From Guillardia theta CCMP2712 (Eukaryota; Protista; Cryptophyta), in NCBI RefSeq assembly GCF_000315625.1, contig NW_005434633.1, positions 460,645 through 515,267 on the forward strand: DNA of 54,623 nt, in the 5' to 3' direction. The translations under genes were made by a program, and so were the position numbers. Under the pieces are notes generated by a model. The model did no database searches, was not told the origin of the DNA, and saw nothing but the letters and a program-made list of their open reading frames with translations. Of the stretch, positions 1 through 54,623 are shown piece after piece. Position 1 is the first letter of the stretch. Each line of letters starts with the position of its first letter.

Positions 1-159
1 GTGGGAGGAGGGAGGAGGGAGGAGGGAGGAGGGAGGAGGGAGGAGGGAGGAGAGAGGGAGGAGGGAAGAGGGAGGAGGGAGGAGAGAGCAGGGAGAGAAT
101 GGAGAGAGGGGGGAGGCAGCGAGAGAGAATGTGGGGAAGATGAAAGGCAGGAAACCTTT

Positions 160-3157
<2,998 letters not shown>

Positions 3158-3598
3158 CGTTAGATGCAGCAAACGGGAAGAACCTCAGGATGATCTTGAA
3201 AGATTGAAATATCTACCTCTCCTCTCCTCTCCTCTCCTCTCCTCTCCTCCTCTCCTCCTCTCCTCCTCTCCTCCTCTCCTCTCCTCTCGCCAGTCCTTGC
3301 GGCATTGACCCTGAGCAGGCCGGGTGTCTGCCCGCCTTCAGTGACTCAGGCTCGGAGCGCCGGGCCCGGGCCTGTTCCCTAATAATAAACCCTCTTGGGA
3401 TAAGGCACGGGGAATACCCAGATAAGACCGCTTCAAATTAGTGCTGACAGTCTAATAGTTGCGATCACGGCCTAATTAACCGTGACTATCAAGGTGAGAT
3501 ACGAAACTGCATCTTTTCAAAAGAGTAGTTTTGGTCCCCCCACCCGCCGCCTTTCATTTTAGTCCTCTCCCCCGTCGCCACTTCTCTATTCCTCGCGC

Positions 3599-4144
3599 AT
3601 GTCGACTGACACCAGACCTCGCGCCCACATCACTGACCGCATCGCTTGCGAGATCTACCTCTTCCGCCTCTCCCAGCCCCCCGACCAGCTCTGGCTCCCT
3701 ACCCCCGCCAGCGTCGCGCTCGGCAGGAGGTACGGCATCACGCCCAAGGCCGTGCGAGACATCTGGAACAGGCGGACCTGGGCGCGTGCGACGTGTCACC
3801 TTTGGAAAGACAAGGCAGGACAGACCATGCCCCTGAAACAAGAGAGACAGGAGGGCGCCGGATCAGATCGGATGCTCAACGAGGAGGAGGAGGTCGTATC
3901 AACACTGAAACCTGAGCTGCGTACGGAAGAACAAATTCCATCTCCGTTGTGGAGTCCTGCAAACGTTCAAGCAACGGATGATATTGGAAACGAAGCAAGC
4001 ATCGTCGAGTTTCAAAGCAACAACGAGGCTACAGGCCTTTTGGACAGAACGGCAGACACGCACTGCGAGGGATGGCTGGTATGTCCTGCACGCATACTAC
4101 TCTTCATGTCCGCGCAAGAGACGTCCGAGGACGATATCTGGTGA
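3599..4144 (+). CDS. Small HTH-domain family protein, copy 1
   Basis: PRAHITDRIACEIYLFR...ASVALGRRYGITPKAVRDIWNRRTW core plus C-terminal EGWLVCPARILLF motif. Confidence 0.8.
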   Translation: MSTDTRPRAHITDRIACEIYLFRLSQPPDQLWLPTPASVALGRRYGITPKAVRDIWNRRTWARATCHLWKDKAGQTMPLKQERQEGAGSDRMLNEEEEVVSTLKPELRTEEQIPSPLWSPANVQATDDIGNEASIVEFQSNNEATGLLDRTADTHCEGWLVCPARILLFMSAQETSEDDIW

Positions 4145-4850
4145 CGCATTTGATGCGCTACAAGACGAGGATGTGCTGGATAGATCAATGATTGAGCAAG
4201 TATGATTAAGATCTTATCGTTTAATACTCTGAACCCTTTGCACCATCGGCGCTTGCATGCAAGCGCGCTGGAGCACAAGGGAGTTTAACGCCCCTGCTGG
4301 ATCTCAACGACCATGTCAGGATCGTCAGCAGTCCTTGAGATTGTGTTCTTGCTCTATTCTTCTATTGTCTGCCAGGAGACTGTATTTGAGTTGTTTTGTC
4401 GGATTTCAAAAAAATTCATTCAACTTGAGTGTGCTCCAGCGGTCACTCCTTGAGCACTCGTATAGTATCCCTGAGGATTCCGCCACCACGGATACCCAAG
4501 GCTTACGCGCATGCTCTGTTTCATTGCATGCATCATCAGTAGTGCAGTGGCGGGGCTTCTTTGCTTGGTCCACATGCATGCTCAGCAAGTGCGTAGTTAA
4601 CCTAAACACTTCTATCTCTTGATCTTCTCGTCCTTATTTCACCTGTAGTGTCTATGGTGCTTCACACTTAAGGATGTCAGAAGGAGTATTGTTTTACATG
4701 ATGTGTTTCCAAGCATTTATTGGCGCATATTGAAAAATATAGCTCACAACTCCCAGTCTCTTTCCTTTGCTCCTCCTTTCTGTTCCTACCCTCTTTCCAT
4801 CCATATCACCGCTGCTCACCGCTCAGTGGAGTGCAGCGAACTTCGTATAC

Positions 4851-4927
4851 AGAGGCAGAGGCAGAGGCAGAGGCAGAGGCAGAGGCAGAGGCAGAGGCAG
4901 AGGCAGAGGCAGAGGCAGAGGCAGAGG
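4851..4927. repeat. (GCAGAG)n microsatellite
   Basis: Directly visible. Confidence 0.95.
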
Positions 4928-5991
4928 AGGCAAAGGAAGACAGATAATTTCTCCGATGTAGAAGGAGCGGCTTTAGTACGCACTGCGGCAGGCAGGTTGT
5001 AAAGATGGCAATAAGTTGAGATTTGGAAACATGTAGTTTCATTCCATATCTCCGCTACCAGACAGAATGAAACGCTGAGAGTTGGAGCTTGTTCTAGAAG
5101 CATAGGTGGTGTCCGTGTTGATGATGACTCAAAAGAAACTTTTTTTTTCTCCTTCCTGAATTGCCCTCTTCATATATATACGTTGAAAATCCTAGACGAA
5201 GATAGAGCAGAGAGGAGGGAGAAAGGAGGGAGGGAGGGAGGAGAAAGGAGGAATTGAGGAAGGGAGGAGGGGGGAGGGAGGAGGGAGAAGGGAGGAGGGA
5301 GAAGGAAGGAAGGAGGGAGGGAGGAGGGAGGAGGGAGGAGGGAGGAGGGAGGAAAACACCCAGGGTCATAATGGGTAATTGCTTCATTCGATGTCCTTTC
5401 CCATCTCGTTTTCGACTCCGAGGAGTATCCGAAGTCAGATCAGAGTCTTTGTTGTGTGCTCCTGCTCTGACCAGAAAGACGTGGGGGGCGTGGGGAGGAT
5501 GGAATTCTTGCGGCTGCTGAACCATGATAAAGGGGTCTGATGCGTGCTTCGCAAGTAGCAGCAGGTGCAGGGCAGAAGCCGAGCGAGCCTCGTCGAGCTA
5601 AAGGCAGGCAGTCTTGATCAATCTGCTCTCCGAATGTTGCAATTCATGAAAGTAATCAAAGTCAGGATAAAGGCCGCAGTGAGTTCAGGAAGCGGGAGAG
5701 GTTTACAATACCTCCAGAAACTTTATGTAATACTCTAATAAAGATGCTTACAACGATTTGACTCCGTGTAATGCTCTTCTTCTAAGCCGATATGAGAATA
5801 CCTTCGGTGGATTGAGTAGAGTATTGCCTTGATCCATCGAAGCATACGAACAATCGTGAATCATCGGAAAGCGCTATGTCTTCAAGCATGCAAAAAAGCT
5901 GTAAATGACTAGAAGTATATCATACAACACTCAGACAGACAAAGCCTCCCCTCTCTGCCTTCTGATCCTACATATCTTGAATGTGATAATC

Positions 5992-6462
5992 TCATCCTTG
6001 ATGGTCTCCTCGTTCCTCCGGCTCCTCTTCCCCCCCGCTCGTCGAGATGAAGAGCTTGATCCGCTCCGGGCACACCAGCCACCCCTCCCCCGTGTGAGTA
6101 GCCGACGACCCCCCGCTGCTCCTCCCCTCCTCCCCTGACCCCTGCCATGACCCGCCATCATCCCCCGCGTCAGCCCGCGCGGACTGCGAGGACGACGAGC
6201 TGGCGGGCGCAGGCTCGGGCCCTTGCTGGCGGGCGGGGGCAGGGGCGTCGGCGGGAGGGAGCCAGAGGTGGCGGGTCGCGTGCGCCCAGGTCCGCCTGTT
6301 CCAGATGTCTCGCACGGCCTTGGGCGTGATGCCGTACCTCCTGCCGAGCGCGACGCTGGCGGGGGTAGGGAGCCAGAGCTGGTCGGGGGGCTGGGAGAGG
6401 CGGAAGAGGTAGATCTCGCAGGCGATGCGGTCGGAGATGTGGGCGCGAGGTCTAGAAGGCAT
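5992..6462 (-). CDS. Small HTH-domain family protein, copy 2 (type A')
   Basis: ATG at 6462 (MPSRPRAHISD); same core; EGWLVCPERIKLF motif. Confidence 0.8.
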   Translation of the reverse strand: MPSRPRAHISDRIACEIYLFRLSQPPDQLWLPTPASVALGRRYGITPKAVRDIWNRRTWAHATRHLWLPPADAPAPARQQGPEPAPASSSSSQSARADAGDDGGSWQGSGEEGRSSGGSSATHTGEGWLVCPERIKLFISTSGGEEEPEERGDHQG

Positions 6463-6984
6463 GGATGAGATGAGGGCGGTCTGAGACCAATCTGAAAATT
6501 GCAAGGACGCCGATGGGAGATGCAGAGACAAGACAGACTAGATAGATGAGAGGGGCGCTGGAGAGATGAGGCAGGAAAGAAGACGAGTCGAGGACTTTTG
6601 CACAGGAAAGGTGTGAGAGAGGAAGGAACAGCTGGAGGGGAGCAAGTTCAAGGTGGAGGTCAGGAGATGTCGCAGAGAGGAGGGAGTGAAGTTGAAGGAG
6701 GTGAAGTTTCTTGAGCACAAGATATTGGGGCGGAAGCACTGACCATGCAGGTCATGGGACCGGCATGTCCCGCCGTGACCTTCATTCGAAATGGAGTATT
6801 TTCGATATCGCTTCAAGAATTAGAGCCGTGCCCCTCCGCACGGATGTGTGGATGCCCCAAAAGAGTCGCATGCTGATCGGAGAAGTTGACGAAGAGACTC
6901 GCTTTCCTATCTCACCACCCGGTACTCCGACTAAAAAAAAATTAACAGGCAAAAGTCCGTCGGGCATATCCTGTTCAAGCATTC

Positions 6985-7164
6985 ATGCTGCCGCTGTCCT
7001 GCTCCTCCAAGCACCGGCCCCAGTCACCCAATCCCTCCTCAGCCCCTTCCGCTGGGCCTCAGATGACGACAGAGCAGCAGCTGGAGTGTCTGTCGGCCTC
7101 TATAGAACGAATAAGGCAGCATGCGGTAATCGTTGACTCGCTTGGCCAAGAAACAAGACTGTAG
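6985..7164 (+). CDS. 59-aa microprotein, family member 1, divergent from HTH copy 2
   Basis: Hand translation: MLPLSCSSKHRPQSPNPSSAPSAGPQMTTEQQLECLSASIERIRQHAVIVDSLGQETRL*. C-terminal half aligns without gaps to 13295-13474 and 46683-46892. Confidence 0.65.
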   Translation: MLPLSCSSKHRPQSPNPSSAPSAGPQMTTEQQLECLSASIERIRQHAVIVDSLGQETRL

Positions 7165-7662
7165 GGCAGTAGACATCGGAACCATACATGACTAGCAGAA
7201 GAGTTTACAACTTCGAGAAATGAGCATAGAGAACGAGCACGCTATAGAGAACCTCGGCATATCACTGGCAGGAGTCGGCAAACGAAGGAGTCAGGTTTTC
7301 CCCTCACGGGAGAAAGGTCATCAAGCAGCTCATAGAACAAACCTCATACTGGTAAAGGATAATCGTTGGTCTATCATGAAGCGGAAGGCTCAAGCGTGCC
7401 AACACGTTGAGAATGATGTATGCCAACGGAGAGTGATATAGGCTGAGAGGTCGTGTATTGGACAATAAAATTATCAACCATGGAATACACCATCCATCCT
7501 TCTACTGAAACTATTTGAGATGTAGGAAAGACAATGAAAAATGTTTCAAATCATATCTGCTGCATCCAATCATATAGAGATTGGATGATTCTTACTCCAA
7601 CTGACAACCAACACCATCTTCTGCCAGCATGAAAGATGCAGCCTGATACCTCCGTTCGCCGA

Positions 7663-8202
7663 TCAATTCACCTCCGCCTCGTGTACCAAGTCCTGATACT
7701 CGTCGTACCCCACGTCAATAAATTCGATCCCGGGATACTTCTCGTCTTCTCGGTCCTCCGGCTCCTCTTCCCCCCCGCTCGTCGAGATGAAGAGCTTGAT
7801 CCGCTCCGGGCACACCAGCCACCCCTCCCCCGTGTGAGTAGCAGACGACCCCCCGCTGCTCCTCCCCTCCTCCCCTGACCCCTGCCATGACCCGCCATCA
7901 TCCCCCGCGTCAGCCCGCGCGGACTGCGAGGACGACGAGCTGGCGGGCGCAGGCTCGGGCCCTTGCTGGCGGGCGGGGGCAGGGGCGTCGGCGGGAGGGA
8001 GCCAGAGGTGGCGGGTCGCGTGCGCCCAGGTCCGCCTGTTCCAGATGTCTCGCACAGCCTTGGGCGTGATGCCGTATCTCCTGCCGAGCGCGACGCTGGC
8101 GGGGGTAGGGAGCCAGAGCTGGTCGGGGGGCTGGGAGAGGCGGAAGAGGTAGATCTCGCAGGCGATGCGGTCAGTGATGTGGGCGCGAGGGCTAGAAGGC
8201 AT
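7663..8202 (-). CDS. Small HTH-domain family protein, copy 3 (type A)
   Basis: 179-aa ORF with the HTH core and EGWLVCPERIKLF. Confidence 0.8.
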   Translation of the reverse strand: MPSSPRAHITDRIACEIYLFRLSQPPDQLWLPTPASVALGRRYGITPKAVRDIWNRRTWAHATRHLWLPPADAPAPARQQGPEPAPASSSSSQSARADAGDDGGSWQGSGEEGRSSGGSSATHTGEGWLVCPERIKLFISTSGGEEEPEDREDEKYPGIEFIDVGYDEYQDLVHEAEVN

Positions 8203-8656
8203 GGAGGAGCTTGTTGCGACTCACTAGGATGGTGTTTGTATCCTCAACATGGTGTACAGGTGATCTGAATGTGAAATGGCTTCTAGGGCGAGATGATGGA
8301 ATGATGCAAGGCGAGGAAAGTGGGATGGGATGAAGAATCTGCGAGGGAGTTCGGCAGGGGCTTCCGTGACGGTCGCACAAAAAAGACACCGTTTAGAGAG
8401 TTGGCTATAACATATCTTTATAGAATATTTACTACCAGGAACTTGACTCCGAAGATGTGTGACTACGACATGTGTTGCGCACGGACTCATTACGCGTATT
8501 CAAACCGCAATGAGCGTCACGCCCCCGTGACGCAATAAAACTATTTTTGTCAGCTCACGACTGGCTGGTTAACTCGCGTCGATTCAATTGGGAGTCGGCA
8601 ATAAGATCTCTTCGGAGTAGCTCTCATCGGCTGAGGCGGGTTTGTCTGGTATACAA

Positions 8657-9097
8657 ATGGAGGAGCGTTCCTGCAAGGACATCACGTCCGCCCAATCGCC
8701 TGAACCGCAGGATAGGAGGCCCTTGCATGCTGGTCAGCCTCGTCCTCGCAAGCCTAGGGTGCAGATGCCATTTGCTCACATCAATGCGTTACGGAGACAG
8801 CGTGTGTTGTGCAGAAGAAGATTGAAGGTTTCAAATATGTTGGTGTTGTATACGATGATTCTCTCGCGAAAATCTCCCCAATTCATTGTGGCTCACTTGA
8901 CCTTCAACAGATTCTACCTCGAAGTGTTGGATAAGATTATGGCTCAACGTATCAAGGATGCCAAACGTCCCCGGAAGCAAGGAACAGGATATTCTCGTGA
9001 GCCTCCTTCTCATACAGCAACCATTTCACATGCAGACCGCAAACTATTGTTCAGGATTGAAAATCATGAAATCAGGAGACTCATGTGTGCGTTCTGA
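8657..9097 (+). CDS. Small basic hypothetical protein divergent from HTH copy 3 (possible intron ~8828-8910)
   Basis: ORF begins MEERSCKDITSAQSPEP; duplicated at 11457. N-terminus weakly resembles microprotein 1. Confidence 0.45.
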   Translation: MEERSCKDITSAQSPEPQDRRPLHAGQPRPRKPRVQMPFAHINALRRQRVLCRRRLKVSNMLVLYTMILSRKSPQFIVAHLTFNRFYLEVLDKIMAQRIKDAKRPRKQGTGYSREPPSHTATISHADRKLLFRIENHEIRRLMCAF

Positions 9098-9560
9098 TTG
9101 ATGACTGACGATATACCGCACAGCAAAGATTCTGATTCCTCCCTGATTGAGACATTTCCGGGGTGAGGCGTCAGGACGGCGAGGGGTGAGTCAAGCAGGG
9201 CAGAGAAGGATAGGTTTTATCATTCTCTCGCTTCTGCAACTTCTGACTGCATCTCAACATCCTCCTGGTAAACATGCTGCGTATTGCAGACTCGTGTGGT
9301 CTCCTTGGCCGCTGCTGCTGCAGACCAGTAATCCACTCCTCCAACAGCACTCGCCGAGCCCACTCAACCATCCGTCGCACCGAGCAATAGCTGTACAGCG
9401 TTGATCTACACTCTGACCTCGGCCGAGCGTAACAAGCTGACATCATAGATGCCCAATCTTGAGGCTGGCACGCACTTTCCCAAGTCAATCCCTCGCATTC
9501 CGCGAAAGCCCGTACCCGCCAGGTATTCTCTGTAGATCGAAGCGACCTATCGTCGGTGTC

Positions 9561-10112
9561 CTACGCCTCCTTGCCTGTCCTCCTGCCTGTGCTGATGCCA
9601 TTGTCTTTCCCACAATCTGAGGTGAACAGCGAGATGCGCTCGGGGCAGAGCAGCCAGCCCTCGGCTGAGTGAGTAGCAGTTGACGAGCTGACGGGCTTCA
9701 GCTCAGTCCCCATGCTCGCCGCTGACGCATCTCCTGTCACAGCTCGCCCTGCTGCTGGCTGTGCTGGCTGGGAGTGCTTGTCGTCATCGTACATGGGAGT
9801 GCTGTGGTCGTCCTCGGGCAGCTCCTGCTGACCCTCAACGTTTTCTTCGCTTTCATCCATCTGCTCCGCCCCGACCATCTGGCCATGTGCCGTCCTATCC
9901 TCCTCCTCCCAGAGGTGGCGGGTCGCGTGCGCCCAGGTCCGCCTGTTCCAGATGTCTCGCACGGCCTTGGGCGTGATGCCGTACCTCCTGCCGAGCGCGA
10001 CGCTGGCGGGGGTAGGGAGCCAGAGCTGGCCGGGGGGCTGGGAGAGGCGGAAGAGGTAGATCTCGCAGGCGATGCGGTCAGTGATGTGGGCGCGAGGTCT
10101 TGGGGTAGCCAT
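9561..10112 (-). CDS. Small HTH-domain family protein, copy 4 (type B); upstream region replaced by the duplication junction
   Basis: MATPRPRAHITD, HTH core, EGWLLCPERISLF. Confidence 0.75.
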   Translation of the reverse strand: MATPRPRAHITDRIACEIYLFRLSQPPGQLWLPTPASVALGRRYGITPKAVRDIWNRRTWAHATRHLWEEEDRTAHGQMVGAEQMDESEENVEGQQELPEDDHSTPMYDDDKHSQPAQPAAGRAVTGDASAASMGTELKPVSSSTATHSAEGWLLCPERISLFTSDCGKDNGISTGRRTGKEA

Positions 10113-10605
10113 GGGCCAACGAGGAGCGCAAGGTACTGGAGGTGGTGTAGGACTTGCAGGAGTCGGCAAACGAAGGAGTCAGGTTTTCCCCTCCTGGTCA
10201 GAGAGGTCTTCAAGCAGCTCACAGAACAACCTCATACTGGTAAAGGATAATCGTTGGTCTATCATGAAGCGGAAGGCTCAAGCGTGCCAACACGTTGAGA
10301 ATGATGTATGCCAACGGAGAGTCGTGTATTGGACAATAAAATTATCAACCATGGAATACGAAGCAAGCAATTGTTATGTAGTGCAGGAAGCCATACATCA
10401 ACTTGAAAACTCGTCTCGTCTGCACGCTAGCACCATCCATCCTTCTACTGAAACGACTTGAGATGTAGGAAAGACAATAAAAAATGTTTCAAATCATATC
10501 TGCTGCATCCAATCATATAGAGATTGGATGATTCTTACTCCAACTGACAACCAACACCATCTTCTGCCAGCATGAAAGATGCAGCCTGATACCTCCGTTC
10601 GCCGA

Positions 10606-11145
10606 TCAATTCACCTCCTCCTCGTGTACCAAGTCCTGATACTCGTCGTACCCCACGTCAATAAATTCGATCCCGGGATACTTCTCGTCTTCTCGGTCCT
10701 CCGGCTCCTCCTCCCCCCCGCTCGTCGAGATGAAGAGCTTGATCCGCTCCGGGCACACCAGCCACCCCTCCCCCGTGTGAGTAGCCGACGACCCCCCGCT
10801 GCTCCTCCCCTCCTCCCCTGACCCCTGCCATGACCCGCCATCATCCCCCGCGTCAGCCCGCGCGGACTGCGAGGACGACGAGCTGGCGGGCGCAGGCTCG
10901 GGCCCTTGCTGGCGGGCGGGGGCAGGGGCGTCGGCGGGAGGGAGCCAGAGGTGGCGGGTCGCGTGCGCCCAGGTCCGCCTGTTCCAGATGTCTCGCACGG
11001 CCTTGGGTGTGATGCCGTATCTCCTGCCGAGCGCGACGCTGGCGGGGGTAGGGAGCCAGAGCTGGTCGGGGGGCTGGGAGAGGCGGAAGAGGTAGATCTC
11101 GCAAGCGATGCGGTCGGAGATGTGGGCGCGAGGGCTAGAAGGCAT
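10606..11145 (-). CDS. Small HTH-domain family protein, copy 5 (type A)
   Basis: Duplicate of 7663-8202. Confidence 0.8.
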   Translation of the reverse strand: MPSSPRAHISDRIACEIYLFRLSQPPDQLWLPTPASVALGRRYGITPKAVRDIWNRRTWAHATRHLWLPPADAPAPARQQGPEPAPASSSSSQSARADAGDDGGSWQGSGEEGRSSGGSSATHTGEGWLVCPERIKLFISTSGGEEEPEDREDEKYPGIEFIDVGYDEYQDLVHEEEVN

Positions 11146-11456
11146 GGAGGAGCTTGTTGCGACTCACTAGGATGGTCTTTGTATCCTCAATATGGTGTAC
11201 AGGTGATCTGAATGTGAAATGGCTTCTAGGGCGAGATGATGGAATGATGCAAGGCGAGGAAAGTGGGATGGGATGAAGAATCTGCGAGGGAGTTCGGCAG
11301 GTGCTACGTATCAGCGTCACGCTCCCGTGACGCAATAAAACTATTTTTGTCAGCTCACGACTGGCTGGTTAACTCGCGTCGATTCAATTGGGAGTCGGCA
11401 ATAAGATCTCTTCGGAGTAGCTCTCATCGGCTGAGGCGGGTTTGTCTGGTATACAA

Positions 11457-11897
11457 ATGGAGGAGCGTTCCTGCAAGGACATCACGTCCGCCCAATCGCC
11501 TGAACCGCAGGATAGGAGGCCCTTGCATGCTGGTCAGCCTCGTCCTCGCAAGCCTAGGGTGCAGATGCCATTTGCTCACATCAATGCGTTACGGAGACAG
11601 CGTGTGTTGTGCAGAAGAAGATTGAAGGTTTCAAATATGTTGGTGTTGTATACGATGATTCTCTCGCGAAAATCTCCCCAATTCATTGTGGCTCACTTGA
11701 CCTTCAACAGATTCTACCTCGAAGTGTTGGATAAGATTATGGCTCAACGTATCAAGGATGCCAAACGTCCCCGGAAGCAAGGAACAGGATATTCTCGTGA
11801 GCCTCCTTCTCATACAGCAACCATTTCACATGCAGACCGCAAACTATTGTTCAGGATTGAAAATCATGAAATCAGGAGACTCATGTGTGCGTTCTGA
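11457..11897 (+). CDS. Duplicate of the small hypothetical protein at 8657
   Basis: Identical translation in the ORF track. Confidence 0.45.
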   Translation: MEERSCKDITSAQSPEPQDRRPLHAGQPRPRKPRVQMPFAHINALRRQRVLCRRRLKVSNMLVLYTMILSRKSPQFIVAHLTFNRFYLEVLDKIMAQRIKDAKRPRKQGTGYSREPPSHTATISHADRKLLFRIENHEIRRLMCAF

Positions 11898-12360
11898 TTG
11901 ATGACTGACGATATACCGCACAGCAAAGATTCTGATTCCTCCCTGATTGAGACATTTCCGGGGTGAGGCGTCAGGACGGCGAGGGGTGAGTCAAGCAGGG
12001 CAGAGAAGGATAGGTTTTATCATTCTCTCGCTTCTGCAACTTCTGACTGCATCTCAACATCCTCCTGGTAAACATGCTGCGTATTGCAGACTCGTGTGGT
12101 CTCCTTGGCCGCTGCTGCTGCAGACCAGTAATCCACTCCTCCAACAGCACTCGCCGAGCCCACTCAACCATCCGTCGCACCGAGCAGTAGCTGTACAGCG
12201 TTGATCTACACTCTGACCTCGGCCGAGCGTAACAAGCTGACATCATAGATGCCCAATCTTGAGGCTGGCACGCACTTTCCCAAGTCAATCCCTCGCATTC
12301 CGCGAAAGCCCGTACCCGCCAGGTATTCTCTGTAGATCGAAGCGACCTATCGTCGGTGTC

Positions 12361-12912
12361 CTACGCCTCCTTGCCTGTCCTCCTGCCTGTGCTGATGTCA
12401 TTGTCTTTCCCGCAAACTGAGGTGAACAGCGAGATGCGCTCGGGGCAGAGCAGCCAGCCCTCGGCTGAGTGAGTAGCAGTTGACGAGCTGACGGGCTTCA
12501 GCTCAGTCCCCATGCTCGCCACTGACGCATCTCCTGTTACAGCTCGCCCTGCTGCTGGCTGTGCAGGCTGGGAGTGCTTGTCGTCATCGTACGCGGGAGT
12601 GCTGTGGTCGTCCTCGGGCAGCTCCTGCTGACCCTCAACGTTTTCTTCGCTTTCATCCATCTGCTCCGCCCCGACCATCTGGCCATGTGCCGTCCTATCC
12701 TCCTCCTCCCAGAGGTGGCGGGTCGCGTGCGCCCAGGTCCGCCTGTTCCAGATGTCTCGCACGGCCTTGGGCGTGATGCCGTACCTCCTGCCGAGCGCGA
12801 CGCTGGCGGGGGTAGGGAGCCAGAGCTGGCCGGGGGGCTGGGAGAGGCGGAAGAGGTAGATCTCGCAGGCGATGCGGTCAGTGATGTGGGCGCGAGGTCT
12901 TGGGGTAGCCAT
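12361..12912 (-). CDS. Small HTH-domain family protein, copy 6 (type B)
   Basis: Duplicate of 9561-10112 that retains its own upstream region. Confidence 0.8.
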   Translation of the reverse strand: MATPRPRAHITDRIACEIYLFRLSQPPGQLWLPTPASVALGRRYGITPKAVRDIWNRRTWAHATRHLWEEEDRTAHGQMVGAEQMDESEENVEGQQELPEDDHSTPAYDDDKHSQPAQPAAGRAVTGDASVASMGTELKPVSSSTATHSAEGWLLCPERISLFTSVCGKDNDISTGRRTGKEA

Positions 12913-13294
12913 GGGCCAACGAGGAGCGCAAGGTACTGGAGGTGGTGTAGGACTGGCAGGGCAGGGAGCTGTACAGGAGCAGATCCGATGGGAGAGGGTT
13001 GAGGGCTTTGTGCGTCTGAGAGCTTCGATGCAGGAGCGTGCGCATGATAGCGGCACGGCATTCCGTGACCTCTTTCGGAAAGTTACAACTGTTGGATCTT
13101 GAATGGCGAGTTTCAACGCAACGGTTCAATTTGAATGACTGAACCTGGCACGTGTCCTCGTGACAGCCAATGCTTGCTCTTATTTACTACAAGGAACAGT
13201 CCGAAGAAGTTGTATCCGAGACTTCTTCCCTATCTCGTGATCGGAGCGAAAAGCCTAAGAAGCAGCGGCGGGACGTGAGGTTACGCGCAGAAGC

Positions 13295-13474
13295 ATGCTC
13301 GCTCAGGAATGCGCAGGACAGGTGACCGAGAAGCTCTCTCCTCGTCGCCAGAGGCAGCGTCAGCCGCGGCCGCTGGACAGGAAGCGGATGCTTGCGTGCC
13401 TTGAGGCGTCCATCAAGATCATCCTCGAGAAACCGGCGGTGAAGGGAGCTCTTGGCGATCGGTTGCAGTTGTGA
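13295..13474 (+). CDS. 59-aa microprotein, family member 2, divergent from HTH copy 6
   Basis: Hand translation: MLAQECAGQVTEKLSPRRQRQRQPRPLDRKRMLACLEASIKIILEKPAVKGALGDRLQL*. Confidence 0.65.
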   Translation: MLAQECAGQVTEKLSPRRQRQRQPRPLDRKRMLACLEASIKIILEKPAVKGALGDRLQL

Positions 13475-13922
13475 CGAGCAGTGCGATCAGTAGCAGGGGA
13501 GGATAAACCCAAGTTTAACGTCCACCAGACAGGATGGACTGTAATGCTCTCAGAAGAGACTCGTCGTGAGGTCAGAAGAGACGTTGTAACATAGGCGTAT
13601 GTGCTATTATACTCAAGGAATAAAGACAGCAGTTGATCACAATACCCGCACACTACGGCATCACCCGCAGGGCCTGCTAGGCTGACGATCTCGGTTGGAA
13701 AGCTGACGGCTCTTCCATGACACTCGGGGAGGAGAAAACCGGTTCATCACAGCGCACGAGTCGGAGCTGATGACCAGGGAGTGCAAGCAAGAGATAAAGA
13801 GGATCACAGGGGTTTCATCTCGACCACAAAGAGCTCATGGCTACACCCTCCTTTCTCCCCCCTTGCTCTCGTCCTCGCCCATGCGTCAGTCTCACCATGC
13901 GCAAGTCGCTCCTATGCTGCGC

Positions 13923-16900
13923 TCACGACACGAACGCAAAGGCGGAGGGCGGTGCAGGGGCATCCGAGCTCTCCATCTCCTCCTCCTCCTCCTCATCTCC
14001 CACGGGCTGACCTATGGGAACGTCCTGGCGGGTGGAGCATCAGTTTGCAGGTAACTGACGAGCTAGTCAAACCTCCCCCTGGTCTTCCACACTGCATTGA
14101 GCGACGCTGCTGCCTGCATCTCCAGTAGCTTGTGACAGCTTGTCAGCTCCAGCCATGACACCACAGGACAGCTCACTGGAAGCGACAGCTGCTGCTGCTT
14201 CCTCGACAGCCGACAGATCGTCCTTGAGAGCCCTCCCTATACAGGGATACGGCAGTCAGTCAGCTGGACAGTGACAAACGGGTCTATCACACCGCTCTGC
14301 TCATTGTTGATCGAACTCTCCCCCTGCCGAAGAGCTTACAAGTCCCGCAATCAGACAAGCAACACAGGGATTTACCTGCCCCGTCACAGCCTCTCCCACC
14401 ATTGTCGCGTCCTGGAGCCAACGTCAACTTGAGGGAGGAGCGAAAATGGCCGATCTCTTACCGGAGGGACGCGCGATCGGATCCCCTCAAGCTCGTCGGA
14501 AAGCTCGTCGATGCTCTGCTGTAGCTCTGCATGGCCCCATCAGTCGGTCGTTGCGCTCCTCTCCCCCTCCTCTGAAGCACCTGCAGCCTCGTCGTAACGC
14601 TCTTCGACCACGAGGTCCTGCAGGGTGTTCTCAAGCTGCTGAATCTCCTCCTCAATCTCCATCTTTCTCTGCAGCATTGCGTTGAAGTCTTCCCCGCTCT
14701 CACGGGTTTCCCCTCCCGTCTCTACTTGCTCGCCCTCCTCCTCCTCCTCCTCCTCCTCCTCCTCCTCCTCCTCCTCCTTGTCCTGACTCTCTTCCACAGG
14801 GACTTCACAGTCTCGATCTACAGGGACCACATTGACCTCTGGAGGGGTTGTCTCCTCCATCTCCACGGGTTTCTCCTCTTCACGGTTCTCGACCATCCCC
14901 TCATCTTGCGGTTCAGCCTCCTCCCTAGAGCTCCTGTCCTTGCTCGACGCAGCTGCTTCCACCTCTCGCTCTTGCTCTTCCACGAAGCCAGCGGGTAGGC
15001 GAGCCCGCAGCTCGTTCATCTCCATATCGCACATGCTCAGCTGCTCACCCCACTCTCTCGCGCTCTCCAGGTCGCCCCTGGCGTACGCCTGATCCCCCGA
15101 TCGCTTCAGGCTCGTCGACCAGAACTTCAGATGCCTGAAGCGGAGGATCGACGCCTTTCTCTCCTCCTCCTCCAGCCCAGCCTTCCACTTGGCAATCTCC
15201 TGCTCGTGGTCCACGAGCTCCTTCTGCAGTCTCTGAAGCTTCTCGTTGATGGAGTTCTGCGAGCTCGAGGTCTCTTCCCGCTGGGAGACGAGCAGCTTCA
15301 GATCGTTCGCCAGCCTTCCTGCCTCCTTGAAGTTCTTCGCTGTCACGGCAAGTTTCTTGTGCTCCTCAAGCTCCGGCACGCGAGCATCGATCCCTGCTAG
15401 CTCAGAGCGGCACATTGAAGCCTGCTGCTGTAGCGCAAGGACCTGTCCCGCGATCTCCGTCTTCCTGTTCTCTTTCTGGAGGAGGAGGTTGCGGATCTCC
15501 AAGATCCTCCCGTTTGACTCCTCCGCGTCTGCGATAAGGGAGCGACGATGAGCAGAGTCCTTATCCATCTGCTGCTGCTCGACCTGCATCTCCTTGCAGC
15601 GTTTCTTGGCGCTCTCGAGCGTCTTCGAAACTTTCTCCATGGTCTCTTCCACGGCCTCGTGCTTCTTGAGGATCTCCTGCCTATGAACGTGCAGCTCATC
15701 CTGCTTCCTGTTGATTTCGCTCAGGCGGCTCGAGCACTCCTCCTCCTCATGCTGTATGTTAGTCTCCTTCTCCTGCAGCCTCGTGATCTTCGCGGTGAAG
15801 CCATTCCGGACATCCTGTACTTTGTCTTGCGCGGCAGCGAGTCTCCGGGAAAGATTCGCCTCCTCCTCCCGCTTCACGCGCAACCTCTCAAGGATCTGCT
15901 CGATCTCCTCGTTCACCTCCGCCCTTTTCGTCTCCAGCTCTTGGATCTCCGCTCTCTCCTCCTTCGTCTTGCTCTTGATTGTGTCCTCGATAGAAGTCTT
16001 CTCCTGCACGATCTTCTCTCGATCAAACTTGAGGTGCTCGAGCTGGTTGGTCACGGACTCCATGGCCTCTGCAAGAGCCTCCTCCTCCGAGGTCGCCCTC
16101 GCAAGCGTGTCGCCCGCCCGAGTGCTGAAAGCTTTCCTCTGCTCCGAGAGCTTCTCCTCCAGCTGCACTGAGTACTCACTCCACTCTTCGAGCAGGAGAG
16201 AGTCCAGCTGGTTCTTCTTGTCAGCCAGGGCCTCCAGATCCCTCGAGAGCTTGTTTGCGGCTGCTTCTAGCGCGTCCTTCTCGGAGGTCAGGGCAGAGAG
16301 TTTGCTCACAAGAGTCTCTGCAGCCTCGTAGTCTTCCCTCTCCTGCGCGATCGCCTGGGCAGCCTGAGAAGAAGCAATCTGTCGCTTCGTCTCGTGCAGC
16401 CTTGCGATCGCCTCCTCCCGCATCTTCCTCACTCTCCCTTGCTCAAGGGTCAGCACGTTCGCCTCCCTCTTCAGCACAGCCTCCTGCTGGGATAGCCTCT
16501 TCTGAAGCTTCTCGATAGAGGACAGGAGGCTCTGGGCGATGCCGTCCTCGCTCGCTGCCACCCCGCTGCTCTCCCCTTCCAGTCCTACTTTCTTTTGATC
16601 ATCTTCATCCCGCTGATCATAGATGGACCTCCCTGAACGCAGAGAGCTGTCCTCGTCTCCACGTGTTACATCTCCGCCATGTACAACGGGCCCACTGCCA
16701 ACTTCAGTTTCGTAGGACGGCGGGGGGACCTCCTCCCGCTCCAGTCCTACATCGCTCTTAACGGCTTCAGGAGCAGGTCTTGCGTACTCCCCGTCATCCT
16801 TCTTCACATGAGGCTTGCTCGCACTCTGAGTCGAATAAATGCTCCCGACAGGCACATCCTCCTTGATGGGAGCAGCTGCGGGCTGGGAGTAGATGCTTGA

Positions 16901-17160
16901 CGACGCTGAATTCTCGCTCCTCCCATCTCTCCGAGGATCCCTCGACTCCACCACCTGCGGGTCGTCGTTGTGCTGATGAGCAGGCGACTGACTGGTGAGC
17001 CTTGGCGGCTGAGGAGGAGGAGGCTGAGAAGAGCTGCGTCAGGACGCGAACCTCGTCCTCCAGCACTCACCTGAGGCGAAGAGCTTGCCGAGTCATCGAG
17101 CCCGGACGCGTATCCTGGCCTCCTTGCGGCAATCTTCTTCTTCTTGATCCCCTGGCCTTG

Positions 17161-17202
<42 letters not shown>

Positions 17203-18046
17203 AGATGCACCTGCAGCTGATGTGGATTCTAATGCTGATGCTGATGCTGATGCTGATGCTGATGCTGATGCTGATGCTGATGCTGATGCTGACGTTGATG
17301 CTGCTTCCTGATACCACAAAGACAGTCAAACACAACATCCTACAGTAGGGCACATATCACATTGCTGCCCCTGGGCTCGATGGTTTGCTTTCCTGAGAGA
17401 TTTGGACTATACGACCGAACGTCTTCGTTCTGAGGTGATGGAGACTTCTGGGGGAATTTCTTGTCAGCTTGTGGCAGCTGATTGTAGATAGAAGGGGTTG
17501 GCTGGGCCTCGACCTCGGCCTTGTCTGCCTGCAAGAAGGAGAAGGCGGAGACGGCGTCGATGGGAGAGCCGGTGCCGTAGGCAGGAGGAGGAGAGGAAGG
17601 GACGTTGGAGTCTTGGATGAAGGAGAAGTTGGAGACTATACTGTCATCATGACCATCCTCTCGCGCCTCAGCTTGCTGGATGAAGGAGAACGCAGATCCT
17701 CCTCCTCCTCCGCTGCCATGCACGTCCATGCTCGGAGTAGAGACAGTGGCTGCTGGAGTGCCGTTGAAGACTGAGCCTGGATCCTTGTTCACCGCCATTC
17801 CTGCGAAGAGGCTGCTCGTGGGAGGCGTCTGCGGGATCGCTGCATTATGGTTGGTTCCCGAGCCTGAGAGCCAGAGGGCCTCTGCTGTTTGACGATCGAA
17901 TGTGCTTTGAGCTCCGTCGTCGACAGCAGTAGGAGGTGTGTAGCCCTTGGGAGATGCTTCCTGGTTCTTTACAAACAGCTTCTTCATGATACCCTGCATG
18001 CCTGGCACATGCAGCAAACTCAAACCTGAGCAAACTCGTCAGCCAT
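13923..18046 (-). CDS. Large coiled-coil protein with UVR (UvrB/C) motifs, multi-exon
   Basis: UVR-like segments AQEREDYEAA, AVTAKNFKEAGRLA and VVEERYDEAA; KKKKIAARRPGY; repeated SAFSF motifs at the N-terminus and SAFAF at the inferred C-terminus. From memory it resembles the plant At5g25070-type family (unverified). First and last exons are inferred. Confidence 0.7.
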
Positions 18047-18510
18047 AGCGGTCGCGGGGATAAGGCTGGAAATGTAAGGGAAAACCTTGGATTTCAAGGG
18101 ATTCTAGAACGATCTACAGTTTGCATGCCTCTGTCTTGTCTAATCCTGACCTCCTCCTGCTCCGATCTCGGTATTCCAACAAGGCTATCCAGCAGAACAT
18201 GAATTATAGCAGAGGACTTCTGAGAACAGAGAGCTGTCCTTGATATGAAGAGCCAACCTGCACTGTACATCTCATCACCTTTCCTCCTCGTATTTTCCCT
18301 TCTACGTGCTGCTCCCCTCCTCTCCTCCTCCGCCGCCGCCATGTTCCTCCTCCCTAGTGCCTGCTTCGCCATCTTCGCTGGTTGACTGAAATGAATTTCT
18401 ACACCCCAAAGAAACTTTCAAAGTTTGAGGTGCACTGGATTTTGGCTCCGAAGTTTTTATACTCTCAAACTTTCAAACTCTCAAACTTCCTGCAGCCCGT
18501 GCCGCCGAAG

Positions 18511-19352
18511 ATGTGAGCAGAGCAATGTTGTTACCGCCTTGTCGCAGCTATGCTCCTTTCACGGAACCTTCTTGCTCTCTCCTCCTCTCTCCTCTACGAT
18601 CATCCGTCTTGTTATGATCCCCTCTGCTACTCTCCTCCATCCTCTGATGTTGTATGCCCCTACCCCATCTCGCTTCCCATGGCCTGTCTGTTTGCGTTTT
18701 GCGACCTTCTCTCGTGGACGTAATGTTCTATGAGCATGATGCCTTATGATTTTCTCCTGCTCTTCTCCTCTGTGTAAATTTCATCGTCTCTCCTCTGTGC
18801 CCTTTGACTTTGCTGTATTCCTCCCTCTGCTAGCCGTTGGCTGTGCAACTAAAAGCCAAAAGCCCAGTCGTTGTCGCTGATCCGGTAGTTCAGGGCTCCA
18901 AAACAAGACAAGAGGACCCTTTACGTCGGAGGACTGGATGAGGAAGTGAACGTAGATACGCTTCGAGCAGCGTTCATCCCCTTTGGCGAGGTGCTCCTTC
19001 CATTTTCTGCGCTACAGCACAACTGACAGAGAGCATGCAGCTTGTAGATGTCAACATCCCTCTTGACAATGAAACAGGGAAGCACAGGGGATTTGGCTTC
19101 GTAGAGTATGAATTCCCGGATGATGCAGCAGAAGCTATCTTCAACATGAACAATGGGGAGTTGAACGGGCGCGTCCTCTCAGTCAACCTCGCCAAGCCCA
19201 TCAGTGCGGCGGAGCGCACAGGCAAGGCCGTGTGGCATGCGGAGGCGGACTCGTACTTCGAGAAGGAAGGATGGACGGAGGACTCGACCCAGCTCATCAA
19301 GGACGACGGGAAGGAGGACGAAGGGATGATGCCACAGACCGAGTCAAAGTGA
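18511..19352 (+). CDS. Stand-alone RRM protein related to the cyclophilin E (PPIE/Cyp33) RRM
   Basis: KRTLYVGGLDEEV...AAFIPFGE, an intron at ~18991-19040, then LVDVNIPLD...KHRGFGFVEY...AIFNMNNGELNGRVLSVNLAKP...AVW. No PPIase domain before the stop codon. Confidence 0.85.
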
Positions 19353-19751
19353 GGGGGTACGAGGCAACGAGTGTTGGAAAGCTGTGGAGCTGGAGTGAGT
19401 GGAGGAAAGGAAGGAGGAAGAGCACAATCGAAACTGCGCTCACCCAGAAATTGGCTCTGTCCTCATTGGCATGGGACCCTCTTGGTACTTGCGATGTGAA
19501 CCCCTTGGTGAACCTGGCAGAGGCATGATCCTCGGGGATAGGAGAGTACAGCAGCAACAAACGAGGATACAGTTGCAACGCATCGGATCGTCGGAGGTTG
19601 CTCTTCAAGGATTGTAAGTCTCATGTTTTCTGTAATTTTTTGCGTTACGCTTTAAAATCTCATCACGACTGTAATGCTCCCTCCTTTCGCCCCATCACCC
19701 GTCAACATGGTTCCCAGCATGCTCATGTTTCTGCTTCCGAAGCAGGCATCA

Positions 19752-20532
19752 TCATCTGTATGCTCCAATCTTTGCCAGCTCTCTGTCAAGAGCACCGGGC
19801 TGCAGATACCACGGAGCACCCGGCGGTAGCTGCTTCGCCCACGACTCATCATGGAACTGAACATACTCGTCGGTATCGGCAGGAGCGTACACAAGAGCCC
19901 CCTTGTCGAGCTTTACTTGATACGGAGCATCAGGTTTGTCTGCTGCCCAGCTCGGTTCCCGGTATCCAATGCACGTGATAGTTCCTATCTCGAATTGGTT
20001 GCCCCTGCATGGTGACGTCAGAATTACTGAGGTCCCGAGGAAGGACGTACCATTTCGTGCAAGCGCACTTCACACGGTCGCCGACTTTGAACCGCAGGGC
20101 GTTCTTGTCAAGAGGACGAGGATTTGAGTTCGGACTTGATGGAGATCCCGTGTGATTCGGTTCCGATAGTTTCTTCTTTCCTCTTCCTTTTTCCTCTTCC
20201 ATCCCATCTTCCATATAGTTTCTACTGTGCCTCGCCCTCTGCCGCTCCTTCTCTGTATCAGCCTCCTCTTGTACAAGATCTGGAACCCCTCTCTCTACAT
20301 GAAGCCTTCCTGTCTTCACCTTAGCCCACTCCTCCTCTGTCAGTTTAGTGCCATTAGTCGCTCGTGCATTCGTCTGAACCTCGTCCTTATCGTCTCTCCC
20401 CTTCCCACACTGGCAGGACAAGAAGCTGTTCTTCTTCTTCGCATCCTTGCCTGAAGCTTCGCTCCTCCTTCCTCCTCCTCGTTCTCTTCCTACTGCATGA
20501 TCCTCGCGGTCGCCGCTCGCTGCCTGGCCCAT
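19752..20532 (-). CDS. Hypothetical protein with an LRFKVGDRV Tudor/SH3-like algal domain
   Basis: LRFKVGDRVKC, intron, then GTITCIGYREPSW...APYQVKLDKGALVYAPADTD. Begins MG and has a CQC motif. Confidence 0.65.
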
Positions 20533-21324
20533 GGCTCAGTGTCGACAGACGGTCGAGCTGTCGATGGGGATGTAGGGGGTACGGGTGTTGAGTGGAGGGG
20601 TGTATAAAGCACTCGCTTCTCGACATACGGGGTACTAGAACTCATAGAAAGTGGATAAATTGGGGTACTCCTGTTTCAATCTCACCATGGGGTAGTCAGC
20701 GGGATGGACCACGAGGGTGGGGTGCTGCGTATGAGAAGGCAGCAAATGACATTGATACTTTTCACATTGCTGCCTTCTTCGATCAGGTAGTCAGGGATAC
20801 CTAGGGGGTGGTAAGTCTGTTGTGGTGAATAGGGGGGTAGGGGTGACCATTGGTCTATTTTGGGGAACTTGTCAACAATGTTTGCAGGTATGTTCGCTCA
20901 TAAGAGAGGATAGAGTGACTCAGGAGAGAGGAGAGAGGAGAGAGGAGAGAGGAGGGAAGATACTAGAAGATAGAGGAGAGGAGAGAGGCGAGGCGAGGGA
21001 AGAGAAGAGCAGCGGAAGAACGAGTCATGAGAAGGCTCAGATCGGTTTGACCGACTTAGATGGAATGCCATAGCAGGAGCATGAGGATCAAGAGCTTGTG
21101 ACGGTGATTAGTACGCCGGACAACAGTGGCTCTTGCCGTCATCTTCAACCTAATCGATCTGTTGAGGAGTTCCTCCTGGTGGAGAACTAGACCATTGGTG
21201 ACAGGAGAAGATGACGTCAGTAGCTAACGTTGTAGAGGGAAGGCTGGATGGTTGGAGAGCAAGCTAGCATGAGAGTTCCAGGATAGGAATGACAGTTTCA
21301 CTCGCAGAGCTCAAGAAGGTGTTT

Positions 21325-21547
21325 CGCATGTCGTGGGAGCAGCTTGCTTCTGCCGATGGAAAGAGCTCCGACGACAAGGCCAAGAAGGAGGACAACTCGT
21401 GGGAAACAGACGGATGCTTCGTTGGACCCGGTGAGGAGGATGCGGATAGCAGAGGAGACTCTGTATCGTTTCATTGCTTACTCCCTGCTCACAGAGGGCA
21501 AGGAATGCACTACTGCCCCGAGCGGCCACTACCACGTAACCAACTAG
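21325..21547 (+). CDS. Possible very small spliced hypothetical gene
   Basis: MSWEQLASADG...CFVGP, GTGAG...CAG intron, then EGKECTTAPSGHYHVTN*. Confidence 0.3.
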
Positions 21548-21658
21548 ATTGTTTGATAAAGAAAGTAGAGAACCCTCATAGATCTGATCCAAATCCTGAA
21601 GCAATGGCCCGCGGTAAGCGTCATCAGGAGATCAAGGTGTTGAATACGGGACTGTGCT

Positions 21659-24296
21659 CTATTTGTTCCTCCTCGATATCTTTTTCATCGCGTCCTTCTT
21701 CCTGCTCTCGTACAGAGCTACAGTCTCTTCTTTCTTCTCCTGGTACCTGATAGACCACAATCATGTCCCACAGACCCTTCAAGATCGCTCACTGATTGGC
21801 TGTTATCTTCCCGTCCTTGACTAGTTTCTTCAGCCTGTGCGCTTCAGACAACTTCCATGCTTTCAGCTGCATTCAACATGTCAGGAAGTAGCTTCAGATG
21901 CTCATGACAGGCCTGTGCTAACTCATCGTCAGCCATGCTTGCTTGATCTTCAATTGTCCCTTCTGTGATAGAAGATCATCGCAAGGAGCAACAACAGCTG
22001 TGAAACCTTTGTTCACTCCAAGTCTGACCATCCCTGCCATCTCCTACGAGCAACAATCTCAGTGGGTGAGGTTTCAACCAGCTTCCTCCCACCTGTGCGG
22101 ACGGAGGATGCAGCGCCATCCACTTGACGAATTTCTGAGTCATGTGCTGCAGAGGTAGAGACATCAGCAGCAGCACAGAAGCAAGACGCCAGAAACCATC
22201 TCTGTCAAGTGACCGCAGGAATGGCAGTCCAGGGAGACGGTCTTCTTCTTCTTCTGACCCCCCACCTGTTGTCAAACCTCCTCAGCCACAGTCGCCGTCA
22301 CCGTGACCCATCGTGTCAACCTTGACGAGGGTCTCTGGATTGGAACATCGCCGACACAACACCTGGCAGTCGTCGGTCACCTTATCACCTCCCCACCTCA
22401 CTGACAGCTATCGACGCTCACCGTCTCCCGGATGAATCTAAAGATCATGAGCTGCAGGTCGGACTGGAGGTGCTTCCCGCTGATCCAGGCGCGTCCTGTT
22501 CCCCCATCCTTCTTGTCAATCTGCGACATGGAGCTGGCGAGAAGTCAAACTTCAGCTTCCCACACTCCCTTCTGGCCACCTGCATTCTTGCCCCAAGTAC
22601 GTCACGAGGTACCTGTGAAGTGAACCCCAACGATCACCACAGCACAGCGGGCAACATGAGCCGGTCAGAGCGGAGGAACGTACAAGGGAGGACGTCCAAT
22701 GGCTCTTGCGATGATGTCCAAGTTCAACAGGACGGTCTTGATCATCTTCGTTGCTCCCTGTCATCAGCGCCCATGTCAAGTCTGCTGGTAGCACGGTCGT
22801 AGGTCAAGACCTCTATCTTGATTTCCAGCGCTGGCATCTTGTAGCGGTAGTGCGAGTCCTGGGGGTCGACAAGGGAAGAGAGGGAGAGGAATGTCGTCAT
22901 GACGTCTGGTGCAACGGGCAAGCTCTTGCCTGCGATCCGTCCATGTTGCAAGAGCCCTCAGCAGGGATTTCAATTTCGTTCAACGGAACCTTGAAAGCAT
23001 GAGTCAAAGGGGAGAGTGGCAGTCAGTGTAAAAGATCTGCATACCAACTCTCTTGCAGGAACGGCCTTCTCCTGTTTTTGTGCTGCCAAGACAGACATTC
23101 AGCACATCTGAGACGGGTCTCGGCACTCAAGGTACATTTTGCGCCTTCGTTCTTCCCCTTTGCTGGTGGTTCCTCCCGTGTTGCTTTCTGACCGCCTTGC
23201 GGAGTCTCTTTGACAACGCCATCTTGAGGATCTTCTTCGGTGTCCGAGTCTCCCTTGTCCTGCTTCTTGCTTCTCCTCTTCTTTTCATCATCTAAACGAT
23301 CTGTCAGACCAACGACTCCCAGTTGCTCCACAAGTCACCTTCGTACGGGACGTCCTTGTACCAGTAGAGGTTGGGGACAAACGGTTGATCCCCATTGTCG
23401 CCCTGCAGGCCTGATTGCTGCATGTTCTTCCTCATGGTAGCCTCGTCCAAGTCAAATTTGACCTCGTCCGTTTCTGCACTCCTGTCAGCCCCCCGGGGTC
23501 ACGCCAGTCAAAGCCAATGTCAACCGTCGAACTCATCCGACTCGGGATCCGTCAAGAAGTCGTCGATCTCCTGTGTGATTTCCTGGTTGCAACCAAGTCA
23601 AGCACGACGACGGCAGCGATGCAGAAGCTTGCCGGCTTGATGTCTCCCCATCCTAAGTCATCCACAAACTCTGAGGAGCTCTCGCTCTCCTCCCCCTTCT
23701 CCCCTTCCTGCTTTGCAATCTGCAAAAACAGGTCACGATGACGCCGTTGTTGCTCTTTGTTCCTGTCGACCTGCTTCGTGCTCTCCACAAATTCAAGCAA
23801 ATTCTCCTCCTCCTCCTTCTTCTTCTCCTTCTCCTCTTCCTCTTCCTCCTTCCCCATGCGAATATCCTTGAGATCCTTTGCAGCAGACCCAGCCTTTTCT
23901 TCAGCCTGTTGCTTACAGCATCATCCTCGCAATGTAACAAGCAAGCGTAGAAATATCTCTCAACGCGCGTACCTCCGAGACTTCTTCCTCAGAGGCAGCA
24001 GCGCCAGTTTGCCCTGCGACTGCACCACTCTTCTCCTTCACGCTCTTGAAAGCTGCTGCCGCCGCCGCTGCCTCTCGGGCAGCCATTCGAACATCCTTCG
24101 TCTTGAGCGGCTTTGCCTTGACTGGGGGCTCATCCTCTTCAACATCATCGCTCGCCCAGACGTCGAACCCGCCCCTTAGGGACATGGGGAGTGATAGGGA
24201 GCGCGTGCATGGAAACTTTGGGATGCCGGCGTTGCTGGTACCTTGTACTAGCAACAAGAGGAGAAGACATCGATGGGAGATAGTTTGACGCCGCAT
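21659..24296 (-). CDS. Signal peptide + LRGG leader + charged extension + eIF5-type N-terminal (eIF2beta/eIF5) domain, multi-exon
   Basis: DSHYRYKMPALEIKIE, GATKMIKTVLLNL..IARAIGRPP.YLVTYLGQE, WISGKH, VLCRRCSNPET and LDCHSCG. Joined to the upstream exons by an inferred GC-AG intron at 22859-22929. Confidence 0.7.
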
Positions 24297-24654
24297 TGCA
24301 GCAAGGGATGGGTTATAACTGCTCCTTTTCCATGCTGCGAGACCTACGTAGTGAAGTGTTAGAGGTAAAGAAATTCTTTACCTCCTCTTCGCTCTATTCC
24401 TCTGCAACTCCTCCCCTTGCTAAGGGCTGACTTCCTTTCCATCCTTCCCCGCTCCCCCTCTGCCTTCCCTACTTCTGTGTTTTGCCTTCTGCTCTACTGC
24501 ACGCCCTGAAAAAAATCAATTGTCGACAACATTCTGGTCATATCTGTCCTGATTTTACTCAGTTATTTTGTCCAACGTTTTGTTAGGCTCATGCTAACAT
24601 CTGTTCCTCTCCTCGCTCCAGGTTCCGCATCTTCATCCTGCCCACACTACAAGT

Positions 24655-24655
24655 T

Positions 24656-24737
<82 letters not shown>

Positions 24738-24740
24738 TTC
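24655..24740. repeat. (CTCCTG)n microsatellite
   Basis: Directly visible. Confidence 0.95.
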
Positions 24741-25299
24741 CTGCTGTTCATCCTACCTCTCGTCCTCCCACTCGTATCCTCCTCCTCCTTCTCCTCCTCC
24801 TCCTCTTCACTTCTCAAGGCTGCCTGGCATGCTCTATGTGGGTGAGTTCGGCATGGAATCCGTCCCCCTACCCCGCTTGCCCCCCATCCCCCGACCGTCA
24901 CTCATCACCCCCTTACCCCACGTCACGCTGACCGTCCGACTGCCGCATCCCGGGCCCTAAGTTACCGGGCCGCCCTTGTCCGGGGCCTGCGCAGGCCCGG
25001 CCTGCGGCGTTACTTAGGCTGCTGCCACGGCCCCTCAGGGCCTGGCTGTCTCACCCTTACAGCCTTGCACTACTGTCCTTACCGCTGCCGCTGCCGCGGG
25101 GCTGAGGCGGGGCGGGGCCCGGTAACCCAGTTCAATACGGTTTAGGCTCTTTACTCAAAGTTAAGTTAAAAATCAGGCTCATTACAGTGCAGACTGCTGG
25201 GGAGGAGGGGGGTGGGAACACAAGCAGGAGGGGTGGTGGGGCCAGCTAGTCAAACTAATCACTGGTACCGGTGTGAATGAAGACCAAGGACGTTACAAA

Positions 25300-25565
25300 G
25301 GAGGAAGAGAAGAAGAGAGGAAGAGAGGAAGAGAAGAAGAGAGGAAGAGAGGAAGAGAAGAAGAGAGGAAGAGAGGAAGAGAGGAAGAGAGGAAGAGAGG
25401 AAGAGAGGAAGAGAGGAAGAGAGGAAGAGAGGAAGAGAGGAAGAGAGGAAGAGAGGAAGAGAGGAAGAGAGGAAGAGAGGAAGAGAGGAAGAGAGGAAGA
25501 GAGGAAGAGAGGAAGAGACGAGGAGACGAGGAGACGAGGAGACGAGGAGACGAGGAGACGAGGAG
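25300..25565. repeat. (GAGGAAGA)n / (GAGGAGAC)n purine-rich microsatellite
   Basis: Directly visible. Confidence 0.95.
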
Positions 25566-25569
25566 GCAG

Positions 25570-27075
25570 GATGAGCGCCATGTCGAGCCACAACGGTAAG
25601 GGGCTAGTAGAGACGTGTGAGAGGTCGAACACAGTTGGGAGCGATGGAAAAGTAAGCGAAAGATGGAAAGTTTCTAGTGGAGGCTGCGAGGAGGGAAGGC
25701 GTGAAGTAGGAAATGTTTTCTCCGGCAAGTCATTTGAGGACAGAATACAAGAACTTTGTTTTGTATCTTGAATCTAAGTTTGCACATGACGTCTACTCCC
25801 TCTGCTGATATCTCTCTCTTGGGCTCTAGCAGTTTGCAAATCGAGATGATCTCAGTTCTTCAGCTCCTTGACGATTTGTGCTTCTCATGTCGACCTGTCC
25901 GGACTGCTGGGATGTGCAGTGGAGCATGAGACCATGGAGCACCACGGAAAGCAAGCGGAAGGAAAGGGTTGGAAGGCGGTTCACACATTGAACAACAAGG
26001 GAGCTTTCTGTCAGGACAATTGGAGTCAGCTACACACTGCTGTGAAGAGTGGGTTCGTGAAATCCAGAGAGAAGTGAGTGTATGAGTTGCTGTTGTGATG
26101 CTCTGCCTGATCTGTAAGCGTGTTGTCTTCAAGCATGATGAGACTGTTATCCTTCAGCATTTGATCTCTGATCGCTCCATGTACAAACTAGTCGTGTGAA
26201 TTGCAATGGCTCGTCTTGTCAGAAGAGGTTTCCTGCTTGTGAGTATAGAATTTTTCTCACAATGATGTTGCATCAATGTTTGCGGAACATCACGTTTTTG
26301 TTTGCAATTTTGCACAATCAGAACATGAGGGAAAATTCTCTTTGCTGCGTCTGTTGAGCTCAACATATGAACTGTTCACTTGCAAACGTGTTATTTTGAT
26401 GGGAGCTGTCAGGTATTACAATGAGGTCGAATCTCTGTTTTCTCCATCGGCCAAGACAACAGAGAAGAAACCGCGTCCGATTCTTGGAGGAAAGAAGAAG
26501 GTACTCAAGACAGAGACTGTAAGACAGGACAGTCGGAGGAGCGACTTCATCGAACACAAGATAGACGAGGACGAGGACGAGGACGAGGACGGGGACTTCA
26601 ACAGCTTGATCGACTTCGACTTTGAACCCTCCAAGAAGGAGGTGGAGCAAAACAAGGAGGGGGAAGAGATTGAGATGGCAGGAGCCGTCGATGAGTTGCC
26701 GGCCGTCCCGTCCTATGAGGACAGGTTGATCAACAGCTCCATGCTGCGGAGCGAGTCTCGCAAGCCTCCTCCTCCTCCTCTCCAACTCGACCAGGACCTG
26801 AGCGATAGCAGGCCTGGGGAAAATGAAGAGGAGGCAGCAACTCCTCTTCCTCTCAAGGCCTCTCCACTGGCGTTGTCTCCACCTGCTCCTCCCCCAGCTC
26901 CCTCCCCAGCTCCCTCTCCTCCACCACCTCCTCCTCGTGAGCGCGCTGTCACAGAAACAAGAAGAAAGTCTCTTTGCGATCGTCGACCTTCAGCTGAAGA
27001 CAGCAGAGTGTCACATGGCGAGTGCCCTCCACCCTGGATCCAACGACAGGTGAGGGGAGAAAGTGAGGCAGGGGA

Positions 27076-27113
<38 letters not shown>

Positions 27114-27512
27114 ATGCAGATGCAGGAGCAGGAGCAGGAGCAGGAGCGGGAGCGGGAGCGGGAGCAGGAGCAGATGCAGGAGCGGGAGCGGGAGCAGGAG
27201 CAGGACTGGCCCGAGGTGTAGAACAGAGCAAGAGCAGCAGAAAAAGCAGTGGCAGGAGGGCCAAGAGGAGGAATAGGCAAGGGGAGCTGGAGGAGAAGAA
27301 GACAGGAATTGGGAAGGAGCAGGAGGAGCGGGCGCGGGAGCGGGAGCGGGAGCGGGAGCGGGAGAAGGTGCAGTGATTTGATGCGGATGGTTTCACCAGG
27401 CAGGGGAAATCGTTCGATTACTCTCCGATGGCGCTCAGAAGATCGGAAAGAGCAAAATATGGAAAACAGATCAAGCCAAGTTGGTGAGCAATGTTGATAA
27501 CGATGATACTCA

Positions 27513-27562
<50 letters not shown>

Positions 27563-29350
27563 GCGACATGAAAAAGGAGCAGGAGCAGGAGCAGGAGCAG
27601 GATATGACGGTGGAATTTAGAGATGGAAAGGAGGGGAAGGAGAAAGGGAGGGAAAGGGAGAAAGTTGTCAAGGAAAACAAGAGCTTGATTTCCTGTTTTC
27701 TCTGATCCACAACGGTCTCAGCTCATCAAGAAGTTACAAGACAAGTCCATCAAGAGGCTACTAAGACATGTGTCGCTGCTAACGATGGGAGAGAACGGGA
27801 GATTTTGTGAGTTCGACGTCAACGCCGACATGTTTCGGATCTTTGAGCTCAAGGATGATCGGTTGAGAGAAGCACTGCTGTGGGAGGTGAGAGAAAGAAT
27901 TTCATTTCATCCTCTGTTATGGGAGATTGTTTTCATTTCTTGATCTCATGTTTTATGGCTACTTCCCAAGTCTTGTTTGTTCATATCACGTCTTGTAACT
28001 GGATCTCTTTGTTGTTTGCCATGTTTGTGCAAGCTCCACTCGGTTGTCCTCCATTCATACCTCCTTGCATGTGAAAGTCTCTTGTCTTGGCTTTTTCTCT
28101 TTGTCGTTGCGCCTTGAAGTCGTCTGTCTCTTGCTCGCAACAATCTTCCTGCTCTCAATATCTGCAATCTTTTCTCTCTTCTCCTCTCCTCTCTCCTCTT
28201 CTCCTCTCTCCTCTCTCCTCTCTCCTCTCTCCTCTCTCCTCTCTCCTCTCTCCTCTCTCCTCTCTCCTCTCTCCTCTCTCCTCTCTCCTCTCTCCTCTCT
28301 CCTCTCTCCTCTCTCCTCTCTCCTCCCTCCTTCCACATCTCCTCATCTCTTCTCCTCAGGGATCCTTCAAGGAGATTGAAGTCAAACCATCAAAGGATCG
28401 AAAGTTTGCAGGCAAACACAACTTTATCCCTCTCACCCTCTCTACTCATCCCAAATGTTCCTCCTCTCTAATACTTCTCCTCTCTCCTCATTCTCTTCTC
28501 TCACGTATCTTTCTTGCTCCACTCTCAAGTTATCTTCTCTTTTCTTTTCGCTCACATTCTTCTGCTCTCCAGTCATCTCGCCAATCCGCAATCAGAAGTC
28601 GTTGAAATGCTCTAATATGAACTTCTCCTCTCACATTTTTCTCAGCCTCTCCCTCGTCGTCGGCTATAGGAACTGGCTGGACTTTATTGAGAGGGTTTTC
28701 TCACACCATATAGATTGTCACATCTCATCTGATTTCCATTCAAGGTTCAGAGCATTCACAAGCGCATCGATTGCACTATCAGGGGTTTTGTCAAGGTTTG
28801 AAAACAAGATGATGTATCGCAACGATGCTGATGTTTTGCAAACAGAATTTCTTCACTTCTCACTCCGTCAAGTCAGCAACTTACCTCACTTCCCCTCCCC
28901 CGGCTCATTCTTTTGCAGGAGAATCTTTCAGCGTTATCAGTTTGAAGATCATGACAAAGGTGAGAAAAGTTTGTGAAAGGTGTGAGAATGAAATTGAGAT
29001 CAACAGTGAATATATCCGATGGCTACATGGTAGAGGGCAAGCAGTACAAACTCAACGTAATATCTCCTCTCCTCTCCTCTCCTCTCCTCTCCTCTCCTCT
29101 CCTCTCCTCTCCTCTCCTCTCCTCTCCTCTCCTCTCCTCGCCTCTCCTCTCCTCTCCTCGCCCCGCCTCCTCCTTTCGTCTTGTACATCCTCCTTCTCCC
29201 GTCTCTTCCTCCTCTCTGCTCCTCTTCCGACGTTGCCGACGTTGCTGTCAGATGCGCGACCCTTGTGTGGACAAGGACGTACTTGCTGAGAGACTCTGGA
29301 AGGACGTGAAGTTTCAAAACATGCCAACGTCCCCGACTTCATCGTCAAAG
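25570..29350 (+). CDS. Multi-exon hypothetical protein with a large disordered Pro/acidic exon; 3' end near an assembly gap
   Basis: Long ORF at 26276-27376 plus many short GT-AG-bounded coding-like blocks. No family recognised. Confidence 0.45.
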
Positions 29351-29395
29351 GTGCCCGCAAGTCTTCTTTTCTCTTCTCTTCTCTTCTCTTCTCTT

Positions 29396-29495
29396 NNNNN
29401 NNNNNNNNNNNNNNNNNNNNNNNNNNNNNNNNNNNNNNNNNNNNNNNNNNNNNNNNNNNNNNNNNNNNNNNNNNNNNNNNNNNNNNNNNNNNNNN
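29396..29495. other. Assembly gap (others at 30645-30744, 45030-45129, 45195-45294, 46428-46527 and 50561-50660)
   Basis: Runs of 100 N. Confidence 1.
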
Positions 29496-29599
29496 TTGAA
29501 GTAGTTTGGTTGTAAATGATGAAATCAAAAAGCCCAATTCCACAAATCCAACACACACGTTAGACTCCCTTTCACCTACATCCCACGTCGGCAGTGCAA

Positions 29600-30446
29600 A
29601 CAAGCACTACTACCCAATGGCAACTCAGCAATGTACAGAAGTTTCATTCCGATCTGATGATAGAGATCGGTCTGAATGAAGTTCCCTGCACATTTAGAAA
29701 GGAACGTGAGCACGCAAGACACGTCAAGAGTCCTCCTCCTCCCTCACCATGAGCGGCTGATTGAAACCCCAGCCACTTCCCACCATGCTGTTCTTCAACC
29801 CTATCTCTGTCTCTCTGTGGCTCTGCTGCATGAACAAGAGCAATCAAACATCCGGAATGACGAATCGAACGACAGATAGGAGGCGATTGCGCATTTCAAG
29901 AGGAGTTACTGACTTTGTAGAAGAAGGTTTCCTATCAAGCAGAGGCGAGGAGGAGGAGGAGGAGCAGGAGCAGGAGCAGGAAGAGGAGCAGGAGCAGGAG
30001 CAGGAGGAGGAGGAGGAGGAGGAGGAGGAGGAAGGGAGTACAAGTGACAGCAGCAGCAGAGAGAACGAGGTCATGGCCCCTTGAGCAAGACTCACCGTAC
30101 TGAGCACCTCAGTGTTGACGGTCTTCTCCTGAGGACGAGAGTTCTGATTGCAGTTCCCCCATGAATGAAGAGCATGCCTCTCCCCGAAGGTCTTAGGCAT
30201 GCAGAACAGAGCCCAGGGCATGGTTGGCCGCTCTTGATCCTGCTGCAAGGAAGGTGACTGGCACGTTGGTAGACAAGCGATCAGCAGGGAAGAGGAGGAG
30301 GAGGAGGAGGAGGAGGAGGAGGAGGAGGAAGGGGAGGCGGGGGGGGGGGGGGGGGGGGCGGGATTAATGTCGCTCCTTGCCATAACAATTTTTTTCCACT
30401 TTTTCGTCTTGGTTCCCGAAACATGGCAAGGTTCGGCATGGGTCAT
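29600..30446 (-). CDS. Multi-exon hypothetical protein (partial)
   Basis: GT-AG-bounded blocks: DQERPTMPWALFCMPK...EVLST, ETFFYK, ...SGWVSISRS and NFIQTDLYHQIGMKLLY. Confidence 0.35.
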
Positions 30447-31019
30447 GCGGCATACGCGTTACGCTACAACGGCCGCCTTGGCTAGCGAGATTCGTGTGGG
30501 TTTTATTGAAGAAAAAACTTGTAGGAACGATTAATGGTGTGGATAGTCACCTAGTCCTCACAGGGCTCCATTTTTATAGCAAGGTCAACCTGTTGTGGTG
30601 TGGTGACCTCTCATGATCAGAGCTCTCTGCGTCTTTTTTATTACNNNNNNNNNNNNNNNNNNNNNNNNNNNNNNNNNNNNNNNNNNNNNNNNNNNNNNNN
30701 NNNNNNNNNNNNNNNNNNNNNNNNNNNNNNNNNNNNNNNNNNNNTCCTCCTCCTCCTCCTCCTCCTCCTCCTCCTCCTCCTCCTCCTCCTCCTCCTCCTC
30801 CCTCCTCCCTCCTCCTCCCTCCTCCCTCCTCCTCCTCCTCCCACGCTCTCAGCCTCCCCACACTCATGGCACTTCACGGTTCTATTTCGGGATTTGCGGT
30901 GCCTGGCCCGACTACTAAAAACGATTAGCTCAGGGTCGTTCGAAAATATGGTTTAGCTGAAAGATTTATCATGCTTTGTTTTACTTGATGAGCTAAATGA
31001 CTTATTACCGCTCTCTTTC

Positions 31020-32262
31020 ATGGTGGTGGGAGGAGGAGGAGGAGGAGTGAATAGTGGTGGAATCGTTCAGGTGACAGTGCTCTTCCTTACTGTTCTGTTT
31101 GCTGCTTGCATGCTCTGGTTCCGAGGAAGGAAGAAAGCTGCAGGCAGAGAGCAGGAAGATGCAAGGCAGTCAGAGAACGATGCGAGAAGGAGGGTGATTC
31201 TGCAGGTTTCTACACAACATCCCATACTTTGATTAATGACGCAAGTTCAGGAGCGATGGCGAGAAACTGAACATCCTAAGGGACAGAAGCCTTCTGCTGG
31301 CGCCGTGGCAAGGGGAGAGAGTGAACAGGGGTCTGGGGAAACAAGAAAGCAGGAAGTCAACTCCTACGAGCCGAGCGGGCAGGTCGAAGACAAGTTGGAC
31401 CAGCTCATAAGTCGTGCTCAGAAGACTGGGATCATGAACTTTGTTTCTCCACCCAACAGTGAGCTGTTCTACTCCGTCTGCCCGAAGCTCAGAACCATGT
31501 CGTTACACGACAAATGCCTAGTGAATCTCCATTTCTTGACAGGGAACTTGAAGTTCAGCTCTATGACGATTCTCGATTTGAGTCAGAACGTGATTGGGGA
31601 TGTAGATGTCTTGTTCTTGAGCTCATTCCCCGTCCTCAAAAAGATCAACATGAGCAAGAACAAGATACATCACCTCCCAGACTTGGGATGGGAGAACTTT
31701 GCAAACGTGCAAGAGATAGACGTGTCTGACAACATCCTAGAGGAGCTTCCAGAGGGCATGCGAGAGCTGTCTCGGCTCAGGGTGTTGATAGCAAGCAACA
31801 ATCGGATCCGACGTATCCCAGATCCCGTCGCTCGACTTGCATCCATCACCGACATGGACTTCGAGGCGAACAGGTACTCATGTGATCTGCATGGATGCAC
31901 TTCTAGTGATGTTGTCGATAGCCTGGAGGAGATTCCGCTAGCGTTTGCTGCAAATCAGACGCTGAAGAGGTTGAACGTGCAGTCAAACAGGATCACAACG
32001 ATCGCGAAAGAGATGTCCGCCCTCCTGCGTGTGATCGGCACGTCGTTGACTGTTTCCTGGCAGATTGGAGGCAACAAACATCGAGCGTCTGAGCACGAGG
32101 GGAAATCCGATGGAGATGAGGCTGCAGGACGGGGTTGAGTCATACTTGCAGCGAAAGAACTTGAAAATCATTGAGAACGGCGAAATCATCTCCTTCAATG
32201 CGCTGGAGATTGCGAAGGAGAGGGAGACTGGCAGGGCTCTGCTCAAGCAGAAGCAGACTTGA
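31020..32262 (+). CDS. Leucine-rich repeat protein with an N-terminal TM anchor
   Basis: Repeated LxxLxLxxNxI/L units (LDLSQNVI, INMSKNKI, IDVSDNIL, LIASNNRI, LNVQSNRI); about 3 short introns. Confidence 0.85.
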
Positions 32263-32432
32263 TGTATGAATTTGAGGAGGTGTGAATAATATGTAAACTA
32301 GCCAGGAGGAATGTCGGAATGGTAGAGTTTGCGTGCGCGAAACGAAGTGCTCACGTGCACGGACCATCATCCTCAAAGATGTCAGGCAAACACTGTTATT
32401 GTTGTCATGTAGAAAAGAAACACCGCTATCCT

Positions 32433-33783
32433 TTAGACATTGTCTCCAGGCAGAGATCCACCGTTGGGGATCCCATAGCTGTCAGTGTCAGACTTGGAAG
32501 GAAAGAGCGACCCGTCGAGCTCATGGAGCATGCCGACATGAGCGAGGTTCGGCCTGCCTCCCCTGGCATCGTGGATGTGCTGAGCAGCCTCGAAGATGCG
32601 GAACAGACCCGCGTCAGCCTGATCCTGTGACTTCTCGAATGCCTTGAGGCTCTGGTCGTGAAGGTGGAGCATCTTCTGGCAGTCGTCGTCAGAGTCCCTC
32701 TTGCAGTCTAGGAGGGCATCCTTCAAGTCCTTGGCGTCCTGCGAAAGCTTGTGCTTCTTGTACACCGGGAGGGACGCGAGCCTCGACACGGGAGGGGCAG
32801 CACCACGGAGGACATTGCCCTTCCTGTTGACCGGCACTGGGCCCTTCATGCTGACCAGGATGTTCTCAGCGAGATGTCCGTAGCTGCCACTCCTGCGTGC
32901 CTGCTCCATGATCGGCACAGCACTAGCCACCGGCAACTTGTGGGTGACGGGATGAGGATGGGGGTGAGCTGCTGCGTGCTTCACGTTGTGCGCTACAGCA
33001 TGAGCACGAGCCTGGACGGGATGAGCAGCAGGGCGAGGAGCGGCAGTCTTGGCAGCAAGGCCCATCAGTTGGTTGGGATTCACAATGATGGCACCAGGCG
33101 GCACGTGCCCAGGAGCGGCGGCATAGAGTCGCTCGGGAACGTACCTAACGCCATTGACTGAGAACGGAGCAGGAGCCAGCAGCGAGGAAGGAGCTGCCGA
33201 GGAGAGGTGAAGGACAACAGCTACTGCAGCCACGAAGGCGAGACCGATCACGGCAGCAACGGGAGCCAGTTTCTGTCAAATCAATCAAGTCAAAACAATC
33301 AATTCCGACGACGACGATGAATGTTGAGGGATGATAGAGCGGGGAGAACCAGTGAGTATTTAGAGCATGACATCAAGAACAATGGAAGAGGTTGGGGCGG
33401 GACGGCCGTGAGGAATGATTAGAGTAAACATTCGGAGGTAGGACGATGAGGAGAGGTAAGCGAGTGGGAAACCACGATGGAGACACGATAACAGATAGGC
33501 AGGAACAAGTTATGGAAAACAGGGCAAAGATAACAGAAGGAGACGAGGAGAGAGGAGATAAGAGCAGAAGGAGAGCATTATAGAGGAGTAGGAGGGGAAA
33601 TGAGGAAAGAGAGACAGCAAGCGAGGATCAAGCAGGACAGCAGGACAGCAGGACAGCAGGACAGCAGGACAGCAGGACAGCAGGACAGCAGGACAGCAGG
33701 ACAGCAGGACAGCAGGACAGCAGGACAGCAGGAGAGCATGGGTCCCAGCAAGGAATATCTACCTTGAACTCCCTAGGCGCCAT
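32433..33783 (-). CDS. Hypothetical type II membrane or secreted protein
   Basis: Exon 1 MAPREFK, intron ~33275-33762, then a hydrophobic segment and a 272-aa ORF. Confidence 0.7.
33633..33732. repeat. Intronic (CAGGACAG)n 8-bp tandem repeat
   Basis: About 12 perfect units. Confidence 0.95.
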
Positions 33784-34592
33784 AGCGAAGTGTCGCGAAG
33801 GGTATACCAGGGGTACTTAAAGAAGAGGAAAGAACCGGTATAAAAGTTGGGGGTCCGAAGGATCACCGGTGGGTATGAATTATCGATAACAGTACGGGTG
33901 ATAGAGGTTTAGTCCTCGAATCCTAGGGGTACTTCAGCAATGACCATATACATTTCAGTCCAGAGAGGGGTACTTTTATTTTGAATTAGCTTTTAGAGGG
34001 TGGGGTGATATAATACATGGGGTCCTGGCAATGGAGGGGTCCCAGGGTGGAATCAGGGGTGGAATATAGCTGTATGAGTGGGGAGGTGGTTATTGTGCGA
34101 ACGGACAGACCATGCTGACCAACTTGGTGAGTGATCGGAGGGGAGGGCAGGGGCAGGACAGGGAGGACAACGAGGAGGAGACGAGATAGAAAATCTCAAT
34201 GACAAGGACAAGTACAAGGACAACAAGGATGTGGTGTAGTCAAGGACTATGACGAGGGCATGGACATAGATAGGGTTTTGGAGCAAGGAGTATAGAAATG
34301 AGACGCTCACAGTGGATTTACCAAATGATCAGGAGACAGGGAAAGAATAGAAAGAGACTTGGGCAGGTGCTGATGTGCATATAAAATTTGTGGCTGCCTC
34401 TCTTGTTGAACCCTATCATAACATCACATGTATTATGGTGATCTTGGTACGGGCAATGAGGGGTTGTTGTTGTGGCTTACTCCTATTTTTGTCATGAACG
34501 ATCGCCATCTTTTGAAGAAAAATATCTGAAATGTGATTTCAACTCGTAGTTCTTTGGTGTCATTTGAGTGAACCCTGCTAGCTCTGATCGAA

Positions 34593-35020
34593 ATGTCGCG
34601 GGTTGCTAGACAACCGATGCTTGTTGTTATCTTAATCTTGCTGTTTGTATCCACAATGTTGCCTCTTGTCTATTTTTCTGGGCATAAACTTGATGCACAT
34701 TCTTGCTTGTCACACTATTGTGTTTCTCTCCTGCTGCTAAGCATTATTGCCGCTGACACGACTTCACAGATTGCCCAGTCTCTCGACATGCTCGGAGAGC
34801 GAACTGCTGACCGCGCTGTGTGTTACATGATCTCGCGGTTTCCAGCGTTTATCTCACCTTATCTACAGTTTGCGGATGATGCCTTCCAGAAGAAAACCGA
34901 AGCTCTCCTCGCCAAGGCTGCCAACAAGGTATTCTTGGATGGTTCTCTGTGAACGTATGCATGCCTGACGTCATGAAGGTCCTGTCTTGCGAAGATCGCC
35001 AGCGAGCATGCTTCAACTAA
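34593..35020 (+). CDS. Small hypothetical membrane-anchored protein, spliced
   Basis: Hydrophobic N-terminus; short intron-like blocks. Confidence 0.4.
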
Positions 35021-35322
35021 GTTTGCCGCTGTACAAGTTTGCAATAGGAAAATTGAATGAATGTGCGCTCTGAATTCATTTTTCATCTACACTAAGCATG
35101 TTTTATCTTTGTGTTTCACTCCCCTGCCACAACTGAGAGCAGTCTCCCAAGAGAACTTGTCACAGACTTTCAGAGTTAGAGAGAAGATATGCGTATCAGA
35201 GAAGATATGCGTGTGCTTTGTTTGTGAGCCAGCACCCCGGAGTCAGCTTCGCTGGCGTTGGATTTCCTTCCTACATCCGTTTCTCCCTTCAATACCATCG
35301 CTACAAAAATGATTTTCGCAGT

Positions 35323-35774
35323 TTATGGTCGTGCACTATGCAGAACAGCAGATAAACTTGTCCACTCCATGACACGTGGTATCTCGTCAGCCGAACTCGC
35401 CGGCAAATCATGATTCCAGTAGGTCAGCTTCGGAAAGCTCCCTTCAACCTCCAATGAACCCTCCTCTAGATCTCCGCCATGTGAGCGAAGGACATAACCT
35501 GTGGGGAGACAACGATATCATCATCAGTATCAATCGATCCCACAGAGCTTGCACCCTCACCGGAGTATCCTGACGGCAGCTCCATACACGCCCCGCGCAG
35601 GGTTCTCCCGCGGAAGGAGGCAATGAGCTCCTCTTTATTCGCCCCTTCTTTCACGGGTTCATTGACATCGTACTTGAAGAAGGAAGAGACTTTCGCTGCT
35701 CCGGTGTAGCTCGTCTTGCAAGGAATCGCGTGTACCTCCACTTCCCCCACTTCTCTTCCTTGTACTCCAGCCAT
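35323..35774 (-). CDS. RNASEH2C: Ribonuclease H2 subunit C
   Basis: VHAIPCKTSYTGAAKVSSFF...ASFRGRTLRG...LPSGYSG, intron, then YVL...FRKLTYWNHDLP...VMEW..LSAVLH. Confidence 0.9.
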
Positions 35775-36439
35775 GGCCCGTCGGTTCCCGCTCGGGGCTC
35801 CCTCGTCCCCTCACTGACCCAATCCGACTACAGATGTGCAGACAGATGTGCCAGTGCTGACAGTAGATGTGCAGACCGACCGGGCCGTACTACGGTACCG
35901 ATCATCGGATGCCAGTGTGACCTAACGCCCGGCCCGGCCGTTCGGAACTGAGCCCTCCGAGTCACGGTGTCTCTGTGAAGGGCCGGGCCCTGTGACAGTA
36001 GCGCCCTCTGTGAAGCCCTGTGCCACGGTGATCGGACAGTCACCGGCGGCAGTGTGAAGCCCTAGGTTACGTGACGGACAGTCACAGACTCCCGGCCCGG
36101 CGAGCCGTACCGTATAGTACTAGCTCACTTATCAGTATAGTACTGTCCGGGTGACTGCGGGGCCGGCCGCGATCCGATTGGCAAAGCCTGCCACACCGTT
36201 CCGAAGTCAAGTTCACACGGTTCAAGTTGAGAGTGAATTTCATGTTCACACAAATTGATTGAAACTGCTTAAGTAACCATGTGACGAAAATAAACGCTTC
36301 CGAGTCACCTCAAAGCATTGTTCACATGATGCACAACCTCGTTGAAAAAATCACACATTCCATGGCATTTTCTAATGCTCGCTTTTGATCATTTTCGAGC
36401 GGGGTACCTCAGCCCAGGATTTTTGAATGGTCGGCGCAC

Positions 36440-38880
36440 TGAAAATTTGTACCAGAAACTTCGATAATGGTTGAAAGTATGTTTGAATCGGGGACCGTGT
36501 CGAGCAGTTTTAGGTTTACAAGTATTCTTGCTTCCTCCAAACAACAAGGTTTCAAACATTAAAACTATTTTTGACCTTACACGCTTTTACACGCCTGGGG
36601 GGTGCATATACAACCAAATCGCCTGCCCTACCCTTCCCCCATTGCTGCATCCGCACCCGCCGGCGCAGGCGGCGTTTGTTTGCATCCCAGATGGCTCTCA
36701 GCCAATGGCTCTTTCATCGTATTCAAGCTCCAGGCCATCCAAGGTTGGATCATGTGTGAATGTTTGTACTTTTTGCGGCATACTGCAAGACGACGTTTCA
36801 AACAGCTCGAGCTTGTTTTTCAAAGGAAGCTGTAGGAATCAGCATCACCATGGATTCTAGAGCCTAGGGCTGTTTTCGAATCCTTTTGATGCTCATTGCA
36901 AGATGGAGAATTTGCTCGTTTTTGGTGATCAAGCATCCACAACCCTCTTTCGTATGATTGAGCTTCGAGCACATCTCTGACTGTAGAGTTGTTTGGTGTC
37001 AAGATTGTTTCTCGTAAAGGATATCTCTGATTAGGCAATTGATTGTTGTTTTGGTTGGCATTCTACAAGACCCATACTTCCTCCTCTCTGTGTCAACCAA
37101 GCACATAAGCATAAGGCATGTCAGTCGTGTAGGCAACTTGATTGCAAATAGATCGCAAGTGTAAGATCGATGAACTATTCAACGCCATGAATGCCGGATG
37201 TGAATGAACTTCCCTCAGGACTTCTCAGTATCAGAACCAGCGAGCTAAGACATAAGGTAGAGTCTCCATTGAATATCATTCCTGCGAATGTAATGTTTTT
37301 ATCAGTTGTAGGGAACAGAAGCATGGAGACAAGCGGGTGCCCAAGCGAATAGGAACATCTTGCGGATGTAGGTTTGGACAAAGACGGCGATGATTCCGAG
37401 GTTGTGAAACAGGCAGCGAAAAGATGCTGAGGTTTTCGGAGTTCATAAACATGGCTTGTGACGAGCATGTCACACGTAAAGCGATGGAAAACAACAAACA
37501 AAAATTGTAAAGCAATCGAAAGCAACGAAAATCAATGGAAAACAACAAACAAAAATTTTTCTCAAAGGTCTCACTCCTTGACTTCAACCACTGATTGAAC
37601 ATCTTTTTGACCTCGGTCATATCTCGACAAATCCGATTGTACTCCGCCGCTGAACAGAAAGTTGTTTGCGCCATCTTTTCAACGAGTGGTGCCGGGTTTG
37701 CAATCGAGAAGTGAGAGATTTTACAGTATTTATTATTTTCGATGTCGTCTTCATGAAAAAATATATACCCATGCACTCCGAAATTATCGTGGAGATCATC
37801 GTTGGCATGCTCCAACATGCAAGGAAAGCTGAAGAAACACATTTTTGGTATAGCATTTATTTCATCCGTATCCTTGTAAATTGCTTGATAACAATCACGG
37901 TTTCCAACTTTGTTCAAAATTCTTTTCAGGGCCACACAGGGCACTCGATTAGTTATAATGGTTTCGTCTACATGTTCCAAGAGGACTCCATTGTACATGA
38001 TGTACACTTCGACAACCTGTGCATCTGAGTGCAGCGATTTGATCATGCCCAGTCGATTCACTTCAACGCCCCTGTGATCTTCACACTGATATTGAACCCC
38101 TGTGCCAGGCTCAAGCATAATATTCAAATTACTGCCTGGCTTTTTCCAGTACATCCTGGGCAAGTCTCGATCATCAACTGACGTATGCAGGATCATTCGA
38201 AGCTTCAAATCTTCAGGTGTCTTTGACTCATCACAAGTCTCTTCCTGCTCCAAGAATGTATCGAAATCTTCCTGCCTTCGCCTTCTCTGAATTCCATTTG
38301 TTGCTGATACACGACGGTGAAGATTCATTTGTTTGGTGTCTATAACTGGAGCGCAAGGGAAAGGGAAGCAACGGGGAGGGAGGTGAGCAGGGGGGAGGGA
38401 GGGAGCAGGGAGGAAGGGAGGGGAGCAGAGTGGAGGGAGGGAGGGAGAAGAGCAGGAAGGAGAAGGGGAGGGATACTTGCAATGGGGATCTCAGGATTTT
38501 TAATGAATTTTTATTTGCTCTTTGATCGGGGGCAAGGGGACCTGTGTTTCGGTGGCACCCTATAGACATGGGGTAGGTATCTATATAAAACAACCGGTGT
38601 AGAAAAAAAATATTGCCGTTGCTAGCTGGCATACGACTCCTTGATTTGAAAACAAAAATACTTATTGGCTGGATTTACTACACTCGTCAATGGCTGACAC
38701 TAATAAGATTTCATGAGCGTGTATCGAAATATACGAATAACCCTACCCCCTCCATATCAGACAAACATACCGGTACACAGGGAAGAGAGCAGCCAAGAGG
38801 CGTGTAAGCCGGAACTCAAATGCTTAAAACAAATATAAAAGAGTACTGGGTGGTACAAATCATTCTGGTACAAAATTGAC
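36440..38880. mobile_element. AT-rich island, possibly a decayed DNA element with degenerate terminal inverted repeats
   Basis: Compositional shift, an intronless disrupted ORF, and colinear inverted matches near both ends. Confidence 0.35.
36820..38328 (-). pseudogene. Intronless AT-rich ORF with a possible BAH-like domain; disrupted downstream
   Basis: 350-aa ORF followed by out-of-frame fragments; internal 23-bp direct repeat at 37484 and 37535. Confidence 0.4.
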
Positions 38881-38941
38881 TAAAAACTGTATGCTTATGA
38901 TTAAATTAACAGGTACAAGTGTTTGTTAAAAGGATATTAAT

Positions 38942-39763
38942 TTATAATTGGGCATTAGTAAATGCCATGGAATGGAAGGAGCAATCCCCATCCTCGTTAA
39001 GACCGGCACGATTGCACATGCGGCAACGAGCAACTCTTCCTTCTTGTCCCCATCCTCCCAGCACATGCTCTTGCTTAGCACCAACCGTTGTGCTCCGTCC
39101 TTCGTCAGGCGCTGATTCAACATGAGGGAGCCTCAGCCTTGGAAGCATGATATTTTCATCTTTGCTGCACGCTTCAGGGTATGTCTGAGTAACAAGATCA
39201 GACTTGTAACACAACGATCAAGGTAGCGATACCTGCTGCAACTTTAACATTTCTTCAGAAGCCATCTGGCTGATTGACGTGGTGCTCGAGAACGACGACG
39301 ACGATGAAAACGACAAGTTCGGCGAAGAGTTCCAGGCTCCAGCGGGCTGGAAGGAGTGGAGGCTGTTCTTGCTCGACAGTGATCTGCTGTCCAGCTCCAT
39401 GCTCGTTTCATTAGGTCGATTCGTCTTCGCAGCAAAGCTTGACTCAGGCCTTGTTTCGCTCTCCGACTTCATCTCGTTCTGATACAAAGTCGATTCGTTC
39501 TCTTTGACTTCGGCACCCCTGAAAACTTGTACTTCCGCTGCTGTCCAGAGCGTCTGTGTAGCCCTCGACCATGTCCTCCCATTCCAAATGTCTCGGATAG
39601 TCTTGGGGCTCACACCATACTTGAGCGCCACCTCATGGCACCTTGCGAACCTGTCCAGGCAGGTGACGTCCCTTTCCAGAAAAATTTCAATGGCCGTCTC
39701 CTGGGACAAAACGGACTTTGATTTATTGCTGCCCTGTTGTTTGTTTGACTGCATATTTATCAT
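38942..39763 (-). CDS. Diverged HTH family member (copy 7), with a probable second exon
   Basis: LSQETAIEIFLER...VALKYGVSPKTIRDIWNGRTWSRATQTLW. Confidence 0.75.
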
Positions 39764-42658
39764 CGAACAACGGCAAGAGAATTACAGCGCTTAAAGACTT
39801 CGAACATATCCCGCGACCACAGACCGAGCCAATCATTGTGTCACCATGGCACAATGAGGCTTGCAGTCTGCGCCCAACCCCAACCCGACAATCGATACAA
39901 GAGCAATGAGAGCTTGAAAGAAAATACTGTGCTGATACTGAGAAATTCCTTGCAGCACGATGTCGTTCTAGCGAGATTTATCAGATTGTATCTGTGAACT
40001 GCTTTGGAAAGCAATGACGAGGAGGGAGAAGAATCAAGAATCGTATCCTAATATATCAAGCGGTATCCCACTATATCAATCGGTAAGTGAGATACTCAGC
40101 CTCGATAATTCGATATTGCAAATGGCTGCGTTGGGATGATTTGATCAACTGGAAGGGGTTGATCAAGAAAAACCTTTTGTTTTTGGAACAATCAGATCAC
40201 ACTGCTGGTCTGTAGGGGAAAAGAAGGAACAAGCAAGACGATGGGAAGTAGATAGCTGGTGTCAATGATAATGATATGTCGATCTGAAGCTAGATTACTA
40301 CCAAAGAGAGTGGATGAAGGCGAAGGTTGGAACGGAGATGGCGTTGATTACAAAGAAACAATTCGGGGATTGATGCGATAGAAGGCAAATGGACAGGGAT
40401 GGAGCGATTCAGGCACAGGGAAAAGCAATCAAAGGGAGGAGAATAGGTAGGAGGAAGACGAGGAGGAGGGGGGGGAGGAAGGGGGCGCGGGCAGTATGCT
40501 TACGAATGCGGAAGAGGATGGTGGAGGAAGGGAACGACAGCAGACGGCGTGATGGGGGGTCAATTATATGGGTGGGGGTCTGTTTGAGTGGGTGGAGGCT
40601 TCCTGGTAGGGGTACATTTGATTCTTTTTGAATGCTATTTTATGGGGTTCCTGTCAATTTAAAGGGGGGTTGTTTCCCAGGTATTCCGTTTTGGTATGGT
40701 AGGGTAGTTCAAGGATGGGTGTAAATCAAAGGGGGGTGGGCGCTTATATTAGGGTGGGGGTTGTACATGGTGGGGTAATAAGTACCAAGATGTATTCTCA
40801 TTGAACATGGTAGGGTACATTGTGTATTGTGGGGTAGGGTACCCAAGAAACAAATCAAGGTCGAAACAAGTCGTTTTCACGATCCCCTTTTGGTGCTGGT
40901 ACAGATCATTTGTATGTTTACAACAGATTTAGAGGAAAACAATATAAATCTGTACCCTCTAAAATTGTGTAATATATGAATACCAAGACCCGTTGAGATT
41001 TCACCAGATTTATCTGAATCGATGCCAGAACAGAACGTTAAGCTTGAACTGATCCCCGAAAAAGTAGTATTTCAGCTTATCTATGAGGAGACGCAGAGTT
41101 AAAGAAAAGGGTTGATATCGTGTATTTTCGCGTTCTAGGGGTTCTCCGTCGGACTACCCACCCCGCGCTCCTAAAACAGGCAAAAACTCCTACTGTCATT
41201 ACCCTGTTGTGGTACTACTTACTACCCCCTCCTTTCCCATTTTTGATTTTTTAATTTCTATCCCCCGTTTAACAAGCCACCACCCCCTTGTACTACGACG
41301 TACAGAGTGCCTTCTTGCCCACCCCACCGACTCACAGTGTGATGACTATATCTCCTCTACCCTACTGTACCCTGCCCTTATTGCCCACCCCTTCAACGTA
41401 CATGACCCGGTGATGAACCCCCTTGTCGTTGATCAAACTACCCCCTATCTGATGGATCACTTGCTTGCAACGCCCAGCCACCCCCCACGCCAAGTTTTAA
41501 AAGTTTTATTCTCATGGGTATGAAGGTTTTTTAAGAGTTTTATAGACCCCGGGGGTCCACTTCGACTTTCAGGCTCATTTCCATGTACCCGGTCCTAGCC
41601 AGAGATCGGGCGACCACTGTGATATGACCACGGGTCCCTGACAGGACCCCCGTGATTATACGGTGCCTACCCCAATGAACAAAGTAGCAATTCCGGTCCT
41701 GTACGCCGGCCCTCAGGACAACTACGAATGACCCACCCGTATGACTCTGATGATACGTCTTGAGGACCCTACGGTCGACCTCATGTCTTATCTTGAAGGC
41801 GGACCTCCCCGGCCGGGCTGCTTCCGCCGGAGCTTGCCGCCTCGTGGAGCCACTGCCGCGTGAGTGCAGTGACTTCAGTAGCCTGCTCGGCCCGTGTAGT
41901 ACGGCCCCGGGTAGAACAACTCCCGGGCCCGGCGACATAATTACAAGTTGAGTAAAGGGGGGTGACTGATTATTGAAACTTGTGACGCATCATAGTACGG
42001 TCCAGGATCTTCCGAACTTCCGAAGTGAAAGTTCCGTCAGCTCGTTTGAAGGACTCCCCGGCCGCTCTGGCACTGGGCCGGCGCGCGGCCAGTGATCATC
42101 ATGCAGTGCCGAGAGTACATGATGGCCGGGCCTGTGTGCGGCTGATTTCAGTAACTGGGCGCCCTGGGCGCGAGTTTGCCGATGAGTCATGCCATGAACT
42201 CAGTACTGATTTTTCACTTCACTTTGTCGGAGTAAAGAGAACTCAGTCAGAGGCTTGCGTTCAATCGGCGGGACTCAGTTTCCTAGCACAGCCCCACGGG
42301 AGGCTCGGAGCCTCGGAGGCTCAGAACGGTTAGGCCGCTGTTTTAGACCCGGCACTACTGAGCCTGATCCAGGAGTCCAACTTTGTGTGAAAGCGCCCCC
42401 GCCTCATGATCAGAGTTTCCTCAACTTTACTGGTTAAAAATCCGCCTCAGTCTCAACCGTTGAACCGTCACACACTGGCCGGGCCTTCGGCAGCGATGAT
42501 CATCCACAAGTGAAAAGTTACACTAGTAGGGGTGGGGTGGTCACTACTCAGGGCAGTGGTACTCGTGGCCCGGTAGTAGGGGGTAGTGCCGCTCAGCTCC
42601 GCGGCTCTTAAGGGCCAGACTCACGCCGGTAGGATCGGACAGCTCCTTGTATCCGAAA

Positions 42659-43556
42659 ATGCTCAGGAGAGTTTTCAGTCTGAGCATGCAACGAAGTAAA
42701 GGACGACTAGGAGGAGATGCAAAGCTGCTCTACAGTGTTGGTCGGGAGAGGCTACAGCAGATCACGCTATCAAGACCCCTCAGCATGTCCCCAACAGGGT
42801 CAGCAAGCTGGTGGCCGTGGAAGTCAAGCAAACTTGATCTCATGGAGCGACACCTGGATGACATGAAGAAACACATGGAAGAAGTCAAGGCCAACAAGGA
42901 TAAACTCATTGCCGACAAGGATAAACTCATTGCCGACAAGGATAAACTCATTGCCGACAAGGATAAACTCATTGCCGACAAGGATGCGCAGCTAGAAGAA
43001 CTGAGGGCTGACAAGGATGCGCAGCTAAAAGAACTCAAGGCCGACAAGGATGCGCAGATAGAAGATCTGAGGGCTGACAAGGAGAGACTCTACGACGAAT
43101 TGCAGCTACAGAAGATGGAAACTCTCCGAGAACTATCGCGGGTTAAGGTCGTAGCCAACAACCGAGCTCTGATTCAGATCGCCGTGGCACGGTACAGCAG
43201 CAAGAGTTCTTTCACGCAAGGTTTGGAGAAGTTTGTGAATGAGCATTTGTTGACGGACACGAAGATATTGAGTGAGTATGGCAGAGAAGTCTGTAAGAAG
43301 CTGCGAGACTTTGGCTTCCCAGGGAAGGAAGAATCTGTTGCGAAAGAACTGGCAGACCTCATGTCCGCCCGTATCAAGTAAGATTTACAAAGGGTATGTG
43401 GTTGGAGGGGATCCGCCGCTTGCAGAAGCGCTTGCGATCGTGATTTTAAAGCTACAAGAATGCAAGCTCGTGGAAGACCTGGATGTAATGCTGGTCGACG
43501 GGGAAGGGGAATGGAAGTGCGTGCTAATGGACGGAGTGATAATCAAATACAGTTAA
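42659..43556 (+). pseudogene. Coiled-coil protein with DKDKLIA heptad repeats and a presequence-like N-terminus; frame break near 43365
   Basis: 21-bp tandem repeat at ~42890-42985. Coding-like sequence continues in another frame (YKGYVVGGDPPLAEALAIVIL). Confidence 0.5.
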
Positions 43557-44629
43557 GAGTAGTCTAGGATCTACATGTCGTTATCAACGTGATGTATTGC
43601 TTGTTGCGAGTGAATGAGCCGGTTCCTCCCCCTCGGAAAGCCTATGCCTGCTGCTGATGCTGGTGCTGGGTAGGTTGCAGGAGATTGTAGACGGACGGCG
43701 GTACGGACATGGAGGGCGTCGGGATGGCACGGTCAGAGACAGACAGGCCTGCATGGGTCTGCTGGCATCGATTGACTGCCTGTAGCAGCCGCATGAGCGT
43801 CCTCCTCCTCTACGCGCGCGAGTGGATTAGGGCGGTAGGACGGGGGAGGAGGAGGAGCCTCTCAGGAGCGGGGGCAAGAAGCGTCAGGCTGCTCGAAGGT
43901 TCCTTCCCTTGCGTGCAGGAGCTCCACCGGTGGAGGGTCTTGATCGTGAGAGTGACTCCTCGGCTACTTCCCACTGAGCATCAACACACACCTTGCTTGT
44001 GCTCCCTCCTGCCTCCTTCCGTCCAGTTCTCGTCTCCTTACCAGCCTCCTGCTGCGCCTTGGTCGAGCCTTTGCTCAGACCCTTGGGACGAGAGGGAGCC
44101 TTTCAGAAAGGCAGACACCAGCTTGGGATCTGATCTCGGCAGTAGCTTGGACATCTCGGACCCTGGCGGTAGAGTAGCCGGCAGAGGCTTGAGGCCTTTC
44201 CTCTCCCTCTCCTACTCCGTCTCCCTCGCCCAGTCGCTCTCAGACTGCCGGGGGCTGTCGTCGTTGGGCTGGAGATGCTTTGCCGAGTGCGCCCTTGAGC
44301 TTGCGAGGCAGCCCGTCCGTGTAGGCCCTTGCCCATGACGAGCTTCTCGCGACGACGTCTACAAGCCTTGTAGGCGGCAAGCAAGCGCCACTGCAAGCAG
44401 ACTGACGGCTGACGGCTGACGGCAGGCCCGGTCAAGCAGAGCCAGACCGTCTCCCACCATCCCTGCTACTCGTGCGCTAGAGGCTGGATGAGCCTGAGCA
44501 TGGTGCAGATGTCTGTCTTTCGCGTGCTCTTCATGTACAAGCCTGGGTCTAGAGTCCTACCGACTCTCTCTACCGGACGGTCGGGACTGACGAGCCGGGG
44601 CCGGGCGTCCGATCGACCTACACTCGAAG

Positions 44630-45029
44630 CATTGCGATCGCTGCTGGGTGTGCTGGCAGAGCACTATCTCTCCTGCACTCCCGGCGAAGAGAGCGGCAAG
44701 GTCGGTGCCGGCAGAGAGCATCTGGGCGACGTCTGGCGGGGGCTGGGAACCGAGGCAGGCGGAGATATCGTGCAGTCCTTGCACTGAGATCGCCTCCTCC
44801 CATGGGTACAGATGCAGGCTCCCCCGCACTCCTTGTACTGAGATCGCTCCCGCCCATGGATGCAGATGCTGGCTCCCCCGCACTCCTTGCACTGAGATCG
44901 CTCCCGCCCGTGCTCGCATGCCTTCCTGTCTGCTTTCTTCCCCCTCCCGGCTGGGCGTCGCCTGCTGCCAGCTTCGTCTCGTGGGCTCCTCCTGGCCCCG
45001 CGGAGCTCTCTGTCCTCGCTCGCTTGCTG
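44630..45029 (-). CDS. Fragment encoding CxHGRxRSQCKECGG zinc-binding repeats (54-bp units); interrupted by gaps and possibly decayed
   Basis: CEHGRERSQCKECGGASI / CIHGRERSQYKECGGACI / CTHGRRRSQCKDC, plus CQHTQQRSQCFEC. Confidence 0.65.
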
Positions 45030-46186
45030 NNNNNNNNNNNNNNNNNNNNNNNNNNNNNNNNNNNNNNNNNNNNNNNNNNNNNNNNNNNNNNNNNNNNNNN
45101 NNNNNNNNNNNNNNNNNNNNNNNNNNNNNCAGCGCAAACATGCCGTCTGGTGTGCGGTACCGGTGAGGGTCGGGCTGCTGGTCGGGCTGGAGGANNNNNN
45201 NNNNNNNNNNNNNNNNNNNNNNNNNNNNNNNNNNNNNNNNNNNNNNNNNNNNNNNNNNNNNNNNNNNNNNNNNNNNNNNNNNNNNNNNNNNNNNAAAGGG
45301 ATGCCCAGGGGTGGAAAGACAACTACAAGATCCGATTTGAAGATGGAAGGGAACGAAATACCACGGTGGCACAAGCTACGAAGGGGGAGAAAAAGGCGGG
45401 AAGATGAAAGTTTGTGGGTTGGTATCACATCTATGACCTGACAGGGGTCTGCTACGAGGTGTCCTAGGACCCGGGGCCTGTCGGGCGGGCCCAACAACCC
45501 GAGAGAGGCAGTAGAGTCAAGGACAAGGTTGAGTGTGACCCGTCAGGGTAGGAGATGACGGACACACAGCACTCGCTCCTTCACCACCGGCACTCTCACT
45601 CTTGTATGATCCCCTCGGTGCGAAACCCACGATACAGCCACACGCTCAGCTCAGGGCACGAGCTGCTGTCGGTGAGGTGAGGTGCAGATGCGCTCCGCGT
45701 CACAGTATGGGTCGAGGACCGCCGCTTTCGCACGCGGCAAGAAACACAACTTGGCAAAGGGTCATGAGGACGCAACACAACAGCAGTGTGTTGTGACGAT
45801 GGCGAGTGTGATCAAAGAGTGAGAGAGAGGCAGAGCAGGTGTGCAAACGAGTTGCAAATGACAAAGAAAGCGGGACTTTCAGATCAGGATTGAGAGAAAG
45901 GGAAATGAGTCAGCGATAGTTTCCTGATGCTGGTCTTTGATGCAGCCCCTTCGGGAACTCTGTGCAGAGAAAAGGAGCACAGCACAGCAATGCGTATGAT
46001 ACATGCGCCACCGTGCCTTCGACATGTTGATATCTCATCATCTCCCTGCTGGGTAAGGAACTGCACCTGCTGCTGGTGCTGTCGTCACTTACCGTACGGG
46101 CGCTTGAACTACCGGCGTGGTCCTCGCTGCCCGCAGTTAAAGCAGCGGCCCTCTGCGCGCTCCCGACTGTTGCAACGGCTGGAACT

Positions 46187-46231
46187 AGTCTCAGCTATAA
46201 ACTATAAAGTCTCAGCTATAAACTATAAAGT
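46187..46231. repeat. 21-bp direct tandem repeat (2 copies)
   Basis: agtctcagctataaactataa repeated twice. Confidence 0.9.
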
Positions 46232-46682
46232 GGTACAATATTTACTAGGATCCTCCATTTGCAAGCTCCCATTTTCACTGGGACACTATAAACCTATCCG
46301 CCATAGACTATATCTTAGTGTCGCCCACCACCCAGGAAACTGAAAACATCTCTTTTCCTCAAACGCTTCTGCCCTCTGTGGTAAACAGAATTGACTGGCA
46401 GACTACATTTCTTCCCCCCCCCCCCCANNNNNNNNNNNNNNNNNNNNNNNNNNNNNNNNNNNNNNNNNNNNNNNNNNNNNNNNNNNNNNNNNNNNNNNNN
46501 NNNNNNNNNNNNNNNNNNNNNNNNNNNCCCAACTTTCCTCCTCCGTCCTTGTGCGAGCCCCTCCCGTCCTTGTTCATTCACAGATTCTTCGTCCCCAACC
46601 CCATCCCCGTCCTCGTCCCCATCAGCCCTGCCTTGTCCTCCTTCCCTGCCACCCAGTCAAGCTTTCTTCCATCGAGTTCTTG

Positions 46683-46892
46683 ATGCAGATTCCAGCTGCT
46701 TCTTCTTCCGTATACCTCCGGGCTCCCCGCCGCCAATACTGCTCCGGCACACCCAACTCTTCCCCTTCCCCTTCCCCTCCTCCTTCCCCCGTCCCTCCCT
46801 CCAAGCAGCTCGCCACTCTCGAAGCCTCTATCCGATTGATCCTCCAAAATGCAACTGTTGTGTCGGCCTTGGGCGAGGAAATGCAGCTTTGA
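46683..46892 (+). CDS. 69-aa microprotein, family member 3
   Basis: Ends KQLATLEASIRLILQNATVVSALGEEMQL*, which aligns with members 1 and 2. Confidence 0.6.
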   Translation: MQIPAASSSVYLRAPRRQYCSGTPNSSPSPSPPPSPVPPSKQLATLEASIRLILQNATVVSALGEEMQL

Positions 46893-47887
46893 ATTGGCGG
46901 AGGGGAAAGGCAGGGATGAGGATGCGAATATGATTGTATGCCATGTCACAGTAGTTTAATAGATCATAGGATATCTGTATAAATCAACGTGATTGCAAAA
47001 AAGGTTTTCAGAAATGTTTGCATCCAACACAGATTTTAAGAATGCTCAAACTTCTAGAGTGTCCTGCAAATCTTTTGCTCTTGCCAACTTGAAGCAGAGT
47101 GATCTCGAGAGAGCAATGTCTATTTCTCATTGATCTGGCCGAATGTATAGATTACAAAGAATGCTGGACCTCGAATAAGAATCCCTGACCAAAATTTCAA
47201 TCCTCCCTTGAGGATATTTTCTTTTTCTTTGAGCTCTCGTGCTGTACTGATGAACTCTTGCAGATTTGGATTCATAACACATCTGCTTCTACTGTCGGGG
47301 GCATTAAGACAGAAAGGTGTAGAACAGTGCACATGCAAACACACAAACACACCCACATGATCCCGGAATTGTACTTGCCTGAAAGTGAGGAACTTTAGTT
47401 GTCCGACGAGTCACCAGATGATAGTATCGGCGTTCGGGTGCGAGACTTAACTGATACCTTCAGACGCACTTGTACCGGGACGCACCCGCCGGGGATGATG
47501 GCAGCGAAGGACAGGGAGCCGGGCCTTGAGCTGACGCAAGTTGAAAGATCCTGGAACTGATGCGTTCACTCAGCGAGTGTAATAAGTCGGTCGGATCACC
47601 TGAGACGTGCCTTGCGAGAGACCATCCAGAGCTGCCGTTTCCTTCAAGTCCGGGAGTCTGCCGGGCCCGCGGCCGCCGGGGCCAGGGCCCGGCGGGTGTG
47701 GCACGCGGCCAGCCTGTGAGTCAAAGCCTTGGCTGTTTGAGATGAAGAGGCTTGACAAATTTGACTAGTACACGATTGGACGAATGGAGGGAAGTGGAGA
47801 AGAGAGAGGGAGGATGCAAGTTAGGTAAGACAGGAGTGAAGTTAGAGCAAACAGTTGAGACAAACAGCGCAGAGTCTCGAGCTTTCA

Positions 47888-48853
47888 ATGTTGAGCATCA
47901 AAGACCTGAGGATTGTTGTTCTCTGCCTTGTATTTGCTTGCACCACCGCCATCAAACAACAACACGTTGATAACCTCGATGTAGAGGACATCACAAGAAC
48001 CCAGCAACATCAGCCATCGACTGATGGCGCAGAATTGTATCATTCGATGAAGCGAAAGTTCAAGAAATTCTCTAGCCTTGTCAGGCTTGTTCAGAAGAAG
48101 TATGGGATATCGCTCAGTCAGGCAGCGAGCACTGTCAAGGCTCGATCGCTGCTAAAGAGAAGCTGGGAGAAGCTTCAAAAGCTCCAAGACGGTTACAAGA
48201 AAGCTGCTGCTAGAAGAATCAAGAAGAAGGCCAGGAAAGTGGAGCTCCAGAAGGTATTTCCTCCCATGGTTCGTCTCTTGCTGACGACGGTTTAGCAGCA
48301 GGCAATCGAGTCCTCTGCACAGCAGCAGGGAAGGAGGGTAAGCAAACAGGAAGCGGTGTTCTTGTTCACGGCTCTCAACCCGCCGGTGCAGCCAAGGGAA
48401 GTGACCTTCCCTCTGAGCGAGGAGGAGTTTGTACGGCTGCTGGCATCGAGAGAAGCGTTGGTGGAGACAGCGGAACAGGAGCTGAGGGAGGGGAAGCTCA
48501 CGAGCGCGGCGATGAGAAAGAATTTGATGATGGAAGCAGACGCCAACCAGAGAGAAAGGAGAGACATCCTTCTGCAACACTGCTCTCGAGGCAGGAGCCT
48601 GCACGCTACGAGCATCGGCATGGCGTTGGCCCAGTTCGACCTGCTGGCAGAGGAGGTGCAGGAGAAGGCGATCATGAGAGCGAGGGAGAACATTGACAGC
48701 ATGCCTCCCGGAGGGCTCCAGAACCTCCTCGAGGCGATGGCGGAGCGAGTTCTGAACGAGACGAGGACGCTGAGCCAGGACGCGACAGATCGCGCGGAAT
48801 GGTTCGCGAGGAACTACTCGCCTCCTCGGTCCAGCGCCCATCCTGTGATGTAG
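47888..48853 (+). CDS. Hypothetical helical protein with a signal peptide; intron at ~48253-48295
   Basis: MLSIKDLRIVVLCLVFACTTA; the two ORFs can be joined by a GT-AG intron. Confidence 0.55.
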
Positions 48854-49383
48854 TGGACATGCCTAATGTTTTGAGAGAGCAATGAGAGCTTTGCAATGTG
48901 AACAACTCGAAATCTCCTATGTTCGAACAGGAACCTCACTCTGACCCGCCCTTATTCTGGCCCGCAGTGATTGGCGTCTTGTGAGGACTTTTGCTGCCGG
49001 CCAAGAAGGTTGTCTACGAATTTGACTCGTATCCCCCCTTTCTCTTCTTATTTCCCTCATTGCCTGTCTGAACCCCTCTCCTTTCCCAGCAGCATTTCAT
49101 CCTTCTCCTACCTCCCGTCTCCTTTCTTCTTTCTTCATTCCTACCCGGCACCTCCTCCTCCTCCTCCTCCTCTCGCCCCCACCACCCCCCCTCGTGCTAA
49201 TCCTTGTCCTGCTCTGTTCTCCTCTCCTCCTCCCTATCCTCTCTCCTCTTGTCTTCCTCCTCCAGTTCTTCTTCGCTCTCCACTTCCCATGCCGCAGTCT
49301 CTCAGACTGATCGGAGGCGTAGCCCACAAAATTTGGTACCCCCTACCCCCAATACAGTTATGAAACGCACCGGTCTCGCACGC

Positions 49384-49414
<31 letters not shown>

Positions 49415-49646
49415 AGATCAAGGGAGAAACTTAAAGAGCAGGAGGAGGGGGAGGAGCAGGAGGAGGGGGAGGAGCAGGAGGAGGGGGAGGAGCAGGAGGA
49501 GGGGGAGGAGCAGGAGGAGAAGGAGGAGGAGACCTAGACTGCTTCTTCACCGTCCACTCCCCACTTGTCGCTGGTTCCAGAAGGTAGGAGGATGGCTGTG
49601 TAGAACATCATCGAGTGTGTACGTGTGAGGACGGGAGCAAGCAGGG

Positions 49647-50381
49647 ATGAAGGAGGAGCCGGTTGACGTGGAGGATCTTAGCAGCTGGATCCCATGCAGG
49701 ATGGTCGGTCGCTTCGCCCCTGTGCAGGGCTTCTTCCTCGCTGACGGCGCCTTCGTCCGCTTCAAGAGCGCTGCGAGCCTGAGACAGCTGTCTACCGACC
49801 TCGCGGTGCCCACCAGCTCCATCATGGCGTGTACCACGGAGGGATGCGCGCTCTCTGTCGCCGTTCTCGGCATGGCGGGGAAGGGCCTTTCCTTCGAGTA
49901 CCACTCTCCTGCGCTCTGCTGCCAGGCGGCTCTGCTCCTTGCTCAGGCAGGGGAAGGGAGCGAGGAGCCCCTGGCGACTGACACGCCGAGTCAGAGGGAG
50001 GAGGAAGCTGACTGTGCCGTTCTGGACGAGGTCATCCTGAGCAGTCGACTTGGCCCCCTGGTAGGGGAGGAGCTGCGGCTGCTTGCATGGGAGAGGTGCA
50101 TGTGCACGTCGGGTACTGAGGCAACGAAGGCCATGCAGAGGCCGGGAGTACTGTATGTGTGCGAGAAAGCGCTGTTCTTCGTGCCGGATCGCTACTGCAA
50201 GAGCAACTCGATCTCTTCTCTCAAGAGAAACTCCGTCATCATCTCCATCAAGGACATCTTGAACGTGCTCGAAGTTTTCGGTGGGATTGTTGTGGAGTGC
50301 AGGAGGGAAAAATCTTCGACGGCTGCACGCGTGATGTTTCAGTTCAGCCTTGACAAAGACTGGGAGGTAGTATGATGATGA

Positions 50382-50415
<34 letters not shown>

Positions 50416-50660
50416 GGTGGTGGTGGTGGTGGTGGTGGTGGTGGTGATGATGATGATGATGATGATGATGATAATGATGATGATTATGAGGAGGAGGAGG
50501 AGGAGGAGGAGGAGGAGGAGGAGGAGGAGGAGGAGGAGGAGGAGGAGGAGGAGGAGGAGGNNNNNNNNNNNNNNNNNNNNNNNNNNNNNNNNNNNNNNNN
50601 NNNNNNNNNNNNNNNNNNNNNNNNNNNNNNNNNNNNNNNNNNNNNNNNNNNNNNNNNNNN

Positions 50661-50749
<89 letters not shown>

Positions 50750-51204
50750 GCACGAGAGGAAGAGGAGGAGAGGAAGCGGAGGAAACCAAGAGGGGGGGAT
50801 GAAGGAGTCCGAGAAGAGAGGAGATGATCGGGGCAACGGGCACAGTGCCAGGACGAAGCTGCAGGTTGTGATGGACGAGAGTGGTGGAGAGAGGAGAGGG
50901 GCAGGAGATTGGAGGAGAGTGCAGGAGAGGGGAAGTAGAGGGAGAGAAGGGGGTGAGTCCAGGGCAGAGCAGAGCAGAGAAAGCTATCAGTTCGCTATGA
51001 TTCCAATTGTTGTTTCTTTGCTCTTTCTGGGATCCAGGCACTTCTAAAGAGTATCTTGTCTGCCCGTAGGTACTGTCAGTCTCTCAACTACATCGCGGGG
51101 ATTGTTGTTACTCTTTTCGACGATGAGGAGGTGAATTCATGTCTGTTTGAAGTTCATGCTCAACTTCACAAGCACTCATCATCATCATCATCATCGTCAC
51201 CATT

Positions 51205-51241
<37 letters not shown>

Positions 51242-51291
51242 CCATCACCATCACCATCACCATCACCATCACCATCACCATCATCACCATC

Positions 51292-51323
<32 letters not shown>

Positions 51324-53239
51324 CATCACCATCACCATCATCATCATCATCTTACACCCACTCACCCTTTTCTACTTCTACTTCTACCTATATACAATGC
51401 ATCGCTATCCTACCCAATCATTTATTCCTCTCCCCGTATCCTCCCTTTCCCTTCTTCGACTCCATTGACATCAAGGCTACAAACTGCATTACCCCTTTAT
51501 CCTCCTCTCTTCCTACTCTGTTCTTCTCCTGCACCCCTCCCCTCTCCTACATTCTCCTTCTTATCCCACTTCTACCCTCTCCATGATTGTTGACATCGTC
51601 TCTTCAGGATTGTTTTTGGGTTTTTCTTGCCATCTTACACAACGTGATGCCGAAGAGTTACTATGCCGACCTCTCGGGAGTCCTGCAAGACGTCAGGGTA
51701 GCAAGAGTTGAAGTTGAGGTGATTGATGCCGATGACGCAGGTCAAAGTGTTGAACCTCCTCCTCGAAAGCAACTTGAAGTCGGTACGTGCATCCCTCCCT
51801 CCCTCCCTCCCTCCCTCCCTCCCTCCCTCCCTCCCTCCCCTCCCTCCCTCCCCTCTCTCTCCCTCTCCTCTCCCCCTCCCTCTGATCGCTACCAGGTGAA
51901 GGACAAGCTTGAGCTCGTACACCTTCCGCTCTCCTCCTTCGCTGCCCAGTGGTTCATGTGTGCATACGTCAACGTCCTGCCTCCTACCTCGGTAGATTAT
52001 TCTTGTGCCCTCCCTTCCATCCCCCACCCATCATCATCATCGTCACAACCAACTACTCCTCCTCCTAAACCACCCTTCTCAATATCCCTCTTCATCCTCC
52101 TCTTTCCTCCATTTCCTCCTTCACCACCATCACCACCTAACCCTCCTCCCTCCTCCCTCCTCCCTCCTCCCTCCTCACTCCTCACTCCTTCTGCTTCTGC
52201 TTGCCTGCCTACTCATCTTCCTTCAGGTCATCAGGATTTGGGACTTCATCTTCGTAGAAGGAGCTGTCGCGCTCTTTCGCGTCGCACTTGCGCTCCTGAA
52301 AGTGAGAGCAGAGCAGAGCAGAGCAGAGCAGAGCAGAGCAGAAGGAAGTTAGTGGAGGCAGGGAAGTAGTAACGGGAGAGAGGATAGAGGAGGACTAAAG
52401 TTATTGGGAATGTGTTGGGTTGCAATGGTAATCAAGCAGTGCAGACAAATTAGGAGTAGCGGGAAGACCGTGAAGAGGACTAGAGATAACAAGGAGGAGG
52501 AGGAGGAGAGTGAGGAGGAGGAGGAGGAGGAGAGTGAGGAGGAGGAGGAGGAGGATGAGGTCGAGGGCAAGGAGGAGGAGGGTGTGGAGGGGAATGTTTG
52601 TCTAACAGGCTAGCAGGCGGTCGAAGGGGAACTGAGCATGGCGGTGGAGATGGAGGATGCGCTGATGGCGCTGCAGGTGAAACATAAAGGAGGAGGGAGG
52701 GAGAGGAGGGAGGGAGAGACGGAGAGAAGGATGGGAGGGGGGGAACGAGGATGGAAGGGAGGTAGAAGGGAGGAGAGAAGAAGGAAAGAAGGAGGGAGAA
52801 AGGTGGGTTTGACGATTTCCTGATTTCGCTGCAGAGGTCAAAGAGCTTAGAAATCGAGACGATCCTGCAGGTCAGTGTTCCTCCTCCTCCTGGTCACTTA
52901 GTTCCTCTAGTTACTCCCATTCCTGATTCTCGTCCAGAGCTAGTTTTTCACTTCATCTCTTCTCCTCTCTCCCTCCCTCCCTCCCTCCCTCCCTCCCTCC
53001 CTCCCCATCCTCCTCTCTCCCTCCCTCCCTCCCCATCCTCCTCTCTCCCTCACTCCCTCACTCTCTCCCTCCCTCACTCCCTCCCTCCCTCCCTCACTCA
53101 CTCCCCATCCTCTTTCCCCCTCCCTGCTTGCTCATCGTCTTGTCAGATCGCTCAGGCTTGTTTCGGGGAGCAAGTGGTCGACCTCTCGCTCCTGATGCAG
53201 TTGAGGCATCGTGTCTTGTTGTCCAACTCAAAGCATTGA
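49647..53239 (+). CDS. TBC-domain Rab GTPase-activating protein with N-terminal PH/GRAM-like region; spans an assembly gap
   Basis: YCQSLNYIAG, DCFWVFLAIL...MPKSYY, QWFMCAYVNVLP and VIRIWDFIFVEG..ALFRVALALLK. GRAM-like PGVLYVCEKALFF. Confidence 0.8.
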
Positions 53240-53312
53240 ACCATCAACCTCTGTATTCAACAAGAAAAACTTCCTCCTCCTCCTCCTCCCTCTACTTCCT
53301 CCTCCTCCCTCT

Positions 53313-53349
<37 letters not shown>

Positions 53350-53358
53350 CCTCCCTCT

Positions 53359-53395
<37 letters not shown>

Positions 53396-53463
53396 AATCC
53401 TGCTCCTCTCCCTCCCTCTCCCCCATCCTCTCCCGTCCTCTTCCTCCTCCTCCTCCTCCTCCA

Positions 53464-54430
53464 TCACTCCCACACTCTAATCGTCTTGTCCATAGAGCAG
53501 GAGAACAATCTCCCTCGCGCACACAGCAGACTGTTGATGTAGGACGTGTGGCCCCGCAACACCTGCCCCTCCCTCAGCTCCTCTCCAACTCCTTCCCACC
53601 AACTCCTTTCCAACTCATTTCAAGGTCCTCCCACCACCCTTCCCGCTTCCTCCCCACCACCCTCCTCACCAACCTCCCAGCTCTAGTCCAGCTGGCTATA
53701 CCTGGATGCAGTCGTGGAACTCCACGTCCCAGATTCGGATCGTCTTGTCGTCTGAGCCGCTGATGAGCTGACCGCCAACCTGCTGGGGCTCAGCTGGGGG
53801 AGGGGAGGAGGAAAGGGGGAGGATCAACGAGGCGAGGTGGACAAGCAAGGGGATGAGGACGTGGAAAAGGAAGAAGCGGAAGGGGAGAGCAGCAGGAGCA
53901 GGAGCAGGAGCAGGAGCATGAGCGGGAGAGCAGCAGGAGCAGGAGCGGGAGCTGGAGCAGGAGCAGGAGCAGAAGCTGGAGCTTGAGCTGGAGCAGGGGT
54001 ATGGGCAGGGAAGGAGCAGGAACGATGCTTGTCGGCTTCTCACCGAGGACAAGGCTCGGACGAAGTCAGAGTGGCCGCTTATCTTACTCTTTACCTGCGA
54101 CAGCGAAGGGAGGAGGCGATCAGAAGTGAAGGAGAGGAGGCGATCAGAAGTGAAGGAGAGGAAGAGAGGAAGAGAGGAAGAGTGCAGGACAGGGAGCAGG
54201 AGAGCAGGACAACGTTGTTGAAGGTGCAAGGAGAGGAGAAGGGAGGAGGACGGGAGGGAGGAGGAGGGGTTCCTGAAGCAAGGAGGAGGGGGTTCTTGAA
54301 GGGAAGAGGAGGTTGTTGAAGCACCTGCATGGACTTGAGATCCCACAGTCGTATGCTGCTGTCGACTGCTGAGGTGTAGAGACGATCGCCAATCATGTGA
54401 TGCCCAAAGACTCCCGAGGTGTTTCCTGAC
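53464..54430 (-). CDS. WD40-repeat protein, 3' part
   Basis: LYTSAVDSSIRLWD; GHSDFVRAL; LISGSDDKTIRIWD; VLRGHTSYINSL...LFSCSMDKTIRVWE*. Confidence 0.9.
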
Positions 54431-54493
54431 TGAAAGGTGAGGGAGAGAGCAGTAGGTGAGGGAGGAGGAGGAGGGGGAGGAGGAGGAGGGGAA

Positions 54494-54585
<92 letters not shown>

Positions 54586-54623
54586 CTTAGACGAAAGAAG
54601 GAAGAAGACAGCAATGACAACAT

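Follow-up and report, generated by a model that had tools for sequence, protein, structure and literature searches.

Three short open reading frames (ORFs) in a 54,623-nucleotide stretch of the Guillardia theta CCMP2712 genome (hereafter, the window) are probably intact, unannotated paralogues of a small-protein family confined, as far as sequence matches indicate, to Guillardia and Hanusia, with a C-terminal module that would be of the contact type. That the three are genuine members of this family is very likely, whatever the role of the module. We rate the family as a lineage-specific orphan small-protein family and the three ORFs, designated copies 1–3, as its new members. With these ORFs, the G. 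theta annotation gains three genes that had been missed, and a family of about 100 genes in two sister genera is documented, which is organized around a tiny module lacking any equivalent in Pfam or PDB.

Small-protein copies in the window

We scanned the 1577 open frames of the window with a profile built from non-window family members only. Exactly three family copies were detected, and the next match had an E-value of 1.6. The corresponding features are as follows.

6985..7164, + strand: small-protein copy 1, 59 aa plus stop, E 1.4e-11 (family profile without window rows)
7054..7161, + strand: 36-residue module at the C-terminal end of copy 1, with a predicted helix (29-46) and beta-hairpin (48-50/56-58)
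13295..13474, + strand: small-protein copy 2, 59 aa plus stop, module at 13364-13471, E 8.7e-9
46683..46892, + strand: small-protein copy 3, 69 aa (counted from the ATG at 46683) plus stop, module at 46782-46889, E 8.9e-16

All three ORFs were found as the first-pass annotation of this DNA had described them, with a shared C-terminal block, and their final 29 residues could be aligned without gaps. The invariant positions that it had listed were recovered in this alignment, namely L33, L36, A38-S39-I40, I43, L53-G54, the terminal L59 and the position of the stop, which directly follows the module in each of the three copies. Copies 1 and 2 indeed contain Cys6 and Cys35; both begin with ML...C and are of equal length. 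Only 13 codons of open frame precede the ATG of copy 1. In copy 3, a VYLRAP motif is located in the N-terminal region (at 46710), which is common to some other members and to one Hanusia transcript ORF. This transcript ORF resembles copy 3, including the VYLRAP sequence 9-12 residues past Met. An assembly gap (46428-46527) ends 155 bp upstream of copy 3. The module of copy 3 is 75% identical to that of two copies on contig C21, whereas copies 1 and 2 diverge most from the rest of the family, with 50–53% module identity to their nearest relative.

The exact sequences of copies 1–3 were absent from 15 billion collected proteins and from called genes, no gene with their products was on record, and a word search using all three window ORFs yielded no match. 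The only sequencing runs found to contain this stretch date from 2011 and are of unspecified kind; RNA runs of the species were also listed, but none of them as containing it. The family had been presented as overlooked. This holds for copies 1–3, which occur in no protein collection, but not for the family as a whole, because at least four G. theta gene models as well as Hanusia and MMETSP transcript ORFs carry the motif. These gene models and the Hanusia phi ORFs share with the window copies the C-terminal module, its position at or near the end, small size and a variable N-terminus; the difference is that the models are annotated (as hypothetical proteins), whereas copies 1–3 are not.

The main rival explanation is that copies 1–3 are silent or decaying duplicates, i.e., intact-looking relics of a family evolving by birth and death. 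It is consistent with the fact that they are missing from called-protein collections, including transcript-derived sets which hold other members, and with the strong divergence of copies 1 and 2. However, the invariant residues, the ATG, the open frame and a canonical stop are all retained, although synonymous sites are saturated (pS 0.81-0.91, with pN of 0.40-0.48). DNA alignment of the three copies is confined to the C-terminal block, and the differences are found mainly at third codon positions. Intact features combined with saturated synonymous change are not the pattern expected of long-dead copies. We therefore consider silent duplicates unlikely, while giving this explanation appreciable weight.

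Occurrence of the family and extent of its genes

We used the three-row alignment of window copies as a query against the G. theta CCMP2712 assembly (87.1 Mb, 669 contigs), in which the window corresponds to C41:460645-515267. At least 94 six-frame matches were detected on ~39 contigs. Thus, the count of three given by the first-pass annotation is right for the window and far too low for the genome. Of these 94 matches, 68 distinct copies in fetched loci were inspected in detail. The conserved module comprises 32-36 residues and follows the pattern ~[GC]PSRxKQLxxLxASIxLI, then ~5-6 variable residues, then [IV]xxAxGExxxL. A stop codon is present directly past the last Leu in 46 of the 68 copies, and the remaining copies have tails of up to ~46 residues. 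The region upstream of the module is Pro/Ser-rich and could not be aligned between subfamilies, and the C-terminal module is the sole constrained part of these proteins. A second short motif, [VF][YF]LRAP, was found 10-16 residues past the likely Met in a subset of members from different subfamilies (window position 46710, C21:346 kb, C23:156 kb, C154:25 kb, C80:133 kb and one Hanusia transcript ORF); copies 1 and 2 lack it.

Family members are mostly located in local clusters and include many near-identical inverted twins. Among 66 copies, 30 neighboring pairs were no more than 2 kb apart, of which 12 were tandem, 11 divergent and 7 convergent. The family expands via local tandem and inverted duplication. 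Copies 1–3 are not clustered with one another. A transposon origin of the family was rejected: loci of different subfamilies resemble one another in DNA sequence only over the 90-190 bp of the module, and no long progenitor ORF was found.

An 18-row module profile was run exhaustively with HMMER against 1.84 billion representative proteins and yielded 25 matches at E <=1e-3. All credible matches are small proteins, mostly 59-130 aa in length (the exception being a 178-aa Hanusia ORF call), and the module is located at their C-terminal end or up to ~33 residues before it. The annotated carriers are the G. theta hypothetical proteins GUITHDRAFT_113632, GUITHDRAFT_116451, GUITHDRAFT_121231 and GUITHDRAFT_116959. 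The module also occurs in transcript-derived proteins of Hanusia phi (EukProt EP00960), in ORFs of MMETSP transcripts and on short ENA contigs, one of which shows 96.7-100% identity to G. theta DNA. Two others, L052 and L053 (project PRJEB17505), are 81-88% identical to and colinear with G. theta DNA and contain orthologous small-protein ORFs, which indicates that they come from a related alga. When L053 was compared with contig C99, ~95% conservation spanned the ORF from an internal ATG and extended ~200 bp past the stop; the upstream ATG chosen by the gene caller is not conserved.

These matches place the family in Guillardia and its sister genus Hanusia only. It is known in databases as hypothetical proteins, without a name, domain model or literature, and we found no paper on the named GUITHDRAFT models or on the ENA project. 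A general literature search brought up only cryptophyte phycobiliprotein alpha subunits, which we set aside as a different and well-known family of small proteins. Two of the 25 HMMER matches, P0012 (2093 aa; 17 of the 36 profile positions matched, 14 times) and P0029 (a tandem-repeat ORF), were removed as repeat-driven artefacts.

Transcript ORFs show that some family members are transcribed. An 83-aa MMETSP ORF matches a single-exon genomic ORF (C80:74307) from end to end with 100% identity; this member is thus transcribed and its coding sequence has no intron. A second MMETSP ORF matches the copies on contig C102 over its last 74 residues, and its first 15 residues are encoded ~0.8 kb further upstream, in an exon connected by a canonical GT-AG intron.

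The second MMETSP ORF bears on another explanation, in which each window ORF would be only the final exon of a gene with several exons and the true protein would be longer than 59–69 aa. G. theta genes are generally intron-rich, and both this property and the upstream exon of the C102 pair fit such an arrangement. It is possible that copies 1–3 have a short extra upstream exon like that of the C102 member. However, the module was found in no larger protein, annotated or called, either in the G. theta genome itself or among the 1.84 billion representative proteins, which speaks against the idea, raised as a possible refutation of the first-pass reading, that the segments are terminal exons of larger known genes. 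The small size of the carrier transcript ORFs and gene models and the single-exon member on C80 also argue against longer proteins, as do the common length and ML...C start of copies 1 and 2. In addition, a gene in the opposite orientation takes up the DNA upstream. Thus, we regard the last-exon explanation as quite unlikely and prefer to view copies 1–3 as complete small-protein genes.

The locus of the C102 transcript (L049, G000:C102:253014-254323) is an inverted twin pair. The first exon (45 nt) maps to the 5' end of the other, oppositely oriented copy and is followed by a 778-bp GT-AG intron, which implies overlapping divergent transcription.

Divergent putative helix-turn-helix neighbors

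Copies 1 and 2 are each arranged head-to-head with a gene for a putative homeodomain-like helix-turn-helix (HTH) protein.

5992..6462, - strand: homeodomain-like HTH gene, head-to-head with copy 1, Met at 6462, shared intergenic region of 522 bp
12361..12912, - strand: paralogous HTH gene, head-to-head with copy 2, Met at 12912, shared intergenic region of 382 bp

The HTH family has at least 91 six-frame matches in the G. theta genome and no match in Pfam. Seven copies of the HTH gene are present in the window (at 3599, 5992, 7663, 9561, 10606, 12361 and 39218), two of which face a small-protein gene. AlphaFold2 predicted three helices (10-21, 33-42 and 46-54) in the conserved N-terminal 64 residues, albeit with a mean pLDDT of only 55, which rises to 70-76 over the first 50 residues. 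The top structural matches of this model in the VIA search were nearly all three-helix DNA-binding domains (homeodomains, Myb, Tc3 and CENP-B), but they were weak (Z 5.0-5.7).

In six of the window paralogues, the HTH-coding segment forms a 192-bp core (3614-3805, 6262-6453, 8002-8193, 9909-10100, 10945-11136 and 12709-12900) with 94-98% DNA identity, whereas the remaining parts of the proteins are only ~50% identical. This looks like gene conversion restricted to the domain-coding segment. We also observed a tandem duplication of ~2.7-2.8 kb (7488-10160 and 10431-12960, 98-99% identical), in which each unit carries two different HTH paralogues. The sequence located 3' of copy 1 (7264-7488) recurs at 10152-10359 with 88% identity and without a small-protein ORF.

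Genome-wide, the head-to-head pairing of a small-protein gene with an HTH gene was detected four times, in each case on contig C41. Two instances are the window pairs (6462/6985 and 12912/13295), and the other two, at C41:358 kb and 361 kb, represent a duplicated pair ~100 kb upstream of them. The restriction of the pairing to four instances on one contig identifies it as a local, inherited feature, which does not speak for a general two-gene system. Outside these pairs, family members face each other or other, unrelated small genes.

It could still be argued that the small protein and the HTH protein constitute a functional two-gene module with a shared promoter and physical interaction, because the head-to-head order is kept in three diverged pairs (four instances) even though their intergenic DNA has diverged beyond recognition. 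However, only 4 of the ~94 family members and 4 of the ~91 HTH matches are paired in this way, and three HTH copies in the same array have no partner. Segmental duplication passes on adjacency without selection, the three diverged intergenic regions revealed no shared motif of the kind that a common promoter might contain, and elsewhere the genes of the family are paired among themselves or with unrelated small genes. A functional two-gene module is therefore improbable. The divergent promoter region that each of copies 1 and 2 shares with its HTH gene may couple the expression of the two genes, but this arrangement is not a family-wide property.

In the arrays of two other loci (L033, G000:C70:119000-128999, and L042, G000:C111:202000-209500), small-protein genes face a different conserved small gene. 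Its product ends in a motif like FDRRRLLQPHFGQTFKVKRVGVL and had no Pfam match.

The C-terminal module and its possible function

The first-pass annotation had proposed that the ORFs are conserved at the amino-acid level under constraint, and this proposal was borne out both by the pS and pN values of the C-terminal block and by a comparison of all six reading frames in 59 distinct family DNA copies. Among these copies the third codon position was the most variable. The forward frame had a mean identity of 0.435 and a BLOSUM62 score of 1.70 per site, compared with 0.349 and 1.06 for the best antisense frame. The frame read by the first-pass annotation is thus the best conserved of the six and can be assigned as the coding one. 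A crude family-wide estimate of dN/dS in moderately diverged pairs was high (median ~0.75), which weighs against our preferred reading of the family. We rejected chance similarity, or a non-coding or antisense-coded element, as extremely improbable. Although most copies are open in the best antisense frame, whose wobble position coincides with that of the forward frame, conservation is clearly stronger in the forward direction, and the position of the stop is retained. The profile built without window copies gave very low E-values (8.9e-16, 1.4e-11 and 8.7e-9), and the gene models and transcript ORFs are read in the forward frame.

The structure of copy 1 was predicted with AlphaFold2 using a 36-row family alignment. 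In the model, residues 1-28 are disordered, residues 29-46 form a helix (pLDDT ~94) and residues 48-50 and 56-58 make up a beta-hairpin (pLDDT ~85). In the alignment, the hydrophobic residues of the helix follow a heptad-like i, i+3, i+7, i+10 pattern. The disordered N-terminus and structured C-terminus that had been expected from the sequence agree with this model, but the C-terminal part is predicted to be a helix plus a beta-hairpin rather than an amphipathic helix alone. No known domain or fold corresponded to the module. Pfam gave nothing for the 36 family members at E-values up to 10, a sequence profile search of PDB yielded 0 matches, and neither Foldseek against PDB (best E 1.8) nor a wide VIA fold search (best Z 2.5) detected a fold match. 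A protein atlas likewise provided no usable match.

Proteins of the family (mostly ~50-130 aa) consist of a fast-evolving, Pro/Ser-rich N-terminal part, which is predicted to be disordered, and one conserved C-terminal module, in which a heptad-patterned amphipathic helix would pack on the short beta-hairpin. Since a helix-hairpin of ~32 residues appears too small to form a core of its own, it would be expected to contact another copy or another protein. We tentatively suggest that the module most likely serves as a protein-protein contact piece, which would either self-associate or dock on a partner, while the variable N-terminus would form a flexible tail. This mechanism is considerably less certain than family membership itself. 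A more specific and doubtful version is that the helix-hairpin is a docking piece for the divergent homeodomain-like protein, in which case copies 1 and 2 and their neighbors might form a co-regulated two-subunit regulator or a selfish pair held together through deep divergence.

It is also possible, by analogy, that the family works in a microProtein-like way. MicroProteins such as plant LITTLE ZIPPER and animal Id are small proteins that titrate larger relatives, and, like the family described here, they combine a single structured element of the interaction type with a disordered remainder. However, their defining property is homology to a domain of larger multi-domain proteins, and no such relative of the module was found in the G. 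theta genome or among the 1.84e9 representative proteins.

The repeat protein P0012 contains 14 units that are similar to the second half of the module (pattern ~RIIRRKKxxxNSKGExxE). Its Pfam match was sub-threshold (E ~1e-3, below the gathering score), and we attribute the likeness to coincidence in a short hairpin motif.
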